Positions 1 to 64,000 of a stretch of DNA of 64,000 nt are shown piece by piece; within the stretch, counting starts at the first letter, position 1; each line of letters begins with the position of its first letter. Under the pieces are notes generated by a model. It was not told the DNA's origin. It saw only the letters and a list, made by a program, of their open reading frames with translations, and did no database searches. This stretch comes from Felis catus (lineage: Eukaryota): NCBI RefSeq assembly GCF_018350175.1, contig NC_058368.1:73658001-73722000 (forward strand), read 5' to 3'. The position numbers and the translations under genes were made by a program.

Positions 1-74
1 GAAGGTTATTAATGTTTTAAAAGATCCTTTCAGTGAGTACCCTTAAGTATACTTAGTGTTCCTAATTCCTCTCT

Positions 75-700
75 TTTTCTGAAATAAAATTGACATACAT
101 TATATTAGTTTCAGGTTTGCAACATAATGATCCGATATTTGTGTATATAGCAAAATGATCACTACAATGAGTCTAGTTAACATCCATCACCACACATAGT
201 TATAATTTTTTTCTTATTATGAGAACTATTAAGATGTATTCTCTCAGCAACTTTCAAATATGCAGCATGGTATTATTAACTACAGTCACCATACTGTATC
301 TCACATCCCTGTTTATTTTATAATGGGAAGTTTGTACCTTTTGACCACCTTCACCTTTTTTGTCCAACACCTGTCCCTTGCCTCTGGCAACCACAGATCT
401 GTGCTCTGTATCCATGAGTTTGCTTTTTTGTGTGGTTTTTTTTTTTCATATTCCACAAATAAGTGAAATCACATGGTATTTGCCTTTCTCTGTCTGACTT
501 ATTTCACTTAGCATAATGCCCTCTTGGTCCATCCATGTTTGTGCAAATGGCGAGATTACATTCTTTTTTTTTTTTTTTTGTGGCTGACTAGTTGTGCATC
601 TACACCACATTTTCTTTATTCATTAATCCGTTGATGGACTTTTAGGATTGCTTCCACATCTTGGCGGTTGTAAATAACGCTGCAGTAAAACACGAGGTTG
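75..700 (-). mobile_element. L1 3' end fragment (L1MA9/L1_Carn-like)
   Basis: Antisense L1 3'UTR motifs: tatattagtttcagg..caacataatga, ctctcagcaactttcaaata, gacttatttcacttagcataatgccc, ttccacatcttggc. Confidence 0.85.
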
Positions 701-1874
701 CTCTTTACTCTTTAATATGCTATGGTTACCTTTTACTTCATTGAGAAGTAAGTAGCAAGTAACTTAATAATTATAGTAGTACATAACTTAATAAAAATTG
801 TAAGAAAAGGAAAGGAAATACAATATTTTGGGTTGAATAAGCTACCATTCTGCAAAATCTTGCCTTAAGTGGAACCTGCCATCAGAATGGTTTGTGTGCA
901 GTGAGGATTTTCGAGGTCAGGCAGAAACCAAAGGTGCTGAGAAATGGGGGAGAGGCCCTGGTGTCGCCATAAGTGGGTCTTTCAGGTATATGTTTGTATT
1001 GTCTCATCGGGTGATGTCCACAATTGAAACAACATGAAAATTTCTCTTCTCCTTCACCCAATGTGGGGCTCTAGTTTGAGAAAAACCAAAGACAATGAAC
1101 AAGTGATCAACTATAAAGTTTTCAAAGAAAGAATATTTGGATACTGTCTGTTAAAAAAGTTACCTTTAGCTGGAGAGATTTGGATTTTATTCTTTCCCAC
1201 TTGCTAAGTGCTGTTGAGCACAATTGCTTTATGTCTTTGTCTTTTTTGTTGTTGTTTTAAGTGTTTGCTTGTAGATTCTTGTGGTTTTGATAAGGTGAGG
1301 TTTTTCAAGTAATTTGAAAAGTGGAGTGAACACATTACTTTAAAATGAAGTACACCATTTCCAAGGATGGTTGACTTTTAACTTTTACCTTGAATCGCTT
1401 CCCTATTGAATCAAACATAAACTTTTGTCAACAGATGAAATGAAGTGAAAAGGTACCTATATCCCACATGTTTCCTTTTCTGGAGAAAGAAGCACTCTTG
1501 CTGGTAACTGATGTAGTATCACAAAGAGGTTCATGCCTTTTATGTCATTTACTCAAGTTCTTGAAAATGAAATTTGTTTAGCAGCCTTTGTAAATATTCC
1601 TCTTCTACATGATAAAGACTTTCTGTGCAGTAGAAGGGAGGTCTAAATCTATTTGCTGGCACTCGTAAATTAGACATTTTGCACATATAATAAGTGCAGC
1701 CATGCAAGAGACCACCACTGATCTCAACTTGAATTATTTCATCCAGTTCCTACCTGGAAGGCTTTTTTTTTTTTTTTAATCCAGTGCAATTAATTAAGCA
1801 AACAGGAGCGACGTTGGTACTTTTGACAGATTATAAGAACAAAGGCTCTTGCGTTAGGGCTTTCATGGATCTCA

Positions 1875-2140
1875 TAAGTAGACAGTCCTCATAAATCCTG
1901 CATAACAGATCTTTTGATTCTCCCTCAAAAGCTTTATCCTATTCCAATTGGTACTCATCACCACGGGAGGCTTGCTACTTGCAAATTTTTCTATTGCTGT
2001 TTTCATTTCCTCTCCAGTAATAGAGGCAATCAGTTTCTCATTATCCAGAAGATCCAGTTTTGGCATTTTAATTTTAGCCAGAATTTTCATAATCTCTCTG
2101 TTATCAGCTGCTATCTCTGAGGCAAATATCAGTTTGGAGA
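1875..2140 (-). mobile_element. Ancient L1/Tx1-like LINE ORF2 relic (region just before the RT domain)
   Basis: Minus strand reads KILAKIKMPKLDLLDNEKLIASITGEEMKTAIEKFASSKPP/GDEYQLE*DKAF with one frameshift. This fits the L1-clade pattern lPkl...L..pIt.eEi..aI......KsPGpDg...EfyK.F. Confidence 0.6.
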
Positions 2141-3619
2141 ATTAAAAAAAAAAAAAAAAGGAAATTTTCTGTATCACTACTAAGCTAATGATCAAATGTA
2201 GACCTATTGAAGTAAAAAAACCCTGTGGTCTTTGTGATTTTGATTCCTATTAGTATATTAGTTACTCCTGACTTATTTATAAAATTTGATAAAGATTTAT
2301 TAAGAAAATTATAATATATAACAATGCTAACCTTTAATGAATGTTAATTCATTGTATTTATGCTTTGGCCATAGATCCACATTTGGTGTTAGGATCATGG
2401 AGAAAAGGCCTAGGGTTCCAGTGGAAAAAAATTAGTGCTTTTCAGCAAGAAATTTTACCAATATGCACCACAGTTGGGCTCTCGGTAGGGGAGCACTGGT
2501 CTCTAGTAATTTTGTGCCAGTCTCCACCCCCTATGTCTCATCATTGGCCTTATGTGTTTTAAAGGATAAGAATTACTATTTAGGAAAAGAGATAATATAT
2601 ATGAAAAACCAAAACAAGAGGAAAAATCTCACATGATTTATAATTTAAATCATTAGAGCAGTTGTACAAAAATAAAGAAATGGCCTCATTGTGATAAAAT
2701 AGAATTCTTTAAGAAGAACTTCAGAAAACATCTGGATGTGGCCTTTGATATTCCTTTGGTATTCAGCGGTTGGAGGTCCAAATTTAAGCTTACTTCTTGA
2801 CACCAATGTACGTGAACGTGTTTGGGTTTCTGTATGATTCATCTGAGGAAATTTATTTTGTAATTTCCTCTCCCTCATTAATTTGGTTTCTAATGGCATA
2901 TTATTAATTTTTTTTGGACCTGTGTTCCTATGGTATCTCGCTCTGCTTTAGGGGAGTGTCTTACAGACTCTGAGGGCTATGAAGAGACTCCAACGTGACA
3001 TCCAGACTGGTGGGAGACCAGTTATTGCCTTGGGCCTGGGCAGGGGGCGCTCTCGTGCTCTCTCTTGGAATCTGACTGATTAGTTGGGGAGGAAGCCTTG
3101 GGATGCTGCAGTTATTAGGTAAAACAAACCTTTTCCTTTGGCTGCAGCTGTTTCATCCTGAGTCAGCAGGATATAACAACGACACAAGGGAATATATTTC
3201 ACGTAAGAGGAGAGAGACTGTCACCATTTGGGTCTCCTCTTGAGCTTTGGAAGCTTCTGAAGTTAAGCTCAAGGTGTCAGTTCTTTTCTCATTTTGCTGA
3301 CTCTTGCTGCAAAGTCCTAGTTGACCCTCAGAAGAGCCAACAGGGAGACGGTCATCTAAAAAAGTTCTAACGGGGGTAGGAGGTGGTGGTGTATGGGAGC
3401 AAAGGGACCCGGGGTGTGTGGCCCAGAACACTGGGGTGAGTCATAGAATAGAAGCATCTGGTGCACATTTACTGGATACCCACCGTGTGAATGGTGTTGC
3501 TATAGGTGTGGAGGACACGGGTGGATGTCAGGTGGTCCTCACAGGACAGATTCTTCTTGTGAGAATAAGTGTAATCACACATAGGCGGTGCTATTGGGGA
3601 GAGTCTCTGCTTGGGGAGT

Positions 3620-4230
3620 CAGAGAGAGCTTTGAAAGAGGTAACTTCTGAGGTGAGGTTTGTGGGGTGAGGGGTCCACCAAGTGAGGAAAGACGGGGAAG
3701 GGATGACATGGGCATTCCTGGTGGAGTCCAAAGACCCTCAAAGGCACAAAGGCCTGACAATCCAGGATGCGTGTGAGGAAGTGCAGTGGCAATCTGGTTT
3801 GACTGCTAGAGGTGTCAGAGGGACAGGCAGGGAAAGAAAGCAGAAATGTGAGTTGTGGCCAATGTGAAGACCCTTCTATGAGTGCTAGTAGGTGTGCCTT
3901 CTATCTGAAAGGAGTGAGGGACTTTTGAGCAGGGGTTGGTGCCATTAAATACCTTTTTGGAGAAGTCAATTCTGATGACATTGGAGGATGGATTGAAATC
4001 GGAGGGAGGCTTGGGGACAGTAAGAATCATAAAGGTGTGGATGATTGATGCTGAGGACGGAACTAGGACAGTGGTACTGAGTTGAGGTACTGGGTTTGAG
4101 ATAAAATTATGAATAGAAACAATTGGACTTAGAAAGTGGGACAAAAACAGTGAAAGGCTGCCTCTGAAGTCTTGAACTGGGGGACCTGGGAGGTGACTGT
4201 GCCATGGACAAAGAAAAGGCAGGAATCAAG
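3620..4230 (-). mobile_element. L2 fragment
   Basis: Degenerate antisense L2 3' motifs (gaggtaacttctgaggtgaggttt, ggcacaaaggcctga, ggggacttttgagcagggg). Confidence 0.55.
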
Positions 4231-4499
4231 TGTGTTGGGTTAGCATGAGATGTGATTCCAAGCTGAAGAGCCTGCCCAACTCAACCCAGATACTCAACTC
4301 AACATGCTGGCTTCTGAGCCCAAGCATTGCCTGGCATGACCACTAAGACTAATAACACCTCAGAAGGCATCAGTCTTTTTAGTGTTTATCAAGGGCTATA
4401 TTAAATTGGTATGACACATGTGTTACAATTAAAGAACCAACAATGATGAGTTATGATGCCTAAATTCCATAGTTTATTCAAATTTCTTTAGTTTTAACT

Positions 4500-5125
4500 T
4501 AATTTCCTTTTTATTTTCTGTGTCAGGATCTCATCTAGGATGCCGTATCATATTTAGTTGTCATGTCTCCTCAGGCTTCTCTTAGTTCTCATGGTTTCTT
4601 AAATTTTCCTTGTTTTTGACGACCTTGAGGGTTTTCAGGAGTACTAGTCAAGGACTCATCTCTCAGGATTTGTGTGATGTTTTTCTCATGGTTGGACTGG
4701 GGTTATGGATGTTTGGAGCAAGATCACAGAGGTTAAGTACCATTTCCATCACATCATATGAGGAGAACGTACTGTCAACATGACTAACAACTACTGATGT
4801 TGACCTTGGTCACCTGGCTGGTGTAGGGTTGGTCAGGTTTCTCCCTTTCTGTACTACACTCTTTGGAAAGAAGTCACTATGCTTAGTCCCCAGTTGAGGT
4901 ATGGGGGGTTATGCTCCATTTCTAACCTAAATTATTTAGAATTCTTCTGCAGAGCATATTTGTTTCTTCTCCCCATTTATAAATTTATGTATTTGTTTAC
5001 ATCTGAATGGAAACAGGAATATTTATTTTATAATTTGGGTTATAACCCAATACTACTCTATTCATTTTTCTGTTTAGATTGCTTTAGTGTTTGCAGCTGG
5101 GAGCTCTTTCAGTTGGCCCCTGTTT
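4500..5125 (-). mobile_element. L1MC4-like 3' fragment
   Basis: caggatctcatctaggatgcc..tttagttgtcatgtctcc, gaccttgagggttttcaggagtactagtca, gactggggttatgg. Confidence 0.75.
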
Positions 5126-5189
5126 ATGGAAACCCTATTCTGCCACCTGCTTGGGAGTGAGGGTAGAGCATGAGGGGAAAAAAGACTAA

Positions 5190-5390
5190 TTCCTACTGAG
5201 CACCTGCCTGGCACATGCCATTTCACATACTGAATTTCCCTTTGTTTTCATAGTAGCCTGGTGAGAGAAAGAGTGTTTTCAACATTTTGAAGGTGAGAAC
5301 ACTGAGTTTCAGAGAGGTTTAGTAACTGGCTTAAGGTCACACAATTAGTAAGTGGCAAACCTGGGGTTTGAGCCCAGATCTGTGTTACTC
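5190..5390 (-). mobile_element. MIR SINE
   Basis: Core acattttgaaggtgagaacactgagtttcagagaggtttagtaactggcttaaggtcacac. Confidence 0.8.
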
Positions 5391-5394
5391 CACA

Positions 5395-5895
5395 TGAGGT
5401 TGATTAAGAAGGCTGCCAATTTTTTTGCTACTTCTTTCATGGAGAAGTAGAGTCTAACTCGCCTCCCTGGAATATGGACTGATGTTTTTGACTTAATTAG
5501 ATTTATATGAATTCAGCAGAAGTGACATTCTGGAACTTACAAGTCTAGATTAAAAAAAAAAAGCCTAAAGCTTTCTCCCTGACCTCTTGGAATGCATGTT
5601 TTGGGGAAGCTTGATGCCATGTGGGAAGCCCAGCTGCTCTGAGACTGCCGTGCTGTGAGGTAATCCAAGGTAGCCGCATGGAGCCGTCTACCCGGTTCCC
5701 ATTTTTTCCAGCCATCTTAGCCCAGGCACCTGAAATGTGAGTGAGGAGTCCCAGCCAGCATCTCGCTGCAAGTGCTTGAGAGCTCCTGAGCAAGGACTAC
5801 CCACCTGAGCCCTGTCAACCCTCAGAACCATGAGAGAGATGAGTGCATTCTTTTTGAATGTATGGGGTAGTTTGCCATGAGATGTAATTGGCACA
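5395..5895 (+). mobile_element. MaLR solo LTR (MLT1H-like)
   Basis: ggagaagtagagtcta, gcagaagtgacattctgg, gccatgtgggaag..ctgagactgccgtgctgtgagg, 3' end ggggtagtttgccatga..ca. Confidence 0.75.
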
Positions 5896-6853
5896 CCAGC
5901 AAACAGATGTCATTTCTCTCTGTACCGCCCAGCATCCGGGGGTGCCTACTGTTCTGATAAGGTCCTAGACTGAGGCAAATAACACGAGAGGCCATTACCC
6001 TAATATATGGAGTGCACGACGGGGCCCGTTTGGAGCTGGGTGCTTGTGGACAAGGAGAAGAGGCTGAGCTGACAGCCATGTCAAAAATTTAGGGGAGAAT
6101 AGACCATAGCAGAGTAGCATTGCATTAGAGCTTGTCAGGGGGGAAAGATGGTGAGTTTATCAGATTGCCTTGAACTGGCAGTTCTACTTTCTCACTTGGA
6201 GATGTCTGACTTTGAGCAAATTACTTTAGCTCTCTGAGCTTTAGCCTCCTTATCCTTAAAGTTTGGATGATCCGATGATAATAATATCAGATACAATGAG
6301 GTAGTTCCCATGGTTTTTTTAAGCAAACGTTTTTTATGGCACCTGTTCCTTTGGATTCAAATTGTTTTCTAGTCTACCTCTCAAACAGACTTGGAGACTC
6401 CTTGGGGAATGAGATTATATCACATATGTCGTGTCTTGGTGACTAGCATGGTAAGCAGATTGGCGATTCAAAAAGTTGTTGAATGGAAGAAGGAATTGAT
6501 ACCAATGAGCAAAGCCTCATTGTAGTAGAGGCATGAAAGAAGGGTAACTGACCCATCTGGGTGGAGGGCAGAAGTAACACTGGTTAGCAGGGAAACGAAG
6601 ACAGAAAGAATTGTAAGAACAATGGGAAGGTCATCAGCAGTGAGAAATGCAAACTAGGTCAGGAAAAAAGTTGCAGTGGAGTGTTAATAAGTTCCAGATA
6701 AAGTGTCCAAGGAAGAAATGGTGCTGAAGGGCAGAGGCATCATAGGAATTGGCAGGGTCAATGGAGATACACACCCACATGTACAGAGTATATATTCTAT
6801 CCTCTGAGAATATATTTAGAGGAAGGTAGACATATTAGTTTGCACAATTCTTT

Positions 6854-7081
6854 TTTTTTTTTTTAAATTTTTTTTTTCAACGTTTATTTATTTTTGGGAC
6901 AGAGAGAGACAGAGCATGAACGGGGGGAGGGGCAGAGAGAGAGGGAGACACAGAATCGGAAACAGGCTCCAGGCTCTGAGCCATCAGCCCAGAGCCCGAC
7001 GCGGGGCTCGAACTCACGGACCGCGAGATCGTGACCTGGCTGAAGTCGGACGCTTAACCGACTGCGCCACCCAGGCGCCCC
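6854..7081 (-). mobile_element. Young felid CAN-SINE (SINEC_Fc type)
   Basis: Near-consensus with CpGs intact (gacgcggggctcgaactcacggaccgcgagatcgtgacc). 15-bp TSD tttgcacaattcttt at 6839-6853 and 7084-7098. Confidence 0.97.
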
Positions 7082-7109
7082 ATTTTGCACAATTCTTTAA
7101 GAACTCTTA

Positions 7110-7310
7110 GCTATTCACTCAATCATTAAACATTTATGACTCAACTAGTATACTCCAGGAACTGTGTCAGGCATGGTGACATTATGGTCATCCAAACTGG
7201 TAAAATGTTTCTCTGTCATTGAAAGAGAAGACAGACATTGAACAAATAGTGGACCAAATAAATATGTCATTACTAGTTGAAATAAGTCCTGTAAAGAGAA
7301 AGTATAGAGT
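7110..7310 (-). mobile_element. L2 3' end fragment
   Basis: attcactcaatcattaaacattta..ccaggaactgtgtcaggcatgg..agacagacattgaacaaata. Confidence 0.6.
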
Positions 7311-7319
7311 CTGCTTGTT

Positions 7320-7721
7320 TTTCACCAATGTCCCTTCTGCCTGTCTTTAATGATAGAATGCTTGAGTTTTGGTTGAGATCACCACCAAACACTGACCATC
7401 TCTTATGGCTTGTCCACATGACTAAGTTCTGGCCAATGGGATAGGAACAGGACTATTTTTTTGCACTTTAGAGGTGCATCTTAAAAAGGAATCACATATA
7501 TTCCCTGGCCCTTTCCCCTTTCCTGCTGGCTAGAAATGATGAGAACTAAAACAAAAGTTCTGGATCACAAGTGGAGGCTGCATTTTGAAGATGGCAGGGT
7601 GTCCCTTGTAGCCTTGGACTCATGTATTATAACTGACAGAGAAATGAACTTCCATCTTATTTAAGTTCATTGTTTTTTTGGAGTCTCTTTGTTATTGAAA
7701 CTTAGCCAATGCTTTGATACA
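7320..7721 (+). mobile_element. MaLR solo LTR (MLT1J-like)
   Basis: cacatgactaagttctggccaatggga, aacttccatcttatttaag, 3' end tgttattg..gataca. Confidence 0.7.
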
Positions 7722-7896
7722 GGAGACTATGAAGGAGGAGAAGAGGGGGCCCAGTAGAAATGGGAGAGGAGAAGCAAGGGTATCTCCAGTGAGGAAATAC
7801 CTGTGAAGTGGGATGATGAAGGAGTAAGAGGGTCCCAGGCAGAAGCATTAGCATGTATGAAGCCCCTGAAATGGACAAGGCCTTGATACATTTGAA

Positions 7897-8233
7897 AACC
7901 AAACTCATAGATATAGAGAACAGAGGAGAGGAGGGTAGGTGAAATGAGTGAAGGGCATCAAGAGGCATACATTTCCAGCTATAAAATAAATGTCACGGGG
8001 GAAAAAACGTACAGCATGGTGACTATAAGTCAACAAAATTGTAGTGTGTACTTGAAAGTTGCCAAGAGAGTAAATCTAAAAAGTTCTCATCACAAGAAAC
8101 AATGTTATAACTTTGGTGACAGTTGGTTTCTAAACTTATTGTGGTAATAATTTTGCAGTGTATACAAATACTGAATCATTAAGTCGTAAACCTGAAATTA
8201 ATAGAATGTTATATGTCAATTATACTTGAAAAA
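7897..8233 (+). mobile_element. 5'-truncated L1 3' end (L1MA9-like) inserted in L2
   Basis: aaactcatagatatagagaacaga, tacagcatggtgactata, ttgaaagttgccaagagagtaaatctaaaaagttctcatcacaag, aatgttatatgtcaattata. Confidence 0.9.
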
Positions 8234-8414
8234 TGCTAGAGGAAACAAGATGCTCTACAGAAGCCCTCCTAAGAGGATCTGTACCAACGAAGATCATATT
8301 GTTGGCTCATAGGATATAAAACAATATCTGGCCATGTCACGTTCAGTCATGTTCAGTTAATAAAACATTTTATGGGAGAGGGGGAAAAAAAGAAAATGGC
8401 TTGATACATATGAA

Positions 8415-8830
8415 GAACAGGAATAATGAGTAAGGCATGTGGGAGAAAGGAGAGAAATGACCAGGGGGTAATCCTAAATGAAATAGGAGGTCATTGAAGG
8501 GTTTTAGGCACTGCGGTAATATATGGCCTGATTTATGTTTCCAGAAGGTCCTGGCCTTGTGGGAAGGGTTGGATTGATGATGGACATCACTTACCTCAGC
8601 TGGAGATGATGGTAACTAGTCCTGAAGGTAGAGATGGAGATATGGAAAAGTGACAGATGTGAGTTAAGATTTTGAAGGTAGAATTACCAGATCTGTTTGA
8701 TGTATATAAGACGTGTGTCACTGAGAGGAAGGGTGCTTTTGAGATGATCCCAGGTTTTGAGGAGACAAGAGGAAGAAGAGAATTGGCAGAGGAAGGCCAA
8801 ATGTCTAGTGTTGTTTGAATGTGGTATGTC
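8415..8830 (-). mobile_element. L2 fragment (continues the L2 at about 7750-7896)
   Basis: cattgaagggttttaggca, gatggagatatggaaaagtgacagat, ttttgaaggtagaattaccaga. Confidence 0.6.
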
Positions 8831-11199
8831 AGAAAGAAATACAAAGCCAGTGTTTCACATCCCATAATTGTCCATTTTCAGCTGTGTGATTTTGGGAATG
8901 TTACAATTTTACAGAAAAAGAAAAAGATTTAGAGGTTAAGAAACATAAAGTCAACATTTTAAACTTAAAATCCATGGAGTTAACATGCTATAGTAGAAAG
9001 ACAGTAGGCTGTGGAGACAAATGCTCAGTTATATAACTTTCTTATTGGGTGACCTTGACAAAGTCACTTCAATTCTTAGAACCTCCGAGTTCTCATGGAA
9101 AAAAAAAAAGTCTTGTCGTATGGATTTAAAATGGTAAGCCGCCAAAGAAGTGACGAATAAATGCATGCTCACTTTATGTTACCTCAAGTTGTTTTCCAGC
9201 TGAAACTTACACTGGGTGTTCCTGTTCCATATATGTGAAGGTCAGATAATGTAGACATCTATTTTCATACCAAAACTCAGAAAGAGGGGCAGGCTGAGGG
9301 ACAAATCCAGGCTGCTTTGCCTGGACCACTGTAGTCATGTAATGACCCTTGTTCTTCCTCAGTCTAAATGCTCAGACTGGGAGATGAGTTTTCAAAGGAC
9401 ATTGAACTTGGACCCTGTGACTCATTGGTTAACATGTTCTGTTGTGCACTTTTCCAGAAGGTAAAAGTAGCCTTCTGGAAAAGTTACTATCAAGCTCTTT
9501 TAGTGAGATCTGAATGCAGTTTCATCAGATGTCATCAGGTTTTAGACTTTTCATTTATAGAAACTCCTGGAATCTGTGGATATTTGCTCAATGTGCTGTG
9601 GGGTAATGGTCTGAGCCTAAAGCAAGAATACTACTTTCAAAATAAAATGACTAAATAATTAATCAGGGTACCTACCCCATGGTGACATTTGGCTAAGGTA
9701 TTAGGATTAGTACTTTGCAAAATGCCTAAGGTGTATCATGGATATTTGATGAAAGTGGTTGGTCATCACTGTGATTTTAAAATCATCCAGTGACCTGGAA
9801 ATTCTGAAGGATGATTTTCTTTAAAAAAAGAGTTTTTCTCCCCTTTGTCATCCCAGAGTGTGTTGTATTGTGCAGAATGGATTCCTTCTATAGAATTATT
9901 CATAGGCGGTCTTCATCTTAGTGTGATAGGGGTAGTGGGAGTGGACCCTGAGATAGCTGGACATTTATCTGGAGCTTGGTGGGGAGAGAGCCTGCCCGCC
10001 TGGGCACTTTGCAAAGATGAGGGGAGATGGTGTGCACTTTAGATGAAAACTTTTGGAAGCTCAACACAGGAAGTTGGCATGGTGGAAAGTTGCCTACGTA
10101 GTGGTGTAATTTAATCCCTGGGAAACAAGGATTTGTGTTTTGTAGAGTTTTGTCTCCATCAGATTATTATCATGAGTTCCTTCAACTTCTCCTTTGGCAT
10201 TATTCTTACACCTGTTGATGGTGGGGGTTGGGTTTTCAATATGCCTCGTACCACCATGTCTCATTTCCAGTGCCAGGTTGCAAAAATTTTCAAGCTTTCT
10301 CCTTGATATTCTACTCCCATATCTGTACATAGTTATGTGAGGAGGGAGATACAAAGAGCAGAAACTGTTTGCTATTTGTTATTTTCATTCTTTTAAAAAA
10401 GAAGCCTAAGTTGAGAGAATGGGAACAAAACCAAATTGTGCTGAAGAGAAATTCCATTCTTTTATCCATTGGACTTATTTTTTTTTTATACAAGTAGATC
10501 ATCTATAGGTTAAAATAATTATGAAACTTGGAATTTATCCAGTTGTGTAGTGGGTAATTACAAAATTGCTTTGTTTAATTATGTGGTATTTTATAGGAGG
10601 GCATTTTTAACCTTTGTCACTAGCACCAAATGGAAGGAGACACAGCTCTTCATAAAAAGTATCATAATTCTAATTGCATCTAAGGTTTATTTAGAAGCAA
10701 TTTATTTTTAAAGACATGCTCTAATTTGTGTAGTTTTTTTTTAAGTAGGTAAAAATTGCTGAAGTAAATTGGTTTGTGGCAAAAGAAGTAACACAGGAAT
10801 AACTGCTTGTTAATAGTCTCCTCCACTATTCAAATTTGCTAAGCCCAGCTCTGGTGAACACAGCGCCAAATTCATTGCTGAAACATGAGGCACAGCCTTA
10901 TATAATCAAGTGGCTCATTAGAGAAGATCAGAGGATTTCAAAGTACACTTTAAAAATCAGAACTAATGTCCCGTATTTAAAAAGGAGATCAAAGTGGACA
11001 TCTTGTCCAGAAGATCCTTTGCATATATTACTCCTCTGTGTTATTATCAGAAGTGACTTTCGTTGACATTTGCTGTAAGTCTATGTATGTACTAATGATA
11101 GATTAAACAGTTAAACCACCACATTTATTCATTCAACATGATTATTGGGTGACTTATATGCAAGGTAATGTAAACCCAACACTATACATAGCCCCAGTA

Positions 11200-11442
11200 C
11201 CCAAGGGCAGGAGAGGGTAGGTAACTTAGCTCAGAGAGCAAATTCCCTCTTCCTCTGCCTTTTTGTTCCATTCAGGCCCTCAATGAATTGGATGATCTCC
11301 ACTTGCATTGGTCAGGATAATCTTTACTTAGTCTACTGATTCAAATGTTAATCTCTTCCAGAAGCACCCTCACAGACACACCCAGAGGTAAAATGTGACT
11401 AGCTATCCATGAGCCCAGTGAAGTTCACATATAAATCATCAC
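11200..11442 (-). mobile_element. ERVL LTR fragment (MLT2)
   Basis: Reverse complement matches the MLT2 5' end tgtgatg..ctgggtgtgtctgtgagggtgcttctggaagagattaacatttgaatcagtagactaagtaaag. Confidence 0.85.
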
Positions 11443-11559
11443 AGAAAGTAGAGACCTGAATTTATAATCCTACTTATTAATAAATGAATTTATGTGTCAC
11501 TTGCCATTTGGAATCTTAGTTTTCATTTCTAAAAGAATATCAAATTAATTTCTGGCTGC

Positions 11560-11945
11560 GTTGTCAGAATAAAATAGTTTACGCTGAAACAACAAATAAA
11601 GTCAAATCTCAGTGACTGAAAACAATAAAAACCGGATGTTTCCTAACATCTTAGTCCCGTTTAGATTTGGGGGGTGGCAGTGAGGCAGGGTCAGAGAGAA
11701 ACTCTACTGTTAGGGACTCCATCTTGGGACACCATTGTCCTTAATATTTGGTCCCCAAATTCACTATAGAAGGGAACCGAGAGGAAGAAAGTGTGGGAGA
11801 TCTTTTAGGGACCAGGCCTAGAAATCTGTTCATATTCCGTTGGCCAGAGCCAGTCATGTGGCTCCACCTAGATCTTGGGGGGGCTTAAAAATCAAGTCTT
11901 TGGTGTGGCCAGGCAAAAATGAAATGTTCTGGGGGAGCACACAAT
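11560..11945 (-). mobile_element. MaLR LTR (old MLT1 family)
   Basis: aaatctcagtgactgaaaacaataaa, catattccgttggccagagccagtcatgtggc. Confidence 0.6.
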
Positions 11946-12502
11946 AGTGCCCTGTGAATTTCTGGTGTTATTATGAAGATAAAGTATGTGAATAGCCCAG
12001 GCTAATATATATGAAATAATATATATGGAAAGGCTGAGGTAATAATGTAAATCGCTCCTCTATGTGTTAGTTTTTTAGGATTGGAAAGATATATTGGGAC
12101 CAAGATAGAGAGATTCTTAAATTATTTTCATTTAAGGAATTTATAATTTACTTCATAGGTTAGGGTGCAACTGAAAGTTTTTGAAGAAGGAAGTTATAGA
12201 AACGAATTTGTGCATTAGGAGGATTGAACAATTGCCTATTGGCCGGAGATTCTGGAGAAAACTGTAGGTGATAGTCTTTTTTGGTTGTTGAGGAGCTATG
12301 GGGCCTGGACTAAGGTGAGGCAGAGGTAATGTAAGGGGAATAAGAAACATTACATTGGGCTACAATGTTTTATTAGCTTTTGCATCTAAGGTATCTTTTG
12401 CAGGACGTGGGCCATAATATGTGTTAAATAAACACTGCTGAATGAATCAATAATGACTCAATGAATGTATGAGTAAATGAATTCTATTCTGTAGACCAGT
12501 TA

Positions 12503-15500
12503 ATTTTTTAAAAATTCTAGTATAGTTAACATATAGTGTTACATATTAGTTTCAGGTATACAATATAGTGATTCAATGATTCTATATGTTGCTCACTGCT
12601 CATCATGATAAATGGACTCTTAATCCCCTTCACCTATTTCACCCATCCCCCTACCTTCTCTTGTGTAACCATCAGTTTGTTCTCTATAGTTAAAAGTCTG
12701 TTTTTAGGGTTGCCTCTTTTTTTCTTTGTTCATTTGTTTTGTTTCTGAAGTTCCACATATGAGTGAAATCATATGGTATTTGTCTTTGACTGACTTATTT
12801 CACTTATCATTGTACACTCCAGACACATGCATATTGTTGCAAATGGCAAGATTTCATTCTTTTCTATGGATGAGTAATATTCCATTGTATCTATATCTAT
12901 ATCTATATCTATCATCACATCTTTTATATCCATTCATCTATTAATGGACACTTGGGTTACTTCCAAATCTTGTTTATTGTCAATAATGCTACAATAAACA
13001 TAGGAGTGCAAGTATCTTTTTGAATTAGTATTTTCATTTTCTTTGGGTAAATACCCAGTACTGAAATTACTGGCCCATATGATAATTCTATTTTTAACTC
13101 TTTGAGCAACCTCCATACTGTTTTCCACAATGGCTGCACCAGTTTGCATTCCCACCATCAGTGCACAAGGGTTCCTTTTTCTCCACATCCTTGCCAATAC
13201 TTGTTGTTTCTTGTGTTTTTGATTTTAGCCATTCTGTCAGGTGTGAGGTGGTATCTCATTGTGGTTTTAATTTGCATTTTCCTGATGATGAGTGATGTTG
13301 AGCCTCTTTTCATGTCTGTATGTCCTCTGCTCATTTTTTAAAATGCATTATTTATTTTTTGGTATTGAGTTGTATATGTTCTTTATATATTTTGGACACT
13401 AACCCTTTACCAGATACATAATTTGCAAATATCTTCTCCCATTTGGTAGGTTATCTTTTAGTTTTACTGATTCTTTCCTTTGTTGTGCAGAAGCTTTTTA
13501 TTCTGATGTAATCCCAATAGTTTAGTTTTGCTTTTGTTTCCCTTGCCATGGTAGACAAATCAAAAAAATGTTGCGATGGCCAATGCCAGAGAAATTACTA
13601 CCTGTGCTCTCTTCCAGGATTTTTTTTGGTTTCTGATCTCACATTTAGGTCCTTAATTTATTTTGAGCTTATTCTTGTGTGTGGTGTAAGAAAGTGATAG
13701 AGTTTCATTCTTTTGCATGAATGAAACTTTTTCAACACCATTTGTTGAAGAAACTGTCTCTTTCTCATTGTATATTCTTGCTTCCTTTGTCAAAGATCAA
13801 TTGACTGTATAATCATGGGTTTGTTTCTGAACTCTCTAATCTGTTCCGTTCATATATGTGTCTATTTTTGTAATAGTACCACATTGTTTTGATTACTATA
13901 GCTTTGTAGTATATCTTGAAATCTGGGATTATGATACCTTCAATTTTGTTTTTTTGAAGATTGCTTTGGCTATTAGGGCCTTTTGTGGTTCCATACAAAT
14001 TTTAAGATTATTCTGGTTCTGTGAAAAATACTGTTAGTATTTTGATAGGGATTGCATTAAATCTGTAGATTGCTTTGGGTAGTATGGACATTTTAACAAT
14101 ATTTTTTCTTCCAATCCATGAGCATGGAATGTCTTTCCATTTATTTTGTCATCTTCAATTTCTTTCGTCAATGTTTTTCAGAGTTCTCAGAGTAAAGTTT
14201 ATTCCTAGGTATTTTAATATTTTTGGTGTAATTATAAATGGGCTTGTTTTCTTTATTTCTTTTCTGCTACTTCCTTATTAGTGTGTAGAGATGTAATACA
14301 TTTATGTATATTGATTTTATATCCTGCAACATTATTGAATTCATTTGTCAGTTCTGGTTGTTTTTTGGTGGTCTTTTGGATTTTCTATATGTAGTATCAT
14401 GTCATCTGCAAATCATGAACATTTTACTTTTTCTTTATTAATTTGGATGCCTTTATTTATTTTTATTCTCCTATTGCTGTGGCTAGACTTCCAGTACTAT
14501 GTTGAATAAGAGTGGTGAGAGTGGACATCCTTGTCTTGTTCTTGATTTTAATGGAAAACCTCTCAGTTTTCCACCATTGAGTCTCATGTTAGCTATGGGT
14601 TTTTCTATATATGGCCTCTATTTTGTTGAGGTATGTTCCATCTAGACCTATTTTGTTGAGGGTTTTTACTATGAATGGATGTTGTACTTTGTCAAATGCT
14701 TTTTATGAATCTATTGAAATGATCGTATGGTTTTATCCTTTCTCTGGTTGATATGATGTATCATGTTGATTGATTTGCAAATATTGAACCATCCTTGCAT
14801 CCCAGGAATGAATCCCACTTGATTGTGGTGAATAATTTTTTTAGTGTCCTGTTGGATTTGGTTTGCTAATATTTTGTTGAGGATTTTTGCTTCTATGTTC
14901 ATCACAGATATTGGCTTGTAGTTCTTTTTTTCTGTAGTATCTTTTCCTGGCTTTAGTATCAGGGTAATGCTCTCCTCTTAGAATGAATTTGGAAGCTTTT
15001 CTTCCTCGTTTATTTTTTGGAATAGTTTGAAAAGAGTAGGCATTAACTCTCCTTTAAATGTTTGATAGAATTTACCTGGGAAGCTGTCTGGTCCTGGACT
15101 TTTGTTTTTTTGGGAGTTTTTTGATTACTGATTCAATTTTGTTGCTGGTCTGTTCCAATTTTCTGTTTCTTCCTGATTCAGTTTTGGGAGATTGTATGTT
15201 TGTTGGGATTTATCCATTTCTTCTAGTTGTCCAATTTGTTGGCATATAATTTTTTATAATATTCTCTTATAATATTTTGTATTTCTGTGGTGGTGTTGTT
15301 ATTTATCCTCTTTCATTTCTGATTTTGCTTATCTGAGTCCCCCCACCCCTCTCTCTTTTTAATGAGTCTAGCTAAAGATTTATCAACTTTGTTGATCTTT
15401 TCAAAGAAACAGCTCCTGGTTTCCTTGATCTATGATATTTTTTTTTAGTTTCTATTTTGTTTATTTCTTCTTTAATTTTCATATTTTCTTTTTTCTACTG

Positions 15501-18500
15501 TTTTTTTCTTCTTTTTTCTAGCTCCTTTAGGTGTAGAGTTAAGTTGTTTAGTTGAGATTTTTCTTGCTTCTTGATGTAGACCTGTATTGCTATAAACTTC
15601 CCTCTTAAAACAACATTTGCTGTATCCCAAAGATTTTAGACTGCTGTATTTTCATTTTCATTTGTCCCTGTGTATTTTTTTTATTTCTTCTTTAATTTCT
15701 TGGTTGACTCATTCACTGTCTAGTTATTTAACTAGTATGTTATTTAACGTCCATGTATTTGTGTTCTTCCTAGATTTTTTTCTTGTGTTGATTTCTAGTT
15801 TTATAGCATTGTGTTCAGAAAAGATGCATGTTCTGACTTTAATCTTTTTGAATTTGTTGAGACATGTTTTGTGGCTTAATACGTGATCTATTCTGGGAAA
15901 TGTTCCATGGGCACTTGAAAAGAATGTGTATACTGCTTTTTTAGGATGGGATGTTCTGAATATTTCTGTTAGATTCATCAGGTCAAATATATTGTTCAAA
16001 GTCGCTGTTTTCTTGTTGATTTTCTGTTTGGATGATCTACCCATTGGTGTAAGTGGGGTGTTAAAGTCCCGTACTCTTATCATATTACTATCAATTACTT
16101 CCTTTATGTTTGTTATTAGCTGCCTTATGTACTTGGGTGCTCCCATGATGGTGCATCCATATTTACAATTGTTATATCTTCTTACTGGATTGTTCCCTTT
16201 TTGATTATATAGTGTCCTTCTTTGTCTCTTGTTACAGTCTTTGTTTTAAAGTCTATTTTGTCCAACATAAATATTGCTATGCTGGCTTTCTGTTCACTTT
16301 CATTTGCATGATAAATCCTCTTGCATCCATTTACTTTCAATCTGCAGATGTCTATATGTGTGAAATGAGTCCCTTGTAGGCAGCATGTAGATGAATCTTG
16401 CTTTTTTTTTTTATTTATCCATTCCATCACCTTAGGTCTTTTGATTGGAGCGTTTAGTCCACTTACATCTGAAGTCATGTTTTTGAAAGTAATTATTGAT
16501 AGGGGTGTACTTATTGCCATTTTGTTAGTTGTTTTATGGTTGTTTTCGTAGTTCTATGTTCCTTTTCTTGCTATCTTCCCTAATGGTTTGCTGGCCTTTT
16601 TTAGTGATTTACTTGGAATCCTTTCTCTTTAAGTTTTGCATATCTATTACTGGTTTTTTAATTGTAATTACCATTAAGTTTGTATATAACATCTTATGCA
16701 TATAGCAGTCTATATTAAGTTGATGGTCACTTAAGTTTCAACCCATTTTTTACTCCCCATATTTTAGTTGATGGTGTCATGCTTTATATACTTTTATTTT
16801 TTGAATCTCTTGACTGATTTTTATAGATATGCTTATTTTTGTTGCTTTTGTGTTTCCTACTTTTCTTATTTTTAGTTATGGGTTTTCCTTTCCAGTCAAA
16901 GATCCCCTGTAACATTTATTTCAGGGCTGGTTCAGTGGCCATGGATTCCTTTAATTTTTGTTTTTCTGGGAAACTCTTTATCTCTCCTTCTATTCTCAAT
17001 GATAGCCTTGCTTGATAGAGTATTCTTGGTTGCAGGTTCCCTCCCCCATGCCAGAACTTTGAATATGTCATGCCTTCTGGTCTGTGAAGTTTCTGCTGAA
17101 AAATAAGCTGATAGTCTTAAGGGGTGTCCCTTTTATGTAACTTTTCTTTTGTATTGCTTCTTTTAAAATTCTCTCCTTATCACTAATTTTTGCCATTTTA
17201 TAAATTTTTTTTTCAAATTTTATTTTATTTTTGGGACAGAGAGAGAGAGAGCATGAACAGGGGAGGGGCAGAGAGAGAGGGAGACACAGAATCGGAAGCA
17301 GGCTCCAGGCTCCGAGCCATCAGCCCAGAGCCTGACGCGGGGCTCGAACTCACAGACCGCGAGATCGTGACCTGGCTGAAGTCGGACGCTTAACTGACTG
17401 CGCCACCCAGGCGCCCCTCCTAATTTTTGCCATTTTAATCACTATGTGTCCTGGTGTGATTCTCCTTGGGTTGACTTTGATAGGGGCTTTTTGTGCCTCC
17501 TGGATATGGATTTCTGTTTTCTTCTCCAGAGTTAGGAAGCTGTTATTCAGCTATTATGTCTTAAAATAAAATTTCTGTTCCCCTTTCTCTCTCTTCTCCT
17601 TCTGTGATCCCTATAAGACAAATGTTATTATGTGATGGTGTCGCTGAGTTCCCTAAGTCTATTTTTATTTTTTCTTCTTATTTTTATCTCTCTTGTTCAG
17701 CTTGATTGCTTTCCATGACTCTGTCCTCCAGGTTTCCAATCTGTTCTTCTGCTTCCTGTAGTCTACTATTTATTCTCTCTAGTGTATTTTGTTTCATTTG
17801 TTGAGTTCTTCATTTACGGAGTTCTTTTTTGTTTTCCATCTCTTTGTTAGGGGTCTCACTGAGGTCCTCCACTCTTCTCTTAAGCCCAAGTCCAGTGAGT
17901 ATCTTTATGACCATTACTTTAAATTCTCTATCAGGAATACTATTTATTTTTGTTTTGTTTAGCTCACTTGCTGTGATTTTGTCCTGTTCTTTCATTTGGG
18001 ACATATTCCTCTGTCTCCTCATGTTGTCTAAGTCTTCCTGTCTTTTTCTCTGTGTTAGGAAAATCAGCTATATCTCCTGCTCTTGAAAGTAAAGGCCTTT
18101 ATGAAGAAGTGGTCCCCTAGTGCCTTGCAGTGCCATGTCTTCTGTTACCTGGAATCCGGTGCTTCAGGGTGTCTCCTATGTGTGTTGCATCTGCCCTACT
18201 GTGTGGCTGAGCTGCTTTCACCCTCAGCCCAGGCCTCTGTAATGGATCTCTTTGCCTGTGCTGGTAGTGGGCCAGTCTGGGGCTGTCTTGGGTTTGAGTT
18301 GAGTCAAGCCAGGTGTTTGCCAGAGAGCATGCAGTAGCACTGAACCGCAAGGTGATTTCCCTTTGTTGTCCAGGGACAACATTGGTGGGGCCTTAGTCAG
18401 ACTGATGTGTATGGTTATCTTTCCCTCTTTCCAGGTGGGAGTCATTCTGACACCTGTCACATATGCTTACACACTGCTGAGCTTGTGGCACTGTTGTGGA

Positions 18501-19440
18501 TGGGCTCCAGCCCAGTGCATAGTAGAGGGGGCAGGTCTATAGTAGAACCTGGGGTTGGTGCATGTGGTGTCAGCGGGGTCCGGGCTGGCAGGCGGGAAAC
18601 CGCTAGGGGCTGAAGCAGGCCAGGTTAGAAGAGGTAGATCTGCAGAAGCTACGCAGGTGGTAGGACATGTGGTGTTAGCAAAGTTTGTGTTGGTTTGTTG
18701 TGGGAGGGGACCTGGAGCAGAGGCTGGGCTGCAGGGAGCATGTCTGCAGCAGAATGTGGGCATGGGGTGGACTTACAGTATGTTAGGTGGTGAGTGTAAG
18801 TGCTGACTGTGTTCATCCTGGGGGGTAAAGAAGGGAAATGGTACCTGGCATCTCCTTTGTCCCTGGAGAAATCTTCCAAGATCTCTGATCCTCCAGCACA
18901 TGCTCTGAAATGAATAAACAAATCTTCATCTTGCAAATCCCAGGTATTTTTCAAACTGCTGCTTCTATGCTGTATCTCTGTGGGGCTGTTTGTTGTACTG
19001 TCTCTTTAAGGGTGGGGACTCAGTTTCCTCTCACCTTCCAGGCTTTCCCAGGAGCCTGGTGACTTTTTTAAAGTTCCAGGTGTTAAGCCCTGCTGATTGT
19101 AAAAATTCTTGAAATTTGGCCCCTCTGGTTTTCAAAGCCAAATGTTATGGGGTTTGTCTTCCCTGTGCCTGGGGTATGTGTGGGTGTCTATTTCTTTCCC
19201 CTCTCCACCCTGCCATCTCTCCCTCTTGCAGATAGCCCTCTGGGGCCATTTAACTCCCAACGGTGCCTCCACCCTTCCTACCCTTTTCCATGTGGACTCT
19301 TCTCTACATTTAGCTGTGGACAGTTTGTTCTGCCAGCCCTTGGCTTGTTCACTGGATTATTTACACTGATGCGGGTGTCATCTAGTTGCATTTGTGGGAC
19401 AAGGTGAGCCTAAGGTCCTGAACTCCACTGTCTTCCCTGG
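12503..19440 (-). mobile_element. Essentially full-length, decayed carnivore L1 (5'UTR, ORF1, ORF2, 3'UTR), interrupted by a SINE
   Basis: ORF1 starts at 18022 (MRRQRNMSQMKEQDK..PDREFKVMVIKIL). ORF2 endonuclease starts at 16520 (LSIIT..GLNAPIKR; YTFFSSAHGTFPRIDH). RT segment [24 protein letters not shown] and C-terminal [19 protein letters not shown] follow. GC-richer 5'UTR at about 18100-19440. Many stops and frameshifts. Confidence 0.95.
17201..17417 (-). mobile_element. Young felid CAN-SINE inserted in L1 ORF1
   Basis: Near-consensus. 18-bp TSD ctaatttttgccatttta at 17183-17200 and 17420-17437. Confidence 0.97.
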
Positions 19441-21409
19441 AATCTAAAATATGACTTCTCACATTGATCATAACTTCATTGAGGCTGGGAATTGTTGATT
19501 TTCATCTTTCTGTAGATGTGAGCCTAATAAGCACAAACAATTTAGGGATAGGTGTGGCAGTGAGTCCTCATACATGCACACTGGTGAAGAGGGCTTTGCA
19601 GCTGAGGATTATCCTGGCTAGATCAAAACTAATGCTCACACAAATGAAGAAACAAGGCCCATGAGCCAGAGAGACACAGAAGTTATTTGGGGGACAGGGA
19701 CAGAAAAGTCACCTATGTGCTTTAAACTCTTTTATTGATTTCAGCCTAAATTTCTAACTCCTTGGCATCACATTTTCAATAACAAAATATTAATTTGTTA
19801 AAATCCGGAGAATTATATGAAATAAATGCCACTCACTATAAGAAGCTCAAAAAATGGAAATAAATTAACATTGTAAAACTTGAGTAATGATTTCATTAAA
19901 GAAAAACTATAGTGACAAACATGCCTGCATTTCAACTTAAATGTATAACTTATATAAGCAGAATATTATCTGTGTTTAGTATATTGTTTTATTTTATATA
20001 ATCCTCAGGATTTCAGTAATTTCATTATTGTCTGATAAGCCATTTAAACATTTCTTTTGTATTTGTATGTTTTTCTAATAAACTTTTAAATCCTTTGAGT
20101 GAAATGGATTGGTGGTAAAGAATTTCATAGACATCAGCAAATATACTTAAAATTGTATATCATCGTATCAACTAAAAGGTGAAAAGTTCATTTACTTATT
20201 TAATAAATATCGATTGACTGTCTTCCTTCCCTATGATAGCTCCATGCTAGGGATGATTCAAGGGTGAATTTATAGACACCAGTGAGCCAATATGTTGAAT
20301 CTTTGCCATTCAATAGGTAATGAAAAATTTTCCAAATATTTTTGGCCAAGAGAGCTTTTCAGTGTGAGAAATAGCAATTTTTCTTACAATTTTAAGGAAA
20401 TGATACTTACATTTATATTGTAGTGTGACCTTGTAACAATGATTAAACCCTTGTTTCAGCTAAAAAGTGATCAACAGTCAAAGGATTACAATCAAAGGGT
20501 TGTCGATTTTGTCCTAATTGGTTTCCTATTCCTTTCAGTTTTAGGGTTGAAGGACCTTGCATAGGTGTTTCTGAAATGTGTATGTATGATATATATATAT
20601 ATTCATATGATACACATATTGTTACATATGTTGTATATCTTTCTACATGGGACTAATATAAGTATGCTATGCTCCATTTTCAGTGACCTGGCGTGTAATA
20701 AAACTCTAAGTGCACTCTTTTGGCAAAGTAAACAATGTCTGAATCAAATATATATATATGCATAGTGAATTGATATCTTGGAACAGTTTAGTCAACTAGA
20801 GATGTAGATGTATGACTAAAATACTTAAATGTTCCTGTGCAATTAATATTTGATTTATTAATTTGTAGGTCATCAGAGCAGAGAACAGATACACACAAAC
20901 CTTTATGGAATTTCACTTATTTTAGGTTATGACGGTTTAGGACTACAGAATCCTAATTCTACAGACACATTTTAAGGCAAATCCAGCCAACGATTAATTT
21001 TATTCAATTATCGTTTCATTTGTTTGCTTATAATGCCATAGTGATTTTTAAATGGATTATACAAACATCACTCATATCAGGAGGAGCAGAACAATGAGTC
21101 TGGTAAATAATTGTTAATCAGAGTTCCTCAAACAAAGGATACCTGATCAGATTAGCTTGGTCTAGGGTGCATGCTGCTGACTTTCCCCTTTGGTGATTCA
21201 AAATATTTTTTTACCATTTTGAAGTATCAAGAAGGGCTTCAGTGAAAAAACAGCAGCAACAACAACAACAACTCAAACACCAAAACCTATTGAACTTTCC
21301 TTTCAGTTAAGAAACTAAGGAAAGTCTATTTTTATTGGCATAGCAATTAACATGACACAGAACAGTTTTTCTTCATCAGTTTGGTTGGAAAACTTGTTCT
21401 ACTTGAATT

Positions 21410-21625
21410 GTTTTTAAAATTTATTTTTAAATGTTTATTTTTGAGAGAGACAGGGAGACAGAGCATGAGCAGAGGAAAGGCAGAGAGGGAGATACAGAAT
21501 CTGAAGCAGGCTCCAGGCTCTGAGCTGTCAGCACAGAGCCCCACGTGGGGTTTGGACTCATGAACCATGAGATTACCACCTGAGCCAAAGTCAGACGCTT
21601 AACGGACTGAGCCACCCAGGCACCC
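21410..21625 (-). mobile_element. CAN-SINE
   Basis: Typical body. TSD tctacttgaatt at 21398-21409 and 21628-21639. Confidence 0.95.
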
Positions 21626-21745
21626 TGTCTACTTGAATTTTTGTAAATGTATTTTGTGGTTATTTCTTCTTTCCCATCCATATGGTCTTTACTTTGTGTT
21701 CTAGAATGCCTTTGAGGCTAACTTACACAAAGCCTGCCTGTTTTA

Positions 21746-21912
21746 GGGGTGCCTGGGTGGCTCAGTGGGTTGAGCGTCCAACTTTGGCTCAGGTTGTAAT
21801 CTCATGGTTCACAAGTTGGAGCCCCACGTTGGGCCCTGTGCTGATACCTCAGAGACTGGATCCTGCTTTGGATTCTGTGTCTCCCTCTCTCTCTGCCCCT
21901 CCCCCACTCACG

Positions 21913-21958
<46 letters not shown>

Positions 21959-21990
21959 AATAAATAAACACTAAAAAAAAGAAAAACAAA
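21746..21990 (+). mobile_element. CAN-SINE
   Basis: ggggtgcctgggtggctcag head, (CT)n tract, aaataaa and A tail. Confidence 0.95.
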
Positions 21991-22016
21991 ACTCTACGTA
22001 TTTTAGATCAGGTGGG

Positions 22017-22551
22017 TGTCAGGACTCTGAAATAATTCCCTTGAACCCATCTAAATATCAAGAACTCTGATAGCTCTTAGATTTTACCCTACTTTCACAC
22101 TAACACATTAGTCCTCTATAGTTTCATGGATTTGATAGAAGACATGACACTCCCAGGTAAGAGACAAAGGACTTTATTACTCCCCATAGAGCAAGCAGCA
22201 TGCACATCATGCTCATGTCATCTACTTTCGCACCCCCAAGCACCATGGGTGCAACACATGGCCCTAGATGCTGCATATGTACTGGGTTTGCTTCAAGCGA
22301 GGAAACCCGAGCTTAGGAAACCTCTTTTACAATAGATGGGATGCCAGAAAAGCTGCCCATTTTTTCCCCAGGAGGGAGACACTAATTTTGTTATACTACA
22401 CAACAAACATTTCTTCCCTCTGCTGTAGAAGAAGACATTATTTCTATCTTCCAAAGCTGTTCACTGTATAAACATCCTTGAAAAGAGAGAAAAGGTTGTC
22501 AGTGCCTCTGTGAAGAAGATGTACAGAAATGAGACTCATGCAGACCCAGCA
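22017..22551 (-). mobile_element. ERVL solo LTR (MER76-like)
   Basis: Reverse complement cagaggcactgac..cttttcaaggatgtttatacagtgaacagctttggaagataga..cctaagctcgggtttcctc. Confidence 0.7.
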
Positions 22552-22913
22552 CTAAAATCTGTGTTACCACTTACATGCTGTTCCTTGAATTACTGCAACG
22601 ACTTGCACATTCTATGATTATAGTGCTTCTTGAACTGCTCTAAGCATTACTTTTCTGAAGGGACTCTGTCTTTACTTCTGTATTTACCGCATCCAGCTGC
22701 ATGCCAGGTGTGTAGTAGGTATTTGGCAAAACTCTTGATGTACAGGCTGGTGTCCTTGAAATATTTTCTGGATCAGTCTTCAAGTTTATCGTCCCAGCTA
22801 CCCTAGGAGAAGGGACAGAAAAATGGGATAAGTGGGATTCACTAAAAGTCTCCGGTGGCTTTAGTCACTCGGGGATGTTTTCCTTCAAGTTCTAGTATTG
22901 TAGCAGCTTTGGT

Positions 22914-24045
22914 AGAGGTAGCGGGACTTAGCAATCAATGGCTACTAGGACAGAGTGGGACCATAGCCACTGGAGTGCTAGTAGTCAGACAAACATGTCA
23001 GGACAGTGGTGGCAATCAACCACAGTGCCAGGGACAGAGCCTCAATACCAACAGCAGACATGCGAGACTTTAGGCTGTACAACATCTGAATAGAATCTCA
23101 AAAGATGTTTAGGAGTTTCCTGGTCACAAAAATGGAAAGGGGAAATGGAATCCCATGTGGGAAAGAATAGAGATACAAATGTTGCAAGTTGGGGGAAACC
23201 CCAAGTAATTATATATGTGTGTGTATACATATATGTGTACACACACATATATACGTGTACACATATATGTATGTGTATACATATATATGTATACATGTGT
23301 ATACATATATGTGTACACACATATATATGTATATATACACACATATATATGTATACATACATATATATATGTATACATGTGTATACATATATGTGTACAC
23401 ACACATATATACGTGTACACATATATGTATGTGTATACATATATATGTATACATGTGTATACATATATGTGCACACACATATATATGTATATATACACAC
23501 ATATATATGTATACATACATATATATATGTATACATGTGTATACATATATGTGTACACACACATATATACGTGTACACATATATGTATGTGTATACATAT
23601 ATATGTATATATGTATGTGTATACATATATATGTATACATGTGTATACATATATGTGTACACACATATATGTATATATACACACATATATATGTATACAT
23701 ACATATATATATGTATACATGTGTATACATATATGTGTACACACACATATATAATTACTTGGGGTTTCCCCCAACTTGCAACATTTGTATCTCTATTCTT
23801 TCCCACATGGGATTCCATTTCCCCTTTCCATTTTTGTGACCAGGAAACTCCTAAACATCTTTTGAGATTCTATTCAGATGTTGTACAGCCTAAAGTCTCG
23901 CATGTCTGCTGTTGGTATTGAGGCTCTGTCCCTGGCACTGTGGTTGATTGCCACCACTGTCCTGACATGTTTGTCTGACTACCAGCACTCCAGTGGCTAT
24001 GGTCCCACTCTGTCCTAGTAGCCATTGATTGCTAAGTCCCGCTAC

Positions 24046-24049
<4 letters not shown>
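22914..24049. repeat. Long inverted duplication (palindrome): about 300-bp unique arms around a low-complexity core
   Basis: 22914-~23225 is the reverse complement of ~23738-24049 (paired coordinates sum to 46963). One mismatch seen (22980 vs 23983). The ORF track shows mirror ORFs. Confidence 0.97.
23211..23752. repeat. (TA/CA/TG) alternating purine-pyrimidine tract arranged as about 3.4 direct copies of a 158-bp unit
   Basis: Marker acgtgtac recurs at 23253, 23411 and 23569. Confidence 0.9.
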
Positions 24050-24080
<31 letters not shown>

Positions 24081-24298
24081 CACACACACATATACACATA
24101 CACACACACATGTACACACACACACATACACACATTATATATATATAAATATGAATCTTATATATCTTTATATATCTCTTTAATATTTATACGTGTCATA
24201 TACATATATACATGTGTACACACACATATATATATGTATATGACATGTATAAATATATGTGTACACATATATATATGTATATGACATGTATAAATATT
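24046..24298. repeat. Compound (CT)n(TA)n(CA)n microsatellite with a short (~41-bp) tandem duplication
   Basis: Direct reading; acatatatatatgtatatgacatgtataaatat occurs twice. Confidence 0.9.
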
Positions 24299-24924
24299 GA
24301 GAGTTGGGGCAACTCAAAAAGAAACTAGCCAGAGCCTAGGTCCTGTAGGACACCTACCAGCACTTCTGAAGGGAGAAAGGATCATTCTTAGTTCAGCAAC
24401 TCTTTGCCAGGAGTCCCTAGGGAGATGAGTGCAATTGGGAATAAGTGTGTTTAGAAACTGTCAAAACAATCCAAGGGAGTATTTATATCTATTAAATCTA
24501 ATAATAGAAATCTTCGGTTTGTGTTTTCTGTTTGTTTTTTTACATGAAAAATTTCCAATAATTATTTTCATTGCGTTTTACAAATATATGTTCTGTTATT
24601 GATATTTGGTTGGGAAATGCACTGGTTCTTAATCCTAAATAGTTTGGGAAGACAGCTACAGGTGAAGCTTTTAGTAGGGAAATGTTGTCTGGGACTTTCC
24701 CACTTGCACTGGTTTCTCCGGTGGGGATGAGGGAGGATGGTTTTGAGGAAGCCACACTAGAGGCTGGGTTTCAGTTAGGTGTTATTGGTGCTGGTGCCCT
24801 CGGGGAAGGTAAGATCTGGACCTTACCTGGTCCTGCTCCTGGTCCGAGGGAGCAGCAAGCAGAGATGGTAAGGAAAGAATGTATTCAAGGTGGCGGGGGG
24901 GGGGGACGGCGGCGATAGGAATGG

Positions 24925-25135
24925 CTAACCCTTATTAAAGCCTTTGGCAGGTACCAAGCACAGGCTAAGTGCTTTCTGTGGGTTTCCTCATTTGATCCTC
25001 CAACGCCTCTTAAGGCAGCACCTCACCCCCATTTTATAGGCGAGGAAACTAAGAGAAATTAAGGACCTTGTGTATGGCCACACAGTGAGTAGGTGGTAGA
25101 GATGAAATTGGAATCCAGGTATTCCAGTCAAGTTG
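24925..25135 (-). mobile_element. MIR SINE
   Basis: ccccattttataggcgaggaaactaag core. Confidence 0.8.
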
Positions 25136-25714
25136 AGCCCTGTGTCATACCACCAGGCCGCAACTTGCCGGTGCATCATCTGAGCAAAGTGGCTGGGCAC
25201 ACTGAGGAGGCGAGCTCAGGTGTATGGTCTGACTCGCCTGGTTGTGGCGCTGACAGGCCTGATGCAGGGGGTGAAGGGAGAAGGGCAGCTCTGGCAAAAG
25301 GGCCAGAAAGGTGAGATGTTCATCCATAGTGTGTTGAATAAGATTGCAGAAATGGAATGAACTGCATTTTATTATTAAAAACCTTTTAAGAGTTAAAAAA
25401 AAAAGTTCTAGAGGACTGTGATATAAGCCTTTAGTTAGGTGGGCAGGTTGAGTATGATTGGACAAGGGAAAAGGACAGTTTGAAAATGACCACCATGTTT
25501 CCACAAGCCTGCACCATTGGGAACATGTCAAGAGAAATTCTAAGAGGGGAGTAGGTGTTGCCTAGGGAAGGAGAAAAGAGTATGGAAAAAATTTTAAATG
25601 CCTACTGCGTGTTAAGGGTCAACAGTACATTATCTTGTTTAATCTCCATGAAAATCCTACAAAATATTTATTCTCATTTTTATTGTGAATAAATGATTTC
25701 CTCCTGGAAATCAT

Positions 25715-26030
25715 CCTTGCTGTCTTGTTCTTCTTGGAGACCTGAGTAGCCATGGGAACAGGCCTGGCCCACCTGGCTAGATACTAACCAACCATGCGTC
25801 CCCTTGCCTTTGTAGTCCCAACTGACACCCACTAAATTCACAAAGAAGGAGCACCCCAGGACTGGGAGCTGACCACAAACATGTGAGTAAACCCAGCCCC
25901 ATATCCCTGAAAAACCACAGCTGACCCCGTGTGAAATTTCTGACCCACAGAATACTGACCTCAGTAGATGGTGGTTTTGAGCTACAATGTTTTGGGGTGA
26001 TTTGTCACGCAGCCACAGGTCACTAATGCA
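25715..26030 (+). mobile_element. MaLR LTR 3' part (MLT1G-like)
   Basis: ctgaccacaaacatgtgagtaaacccagc, tgacccacagaa, gttttggggtgatttgtcacgcagc. Confidence 0.7.
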
Positions 26031-26129
26031 GAAAATCGTCTGCATTAAATGGGGGTATGCTTCAGAGTGAATGAAATCATCAAAGGAGAGAATTATTAAG
26101 ATTCAAGTGATTTATTTTATTAAGTTTCT

Positions 26130-27340
26130 TTCATAGAATTATATTTACTATAAAACAACCCTAAACCCACAGAGAAGTTGCAAGGATGGTAAAAAGAACT
26201 TCTTCCTCTTTTTTCTTTTTTTTTTTTTTTTTAACCATTGAAACTTTAGACCCTGTTCAAGTTTTCCTATTTTCCCCAGAATGCCTGTTCGAGAAAAATT
26301 ATCCAGTTCAAAAATTACGTGTTGCCTTTAGTTGTCTTGGCTCTGTTCTTTCCTTCATTCTGGAACCAGTTTTCACCCTTTCTTCGACTTTGATAACCTT
26401 GACTCTTTCGAAGATTGCAAGGCAATTATTTTGCCGTATGTTTCTCTGTGTGAGCTTGTCCCGTGCTTTCTTATAATTAGACGCAGGTTACACACTGTAG
26501 GGAAGAACAACATGGAGGTTGTGCTGTCTTCTCATTGCATCTTACGAGGTTGTGAATGATTTGTATTTGTTCCATTACTGATAGTATTCACACTGATTAG
26601 TTGATTACTATTGTGTCTGCCAACCTTCTCCACTGTAAAGTTATTACTTTGCCTTTTGTAAAAAAGTACTTTGGGCAAGGTACTTTGAAATCATGGAAAT
26701 AACCCACTCCTTACCAAAACCTTTTTTCATTATTATTATTATTATTTTTTTACTTTATATCAATATGAACTCATGGGTTTCCTCTTTTTATTCTAAGAGT
26801 TATAATCTGTTATTATCATTATTTATTTTGATGTTCAAATTGTCTCTGATTTGGCTGGTACTATCTCAGTCAAGCTGCCTTGTGTTCTTTTGATATGGCC
26901 CCAGCATCCTTTGAGGACTCTATTGCTTGCTGGTCTAATGAGATATCACAGGCTCATCTTGTAATTTTCTGGGCCCTGTCTTAGAATTAGTCATTTCCTC
27001 AAGGAGCCTTGGTTTTTGTTTTTAGTGGAGAATGGTATTTAGAAGCTGGGATCTGGCTACTAAGTGGGCTCATTGCTGCAGGAATCTCACTCCTTGTGAG
27101 CTATCTCAATGGTTAGAACTAGGGAACATATATGTACACACACACACACACACACATAAATACACACACCCTTATGCATTTGCATGTATATTTTATAATC
27201 CATTTTATATATGGAAAACATGAGTTGAAACCAATTCTTCCACTTCCAATCCAACACTGCAGCATTCACTTTAGTTTTCTCCCTTTGTGTGTTTACAATT
27301 CCCCTCTCAAACAATGAGAAACCTGCCTCCCCCATCCATT
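26130..27340 (-). mobile_element. Old L1MC-type 3' fragment
   Basis: cacagagaagttgcaag, gttgcctttagttgtc, ttctccactgtaaagtta, catttcctcaaggagccttggtt..gagaatggtatttagaa. Confidence 0.75.
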
Positions 27341-28600
27341 AATGTATTGACTGATTCCTCAGTATGTAATGATCTCTGTTGCCACTGCACTTTCCTTCCC
27401 TGTGGTCCACCCCGCATCTGTGCTGACTCACCCCTCTTGGGTAAGCACACTCCTGCCCCTGCTGGGGCTCTGACAGCCCACTGCAGGCTACATCTTTGTA
27501 GTTCCTCACCTGCTCTGCCCCAGCTAATAACTTCAGGAATGAATTGCTGGGAAGAGAAGAGGAAGAGAAAGAAAAGTTAGATGGGTGGGAAGCTGGGAGG
27601 AATGGAAAAATGGTTGAGATAGGAATTAGAAAACCCTTTTCATGATGGTGCTTACATGGACAAGTGCAGCGAAGCCCACACATGAATATCCAGAAGAGAC
27701 TTACTAACAGTAGCAGCATTTTGAACAGCCGTGTCCAAAACAAATGCAAATATTATGTCACAGGCTCTAAAGAAGAGACACATCATAGACTAACCACTTG
27801 TCAAACAGAATTAGAATATTGCCCAATCCTCAAGTACAGGGCAAAAACTATAAGGTTTGTTGACTGTATGCCAACCTCTGACTACTGCCTGTCGGGTCAG
27901 AAATCCAGTGTAGGGTCATCTTGTGTTTTCCCAGTGACCCCTGAGGGATCCTACCTTTGATCTGGACTCTCTCCTACTTCTTCCACTGCTGTTAAACATG
28001 GATCAGAAAGAACACTGGCAATTCAGTGAAGGGTTGAAAGCTAAGCTATTTTGCCAGGTGGTTTTCAAAGGTAAACACTCTTCAGATTTCAGGAAACTGA
28101 TTTTTTTTTTCTTCTGTAAATGCTTCTTGAGGTAAATAGTTTCCAGAAAGGGAGGTGGGGAATGGCATTGATCAGGGAGGTGGGAACTGCTTTTCCCTTC
28201 AAGGTTTCTGGAGTGGCTTTTATCTCTTTGGCTTTTGTCCCATATCTTGCCTGAATGGCCCGGTGCCTTATCGACTCTTTGCTGGTATAATTTGCATACA
28301 TTTTCAGGTACCTCATTAAGCATTTCTGGGCTGCTGACATCCTTTGCCAGCCCATGGTACTTTTATTATTGAGTTCCCACAGAGAATTTAGCAATGTTTT
28401 AGAGGATTGGTTTAGTGTTGGAAATGGAAACAGTCTCCTTACCTGATCAAAGAGGAAACGTGCAAGGGTAGAGAGAATGCACTGGGACTGAGAGATGTTT
28501 GTATGGTTCTTCATGCTCATTTTGGAACAAATGCCCAATTTAAGCAGACAATATGGGTCTTTATTACCTGGAGCTTGGCACGCTAAAAAAGAAACAGCAC

Positions 28601-28640
<40 letters not shown>

Positions 28641-28651
28641 GAGGGGGGGGG

Positions 28652-28695
<44 letters not shown>

Positions 28696-28704
28696 AAGAG
28701 GGAC

Positions 28705-28730
<26 letters not shown>
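28601..28730. repeat. (TG)n(AG)n compound microsatellite
   Basis: Direct reading. Confidence 0.95.
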
Positions 28731-28735
<5 letters not shown>

Positions 28736-29677
28736 CAGCTTGTGGTTTACCAATGGGGTTAACTTCATAGCACTTCACTGTACTCATATATTCTTATTTT
28801 CACTCCCAAACATCTGTCCATTTTTGTTGTGTTCTCTTTATCTCACCTTAAATTAAGGAAAAACAGAATTTGAGTTAATTAATTTTCAGTTAATGTCTAC
28901 ATCTTGAAACATATTCCACTATTCTCTGGCTGTCTAATGATTAGATTTCAGTAATTATATTCAGGCATTTTGGGCCAGAGATAGAAGTCAGCCGAGTGTT
29001 TGGTCCTAGGCTGTCGGTCTCGCTCTGTGTCTTCTTCAATATATTCTAACTGCAGTCACTTTCCTCTAATGGCAACTCACAGAAAACCAATAGCATCCTC
29101 AATAAAAGGGTTGATGATATTTCCTTCTCCTCTGGGACCCTGAGATTTTGCTAAACCTTTTTCCAAGACTGAGGAAATCCTATTAATGGCAGAGTAAAAG
29201 TAGAGTATGCTGTGTTTCTTGGAGCCCACCCTGTCTCTGGTCATAGGTGATGGCCAGGACCGTATTTTGTCCTCAATCCCGTCTGAGTGCCATTTGACAT
29301 CTATTCCCATCACACTTTGGATATGACCAAAGGAGGATGTCCCTGTCAAAGCTGCCCAATGAATAATCGAATCCAACCTGCAATTTTTCCAGGCTGTCAA
29401 ACATTTCTGGGGTTGAGTTCACAGGGAGATTTTTTTTCCTCTCTTGAATTAAAATTGGGAGTAGGGACAGGGAGATTAAAGGCACTCAGAGAGAAAGTGC
29501 AGGAATTCTTTATGAGTATAACTTCGTAGGTAAGATATCTTCACTTCATTCGTTCCCAGAGAAAATAAAGGGCAATCACTGGACAAGGGAGGAGTTGTGT
29601 CTTTCCAAAATGTTTTGAGAATAAATAAAACATATACTTTACTCCCATGTTTTGCCCTGTTTTTCACTGGCCTCTGA

Positions 29678-29811
29678 CAGTGCTTCTCAAACTTTCATGT
29701 GCACACAAATTACCTGGGGAATCTTTGTTAAGCTGCAACTTTTTAAAAAACTTTTTTTAAAGTTTATTATTATTTTTTTTATTTTGAGAGAGAAAGTGTG
29801 AGTGGGGGAGG

Positions 29812-29858
<47 letters not shown>

Positions 29859-30085
29859 TATCAAGCAGGCTCTACCCGGTTAGTGCAGAGCCTGATGTGG
29901 GGCTCAAACCTACAAACCATGAGATCATGACCTGAGCCGAAGTTGGATGCTTAACCAACTGAGCCACCCAGGTGCCCCTAAGCTGCAACTTCTTATCCAC
30001 AAAGTCTGGGATGAGGCCCTGGATTCTGCATTTCTGACAAGCTCCTAGAACATGCTGATTTATGAGCCATACTTGGAGTAGAAGA
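29678..30085. mobile_element. MER5-family hAT-Charlie MITE interrupted by a SINE
   Basis: cagtgcttctcaaacttt..tacctgggga before the SINE; ttctgcatttctgacaagctcc after it. Confidence 0.75.
29742..29978 (-). mobile_element. CAN-SINE
   Basis: TSD taagctgcaactt at 29729-29741 and 29979-29991. Confidence 0.95.
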
Positions 30086-30093
30086 AGCCAGAG

Positions 30094-30845
30094 CAGGGGT
30101 TCTGAAAATGTGGTCTTGGGCCAGCAGCATCAGCATCACCGAGAAACATATTAGAAATGGAAATTGTGGGGCCCTAGCCCAGACTGACTATAACAGGTGG
30201 AACGGACACCAAAGATGTCCACCCTCTAATCCATTGAGCCTGTGAATATATCACATACAAGAGGAACTTTGCAGGTGCAATTGAGGTTCATAAACTTTTC
30301 AGACAAGGAGATTATTCTGGATTATCTAGTGGGCCCATTCTAATCATAGTGAGTCCTTAAAAGTAGAGACGTCTCTCTGGCTGAAGTCAGAGAGATGCAG
30401 TGGAGAGGAAAGTCTGAGAGGTTCAAAATATGAGAGAGATGGGATCTGCTGGAGGGGACTGCATGGACAGCATGGGAAAGAATGCAGGCAGCCTCTAGAG
30501 GCCAGTTTGGCTCTTGATTGACAGCCAGCAAGGCATGTGGATGCAGTCCCACAAGCATGAGAAACTGAATGACCCAGGAGGCAAATTCTTTCCTGAGGCT
30601 CTGAAAAAGAATGCGGTCCTCCCAGCACCTCCTTGATTTCTGGCCCCTGAGACTCTAAGCAGAGAACCCACTTAAGCTGTGTGCTGACTCACAGGACTGT
30701 GACTAACAAACTTGTGTTTTAAAGCCATTAAGACTGTGGTAATTTGTTACAGCAGCAATAGGAAACAGATACGCTGACGGAATCAGTTCTGAGCATAGGG
30801 CCCAACAGTCTGTTTTCATAAGCTCTGCAGATTATTCTGATGCTA
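30094..30845. mobile_element. MER5A split by an LTR
   Basis: gtggtcttgggccagcagcatcagcatcacc..ttagaaatg before the LTR; gaatcag..gggcccaacagtctgtttt after it. Confidence 0.75.
30189..30773 (+). mobile_element. MaLR solo LTR (MLT1D/E-like)
   Basis: caaagatgtccac, ggagattattctggattatc, gtggtaatttgttacagcagcaataggaaac. 5-bp TSD ctgac at 30184-30188 and 30774-30778. Confidence 0.9.
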
Positions 30846-31902
30846 TAGAAAGAGCATGCGTTAGAGCCTGCAGGGAACCCAACCTAAATGGTTGCAGTGT
30901 CAGCCAATCATCCTAACATCCCTGATATTTTTTCCTCATTTGTAAAATGGGGTTAATAAACCAAAGTGTTGATGTGGGAACTTAGATCAGAATCTCTGGC
31001 AGAATATTTAGCAGTTCTTATTATAGGAGGTCCTCAAATGTTACCTTCTTTCCTTCCTTCCATTTCCTTCCATGGACACACTAAATGCAAACAATATTGA
31101 TGATTCTGATGTCAGCCTTCTGAGGCTTAGGGCTTGGAACTTGACCTTGATTGTCATTGTGTAAATATGAGCTGGAAAGGAAAACCAGAATCACAGGAAG
31201 GAGATGCAGGTCTAATTTATAAGCAATTGCCTTGCTCAGCCTAATTGCTACTCTTCAAAAAGAGAACAATGAACATGCTTCCCTTGTTTTTAGAAAAAAT
31301 TCAACACTATTCAAATCTTGATATAGAACAGTTGGTTCTAAATGTGACCTTTTAATCATAGCAAGAGTGTAAGTCGGTTCTTTACGTCAGGCAGTCTTTG
31401 CTGTGGGACCACAACAGCTAAAACATGTTTATATTCTGTACATTCTTAAGGATGCAATGTACTAATTCTAATTTGCTAGTCTACTGGAGTGCTCTAATGC
31501 TCATTAATTAAAAAAAAAACCTTCAAGCGTATTTTCTTTCAATTGTGTCCACCTCTGAGCTGAAAATATTTGCTAATTCTTTGTCCTTTATCCACTCTGT
31601 AAGGCGAGCTGCTTCCTTGGATGATTACATATTCTTCTCCTCCATGATCGCTACAGCCTTTCCCTTCTGACCATCAATCACTGTGTGATGAAATTTGTTG
31701 ATTGGGTTTATTTTGCAAATGATGCAGTTTGCAAAGTCCCAGGTTCATAGTCATTTTCCATGGCTGTCTAGACGAGACTAAAACTCTCAATCAATCAACA
31801 CTTCTAGATTAATTTTTCCCTCTCTGTGAAATAAAAAAAAAGTGAATTAAGAGTTAAATTAGGCTTCCTGGCTTATGTATTTATTAATCAATCAACCTTC
31901 CA

Positions 31903-32113
31903 CATAATACTAAATTAATGTTTATGGTACAATATCTGCATACCGATTTCTGCGGCTGCCAGTTTGAAAATAGTGCTGTGCTGAAGCAAGATTCTATCTG
32001 CTGTGAACATTTTTATAATGAGCTGCAGCCCTGGAAACATTGAAACCCATTTAAAAAGTGACCTGCATAATCTCTCAGAGAAAATTAAATGGGTGAAAGA
32101 TCATGAATAAGAA
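31903..32113 (+). pseudogene. POGLUT2-like: Disabled exon homologous to POGLUT2/KDELC1 (GT90/CAP10 protein O-glucosyltransferase)
   Basis: Frame-corrected translation [66 protein letters not shown] versus recalled human [70 protein letters not shown]. Three stops and three 1-nt indels. Followed by GTAAAT at 32114. Confidence 0.9.
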
Positions 32114-32404
32114 GTAAATATATATTTAAATGGCATCAAGATGGCGTCTTTTCTTTGCTGTGCAGTTCTTGGTTTTATTAATGTAAAACGGCAGCTGAGT
32201 GACTTGGGGACTGGTTGGAAGGATTCTACAACTTACAGATACTCTTCCTTTAAATATATGGATAGCCCAAATCTCCTCCATCCACATCACATGTCTTATT
32301 ATTACAAGTTTTAAATGTTCTTAGTGCCCACAGAATGGTGCTAAATAGCCTTTTACAGTTAACATGTTGATTTTGTCTAACAATGGGGTATAGAGTGGAG
32401 GTTA

Positions 32405-32558
32405 ATTACCTGAAATGTAGTCCTCAGAGGAGAAGCATTGACATCATTGGGGAACTTGTTAGAACTGCTGGGTCTTAGATTCCAGATCTTCTGAACCGGA
32501 ATCTTCATTGTAACAAAACCCGAGGCAATTTGCCCATACAAAAAAGTGTGAACACTGT
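32405..32558. mobile_element. MER5A1-like MITE
   Basis: gcattgacatcattggggaacttgttagaa..ctgaaccggaatct..taacaaaac. Confidence 0.65.
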
Positions 32559-32867
32559 TGGAGTAAAAAATGGCTGGGAGGTGGGGGTGTGGGCACTGTC
32601 AGGGTGTGGAGCATAGAGGTGGTGAAAGACAATCTTGGACAGAAATGTGCTTCTCACCTGCTTGCTATCAAGTAGGGAGAGATTTGTGACGAATCTCTTG
32701 TGTTCTTTTGCCTTTTTATCCTGGCATTCAGTAGAATGCATATGTTAAATGGTTGTGTAGATTTGATGGTATAGTTTATAATTATGCACTCATGGAACAA
32801 GTCTACATGGCTTGTGTTCCATTCTCTAATACAGTGTCTTCCAAATTTCAGCATGACCTTGAGTGAG

Positions 32868-33075
32868 AAGCAGTGTGGGTAGTGGAAAACCCAAAGGTTT
32901 GTGGCTACATAGAACCAGACTTCAAATCTAACCCTGACGATGCTATTGTGTTGATAGTTTCTTTATGTGCAAAACAGGCAAAATAGCCATGCTGTCGCAG
33001 ATGGTTGACATGAGATGATGCACAGGAAGCTCCATGTTCAGTGACTGAAACCAAGTAGGAATCTAGCAATGGTGT
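32868..33075 (+). mobile_element. MIR SINE
   Basis: agcagtgtgggtagtggaaa head, agtttctttatgtgcaaaa core. Confidence 0.6.
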
Positions 33076-33297
33076 CTTCCTCTTTCATACTGATCATTCA
33101 CTGGCCCACCCATCCATCCATCCCATATCTATTATGGGTACATGTGGATAAATCCGTCTATCCATGTAAACATCTGTCCATATATCCTCTATTTATGTAT
33201 ATTTTCTTTTTTTCTTCTGCATACGTCTTCTTCTTGTCTTCTGTTGTCAGTAAAAATTTCCTGTCTTTCCATCAGGCATGCCACCTCCACTGTTTCT

Positions 33298-33521
33298 TTT
33301 TCTTTTTTTTAATGTTTATTTATTCTTGAGAGAGAGAAAGAGAGGGAGAGAGAGAACGAGTAGGGGAGGGGCGGAAAGAGAGGGAGACACAGAATCTGAA
33401 GCAGATTCTAGGCCCTGAGCTGTCAGCCCAGAGCCCAACATGGGGTTCAAACCCAGGAACTATGAGATCATGACCTGAGCTGAAGTCGGACGCTTAACCG
33501 ACTGAGCCCCCCAGGAGTCCC
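33298..33521 (-). mobile_element. CAN-SINE
   Basis: gagacacagaatctgaagcag..gagatcatgacctgagctgaagtcggacgcttaaccgactgag. Confidence 0.95.
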
Positions 33522-35671
33522 CACTACTTCTATTCTTTCCCAGCTAGGCAAATGAACACATAGAGGCAAGTCAGGTTCTTGGGAAGAAATGTTCCAAATA
33601 GCTGAACTCGGAAGGTATTGCACATTATTGTATTAATATTATGCGCTCATTATGTCCAGTTTCATGGGCCTCTACCTTCTTCTCTCCTAAAGCATGATTG
33701 GTGCTTCCCAGAGCTCATCTTAGTCCTTCCAACACGCTCTTAGGAATTTTTTGGCTGAATAAAATGGGCATCCATCTAGATTAGACGTTGCCAGGCATGT
33801 TTCTCTCCCCGCCTGCTTCTCATTCCCTACATACTTCTGTAAGTGTTGGGTGCTCCCATAGTAGCAGTGAGGAAGGTGACCCTTTTGCTGGCATTTAGGT
33901 TCTTAACACAACCCAGATAATATCACACTTCTATTCCTTCCTTTACTGCCCTGAGTGTGTGGGGAGGGATGAGGGGAAGGTATACCTGGGCTTGTGTCCT
34001 CACAGGGAAAGCTCTTGAGCCCTGGTGTCTTCAGGAAATCAGTATCAGCCTCCTGACATTGGGAGAACAAGATTTTGATATTGAAACTGATCCTTCAGTA
34101 CGAACTGGAATTATTCCCTGCTGAGCCAAACTGCTCATTTATCTTGTACGTGACAAAATTCGCTCCAGCATATGCTTTCACCTTTGATAGGGGAAAAAAA
34201 AGTCATTTTAATTGCTAGTTAAGACTGCTGGGTTACTTTAATTTGCAGGCTCTTTATTAACTGTGATCTATTTCATTTAAAACAGCAATAAATGAGATTT
34301 GGTGTTAGCCTCCCAACTATTAAATTTCACAGGCTCCGTTAGAAGACTTGGGGTCACCCTTTGAGACTCTGAGGCATTTCCATTTAAGATCTTAGCATAC
34401 TTGAACTGTAGACAGAGCCATGATACATAGTAGGTTCTTAATAAATGTTTGAACACCAGAAAAAGACGTGTATATGCTTGTCCCCCATTTCCTTTAATAC
34501 ACTTGTTCCCATAGGTTGTGGATAGGACATAATTTCTCCTCGTTACATCTCTCACATCAAAACATATGTGGCAGCAGTTGCTTAAAGTATCTACGTCAGG
34601 TATGGAAAGCTGTACATGTGCTCATAGGGATTTAATCCAGCCAATTTCCTTACTCTGGTTTTACTTAGATGAAGGCAGGCAGGATCGGGAGCTCCTTCAA
34701 ATACCAGGCCAGTTGTGAGCTGGAGACTGAACAACAGGTTTTAGCCCATGGGATGGAAGTTCTGTTAAACTACCTTAGAAAAGCGACAGCGTATTTCGAT
34801 GAAAATAAGGTAGTACTAGAATCCTTGAGACCTGTGCTCTGGTCCCAATTCCTACTGTTCACTGACTTGTGACCTTGAGCAACTCACTTCTCTCTCTATA
34901 GATCTCAGTGGTTTCACCTGCAGGACGTAAGGCTGGAGATGCCAATCTTGTTTGGGTTCCAAGCTCTGTCACTGCCATCCATATCCCACTCAGGTATCAG
35001 AACCTGGATTCTCATTTGGTTTTATCTAGGTCTTAATTTCTGGGCACGTCACTGCAGTTTTGTGAAGGATATCCTTGAACTGGTTAGTTGGACATATTTT
35101 TAGAGAAATTATGAGCATCTTCAGTGTGGCGTAGCTACATGTCACCCAGGTCACCAAAACAGACAGAATGCAACCCACCTCCTTGTGATGACTTGGCCAT
35201 GTTAGCTGAAGGTGGGACGTTGTGCTGACATGTATGTGCCCTTGGGATCCTGGAGGTACCTCAGCCCATCACGTCAATCAAGGACATGGGATTGTCATAG
35301 TGTTTAGTTTCTTGGCCTGGCCCCCTGCCCCCCGCACCTTGCCATCAGTTGTTACTTCTTATGCTATTGGTTACCGGGGGAATGCAGGTAGCTAAACTAG
35401 AAATCAGTGACCCCAAATCTGTGCATCACACTAAGCCTGCGGCTCTCACTTGACAATGACTTTATTTTTCTTTCTCCTGAGAGTAAAGTGCATGGACTTA
35501 TTGACAACACTTTCCTTTGTAACTGATTTATTTGGTTGACGGCAGTGACTTTAAGGTCTAGAGTTGCCAGAAATCAAAGTAGAAGGTGGGGAGGTGGGTT
35601 TCTTATATATGACTGTATGCAAATATAAAATCAGTAATATATCATGTTCAGTATCAAAAAGTACCATATTA

Positions 35672-35885
35672 AAATTTTTTTTAACATTTATTTATTTTTG
35701 AGACAGACAGAGATAGAGCATGAACGGGGGAGGGTCAGAGAGAGAGGGAGACACAGAATCTGAAACAGGCTCCAGACTCTGAGCTGTCAGCACAGAGCCC
35801 GACGTAGGGCTTGAACTCAAAGACCGTAAGATCATGACCTGAGCCGAAGTTGGATGCTCAACCGACTGAGCCACCCAGGCGCCCC
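35672..35885 (-). mobile_element. CAN-SINE
   Basis: Typical body, flanked by repeated aaaaagtac. Confidence 0.95.
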
Positions 35886-35908
35886 AAAAAGTACATTTTA
35901 AAAAACTT

Positions 35909-36125
35909 CAATTTTTTTTAAAGGTTTATTTATTTTTGAGAGAGGGAGAGAGAGAGAGCGTGAGCAGGGGAAGGGCAGAGAAGAGAGGGAGACACAGAAT
36001 CCAAAGCAGCTCCAGACTCTGAGCTGTCAGCACAGAGCCTGATGCAGGGCTCACACTTTGGAACCACGAGGTCATGACCTGAGCTGAAGCTGGACGCTTA
36101 ACCGACCGAGCCACCCAGGTGCCCC
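35909..36125 (-). mobile_element. CAN-SINE (tandem with the previous one)
   Basis: Typical body. TSD tttaaaaaactt at 35897-35908 and 36127-36138. Confidence 0.95.
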
Positions 36126-36612
36126 ATTTAAAAAACTTTAAAGTTCCATAGAGCACTTAGCACAGTGTCCTCATAGGGAGTGGACAGCTAATTAATTTTG
36201 TGAAAATGCACTTTGCACTTGATCATGTGGATTATAGATCCCAACTCACATATATCTGATGGTCATTTAAGTTTCTAAGGCATTACAAAGGAAGATATAT
36301 ATGTCCCGAGATTCCTCTAGCCTCCCTGTGTTTTGGGTACAAATGAGAGCACTTAAACATGAACATGGACCCAAATTTCACTTGTCCCAAGAAGCTCACA
36401 CAGGACTTTGAATACTTCAGAAATTCCCCAGATGTGCTTATAAGCATGTCTATTGCTGCCAGATGTTAATGCAACCCCTCCACTTTAACAAGGCAGTCTC
36501 TGGGTTTTGCGGTTTGCAGATCAGAGTCCCAGGGTGATGGGAGCTACATTATATTTTATTGTGAAGCAGAGAATGACAGCTGCTCTCTGGTTTCTGGCTT
36601 GTCCTCCCCCAC

Positions 36613-36624
36613 CATTATCATCAT

Positions 36625-36655
<31 letters not shown>

Positions 36656-36667
36656 AGCATTATCATT
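36613..36667. repeat. (CAT)n(CAG)n compound trinucleotide microsatellite
   Basis: Direct reading. Confidence 0.9.
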
Positions 36668-38520
36668 TCTGGGAGGTGGAAGAGGGGGACCTTCCTAAGC
36701 CTTGTGGTTTTAGTGAAACAACTTTTTCTATTCCCTTCCTTCCCCCCAGTAGTGCTCTCTTTCTGTAGGCCTCAGTCACACTGAGAACGCTCTGATGCTG
36801 AGACTTTCCTTCAGCTTATGCTCATTCTGCCCTTTGGTGAGATCTCTAACAGGCAGCTCCTTAGTAGCTCTTCCAAATAAGCTTCTGATGGCTTACCACA
36901 CCAATTCACCGAATGCGCCCAGGAACCCTAGGTTCCTGCTGGGGCCCAAAGTGTATGGAGTATTGAATGTGCTGAATAGTGTACCCCTTCATGTATGAGC
37001 CATCTAGTAGGTGATGTAGCCACAATATGGGTGACCTTTGATGATGTAGGCTTTGAGGGACAGTTTATGTATAATTCAGTCCTTTATTTAACCCTCCCTA
37101 TATCATGTCATGGTGCCTGCCTCTTGGCGAGTTCATGCTTTTAAAACCCCTTTACCAAGTGACGGGGAGAAACAAGGAGGCAAAGCAGCTTAAATAACAT
37201 TTTACCAAGGTTTACAGTGAAGGGAGAGGGTAAAATGATTATACGAATTGAAGTGTTTGAAACCAGTGGCAGATCTCAATTACCAATCGATCCCTGGTCT
37301 CCCCGGAGAGCAGGGCTAACAGTAGATGCAATATATATGTGCTTAGATGTCTACATACATGCCAGTTGCCAAATAGAGTGGTTTTTTTTTTTCATTCCAC
37401 CTGGAATATGGTGGAAAGATCAAAGACTAACTCCTGTTGCTTTTTTCTCCTTCAATAGCTGCTGAGAAACTGTCTCTATTATGTTTGCATTTTGTAGAAT
37501 AGAGGTTGTAAAATTTCAAAAGAAAGGCCAAAATGTTCGTGGAAAAGATCTATGGGAATGTGTGTATGTGTGTTCTGTTTTCCACGGCTGTCATCTGCTT
37601 TGCAAAGATGTTCTTAAAAGGTACTGACAAATCCAAGGCATTACCCATGATACACTTAGGCACTTAGCCTTGAGCCCTACTCAGAATGACCTTCTCAAAT
37701 CCAATAAACAGTAGCTCTATGACTATTTTATTACATGCCGTGATGCTCACAGTCATAAGTGGTTACCCTGAACTTTGGCCCCTTTTTGGTTTTCAAAGTA
37801 AAGATTCAATGAACTTGAAGTGACGTATATAGAGAAAACTGCTCTACCCCACTCTTGAATGATTTACCTTTGTACAGTTCCCTGAATAGGCGTAAAAACT
37901 TATTCCATGAGATGGATATATTTCTGTCTTAACTAGTAGAGAATAAAAGGAAGGGTAGAACAATAAAATTCAGAGGAATCATATTTCAAATAAACATGTT
38001 TGGGTGCTCATGAATACACTAGGTTCTGTGATGGTGAGAAGGCTCTCTAAAAATGCCACCCTGAAAACATATGATTTTTATGGAGTTTTATCAATGAATC
38101 AATCAGCCAACCAACCAATCAGTTAAGCAGTCAATAAATGTGTTTGAATACCTATTATATATCTAGGATCATTAGATTTTTATTGATGAATGAATGTATT
38201 TATTTATCTGATAAACATTTACTGGCAGGCTTCTTCATACTGATAAGACATAAGCTAGGCATTGCCAACACAAGAGGGCACAAATACTACCCTCAGGAAG
38301 CTCCTAGTTTATTAAACCACAAGCGCATGGTTTAAATACTATATTATAGGTGTAGCAATAGAAATATTCTTAAGGTACTGTGAAATTCATTCATTTGCTC
38401 ATTCGTCATTCCCTCATTCATTCAACTTTTGCAGTGTTCTAGCCATTGTGCTACAGTCTGAAAAAAAAATGTTAAACAAGACAGAACTGGCAACTGTCTT
38501 CATAGAATTTATATTTTCAT

Positions 38521-38556
<36 letters not shown>

Positions 38557-38565
38557 AAAAGAAAG
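38521..38565. repeat. (AAAG)n microsatellite within antisense L2 fragments (~38140-38670)
   Basis: Direct reading; flanking attcattcatt..caagacaga L2 motifs. Confidence 0.85.
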
Positions 38566-39499
38566 ATGCATTAAGTAAATAAATGCATTTAAGTAAGTAA
38601 GTAATGAATGAATATCACAAAACTGTGATAGGTACTATGAAGGAAAGCATGAGGATTTATGATAATTATGGGAAAGGTCCCTACAGGTCCCTAGAGGTAC
38701 TCCTACAAAGAAGCAAATAACTTTCCTTTGAGCTGTCAAGTATCCATATGCCAGGTAATATATTCAGCTATGAGTGGAATCATCAAAATCTTCAGGAACA
38801 CTAAGGCCCGCTGAAATCTCTAGGTATCACTGCATGGAATCGGAACATATGGTGTGAGGGGTGCTAGGAATCAGCTGATCTGGTCTTCGGTGCTGACCTA
38901 ATGACATCATTTGATTTAATATTTAACCTCTCTGGGTTTCAGTTTTCTCACTTATAGACTGGAAGAGTTAGATTGGGTCATCCGTAAAGCCCCATCTAAC
39001 TGTAAACCTCAACATTCCCAGTAGGATAAATAATTTCCCACTGCTCTGCAAAAGGGCCAGTTTCTACACAGGGACTAAATATGTGCACGTGCTTGGTAAA
39101 ACTTAGAGAACCATACAGTGTAATTGCTGAAGGAATAAGGCTAGATAGATTAATACACATGAGCTCAGACATGTAATACAGGATGTGGATGCTTGCTTTC
39201 ACATGGTTCCTGGGTCTGCCCAGTTTTTAAAGGTGTGATGAAGGAACCACCTGTGTTTCTCTCACATGTATGCATTTATCCAAATTGGAAAAGATAACCA
39301 TGCATGTTCCAGGGTGGGAGTAGAAAGAAGTAGAAGTCATGAATGGAGATTCAAGGTGTGGTGGGCTAAGCGCTGGAGCAGGAATTCAAATAGTTAGTTT
39401 CCGGTCTAGGTTTTGCCTCTAGCCAGGCTTCACTAGCAAAGATGCTAAATCTTTGACCAGTACCATCTGCATGTAAGTGAAAGGTAGAAGTTGCCCTGA

Positions 39500-39718
39500 T
39501 TTAGCTGCGTTCCGACTTCATACTTAGCATCAGATACTCTTCCCAGTCAAATCGTGCGTGAAACCCCAGCATACCTAACAGACAAAAGTGAAGTCACACT
39601 GGTTGAGGGAAGCATTGAAGACCCGTAGGCCCCCTAATTGGGTCTTTTTCTCTCATTCCTAAAGCAGCTGTGAGGTAGGAAACCAGGGCTTCTGGAAATT
39701 CAGTTAGGAAGCCACTGG
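39500..39718. mobile_element. MER103C-like hAT MITE
   Basis: aaatcgtgcgtgaaaccccagcatacctaacagacaaaagtgaagtcacactggttga..cagttaggaagccactg. Confidence 0.65.
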
Positions 39719-40029
39719 GCTCAAGGATGACAATTGGTAATATCATACACGGTCCCCTGAAGTCCTCACTGTTGCCAACTCACACACTAACTTTTCCCTT
39801 GTTTGTACTAACGTATTAGATAAAGGACATTGGTGTGTAGAAGGGTATTTCTTGAATGGTTTCTGAGCTCTGTGTGTTGGCTTTTGTGAGCTGACTGTAG
39901 TCAACTCCACCTCACTCCTTCCATGTTCTGGCCACATCTCTAAGTGAAAGCTGGCTGGCATTTAAGGCAATCTGGAGGGTTAATTATGGTCCACGCCAGT
40001 GATTTCATCCTGCATTAGGTAAAGACGCT

Positions 40030-41240
40030 GTACAGACTGTGGAACACTTGACTTATGCAAATATGACCTTACACAGATTGTTCTATGAGGCCCATAATAA
40101 CATCTTAGAGATGGAAATTTTAGTGATGCTGCGTGTGGCTGCTGGCTGCAAAGCCAGGATGCTGGGCAGGCAGTAGCCACCACGAGGTGAGGGGCTTTGT
40201 GACTACGCTTTCATGTTGTTCTGTTTTCTCCATGGATTTTTGGATGTGTTATTTCAGTATCATTTGTATTATTACCTCTTTTATGACATTCTAACTGTGA
40301 TTGAATGGAAACCAAGCAATAGCAAGGGGTACATTAGAAGGAAAAAAAAATGAAAGTGTAAAGAGGCTTAAAAGTGCCAAAGCCTTTATTCCATTGTGTG
40401 GGATTTCCTCTGGCTGCCTCAACAATGAAAATCATTTTGCACAAAAGCACATGCATAAAAGTGCACATAAAATTTCCTACACGTGGTATAATGCTTAAAA
40501 GGCTTAGGTCTTGGAGCGAGACAGATGGAGCTCTGAATTTTGTCTCTTCTTAGTTTTGTGACATTTGACAAATGGCTGCATGTCTTCCAGCCTCAGTTTC
40601 TCATCTGTAAAATGGGTGTGATGACAGCAGCACCTTATAAGATTGTCTTGAAGATTAAATGAGATAGTATGTATAAAGTACTTCTCTTTCTACCTGATAC
40701 CTGGAAAGTCATGCAGTTCACTATGAAATCTCATTTTTCATCCACATTATCGGTAGCATTTCCATTTCATAAATAGCCTCTGCTTTGGTGTTCCTATGTA
40801 TTTTTTTTTTTGGAGTACTTGACAAAAGCAGAAATCTAAATGGAAAAGTTAGCACTAATACAGATGAAGGATGAAATTTACAAAAGTATGGGATACATTT
40901 AAATGACAATTAAAACAAAGAATTATTGTAAATTGATGTAAAGGGGAGGTACAAGATTTTTAATGCAATGCTATGGTTAGCCATGGGTGGTTCATAGATT
41001 TAAAATTTGTACCAATGTTCAAAATGTAAAAATGAGAGGTTGGGAAGGCTAGCATTGTGATAAAAGCAACGGAAATTATTCTCAAATGTTATGAATAATT
41101 ATAAGGAGACAATGGCATTGCACATAGCAGATTTTTATTGTGAATAAAATTGGACGCTTTTAGGGAATGATATCAAGAAGAATGTTTTAAAGGCAGGAAA
41201 AACATCGTCAGTATTAAAGACCACAAAAGCTAGTCGTGCA
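40030..41240 (+). mobile_element. Decayed Tigger (pogo/TcMar) element with transposase relic, interrupted by a MIR
   Basis: ~40975-41235 reads SHGWF/RFKICTNVQNVKMRG...QIFIVNKIGRF*GMISRRMF, matching Tigger ASxGWFxRFKxR..GE and QIFNVDETGLFWKxMPxRTF. The left boundary is uncertain. Confidence 0.7.
40480..40720 (+). mobile_element. MIR SINE
   Basis: agcctcagtttctcatctgtaaaatggg, gaagattaaatgagata. Confidence 0.85.
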
Positions 41241-42200
41241 TTTTTTTTCCCCTTAAGGCTAAAGCTAATACAGTCACTTGCTTATCATTTAGAATGTGCA
41301 CATGTACTTGAAGGCCTTGGCAAGGCAGCATATGGACCAGTATTTGAGACAAATGTGCATTGCAGGATAGCCTGGGAGAAAAACCAGTGTGAACAGGGGT
41401 GTGGGTGCGGACCAATGTGGTTAAACCCAGGACAGGGCTGAAGATGATGCTTTCATCTTCTGAGGTCTTTTGCACCGGAATAACCATCAGTCCTAATGGC
41501 TTAGTGTTGCCTGAGGCTCTCTTTCCATTCTGTGAGTTTATGTTTCTCATTTTCCTGACTTTCAGATGCTTACAGGTTCTCCCAAATTGACTGCTTACAT
41601 TTCTGTTTGGCTCATACTTCCTTGCAGTATACTTGGATCCTTTTGAGAGAGACCTTACTTAGTTTGCTAAAATGAAAGTTTTATTTATTTAATTTTTGCA
41701 AAAATAACTCCCTTTTGTCTAAAAGTTGGGTTGGCAAGGCCTCCCAAGTGGTAAGTTGACATCTCCTGGCTGGGTCTTCAGTCTTAGCACCCCATCAGCC
41801 ACCATTAATTATGCATCTGCATGACTCTGCTCACCTGGGATTTCAGTCCCTCTGCCTTGCCCAGTGCCTAAGACAGAGAAGGAACTCAAAACATACTCTT
41901 GCGGTGAATGGGAAAAAAAAAAAGACTATCATCAAACATACATCTTTTCCGATAAAATCTATTCATGGCTAGATACCGAAGAGTGAAAGCGATACATATG
42001 GTCATAAAGGCGACAACATTTGTTAGTTGAGAGTTCGCTGTACGTCCAGCACGAGGCTGAGCTATATATTTATTTATTTCACTCCCACAACCACCATAGC
42101 TGGCCGATATTATGATCTTCATTTTATCGATCAATATATATATATATTTTTTTGAAGTTGTCTAACCTGTTTTATTAAGCCTGTAAACTTCTTTGACAAT

Positions 42201-42584
42201 CTTTTTTTAAATTTTTAAATTTTATTTTTTAAAATTTATATCCAAATTAGTTAGCATACAGTGCAACAATGATTTCAGAAGTAGATTCCTTAATGTCCCT
42301 TACCCATTTAGCCTATCCCCCTCTCCCACACCCTCTCCAGTAACCCTCTGTTTGTTCTCTATAAGAGTCTCTTATGTTTTGTTCCCCTCCTGGTTTTCAT
42401 ATTATTTTTGTTTCCCTTCCCTTATGTTCATCTGTTTTGTATCTTAAATTCTTCATATGAGTGAAGTCATATGATATTTGTCTTTCTCTGACTAATTTTG
42501 CTTAGCATAATACCCTCCAGTTCCATCCACGTAGTTGCAAATGGCAAGATTTCATTCTTTTTGATTGCTGAGTAATACTCCATG

Positions 42585-42637
<53 letters not shown>

Positions 42638-43808
42638 CCACATCTTCTTTATCCATTCATCCATCAATGGACATTTGGGCTCTTTCCATACTTTGGCTAT
42701 TGTTGATAGTGCTGCTATAAACATGGGGGTGCATGTGCCCCTTCGATGGATGCTGTATCCCTTGGATAAATACCTAGTAGTGCAATTGCTGGGTCGTAGG
42801 GTTGTTCTCTTTTTAATTTTTTGAGGAGCCTCCATACTGTTTTCCAGAGTGGCTGCACCAGCTTGCATTGCCACCAACAATGCAAAAGAGATCCTCTTTC
42901 TCTGCATCCTCACCAACCTCTGTTGCTGCCTGAGTTGTTAATGTTAGCCATTCTGACAGGTGTGAGGTGGTATCTCATTGTGGTTTCGATTTGTATTTCC
43001 CTGATGATGAGTGATGTGGAGCATTTTTTCATAGGTCGGTTGGCCATCTGGTTGTCTTCTTTGGAGAAGTGTCTATTCATGTCTTCTGCCCATTTCTTCA
43101 CTGGATTATTTGTTTTTTGGGTGTTGAGTGTGGTAAGTTCTTTATAGATTTTGGATACTAACCCTTTATCTGATATGTCATTTGCAAATATCTTGTCCCA
43201 TTCTGTCGGTTGCCTTTTAGTTTTGCTGATTGTTTCCTTAGCTGTGCAGAAGCTTTTTATTTTGATGAGGTCCCAGTAGTTCATTTTTGCTTTTGTTTCC
43301 TTTGCCTCGGGAGACGTGTTGAGTAAGAAGTTGCTGCGGCCAAGATCAAAGAGGTTTTTGCTTGGTTTCTCCTCAAGGATTTTGATGGCTTCCTGTCTCT
43401 TACATTGAGGTCTTTCATCCATTTTGAGTTTATTTTTGTGTCTGGTGTAAGAAAGTGGTCTGGGTTCATCCTTCTGCATGTCGCTGTCCAGTTTTCCCAG
43501 CACCACTTGTTGAATGAAGAGACTGTCTTTATTCCATTGGATATTCTTTCCTGCTTTGTCAAAGATTAGTTGGCCATATGTTTGTGGGTCCGTTTCTGGG
43601 TTCTCCATTCTGTTCCATTGATCTGAGTGTCTGTTCTTGTGCCAGTACCATACTGTCTTTACGATTACAGCTTTGTAGTATGGCTTGAAGTCTGGGATTG
43701 TGATGCTTCCTGCTTTGGTTTTCTTTTTCAATAATGCTTTGGCTATTTGGGGTCTTTTCTGGTTCCATACACATTTTAGGATTATTTGTTCTAGTGCTGT
43801 GAAGAATG
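42201..43808 (-). mobile_element. 5'-truncated young felid L1 (L1_Fc type, ORF2 3' part and 3'UTR)
   Basis: [67 protein letters not shown] cgatcaatat at 42128-42137 and 43811-43820. Internal (TG)n at ~42587-42634. Confidence 0.97.
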
Positions 43809-44823
43809 GACGATCAATATTTTAGAATTTGGAGAATAGCCAGAAAGATAATATTAGTTTTGCAATCGAGCTCATGTATTAGAGATTCCAGAATGATTTG
43901 GTATGTGTCATCATGCTTCCTTTCTTGCCCCTGGGTCTGATGGATGTGGGACAAATCATCATAGTTATTACCCAGGCGAGCTTTTCTCTCAGAACTTGAG
44001 TCTGTTTGGCCACTAATTCCCGGCTTTACCACTCTGGATAACATGATTATTTTAGATTTGAAATTACAAACCCTAGGTAGGTGTTTTTCACAAAGAATTT
44101 AGTTTATCCAGACACATTCCTTGTTCTTAGCATGTTGCCCTGTTCAATTTCAACCATTTCATGCTGATTTACTGCCAAATGTGGATGGATCAACTGTTCT
44201 CTTGGTGTAAGAATTTTGCCTCTTGTTCCTTAAGCAATGCCCCTGGGTGCCTCCTAACCCACACATGGCCAAAATGCATCCTGGCATCCTGGAATGATGC
44301 TTAGAGGTGGGAGGCAAGACTATTCTAGAAGAGTTTCAGGGGGAATATCTCTTTCTCTCTTACTTTCTCCTTCTCTATGTTATATACCTGGGAGCATCAA
44401 TCCCATTAGTAATAAAAAATCAATCTCACTGAAGACAATTGTGGTCAGAATAACTCTAAGGAACAATTCTTCAAGAAATGCCACTGCATGTCAAAACACA
44501 GAGTCTACCAACAGGGCCTCATTTACTCCTAAAGCATTTGAACCCACCTTATATCCTCTGGCACTACATAACCCCAAAGTCCTTGCCTCCTATTTTTCAA
44601 CCAGAAATTCTTATTTAAAATTAGTTTTAAAAAATAAGCTGAAGCTCATTTTGCTGTCATTAGTTTCATGCAGATTTTTAGGGCTTCATGAAAATTGCTC
44701 TGAACAATGGGTCCGTGAAGGAAATGCATGAACAGATGTTCCGGGCAAGTTCAGATACATTAGGTTTCTAGAAAACATGTTTCAAACAGTTGGCTCAGGC
44801 ATAGGCACACCTTTTAATTACAC

Positions 44824-44917
44824 TGAACTTATGATAGGTCAACATTTCAAGGTTTATCTGAATTGTGTGTTAACCTTGAGCCCTGTCATCACGCTAAGGG
44901 CAATCACTGACCTTGAA
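44824..44917. promoter_or_regulatory. Candidate enhancer: cluster of ERR/NR5A-type extended half-sites
   Basis: TCAAGGTTT 44847-44855, TAACCTTGA 44871-44879, TGACCTTGA 44908-44916 and AGGTCA 44836-44841, in non-repeat sequence. Confidence 0.4.
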
Positions 44918-46469
44918 ATAAGAGCGTTAATCATGAAAAGCAATTCAGCAATTGGCATGTCACTAAATAACTGAGGGCGGGGGGCAGAGAGAGAGGGAGA
45001 AATATTATGGTTTAAAAATGTGAAGCTAATGATTCTGTGTAAATAATCCCTGTGCTCTGTTTCTTTTGAAGGTGGGATGGGCATTCACTGAGCCACCCAT
45101 ATTTTCCTCTCAGCTTTCCATGGGCTTATTCCAGAACTCTGCCTGTGGCTGCACCTTTGTTCGGGGTAAACTGGCCTGTCTGGGGATGAGAATGGCTTGT
45201 GTTGTGCCTGCTGCTCACTAGACAGGAAACGCATGGGGAACTGACTGGACTCCATTTCCCTGGGTTCGGGCTCCAGAGAAGAATGTTTGGTTGCACTGCA
45301 GCCGGGAAAGTCAACTGTGCATAGAAACTCACGATATGACTTCTCCTGTTTTGTTTTTAATCCTTAAAAAAAACCCAAATGTTCTTAGTTTCTCTAGGAT
45401 AAGGAAATTATCCTTAATGTAGAAAGGTAATTCTCACATTGTTCTTCAAGGCACAAAATGATTCTTTCTTCCTCCTCCCAGTACTGAGAAGTACCCCTTA
45501 CTGTTAAAGCTGTGGGTTCTGCAAATGGTCCTTAATAACACAGAAAGCACCAGGTCTCTGGAAAGGGCATCTTCCAGTATGTGCTGTGGTGGGAAGGCGG
45601 GCAGTTAGAGGCGCAGTCTACTTGCACACCAGGTGCGGTTCACTCCTCCACCTGCTGTCCGGTCTCTGTTCCTCTGTCCGCTGAAAGTGCCCGTGAGAGT
45701 GCGCTCGGTCCCCACCTCACCTCTGACATCTGTGAAGAGGGACTTGTAAGAATTCCTGCCAAGTAAGCTACAGAATGTAAAGTGGTGTATGAATATGTAA
45801 TAGCAGCCATTATCAGTTGATGCCCCTGTCTTTGGAAAGAATCATTTCATTCACTGTGGAGAGAATGAGGGGCAATTTGAAATGGCCTGAGGTAAGTGGC
45901 ATTTCATATATTGCCAATCAAATTAACCTTGAACCTTTCTGTGCTACTTAGAATTCTTGTTCTTTTTCTTCTTTCTCCATCACTGAAAATTAAGATGATG
46001 CGTATAAAACCACTTTTCACTCTACAATATTGCACTCTCTCTTCCTTTCCCTCCCTGGGGAGGAGAGAGACGAACAGTTCTGTGTGTCAATCAAACTGAC
46101 GGTGACCTAGAGTGGGGGAAAGTGAGACTGTCACGCAGGTGGGGAGACCCGATGCTGTGTCCGGTGCTCTGCTTCTCGCCTGAGCGTCAAATCCGTCGCT
46201 GCAGCTGATCTGAGCTGGGACGGGTGATCCTGGACCACAGCTGCCTGACACGAACATGGAGCGTGGATCCGGGGCTGTTCTGTCTCCTGATTCTCACACA
46301 CACCCTGCATCTGTGTTGGAGGTGGGGGGGTGGTCTCTTTGGAGCTCGTGGCCAAATTTCTCTGTCTGAGCAGAAAGCAGCCATTGTGTGAGTGTATGCA
46401 GTAGTGGACTATTCAGTACCTGCATTTTGTTTGAGCTTTAGTAATTGTGCACTGAATAACAGATATTTA

Positions 46470-46502
46470 TTTTCTTTTTTGTAAGTTTATTTATGTATTT
46501 AT

Positions 46503-46546
<44 letters not shown>

Positions 46547-46681
46547 AGAGAGAATCCCAAGCAGGCTCTGTGCTGTCAGTGCAGAGCCCGGTGTGGGGCT
46601 TGATTTCACAAACCATGAGATCATGGCTTGAGCTGAAATCAAGAGTCAGATGCTTAACCAACTGGGCCACCCAGGCGCCCC
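46470..46681 (-). mobile_element. CAN-SINE
   Basis: agaatcccaagcaggctc..gagctgaaatcaagagtcagatgcttaacc..ccaggcgcccc. Confidence 0.95.
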
Positions 46682-46892
46682 TTGGGTACATTCTTAATAA
46701 GATTATAGGTAGCCTCGCCCACTCCCATTGCTATGAACATGTACATTTTCCTTTCTCAGTCCAGGCTCCTCAGATATATATCAGAAGTCTACACTTTTTA
46801 GACAGGACAAGTCTTACCCCTAAATAGACATTCTGCTGGTTTGAGTTACTGTTTTATCCCAATTATACTCTCCACTTTTTAACTCCTAGACC

Positions 46893-47096
46893 TTATTTGT
46901 TTGTTTATTTATTGTGAGAGAGAGAGCACAGGCGAGATAGGGAGGGTCAGGGAGAAAGGGACAGAGACAATCCCAAGCAGGCTCCACACTGTCAGTGCAG
47001 AGCCCGATGTGGGCTCTGTCTCACAAACCATGAGATCATGACCCGAGCTCACATCGAGAATCGGATGCTTAACTTCCTGAGTTACCCAGGCGCCCC
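46893..47096 (-). mobile_element. CAN-SINE
   Basis: Typical body, flanked by repeated cctagacc. Confidence 0.93.
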
Positions 47097-47915
47097 AATC
47101 CCTAGACCGTTATGTATGCTGTTTCCACCAAAAAGCCTGTTCCTCAATATCTCTGCCATTATCTAACCTCATTATACAACCTCCCAAGAACCAATTACAG
47201 CGCCATCCACCATCCAGTGCCAAGTCTTCTCTTATCATCCACCCCCCCACCCCCATGGAAATGATTTCATCCTTCTTTTGAACTGTAATAGCACTTTGTC
47301 TCTATTTCATGGCGCTTGTTGTATCATGTTCTGTACCAGAGACCTGTGGTTTGTTTTCCCTATTCTTCTAAATTTTAAGATCTATGCAGGCAAGAATCAT
47401 CTTTGGTTATTGGTGTGTTTTCCACACTGTGGCAGAAGGATCTAAGAAGGCTTACAGGGGTTTAGAGCAAAATAAAAGAAATTAAAAATAGATTAAAAAA
47501 ATGAAGCCAAGGAATTTTGTTTGTAACTTTATAGGATCTAGTGCCTTTCAAGCAGAGGGTTGCAGATATTATGAGTCCTTGGGACGGAGGTATTTATTCT
47601 CCAAGCTTCTGCAACCCAAGTGCAGTGGAGCTACTGGCCAACAGCCATAATCTTCGCAGGCACACCAGGGTTTGGGGAATGCATTTTGTCACTGTTTATC
47701 TATGTTGAATCCAACTTATGGTTAATGTATTTTTACTTATGGGATCTGCCTCCATTGAGACAGAATGAACTAGGATCAGTAAAACCAAATGAACCAGTGG
47801 TTCTTGATCTTGATGCCGGATAAAGTGATAGCACTTGTTGGCAGACAAGAGCCAATTCTTGTTTGGGGAATAATTTGGACATCTCCATAAAAGCATCACC
47901 AAAGAAGATATGTGG

Positions 47916-47931
47916 TGTGTGTGTGTGTGTG

Positions 47932-47964
<33 letters not shown>

Positions 47965-47982
47965 GTGTGTATGTGTGTGTGT
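47916..47982. repeat. (TG)n microsatellite
   Basis: Direct reading. Confidence 0.95.
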
Positions 47983-48154
47983 TAGCTGGATTAGAAGGGT
48001 CAGGTTGAGGGCTTCTGAGAAGCAGTATATTTACTGGTTATTCTCACCAAGTCTGAGGAACATCAGATGAGGGAGGTAGATGAGATGGTTTTAAGATAAT
48101 ACATGCATTTATTATGTCATTGTTCTTTCCCTCTAAACACTAACCCACTAAAAA

Positions 48155-48266
48155 TTAGGGTGATCAAATAATTTGTTTTCCAAACTGGTGCACTTTTGAG
48201 GGTGAAAGATGACACTGTTAGGACAGTGGGCATGATCCTGGGCGAGCCACGATACCAAGTCACCTT
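48155..48266. mobile_element. MER94 (hAT-Blackjack) MITE
   Basis: TIRs tagggtga..gtcaccttg; ccaaactggtgcacttttgagggtgaaag. Confidence 0.8.
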
Positions 48267-48489
48267 GTGATGGTGACTGATCTGTATGTGCAGCCATTAA
48301 CAGACCAATGTGATGCTGAAGCTTTTCTTATCCTGAAAATATTTTAGGTTTATAATTTCCAAAAAAAAAGCCTGACTCAAAAAAACAGCCTCTCAGAACC
48401 ACATCTGGTCACTATCTGTTATTCTCTATATTAGGGACACACGGTTGCTTTCCTGTGGTGTTTTCCAGACACCCATAGGAATTTTGTAT

Positions 48490-48680
48490 TACCACACTGA
48501 GTTTCTTCATATTTCTTCTGCGACTTTTCTCTCCCTCTTGACTTCCATCTGCATAATCTTCACGTGATTGTTTCTCTGCTGTCCTCGCTCTTCACACTTC
48601 CATTTCAAGAAGTTGTATTATGACGAGCGTTGCTTTAATCTATGGCTATGTTCTTGCTGACTTTCTTCAGCCAGTTAAAA
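48490..48680 (-). mobile_element. Possible ancient RTE-clade LINE 3' relic
   Basis: Minus strand LKW../VKSEDSRE../KIMQMEV/EGEKSRRR resembles RTE LrWfGHVxR....m.veG.r.RGRP. Confidence 0.35.
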
Positions 48681-49269
48681 TTCAATAGGGCTTGAGGTGA
48701 GATTTATTAAAATAACCAAAGAGCCGGATGTGGGAGAACCTATTTTCACTACTCATAAGGAAAATTAATAACAACAGTGCATTAGAGTCCACTAGTTTGG
48801 TTTGGATAGAATATGCTGCTGTAAGTGTGGCGATTTGAATGGCAGGTATGTCTACTGAAAAAAGAAAAAGCAAGGTTTCACCTTAAAGCTTTGTCCACAC
48901 CAACAAAGAGAAATATAGTTATTTATCTAGAGAATCCAGGCTGAAAACTTACACTACCAAGCACTGAAATTATACTATCTTGAATCACCCATATTGATGG
49001 GCAACATTGATTAAATTTCCTGAATTATTGCCTAAATCTTTATTTCATTTATCCAGCATAGAAAATAATGCAGAGGTGCTCTTTGTCTAACACTTGGCCG
49101 TGGGAATAATACTACTCAAAAGGGTTTCAGTCCCTTAAAATTTGCCCCCCTCTCCCACCCCTATTTTGGGAGTAGAGAGTAGGAACACTAGTAGTCAAAA
49201 CCCTTAGGATGAAGTTTGGAAACTGAGAAATGACACTTTTTAAAAATCTTATTAGAATTTGGAACTGAA

Positions 49270-49493
49270 GGGGCGCCTGGGTGGCTCAGTGGGTTAAGCA
49301 TCCGACTTTGGCTTAGGTCACGATCTCACGGCTTGTGAGTTCGAGTCCCGCTTTGAGCTCTGTGCTGACAGCTCAGAGCCTGGAGCCTGCTTCAGATTCT
49401 ATGTATCCCTCTCTCTCTGCCCCTCCCTCACTTGCGCTCTGTCTTTGTCTCTGTCTCAAAAATAAATAAACGTTAGAAAAATTTAAAAAAAAG
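49270..49493 (+). mobile_element. CAN-SINE
   Basis: TSD gaatttggaactga at 49255-49268 and 49494-49507. Confidence 0.97.
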
Positions 49494-50799
49494 GAATTTG
49501 GAACTGAGACAATGTTATTTTAACATTTGAAAGCAAGCTGGGAAGAACTGAAACTCAGGAACTCACTGATTTTTTTTTTGCTGTCACTGTTGCTCAGGAA
49601 AGGGGAGGCAGCTGAATTGATGTCTTACTTGTCAAGAATGCAAGAGAGTTCGCGCATAAATAGCATATTCCTTGTTTTACAGTATATAATGATCTGTAAA
49701 TGGATACTGATTTACTATAAAAACAATTATCCCTGTACAAAATGTCTCAGTAGGTTTATTGTGGTTGCTTCAGATCAAGGATCAAATCCAGTTGCATAAG
49801 AGATAGGTACAGTTTGCCTACTTAGGCGATTACTGCCTGAATCTGAGCTTCCCTGACGGCTGAACATTGGATGATAATAGACACTTTAGAAATATGTCAA
49901 AGGAAGCAGAGACACGGGCTCTGACAGCACGTCCTCTTACCAGTGGCAAAGACAAGGGCTGGCAGGAAGAATCCTTCTCTTTATGTACTTATGTCTGGAG
50001 AGCTCCAACAAAGCATAATGATTTTTTGTGCTTTCATTTTTAAAAGCCAAATGCTCTGAACATTTAATGCTCAGTTCATAATCAGTTTTCCCATTTTCCA
50101 TTACTCAGAGGAAACGGGAAGCCTGGATTTTAGATACAAACAATCAAAAATGGTTATTCACTTTTCATATGTTGCTGTTGATTCCTGGTTAATATTATAC
50201 AAAGCAAATCGGAGGCCATAGTGAGGAGGGTCAAAGTGGTCTAGGGGATGATGTCAGCTCACAAACAATGGGAAAGAGAGAAGTTTCTGTCTTTAGTGGG
50301 AAGAAAAATTGGTGAGCACTTTGTGATTTGGTCAGGAACGTGGTCATCTCTTGATTTCCATGCCTCTCAATTCATACCTTGCTTTGGACAAGGACTAGCA
50401 TCAAAATGGTGATGGTTTAGTTCTACCTACCTGATCTGCTTGGAAAATTTGAATATGCTAATGATGTCTCTTGGAGCGTTTTCCCCCTTTTGTAAAAGTT
50501 ATGAAAGAATGAAGTACTTCTTACGTTGTGCCTGGCTTCTTCAGTTGTACGTGATTCCTTACTAAAATCACAACAATAAACACAGATAGACAGGTCTTCA
50601 GGTAAGGAAAGGAATTTCAGATTAGAATCTAGCTGCTCACTCTCTCAACAAATATTTACCATTTCTTTTTTTCCTGCACCTAACTTCTGTGGTAAGAGGA
50701 AATATTTGGAGCCAAATCCTCAAAGATCTTAACCTCTAATAAGAGAAAAAATTGTGCAAGTTATACACATCACTATACTAGAGATATGGAGTTCTGCAA

Positions 50800-50995
50800 G
50801 AGAGGTCCAACCTTACATGATTCTAGGTGCATTTCTATCCAGGTGGGCCAGGAGTCATCATCACTTCTACTGGGTTCTGTTTGTTAGAAGTGAGCCACTA
50901 AGTCTACCCCAAATTCAAGAGGAGGGAAATTAGATTCCACCTCTCCTTGGAAAGAGTAGCAAAGTATTTGTGGACATATTTCTAAAACCTTCACA
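50800..50995 (-). mobile_element. MaLR LTR fragment (MLT1F/G-like) within L2 fragments
   Basis: catcacttctac..ttagaagtgagccactaagtc..aattcaagaggagggaaattagattccacctc. Confidence 0.75.
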
Positions 50996-52158
50996 AAGGG
51001 ATTGAGGAAGATGAGGGGAGAGCATCCAACTTGGGAAAGGGAACAGACCATGGCAGAAGTGAAAATTTAGAGATCTGTGCAGGGAACATGAACTTAAGGC
51101 TAAGCTTATTGGGGAAACAAGACAGGAAATGGAGAGAGCAGGAATTTAGACACCGTAGGGCTGGCTGGGAATCACGCAAGGCTTTTGAGCAGGGTAAGAA
51201 GAACAATTACGGCTATATTTCAGGGAGACTGGTGTAGCAGCAGTGAGGGTGATGGTTTGGGAGCATGGAGAGCAAGAAAGAGGGGACTAGTCAGAAGGCC
51301 ATTCTGGTTATGGAGGGGAATGGACTCGGAAGGGGATGGTTGGAAGAAGGTTCTAAAGCAAATGCTACTCTCCTTTTTCTTTTAGACTCTACATAGTACA
51401 AATAACTATAAAGTTTAATACTTTTTATGTGTCTGATCCAACTGTTAATGGAATCTGCCTGTGTTTTAGATGCTGCTCCTTATGGAGCTTTTACTGGGTT
51501 AGTGAATTGAGCTGTAAGCTTGATGCACAGCAGCAATTCTTTCCATGCTGATTGAGTGCAGTTTGTCCCTAGGATGGCAATTGCACCTAATGCCCACAGG
51601 GTACATTCCTAATTGAGTCTGTCTCTTAACTGTGGGAAGAGCCTGACATTATTGCTAGACTAAAACCATCCTAAATTGGAATTCTTCATGGCAAAATTGC
51701 TACCCTTTCCCCCTTTGGTTACCAACATCTCTATTAACAAGAATTATATTATTCTTCTGTAAGCACTTCAAGTGTTCATGTACTCACCTCGTATATTCAT
51801 GTACTTCATTTGCAACACAGAAACTGCCCGGGCTTCTTGAAGATGTCCATTTCTACCGCATAGGCAACCCAGGGCACCCAATAGGCAAGTGTCCAATGAG
51901 AGTAAGACTTCCAACACTGATGCTTTGACTTACCCCATTGTTCTTTAGGGAATCCAATCATTCCAGACTATAGGAATCTTTTCTCTCTCTCTCTCTTGAT
52001 TTATATGAATTTATGAGTCTCCAAGAGTTTGGCATTTAGTAATTTTCCTGATTGTGGATTAAGTGCTAGTTCATTTTCTCAGCAACCTGACTACAAGCTC
52101 ATAGATTGTATGGACCCATATTTTGGGCATCTTATTTTTTAAAATTTTATTTATTTAA

Positions 52159-52166
52159 TGTCTATT

Positions 52167-52212
<46 letters not shown>

Positions 52213-52316
52213 TGAGTGGGGGAGGGACAGAGAGAGGGAGACACAGAATCCAAAGCAGACTCTAGGCTCTGAGCTGTCAACACAGAGCCTGACACAGGGC
52301 TCAAACTCATGAACTG
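52159..52316 (-). mobile_element. 5'-truncated CAN-SINE inserted in the tail of another SINE
   Basis: Body ends at ctcaaactcatgaactg. 19-bp TSD taaaattttatttatttaa at 52140-52158 and 52317-52335. Confidence 0.9.
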
Positions 52317-52546
52317 TAAAATTTTATTTATTTAAAATTTTTTTAAAGTTTATTTATTTATTTTGAGAAAGAGACAGCATACATGGGGAAGGGGAAGAGA
52401 GAGAGGGAGAGAGAGAATCCCAAGCAGGCTCCATGCTTCCAGTGCAGAGCCCACGTGGGGCTCAAACCCATGAAACCATGAGATCATGATCTGAGCTGAA
52501 ACCAAGAGTTGGATGCTTGGGACTGACTGAGCCATCCGGGCGCCCC
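52317..52546 (-). mobile_element. CAN-SINE (host of the nested copy)
   Basis: Full body. Outer TSD tgggcat(t)ctt at 52124-52133 and 52547-52557. Confidence 0.93.
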
Positions 52547-53027
52547 TGGGCATTCTTCCAAGTGTGAGTGGAGGGTTTGTTTGTGCCTAACACATGGTGA
52601 GTGTTTACTAAACTCTCATCTGAAGAATACCACTTTAGATGAGACTGGTTCAGTTTATTTTATCTTTTCAACACATATATCCTCCACACAAGTACTTTAT
52701 TCTTTCCCTTTGTATCTCTAAATCTGAACTGCGGTTTAAAGCAAGGATTGTAATTTATAGCACTTGCCCACCCTCTTCTTTATCTTGGCGGCCTTTTTGA
52801 CCTTATGTAATAACTAGATGAAAACTTGAAGTAACCTTTAATGTCCTCAGTGTCCACTCACATGTGGATAATTTAAATGGTGATACTATGCTGTTTTGCA
52901 AATATCTGTGATTCTAAATATTTGGTTGTTTTTCTTCATTGTTAATTGTTAATATTACCTAAGAAGTAATGCAACATAATTTATTGCCCATTCATTAGAG
53001 CTTCCAATAATATCTTAGATGATTCTT

Positions 53028-53241
53028 TTTAAAATTTTTATTTATTTATTTTGAGAGACACAGAGACAGCACAAGTGGGGGAAGGGTACAGAGAGAGGGA
53101 GAGGGAGAGAGAATCCCAAGCAGGATCCACACTGCCAGTGCAGAGCCTGATATGGGGCTCAAACCCATGAAACCATGAGATCATTACCTGAGCTGAAACC
53201 AAGAGCCGGACACTCAACTGACTGAGCCACCCAGGCGCCCC
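53028..53241 (-). mobile_element. CAN-SINE
   Basis: TSD core tagatgattctt at 53016-53027 and 53249-53260. Confidence 0.95.
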
Positions 53242-53954
53242 AATATTGTAGATGATTCTTAAGGTGTATCCCAAGGTTTAGCAATGAAACAAAAGCCCTT
53301 TTTCATATGCTTTTTGTTATTGCTTATCACTGGTGGAGTATTCTGAAGCCCTCAGAACATCTTCCAGTGCTTGGACTATCAGATACAAACTGGCGACAAG
53401 GGGATTATGATGCGAGCACCCCTTTCTGCCTACATCATTATACAGGTAAGTTGTACAGTTTGCAGGAAACCATGAATAACTGTCTTATTCTGAGGAGATC
53501 AGAGAGCCCTCTAGCATAACCCTGTCACTTCAGACGTAAAAGAGGAATAAGTTGCGGAGATGTGGAGTGGTTTCTCAAGGGTGTCAAGTTCTACAGATTG
53601 TCCATGGCTTAACCCAACTTTTCTGGGTTGTGTGCTCTATCTAATAAAAAATAAAAGGACCTCTCACTTATCAAAAAATCCCTCCAACTCCCTTCTTCCT
53701 AAGCCCAACAATCCAACACCAACTAAAACCAAGATCAGAAATCTTCACTTGCTAGTTTCTTTTTCTTCTGGAGAGTTTCTTTTATCTTCCAAATCATTAT
53801 TTTCCATAGACATGGTAGAGTAGGCAGACAGCTGTTCTCTTTCTACCTTTATGTCCCATTTCTTACCTTTCATGCTTACAGTAAAGAATATTAATTACCA
53901 TTTACTAGGTAATTGGATTCATAAGAAGTTGTATTCAATAATATAGAGTGGAGT

Positions 53955-54177
53955 CGGGCGCCTGGGTGGCTCAGTTGGTTGGGTGTCTGACTTCAGCTCA
54001 GGTCACGATCTCACAGTCCATGGGTTTGAGCCCCGCATTGGGCTCTGCACTGACAGCTCAGAGCCCGGAGCCTACTTCAAGTTCTGTGTCTTCCTCTCTC
54101 TCTGCCCCTCCCCTGCTCACACACACACACTCTTTCTCTCTCAAAAATAATGAATAAAACATTAAAAAAATTTAAAA
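53955..54177 (+). mobile_element. CAN-SINE
   Basis: TSD aataatataga(g/c)tggagt at 53937-53954 and 54178-54195. Confidence 0.95.
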
Positions 54178-54380
54178 AATAATATAGACTGGAGTAATGG
54201 ACATAAGCAACTAAATTACTAACAGAAACATGTTCAGGTATAAACACATAAAATATATTTTTGAAATGTAAATATTTTGGAGGGTATGTTCATGCCATAA
54301 CAATGCTGATTTAAAAAAAAATAATTCTAGAAATAGTGCAAAAACTTTTATAGAAAATTTGAGCTTATAGGATGTTCTCT

Positions 54381-54704
54381 AAGAAGGAGGAAGAGGAAGA
54401 AGAAGAGGGGGAGAAAAAGAGGGAGGAGGGGGGAGTAAGAGAAGTCATAGAAGGAGAAGAGAAGGAAAAGAGGAAAGAGGAGTAGGAGAAAGAGGAGGAA
54501 AAAAAGAAGAAAGAGAAGGAAGAGGAAGAAGAAGAAAAAGAAAAAGAAGAAAAGAAGAAGAAGAAGAAGAAGAAGAAGAAGAAGAAGAAGAAGAAGAAGG
54601 AGTTGGAGGAGAAGGAGAGGAGGAGGAGGAGGGGGAGTAAAAGAAGAAGAAAAGAAGAAGGAGGAGGAGGAGAAAGAGAAGGAGGAAGAAGGAAAAAGAA
54701 GAGA
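54381..54704. repeat. ~320-bp polypurine tract including a pure (GAA)n run
   Basis: Direct reading; (AAG)n at ~54552-54599. Confidence 0.95.
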
Positions 54705-56814
54705 GTACTTGAATGATGCAAAAGTGATAGGCAAGTATTTTTCTATAAACTGAGCCACAAGTGGATGGTCATATCATTAGTGTTATTAGGGACAACTATA
54801 AATAATATAATTATGAGCTCTATTTGTGTCTTAAACGAAGATATAGTTCTATCATGGATTATGTGGAGATCACAGTGGTAGAAAGTTGAAGTGAGCACGT
54901 CTGAGAAGGTGAGCAGCAAGTTGGACATTGCACACAGTGGATTGGGGATGCCTCTACTGGATGGTAATTGAGAATGGAAACTCCTAAAATGGAAACTGGT
55001 AAATTTGGCCATGGTTGTTTAGGGGAGGACAGTAATCAGGTACTATGGGTATGGAGATCCTTGTGGGCTAGAGGAATATGGGTTATACAGTACTAGGGGC
55101 AGGCAATAAGACAGTCCCCAGTATTATGGAGGAGACACAATATGGACTTGAAGCAGGAAAAATAGAATACTGGTGAAGTCATGGATCACAAAGGATGGCA
55201 AGGCCTGCTGGTCACTAATTTACCTCTCTAATGCCTAAAACAGAACTTGGCACCTGGTAGGTACTCAATAAGTATTTAAAGAATAAATAGACTAGAGATT
55301 TGTTGTAGCATCATGGAAGGCCAGAGTCTGATAATATTATGGAAGAGGAGAGAAAATTTTCAAATGGGAACAATATACAAAGTCAAAAGGGTATCTTAAT
55401 TTGAAGGTTGCCAAGATGATGGATTTAGCTATATTTCCTTAAAAGCTGATGATATTTGAGGGCAACATCATTGGAGTTAGGAAAGAAAATATTTAGGGGG
55501 TCTGAGAAATAATGCACCCTCAAGCAGTCGTGTTTCTTTCTAGGGTCAGTTCTAGAACCCATTTAAGTACATTTTTATGCTTCAGCAGAGTCTTAGAGCC
55601 AAAGACCTTGTTTTTTTTTTTTTTTTTTAAGATTCATTTCCTATGATGCAGTAACCTCTAGCACAGTGATCACGTTCCAAGATATGCTTAATATTTAACA
55701 TGCTGCTGATTTACTTAATCATCTTTCAATATCAGAATTCTGTGCTTTATCAGATAAGCCTTTTTAGCTTATGGCAGGTGATATTGTTTAATCCAATCAC
55801 AAAGCATTCATCTCTGGTGATGTTGTCTTCAGTGCTGATTCAGGAACTTCCACCAAATTCAAATTTCTCATGTCTCATCCGTTGCTCAGGAAGGAAGTTG
55901 GAAAAAGGTTACAAGGTGAGTATTGATTTGATATCTCACCCTGAAATTCTGTGATTGAGTCTCTGATAGAGTAACTGTGGATTGCGTCCTATGGTTGGTT
56001 ATGTAACATGATGGTGTGGCTATTTGCATATATTTTCAGCCTCCTTAAAAGAACTTGTGAAATATTCCACTTAAAAAATTATTCTAAGTAATGTGCAAAA
56101 CAGATATCACTACTTTATCCCCAAGCTTTATTCTATTACTGAATCTGTCCCTTGGGGTGGGGATCAAGGATGGGGTCAGGGCTGGAGTAGAGTTCAGTTT
56201 CTGTTATTCACATTATTGGATAAAAAAATAGTGCTTTTAACATTTTGTCATGTTCATTTTTATACAAGTGCATAAATATGGAAGCATTGAAATGCTTGTG
56301 TCAAATTGTCCTTTCTGCTTTGTCTCTAGATAAAAAGAGACAGAGACAGTTAAAAAGATCCTCTTAATTTTCTCTAGGGCATGGGAGTTTCTAGGACCAG
56401 TTTCTACTTTCGCTCTATTTTATGGTGACTCTATAGTTAATTCTGATCCAGAACTCATATTCTTGCTAGTGCTGACTTGATTACCATGATGTCACATAGT
56501 GCTTAGTCATTCAGTCTTGAACTGGACTGGTTCTCTTGATATGCGGTCTAGAATACTCCCTTGACCTCAGATTCTCTATTGCAGAAGGTTTTGAACTGAT
56601 GATTCAGCTATATGAGGAGAAAGTCAGGCCATGGTAACAGCAAACTATATCCTCTTGTGTCTTGCTAGGTAGGTTTGGTCTATAATGTAAGTATAAATAA
56701 CAGCAGTATATGACATGGCTACATGATTGATAATGCTTCTACCAATATTATATCATTAAGTGTAGATGGAAGGGCTGTTGTGAGGGCAAGGAGCTCTTTC
56801 CACTTAAAACATCT

Positions 56815-56995
56815 TGGAGGGAAAGTGGGTAGGGGGATGGGTTAAATGGGTGATGGGCATAAAGGAGGGCATTTTTTGGGATGAGCACTCGGTGTCATAT
56901 GTAAGAGATGAATCACTGGGTTCTACTCCTGAAGCCAAGACTACACTGTATATTAAATAACTTGAATTTAAATAAAAAAAGAAAGTTAAAAAAAG
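56815..56995 (+). mobile_element. Short carnivore/felid L1 3' end
   Basis: gggatgagcactcggtgtcatatgtaagagatgaatcactgggttctactcctgaagccaa, then A tail. TSD aaacatct at 56807-56814 and 56996-57003. Confidence 0.9.
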
Positions 56996-57459
56996 AAACA
57001 TCTATACTCATTAAATTACACCAATGGACAAGTTTTTATCTGTCAATGAAACATCAAATATATCTGAAACATACAATAATTATAACAATTGGACTGTTTC
57101 CTTGTCTTTATGTATAAGTGATAGAGGAGTTGGCAGGGTCCCAATCAATGTATTCCATCCCTTCAGGTCTTCAGGGGCTAGGCTTGCACTGAGCTAGATT
57201 ATTCCGACCCTCCTCCTCCTCCCCCCCCAGGCAGCAGCTATGTGGCAAAGGTCCCTGGAGGAGGGTCTGTTAGATCTGGGCCCTACTTCTTTTCTTAGCA
57301 CCAAACAGTTTGATTAGTTTATACTCTGCATGACTCAATGCATATTAGGAACATCCAAGTCAAGTTTGGAGAGTCAAATGAGACATTGAGGCAGCTGGAA
57401 TGAAGAAAACATTTTTGTTATCTTTTTTTCCCCGTTTTACTCTTTGATGACCATTTTTT

Positions 57460-59040
57460 TTTTACTTTTCCTAGCTTTATTGAGATATAATTGACAAATA
57501 CAAATTGTATATGTTTAAGGTGTACATGTGATGATTTGATACATTGTGAAATGATCCCCACCATCAAGCTAATTACCACATTTGTCATCTCACAGAGTTA
57601 CTTTTTTAGTGTATGTGTGTGTTAAGAACACATAAAGTCTACTCTCTTAGCAAATTTCTGGTATATAATACAGTATTAACTATTGTCATAATGCCGGAAA
57701 TTGAATCTTCAGAATTTATTCATGCTGTGTAACTGAAACTCTGTATACTTTGACCAATATCTCCCCATTTTCCTCTCCCCTCAGCCTCTGGAAAGCCCCA
57801 TTCTATCTCTGATGTTATGAGTTGGACTTTTTTGATTCCACACATAAGTGAAATCATGCACTATTTGTCTTTCTGTGTCTGGCTTATTTCACTTAGCATA
57901 ATGTTCTCCAGCTTCATCCATACTAACACAAATGGCAGGATTTTCTTATTTTTGAGACTGAATTACAAATTCAGTTTCCTTTATCCATTCATCTGTCGAC
58001 AAACACTTAGGTTGTTTCCATATCCTGACAACTGTGAATAGTGCTGCAGTGAACATGACAGTGCAGATATCTCTACTGATTTCATTGCCTTTGAATATAG
58101 ACCCAGAAGTGGGATTGCCCCATCACATGGTGGTTCTATTTCTGATTTTTTGAGGAGCCTCCAGACTGTTTTCCATAATGATGTACCACCAACAGTACAC
58201 AACGCTTTTCTTTGTGTCCTTGCCAATACCTATCTTTTGTCTTTTAGATAATAGCCAGTTAACAGGTGTGAGTTGATATCTCAATGTGATTTTGTTTGTA
58301 TTTCTCTATTAGTGATGTTGAGCACCTTTTCTATACCTGTTGGCCATTTAGAGAACTGTCCATTCAGATCTTTTGTCCATTTTTTAACAGCATTGTTTTT
58401 TTCCTACTGAGCTGTTTGAGTTCCTTTTATATTTTGGATATTAACCCTTTATCAGATATATGGTTTGCAAGTATTTTCTCCTATTCTGTAAGGTAGGTTG
58501 TTGACTGTTTCCTTTGATGTGCAGAAACTTTTTGGTGGTGAAATATCATTTGTCTGTGTTTGGTTTTGTGCCTGTGCTTTCCAAAAAACAACCAAAAAAT
58601 CGTTGCCCAGCCCAATGCCAGGAGGCTTTTTCTCTATGCTTTGTTCTAGTAGCTTTACAGTCTTGGGTCTTACAGTTAAGTCTTGGATCCACTTTTAGTT
58701 GATTTTTGTAAATGGTGTGAGATAAGAGACCAGTTTCATTCTTAATGGATATCCAGTTCCATTTTGAAGAAACTGCCCTTTCCCCATTGTGGGTCTTGGC
58801 ACCCTTGTTGAAGATCAGTACATGGTGAATGTGTAAATTGTGTATGTGTATGGTGTGAGGTAAGGGCCTGAACTTATTATGTGTCACATGGATACATAAT
58901 TGTTCTGGTGAAATTTGTTGAAAAGACTATTCTTTCCCCACTGAATTGGGTTGGAATCTCTGTTAAGAATCAGTTGACCATAAATGTAAGGATATTTCTG
59001 AATTTTCACTTCTGTTCTATTGAACTATTTGCATATCTTT
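57460..59040 (-). mobile_element. Old L1MA-type 3' fragment(s)
   Basis: gctttattgagatataattgacaaat, ctactctcttagcaaattt, ggcttatttcacttagcataatg, [11 protein letters not shown]. Probably a second L1 piece after ~58845. Confidence 0.85.
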
Positions 59041-59884
59041 ACTCTGGATATATTTTTATGTTAGTCTTTAGTCAGAACTAGGTTATTACCAATTAGTAAC
59101 TATTTCTAAAATTTGTGACACTTTCTATCTTGAAAAGGCACTAATATCTTTTGTATTTTTGTTTTCTTTTAGTAACAACAACAAAATCCCTTTAGAATTC
59201 TCCTCTGTCATGCACTCACTGTATAACGTTTTCTCATTTCTTGTTAAACACATGCTTATATACATTTTGAAAGAAGAAAGACATAGGTGATCTGATTTGG
59301 GTTCAGTGGAATGATTAGGGATTGATCTAGCAGTTTGGGGACTTCCCTGACCAGTTAAAACGACAGATAACCTGTCAGGACATCTTAGCTGGTTGAAGAT
59401 GGAAATTAAAACCTCTGGGGTATTGTTAGATTTTTCTTGTAAAATTGTTTGTGCATTTTTTTTCATTATGCTTACATGTTTGCTCAAGTTTTGAATAGTT
59501 GCCTTATGACAAATTCCCAGAATTTGAAATACCAAATCTAAGGAGGATAAATATTTCATTATGTCAATGTGAAAATAAACATTTATTTTTCTGGCTCAAA
59601 TGAGCCAGCACATGTCCAATATATTATAAAAAAGTAAAGAGATAGTTATGGATATTGAGAAGTATAATGCCATTGACATTGTATATATTAATTACGTTAT
59701 GTACAAATTAAAATATATGACTATAATGTAATGAAATTGATATAATGAACATTTTTGTCTTTTGGCACTTATTTTCACATGCTCTCTAGACCAAGGTACA
59801 TCTTTTATGTGGAATGGATTTTAGCTGATAACAGGCTTGCAATGATCTCACCCACTTTTTGTAATTGTCTTCATTAAATGGCAT

Positions 59885-60965
59885 GAATTTTCAACAAATA
59901 TTCATTGAGTGGACACTGTGTTTTGGGTACATCCCAGAAGGCTGGGAATACAGCTGTGAATACAACCAGGATCCTGTACTCATAGAATTAACACCCTAAC
60001 AGGAAAGACAGATAACATGAACAAAGATATGTGGTGATAAGGACTATGAGGATACCCAAAGCAGGGAGGGGAAGGTGTAGAGAGTAACAGAGTAGAGGTT
60101 GCAGGTGGATACTTTATTTTTTTATTTTTTTTATTAAAAAAAATTTTTTTTTACATTTGTTTATTTTTGAGAAAGAGAGAGAGACAGAGCACAAGTGGGG
60201 GAGGAGCAGAGAGAGAGGGAGACCCAGAATCCGAAGCAGGTTCCAGGATCTGAGCTGTCAGCACAGAGCCCAACGCGGGGCTCGAACTCACAAACTGTGA
60301 GATCATGACCTGAGCCGAAGTCGGACACTCAACCAACTGAGCCACCCAGGCACCCCTGCAGGGAATATTTTAGAAAGGGTTGCCAGGGAAGGCCTTTTGA
60401 AGGAACATTTGAGTGGAGACTTGGATGAAATGAGGGTGTGAGCTGTGTGAATACCTGGCAGTAGAATGTTATAGTCAGAGTACAATATGCAAGTGGTTGG
60501 ATATAAGGTTCCAGGATGGGCAGTGGATGGATCATGTAGGTTGTTGTTGGTCATGGTCAAGAGTTTGGGTTTTATTATGAGAGTAGTAGAAGGCCACGGA
60601 GGATTTGGTGGGTTCAAGAGTGACATCATATTATTTGAGCTTCTAGAAGTGTTCCACGCACCGTGTATCCTTTTGTCTGAAGGCAGACAGAAGCGGAGGT
60701 GGGAAATGTAGTCAGGAGACTATTTCATGGTCCAGGTGGGAGAAGTTGGCATCTTGGACTAGTGTGGCGGAAATGAGAAGAAAAAGTTTGTTTTTGGTTA
60801 GGTCTTGAAGGTAGAGCCAATGGGATTTGTGGAGGGTTTGGACATGGAGCATGAGGGTGAGATAGCAGGGTTTTGGCCTGAGCAACTGTGGGGGTGATGG
60901 TGCCATTTCCTGAGATCTGAAAGATGGAAGAGAAGCATATTTGGGGGCAGAAATGAAAAGGTGAG
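59885..60965 (-). mobile_element. L2 fragment interrupted by a SINE
   Basis: tcaacaaatattcattgag..gctgggaatacagctgtgaa, cagggaaggcc..acatttgag, ttttggcctgagcaactg. Confidence 0.8.
60117..60356 (-). mobile_element. CAN-SINE
   Basis: Typical body with degenerate flanking repeat tgcagg..at. Confidence 0.95.
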
Positions 60966-61121
60966 AAACTCTGTTGTGAATGTGTGGAGAGTGAAATTCT
61001 GATCATGAAACAAAAATCAAGCTTAATAATGTGCTCTGGAGGAGAAGCTAATGTTTTGTTGAGAGAGCTTTTGAGGAATTACTCAATGGTGGGATTCCAT
61101 TCTCAATAAATTGATTATGTG

Positions 61122-61190
61122 AAGTAATTTATCCTATTTTAAAAAATAGTTTATCCTATTTTTTAAAAAGTAGTTTATCCTATTTTCAAA
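61122..61190. repeat. Three tandem copies of a ~24-bp unit (ta[a/g]tttatcctatttt...aaa)
   Basis: tttatcctatttt occurs three times in a row. Confidence 0.85.
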
Positions 61191-62866
61191 GTTAGTACAC
61201 TTTTTATCCTGTCAGATTACAGAATCATTTGTTTATTGGACATTTCACTTTAATAGGATGCTAGCTGCTTGTTTAAGAAAAAAAAAAAACAAAACTACAA
61301 GTCTGGTTTTCTTGGGTCAGTGATTTTTATGAGGAATATATGGACTTGAGATATGTTGATTTTATCTTAATCTGCCTTTATCCTCTTCAGTCCCCTGGAA
61401 AACATAATAATAATCTGGAATCAATGATGGATATATGTGGTGTTTATTGACTTTTCCTCAGGCTTTGATTTTGTAGGATTTGGTTTTGGACCTAACAGCA
61501 TGAACTGCATGAATATAAACCCATAGTTGTATTCAAACAGACTAAGGAATCCTGCCAGATGGAAATGTAAAAAAATTTTTATGTGCATTAAAAAAGAATG
61601 CTTTCTGCTGTCTTTTCAATTAGTTTCTTAAAGAGCATACACTCCTTTTGAGTAGGTGGGATAACCTCCCTCCTCCTGTAGAAGACAGAAAGTCTTGCAT
61701 GGTGTGTTAAGCTTTTATGATCTTGAATGGAGAGTGCCCTGAAAAGATATATAATGACCTTAAAGCTAATTATCACCAGAAATAAGGGCCACAGATCCAT
61801 ATTCTAAAACCAAAGTTACTATTTTGAGTACTCGCTCCTCAATATCTAATTGGCCCACCAAAAATAATCCAAGAAGAATTTTATACACTAGAGGGTTTGC
61901 TTTACAGCTTGTTTGGGAGGGTGCTTCTCATTGCTCTAAGTCAGGTGTTGCATGGGTGCATTGTTGAGATTTTTCTCTGAGCATGGTGAATTATATTTAT
62001 ACCTCCTCTGAAAGCTTTCTAGCCTGAATTGTTGTGACCAGGAGAGAGGAGTAGACCTCTGGGTTCTGGGGTGCTCATTTATTTTTATGATTCATAATAA
62101 TCTTTTCAGAAGACTCTTGGTCCTGCCTGTAGTAGTTAGGCTTCAGCTCAGGTCCTCGGAGAGAAGCAATGGTTTTCTCGTCAAACATGGATCCTTGTTA
62201 TCCTCCACAGTTTTTAGAAGGAATGTCGGCTTTACCCCCAGCATGACTGGGAAGCCATATGGGTTTGTACCTAAGGAACAACCCAGACTGACTGCCTTGA
62301 TATTTTTGAGAAACTCAATGGGGGGGTGGATTTTGAAGACTATGCAGCCCATCTGTTCCTTGTGATGTCTAAAATCTCTCAGGTTAAGTGATAGCAGCTA
62401 CAAACCGGGTGCCCAGACCTCCTAGTCCTGGCCCCCTGCAGAGATGCTTCAGTATAATTTTGGTAGGAAAGTCTTAGCCTATCACGATGCCCAGCATGAA
62501 AGAGCGCCATTTGAAACTTACAATTATTTCAACAGTAAGGATGGAGTTGAATATCTTGCTCACTATAACACCAGGACACGAAGTCTTTTCCATGTCTTCT
62601 TGTTCTTCCCAGCTCCCCACAGACACAGTTGTTCTCTAATTTCTCAGAAGCTGGAACAGATTTTCAGGTTACAATCTGCTCCCATCTAAGAACCTTCAGT
62701 TCTCCAGTTCTATTAATTAAAAAAATATTTTTTCTCAGGGGTTCTCGCTTCCATTACTTATGGATATGGATTTCCCCTCCCATTTTGTTACCGTACTTGG
62801 GAGATAAAGGTGGTAATTTGTTTCTTTCCTCACTTCTAAGATTCAGACAAAAAAGATTGTATTTTT

Positions 62867-63068
62867 GGGGCACCTGGGTGGCTCAGTTGGTTAAGTGTCT
62901 CTTGTTTTCAGCTCAGGTCATGATCTCACGGTTTGTGGGATCAAGCCCCATGTCAGGGTCTGTGCTGGCAGTGAGGAGCCTGCTTGAGATTCTCTCTCTC
63001 CCTCTCTCTCTCTGCTCCTTCTCTATTTGCATGTGAGTTCTCATTCTCAAAAAATAAATAAACATTAA
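62867..63068 (+). mobile_element. CAN-SINE
   Basis: TSD aaaaaagattgtatttt at 62849-62865 and 63069-63085. Confidence 0.96.
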
Positions 63069-64000
63069 AAAAAAGATTGTATTTTCTCCCTTATTGTTTA
63101 CAATGTCTTGGCTAAGTTGCTAAATTGTTTTTTTTGTTGTTTGTTTTCATTTTCATTTCTTTGGTTAATTACTGAGGTTATTTTTTTTTTCAAATATGTA
63201 TAAACCACTATATGTCCTCACTTATGAAAGTCATGCTCATGGACCATTTATCTACTGGATCTTAGTGTATTATATTACATAACCTCATTGTATATCAAGG
63301 AGCTTATCTTTGGTGCAACATAATTATGTAAATATTTCACTTTGTGTTATATCATCTGATAAGCTTGTATTTTGAGAAATAGAAGGTTTACATTTTCATG
63401 TAGTCAGTCTATCTTTCCTTTTGTGATTTCTTCCATTGCTTTTATGCTAGTTATCTTTTCATGCAATTTAAAAAAAAATGTACTCCTTGAGGGTTTGGAC
63501 ACGGTGGTATATAATTTTTCTAGGTTTGTTCCATAAACAGGCCTAGTATAGTGCTTAGGGCACAGAAATGCACAATAAATATTTGTTGATGCATTGATAA
63601 GTTTTACTTGATTAATTTATGAAGCTTACATTTCCCACAAAGTTATAATGCAGATTTTAACAGAAACACATTATATTCATTTGCATCAGCATTTCCTTTT
63701 GGACACTTACAGAGAATTTAAACAAAGACATGCTTTTTGGGCAGCATTAGCAGAAAGCTGCTGCCTTATCACTATGCTTGGTTGAATAGAGGGAGAACTC
63801 TTTATCATATCTTTCGATTTGCCTGGCTTACCAAAAATCTCATCTCACTTGTGTAAGGCTCTTGAGTCCAGCTTTACCATGTGAAGCACCTGGCCCCGAT
63901 ATAGGGAAGGATTAAGCTGTAACATGATTTCAGATCTAGTGAATAGATTTCTATCAATTATTTTGTGCACAGCTGTGGGATTGTTGAGCCAGTTAGTATT

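Follow-up and report, generated by a model that had tools for sequence, protein, structure and literature searches.

The window analysed here, meaning the whole stretch of 64 kb at C1:73658001-73722000 in an assembly of 2.43 Gb and 71 contigs, has a vertebrate-like composition, with a G+C content of 39.5%, an observed/expected CpG ratio of 0.20 and no N. On its forward strand, at 31901-32113 (C1:73689901-73690113), lies a disabled sequence of 213 nt, referred to below as the relic, which corresponds to exon 7 of POGLUT2. The remainder of the window has been found to consist of repeats only, with one reverse-transcriptase fragment above the Pfam cut-off among the 150 longest open reading frames (ORFs). 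A search of the genome with a POGLUT2 protein has located the working gene, whose nine exon matches span C1:73510597-73523075 (minus strand), as well as POGLUT3 (KDELC2) at C21:7.01-7.04 Mb, a POGLUT1-like exon at C18:65.41 Mb and the relic itself (E 2.7e-5). The distance from the relic is about 167 kb to exon 1 of the working gene and about 177 kb to exon 7 (C1:73513.3 kb, minus strand), and the two copies are on opposite strands.

The surrounding genes have been placed by a Pfam family search of the genome. A Methyltransf_16 exon (METTL21C-like) occurs at C1:73399128 on the minus strand, an XPG_N exon (ERCC5-like) at C1:73575246 and a second Methyltransf_16 exon (METTL21E-like) at C1:73622501, both on the plus strand, and SBF exons (SLC10A2-like) at C1:73766152-73773713 on the minus strand. 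We take these to be METTL21C, ERCC5, METTL21E and SLC10A2 from the family matches and the human 13q33 gene order. The relic is thus placed in gene-poor intergenic DNA between the METTL21E-like gene and SLC10A2, roughly 67 kb beyond the METTL21E-like exon. The idea that one duplication produced the METTL21C/E pair together with the POGLUT2/relic pair is unsupported, as gene order and strands are not mirrored; the METTL21 pair is itself saturated, with 85 of 125 third positions differing and 65 of 125 residues identical.

In the working gene, exon 7 is a phase 0/0 exon of 210 nt which encodes H362 to E431 and is flanked by ttttcag/CAC and GAG/gtaagg. A local alignment of this parent exon and the relic, for which 60 nt of flank were supplied on either side, spans the exon exactly from its first base to its last and continues over the four bases GTAA, and the equivalence to residues 362-431 has also been obtained with blastn and tblastn. 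Read from the sequence, the former 3' splice site is ccttcca at 31894-31900, with no AG left where the parent has ttttcag, while the last exon codon, GAA, is followed at 32114-32119 by GTAAAT, a remnant of the intron 7 5' splice site of which the alignment covers GTAA. The same junctions are visible in single-exon ORFs of other vertebrates that read through into intron sequence: bird and reptile ORFs run from sfq into YKYQ and from HDEE into V(N/K/S), and mammalian ones from lq into HKYQ and from HDEE into VRSVS.

Three frameshifts have been detected in the relic, all of them single-base insertions. The first is a T at 31905, placed from an alignment gap and uncertain by about one base, and the second is a G at 31958, which three ORFs from other samples (P0020-P0022) read across likewise. 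The third is one extra base in the run TTTAAAAA at 32050-32054, where both placements give the same difference counts. Frame-corrected translation further reveals three in-frame stop codons: a TAA in place of codon 4 (Gln365) at 31911-31913, a TGA in place of codon 47 (Tyr408) at 32041-32043, which terminates a 51-residue ORF and is the end point of P0020-P0022 as well, and a TAA in place of codon 69 (Glu430) at 32108-32110. That 51-residue ORF, at 31888-32040 on the plus strand, holds an uninterrupted core of 21 residues. The codon equivalent to Arg376, codon 15 of the exon, is CGA (31944-31946) and still specifies arginine. A 2026 structure paper on human POGLUT2 (PMC13084666) names D238 as the catalytic base and R310, R316 and R376 as diphosphate-binding residues, with R376 contacting the UDP diphosphate. 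Among these four residues R376 alone falls in exon 7. The exons carrying D238, R310 and R316 have no counterpart in the 259 kb that surround the relic, and genome-wide queries with exon 2, exon 6 and the whole protein gave no additional copy.

The homology of the relic has been examined by several alignment methods. When 31901-32113 is read in three frames, it yields most of the 70-residue POGLUT2 segment. With five POGLUT2 proteins as tblastn queries (horse, swift, grouse, skink and one mammal-like sequence), the 64 kb gave three linked pieces in three frames, at 31908-31946, 31969-32055 and 32051/4-32113, with summed E-values of 3.3e-13 to 7.0e-12, while all other matches had E-values of at least 0.84. 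Of the nine POGLUT2 exons of the same genome, exon 7 alone matches the window in blastn (E 2.6e-28, 69.6% identity with 3 gaps over 217 nt), while the second-ranking match has an E-value of 0.04. A profile built from 101 POGLUT2 proteins and run on a 239-kb block translated in six frames (12,502 pieces) likewise recovered the three pieces of the relic only (i-E 9.2e-8, 0.018 and 5.1), with the others at noise level. Pfam PF05686 matches the relic ORF with an E-value of 0.016 and 14.6 bits, below the 24-bit gathering cut-off and over profile positions 238-261 of 396 only; as this score is sub-threshold, the case stands on the linked alignments and not on Pfam.

The relic shares 45 of 70 residues (64%) with the POGLUT2 exon 7 of the same genome, and this value of 45/70 is also its best residue identity overall, reached equally by seven sequences from placentals, birds and frogs. 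It is closer to POGLUT2 than to POGLUT3, both in nucleotide identity over the equivalent exon (69.6% vs 64.3%) and in differences at codon positions 1 and 2 (27/140 vs 36/130). Judged on these alignments, the relic is certainly a copy of POGLUT2 exon 7. A preliminary description of this DNA, made from the letters of the stretch, had recognised the GT90 part of POGLUT2 here, nearer to that gene than to POGLUT3, which is borne out by the values above; it had put the identity to the human protein at about 60% by eye. Its uninterrupted core, its three 1-nt indels and three in-frame stops, and its ends after ccttcca and before GTAAAT have equally been recovered, the ends falling exactly on the exon 7 junctions of both the working gene and the vertebrate read-through ORFs; its length of 211 nt has to be corrected to 213 nt.

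The manner in which the copy arose can be read from its edges. No sequence of exon 6 or exon 8 adjoins the relic in the blastn search with the nine exons or in the 259-kb searches, no poly(A) occurs downstream of it, and no convincing target-site duplication flanks it, only 11-mers at chance level having been seen. One such direct repeat, the 11-mer AATCAATCAAC, occurs twice upstream of the relic, 97 nt apart, and has been taken as chance or microsatellite-like. Since the ends are exon-exact and adjoining exons, poly(A) and a target-site duplication are all lacking, the relic is almost certainly of unprocessed origin on sequence grounds, which is also what the preliminary description had proposed from the same features. 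Homology to the parent introns could not be demonstrated beyond these edges. The 200-nt flanks of the relic show no detectable similarity to the parent introns (z 0.86 upstream, against intron 6, and -0.66 for the other flank), only the first 4-6 intron bases matching, and a comparison over 500 nt upstream gave a z of 4.9 that comes mostly from a TC-run and an A-run.

The relic is also single. Searches by tblastn and blastn of 259 kb (C1:73490001-73510000 and 73523001-73762000, window included) gave no credible POGLUT2 exon relic beyond the relic itself and the edge of working exon 1; a weak blastn match to exon 1 occurs at C1:73578593-73578647 (E 0.016). Genome-wide, queries with exon 6 and exon 2 found POGLUT2 and POGLUT3 only, and a DNA search of the genome with window positions 31300-32700 matched nothing but the query itself, the exon of the parent gene (75% over 146 nt) and a short, unrelated stretch at 73%. 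A candidate exon 8 relic at 51078-51147 has been rejected as noise, being purine-rich and weakly scored (blastn E 1.7, tblastn E 7.7, profile i-E 44) and losing similarity after QEF, and weak matches at 28972-29148 and 30120-30227 have been dismissed in the same way. Queries from fused genes carrying a second Pfam family (P0036 and P0093, whose second domain we take to be TEX30-like) gave nothing new in the region.

The power of these searches has been estimated by simulation, with a bird POGLUT2 as a stand-in that was randomly back-translated, decayed by 0.2 or 0.3 substitutions per site and an indel every 70 nt, and searched with mammal queries only. Exons 2, 3, 5 and 6 were recovered in 16-25 of 25 trials, and in none of the 25 did every other exon go undetected, though the linked statistics of tblastn may flatter these rates. 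Given this power and the lack of matches, the other exons have been either deleted or never copied, and they are really absent from the locus.

Taking these results together, the relic is very probably an old, unprocessed copy of POGLUT2 exon 7 without coding function today. The fuller statement, that it is such a relic and in addition the remnant of a once-working duplicate gene, is one to which we give an even chance. According to this fuller statement, an intron-containing, DNA-level local duplicate of POGLUT2 would have arisen that is now on the opposite strand and about 167 kb away, and would long have remained under selection for its protein, with the residues preserved and the synonymous sites drifting to A+T. 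Disablement would have followed, after which the copy would have gathered its three stops and three single-base insertions, together with about 0.2-0.25 substitutions per site free of constraint. Its other exons would have been deleted, leaving exon 7 as the last visible piece, which would now be inert.

The distribution of the differences between relic and parent provides one argument for a coding phase. By codon position they number 15, 12 and 36 of 70 each (Fisher p 2.9e-6, on 70 codons compared between relic and parent). The corresponding pN is 0.165 and the pS 0.81, a value close to the pS of 0.87 between POGLUT2 and POGLUT3 over the same exon. A copy never under selection would need the parent's third positions to have changed 3.4 times as fast as the free sites of the relic (bootstrap 95% 1.6-7.1), and in 5000 resamples this ratio was 1.0 or less in 0.08% and 1.5 or less in 1.7%. 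At third positions the parent exon has a G+C content of 0.63 and the relic one of 0.34, whereas decay at the rate of positions 1 and 2 would have left about 0.49 by a hand calculation. The parent exon is CpG-rich, and its third-position G+C (0.60-0.63) exceeds that of the whole gene (0.50), so that the third-position excess could partly reflect fast synonymous change in the parent.

A second argument has been drawn from individual residues. Relic N23, F50, D53, I61 and V64 are states common in birds, reptiles and amphibians and not in the mammals sampled, in a comparison of 106 gap-free segments from which 15 longer proteins were dropped for want of an end-to-end alignment. The relic has 4-5 matches to such non-mammal states, against 1.1-1.9 expected if the parent exon had decayed at random (P 0.0015-0.03 over four settings chosen after seeing the data). 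The relic also carries two mammal-type states, H1 and K62. In a tree of the 70 residues it is placed outside the mammal clade (support 96/95), on the POGLUT2 side when rooted on POGLUT3. Grouping it with mammals (p 0.136) or with placentals (p 0.189) is not rejected by AU tests. The third-position excess and the non-mammal residue states suggest past coding selection on the relic, though not decisively. The long selection before death suggested in the preliminary description is made plausible by the codon-position pattern and the residue states, and is weakened by the AU tests and by the fact that no other exon survives.

The same observations have to be weighed against the strongest alternative, a fragment that was dead on arrival. 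It would consist of exon 7 and some intron, copied once and reversed about 167 kb away, never coding and decaying neutrally ever since. Such a history explains the lone exon without any deletions and accords with a single copy of which no other piece has been found anywhere in the genome searches, whereas a lone surviving exon of a lost gene would need several deletions, which we estimate from rates of sequence loss in mammals to be roughly a one-in-ten outcome. The AU tests allow for it an origin within mammals or placentals. A generous neutral model, with K at about 0.27 and third positions 1.3 times more mutable from their G+C and CpG content, fits only moderately badly: by hand calculation about 35 differences are expected at positions 1 and 2 and 30 at position 3, against 27 and 36 observed (p ~0.03). 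The relic was picked for its protein-like look, a selection that biases positions 1 and 2 toward similarity, and this manner of choosing would soften that p further. Against a dead-on-arrival fragment stand the 3.4-fold third-position ratio, the low third-position G+C, the 4-5 non-mammal residue states, and flanks that are unlike the parent introns despite the exon anchor, which fits a deeper split better than a neutral distance of about 0.2. We regard this alternative as rather doubtful on balance, although it has a substantial chance of being correct.

Should the once-working reading be extended in time, the duplicate might represent a third POGLUT2-type gene of stem mammals, situated beside the POGLUT2-BIVM-ERCC5-METTL21E cluster, selected for tens to more than 100 million years and lost around the placental radiation, with the exon as its last trace; an intact copy might persist in a non-placental or early-branching lineage. 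This extension is put forward tentatively, at somewhat less than even chances. A lost paralog had also been named in the preliminary description; the locus has proved to be that of a local duplicate rather than of a remote paralog, with the working POGLUT2 about 167 kb off on the other strand of the same chromosome.

The relic is old by several measures. It differs from the parent exon at 63 of 210 positions, 42 of the differences being transitions, and 9 of the 10 parent CpGs have changed. Simulated unconstrained decay at a K of 0.2-0.25 leaves 43-47 identical residues, 23-28 differences at positions 1 and 2 and about 2 stops, and the observed values are 45, 27 and 3. At a neutral rate of about 2e-9 per site per year, 0.2-0.25 substitutions per site would correspond to an age of the order of 100 million years. 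P0020-P0022, each of 39 residues, are 87-95% identical and have the second frameshift and the TGA stop in common with the relic, and these lesions therefore predate the split of the close sources concerned. More distant counterparts have been sought among 1.84 billion representatives, where none of the 11 matches was relic-like: eight are ordinary POGLUT2 exon-7 ORFs, and three are 39-43% matches to the out-of-frame start, taken as spurious. In a metagenome scan a single locus was recovered, which covers residues 81-225 and does not reach exon 7. No intact extra POGLUT2-type gene of tetrapods was seen among 120 of 1042 relatives, and three mammal-like POGLUT2 sequences behave in a full-length tree as orthologs and not as a second gene. 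No mention of a POGLUT2/KDELC1 pseudogene was found in the literature, and a 2026 review of POGLUT2/3, examined by term search, contains neither 'pseudogene' nor 'duplicat'.

The possibility that the relic has a present use to which it owes its preservation has also been considered, whether in regulation, for instance as an enhancer, in a non-coding RNA as one of its exons, or through a short peptide from the ORF of 39-51 residues. An ORF that is open in three other samples at 87-95% identity would be in keeping with such a use, as would the persistence of the GT donor remnant. The level of decay, on the other hand, equals that of simulated unconstrained change, the ORF in common to these samples departs in part from the POGLUT2 reading frame and varies at 2-5 of its 39 residues between close relatives, and no Rfam family is matched in the window; a present use is unsupported and very unlikely. 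Regulatory reuse had been proposed in the preliminary description on the ground that one exon is better preserved than the rest of the gene, a premise that does not hold, as the rest is absent and not worse preserved. The least probable account, which we consider very improbable indeed, is a fragment of a processed POGLUT2 mRNA retrocopy cut by chance at both exon 7 junctions, for which it can be said that retrocopy fragments are common and nothing further, and against which stand two ends that coincide with exon junctions, GTAA(AT) after the last exon base, and the lack of abutting exon 6 or 8 sequence, of poly(A) and of any flanking repeat beyond chance 11-mers.

Comparison with known systems places the relic among gene relics of an ordinary kind. 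It has the same start and end as the POGLUT2 exon 7 of its own genome, covers the same residues 362-431 of the GT90/CAP10 domain and keeps the Arg376 codon, and it differs in its three insertions, its three stops, the loss of the acceptor AG, the lack of neighbouring exons and the opposite strand. POGLUT3 and POGLUT1 belong to the same domain family, within which POGLUT2 is the closer match to the relic. Pseudogene fragments that arose by duplication, unprocessed and close to their parents, resemble it in being DNA-level copies, exon-exact, with a splice remnant, on the same chromosome and disabled. When compared to the usual fragments of this type, the relic is unusually old for a recognisable piece and shows a coding-like third-position excess, which is not expected of a never-coding fragment. 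Vitellogenin remnants in mammalian genomes are relic exons of long-lost genes and provide a further parallel, being isolated, heavily decayed exons in intergenic DNA that record a vanished gene. In their case other lineages still show the gene that was lost, and the remnants are syntenic with it, whereas no living extra copy is known for the POGLUT2 relic.

The significance of the relic depends on which history applies. If it is a plain pseudogene fragment it matters little, beyond deserving annotation as a POGLUT2 exon-7 relic against misreading by gene finders and conservation scans. If the once-working reading is true, it would add a lost member to the small POGLUT1/2/3 enzyme family, which glucosylates the EGF repeats of Notch and fibrillins, and would show, with a date attached, for how long one conserved exon stays recognisable after the death of its gene.

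An additional aspect concerns the sequence beyond the 3' junction. Read through GTAAAT, the relic gives V-N-I-Y-L, which resembles the V-N-I-H-L of the bird ORFs P0008, P0010 and P0012, while the intron read-through is V-R-S-V-S in four of the five mammalian ORFs. This likeness, in which the bird side is known from protein only, is a weak hint in favour of a past coding phase. The locus also illustrates that single-exon read-through ORFs in public protein sets can expose exon junctions without an annotated genome.

Two exons matching the Pfam family Methyltransf_16 lie outside the window, at C1:73399128-73399445 (-) and C1:73622501-73622815 (+), and from the human 13q33 gene order these are presumed to be METTL21C-like and METTL21E-like, respectively. 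They bracket the POGLUT2-ERCC5 cluster on opposite strands, an arrangement which parallels that of POGLUT2 and the relic. When the two exons are compared, 65/125 residues are identical and 85/125 third positions are different, and the divergence of the pair is, judging from these sequences, ancient. Third-position G+C is 0.47 in the right-hand (METTL21E-like) copy versus 0.65 in the other, a shift in the same direction (lower) as that of the relic relative to POGLUT2. One simple inverted duplication accounting for both the Methyltransf_16 pair and POGLUT2 with its relic was rejected, as gene order and strands do not fit.

Among public POGLUT2-type sequences, two ORFs have joined exons. In P0017, exon 7 continues directly into exon 8, with intron-like sequence apparently retained at both outer ends, while P0018 joins exons 6-9; MDDD replaces MGDD in both. 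Incompletely spliced transcripts could account for these ORFs, as could a retrocopy belonging to another mammal. Two further POGLUT2 sequences, P0042 (a hedgehog 'POGLUT2-like' protein) and P0032, are fast-evolving and cluster with each other within the placentals, where their branches are long (0.23 and 0.14). This pattern may stem from a faster rate of evolution or from a duplicate in the order concerned.

The window also contains repeated sequence. A 303-aa open frame at 42913-43821 (-), which gave no match in a Pfam search, resembles the C-terminal part of LINE-1 ORF2, and a reverse-transcriptase fragment (RVT_1, E 1.7e-9) occurs at 14714-14977 (-). At 35673-36126 a 240-nt unit occurs twice, head to tail (82% matches), and has the look of a carnivore SINE; a similar repeat lies at ~33290-33542, with matches also in POGLUT2 and POGLUT3 introns. 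A long, imperfect TG/TA-rich tandem array (23220-23753; periods 20, 82 and 158) has matches up to 93%, and all six frames are open across ~0.8 kb there.
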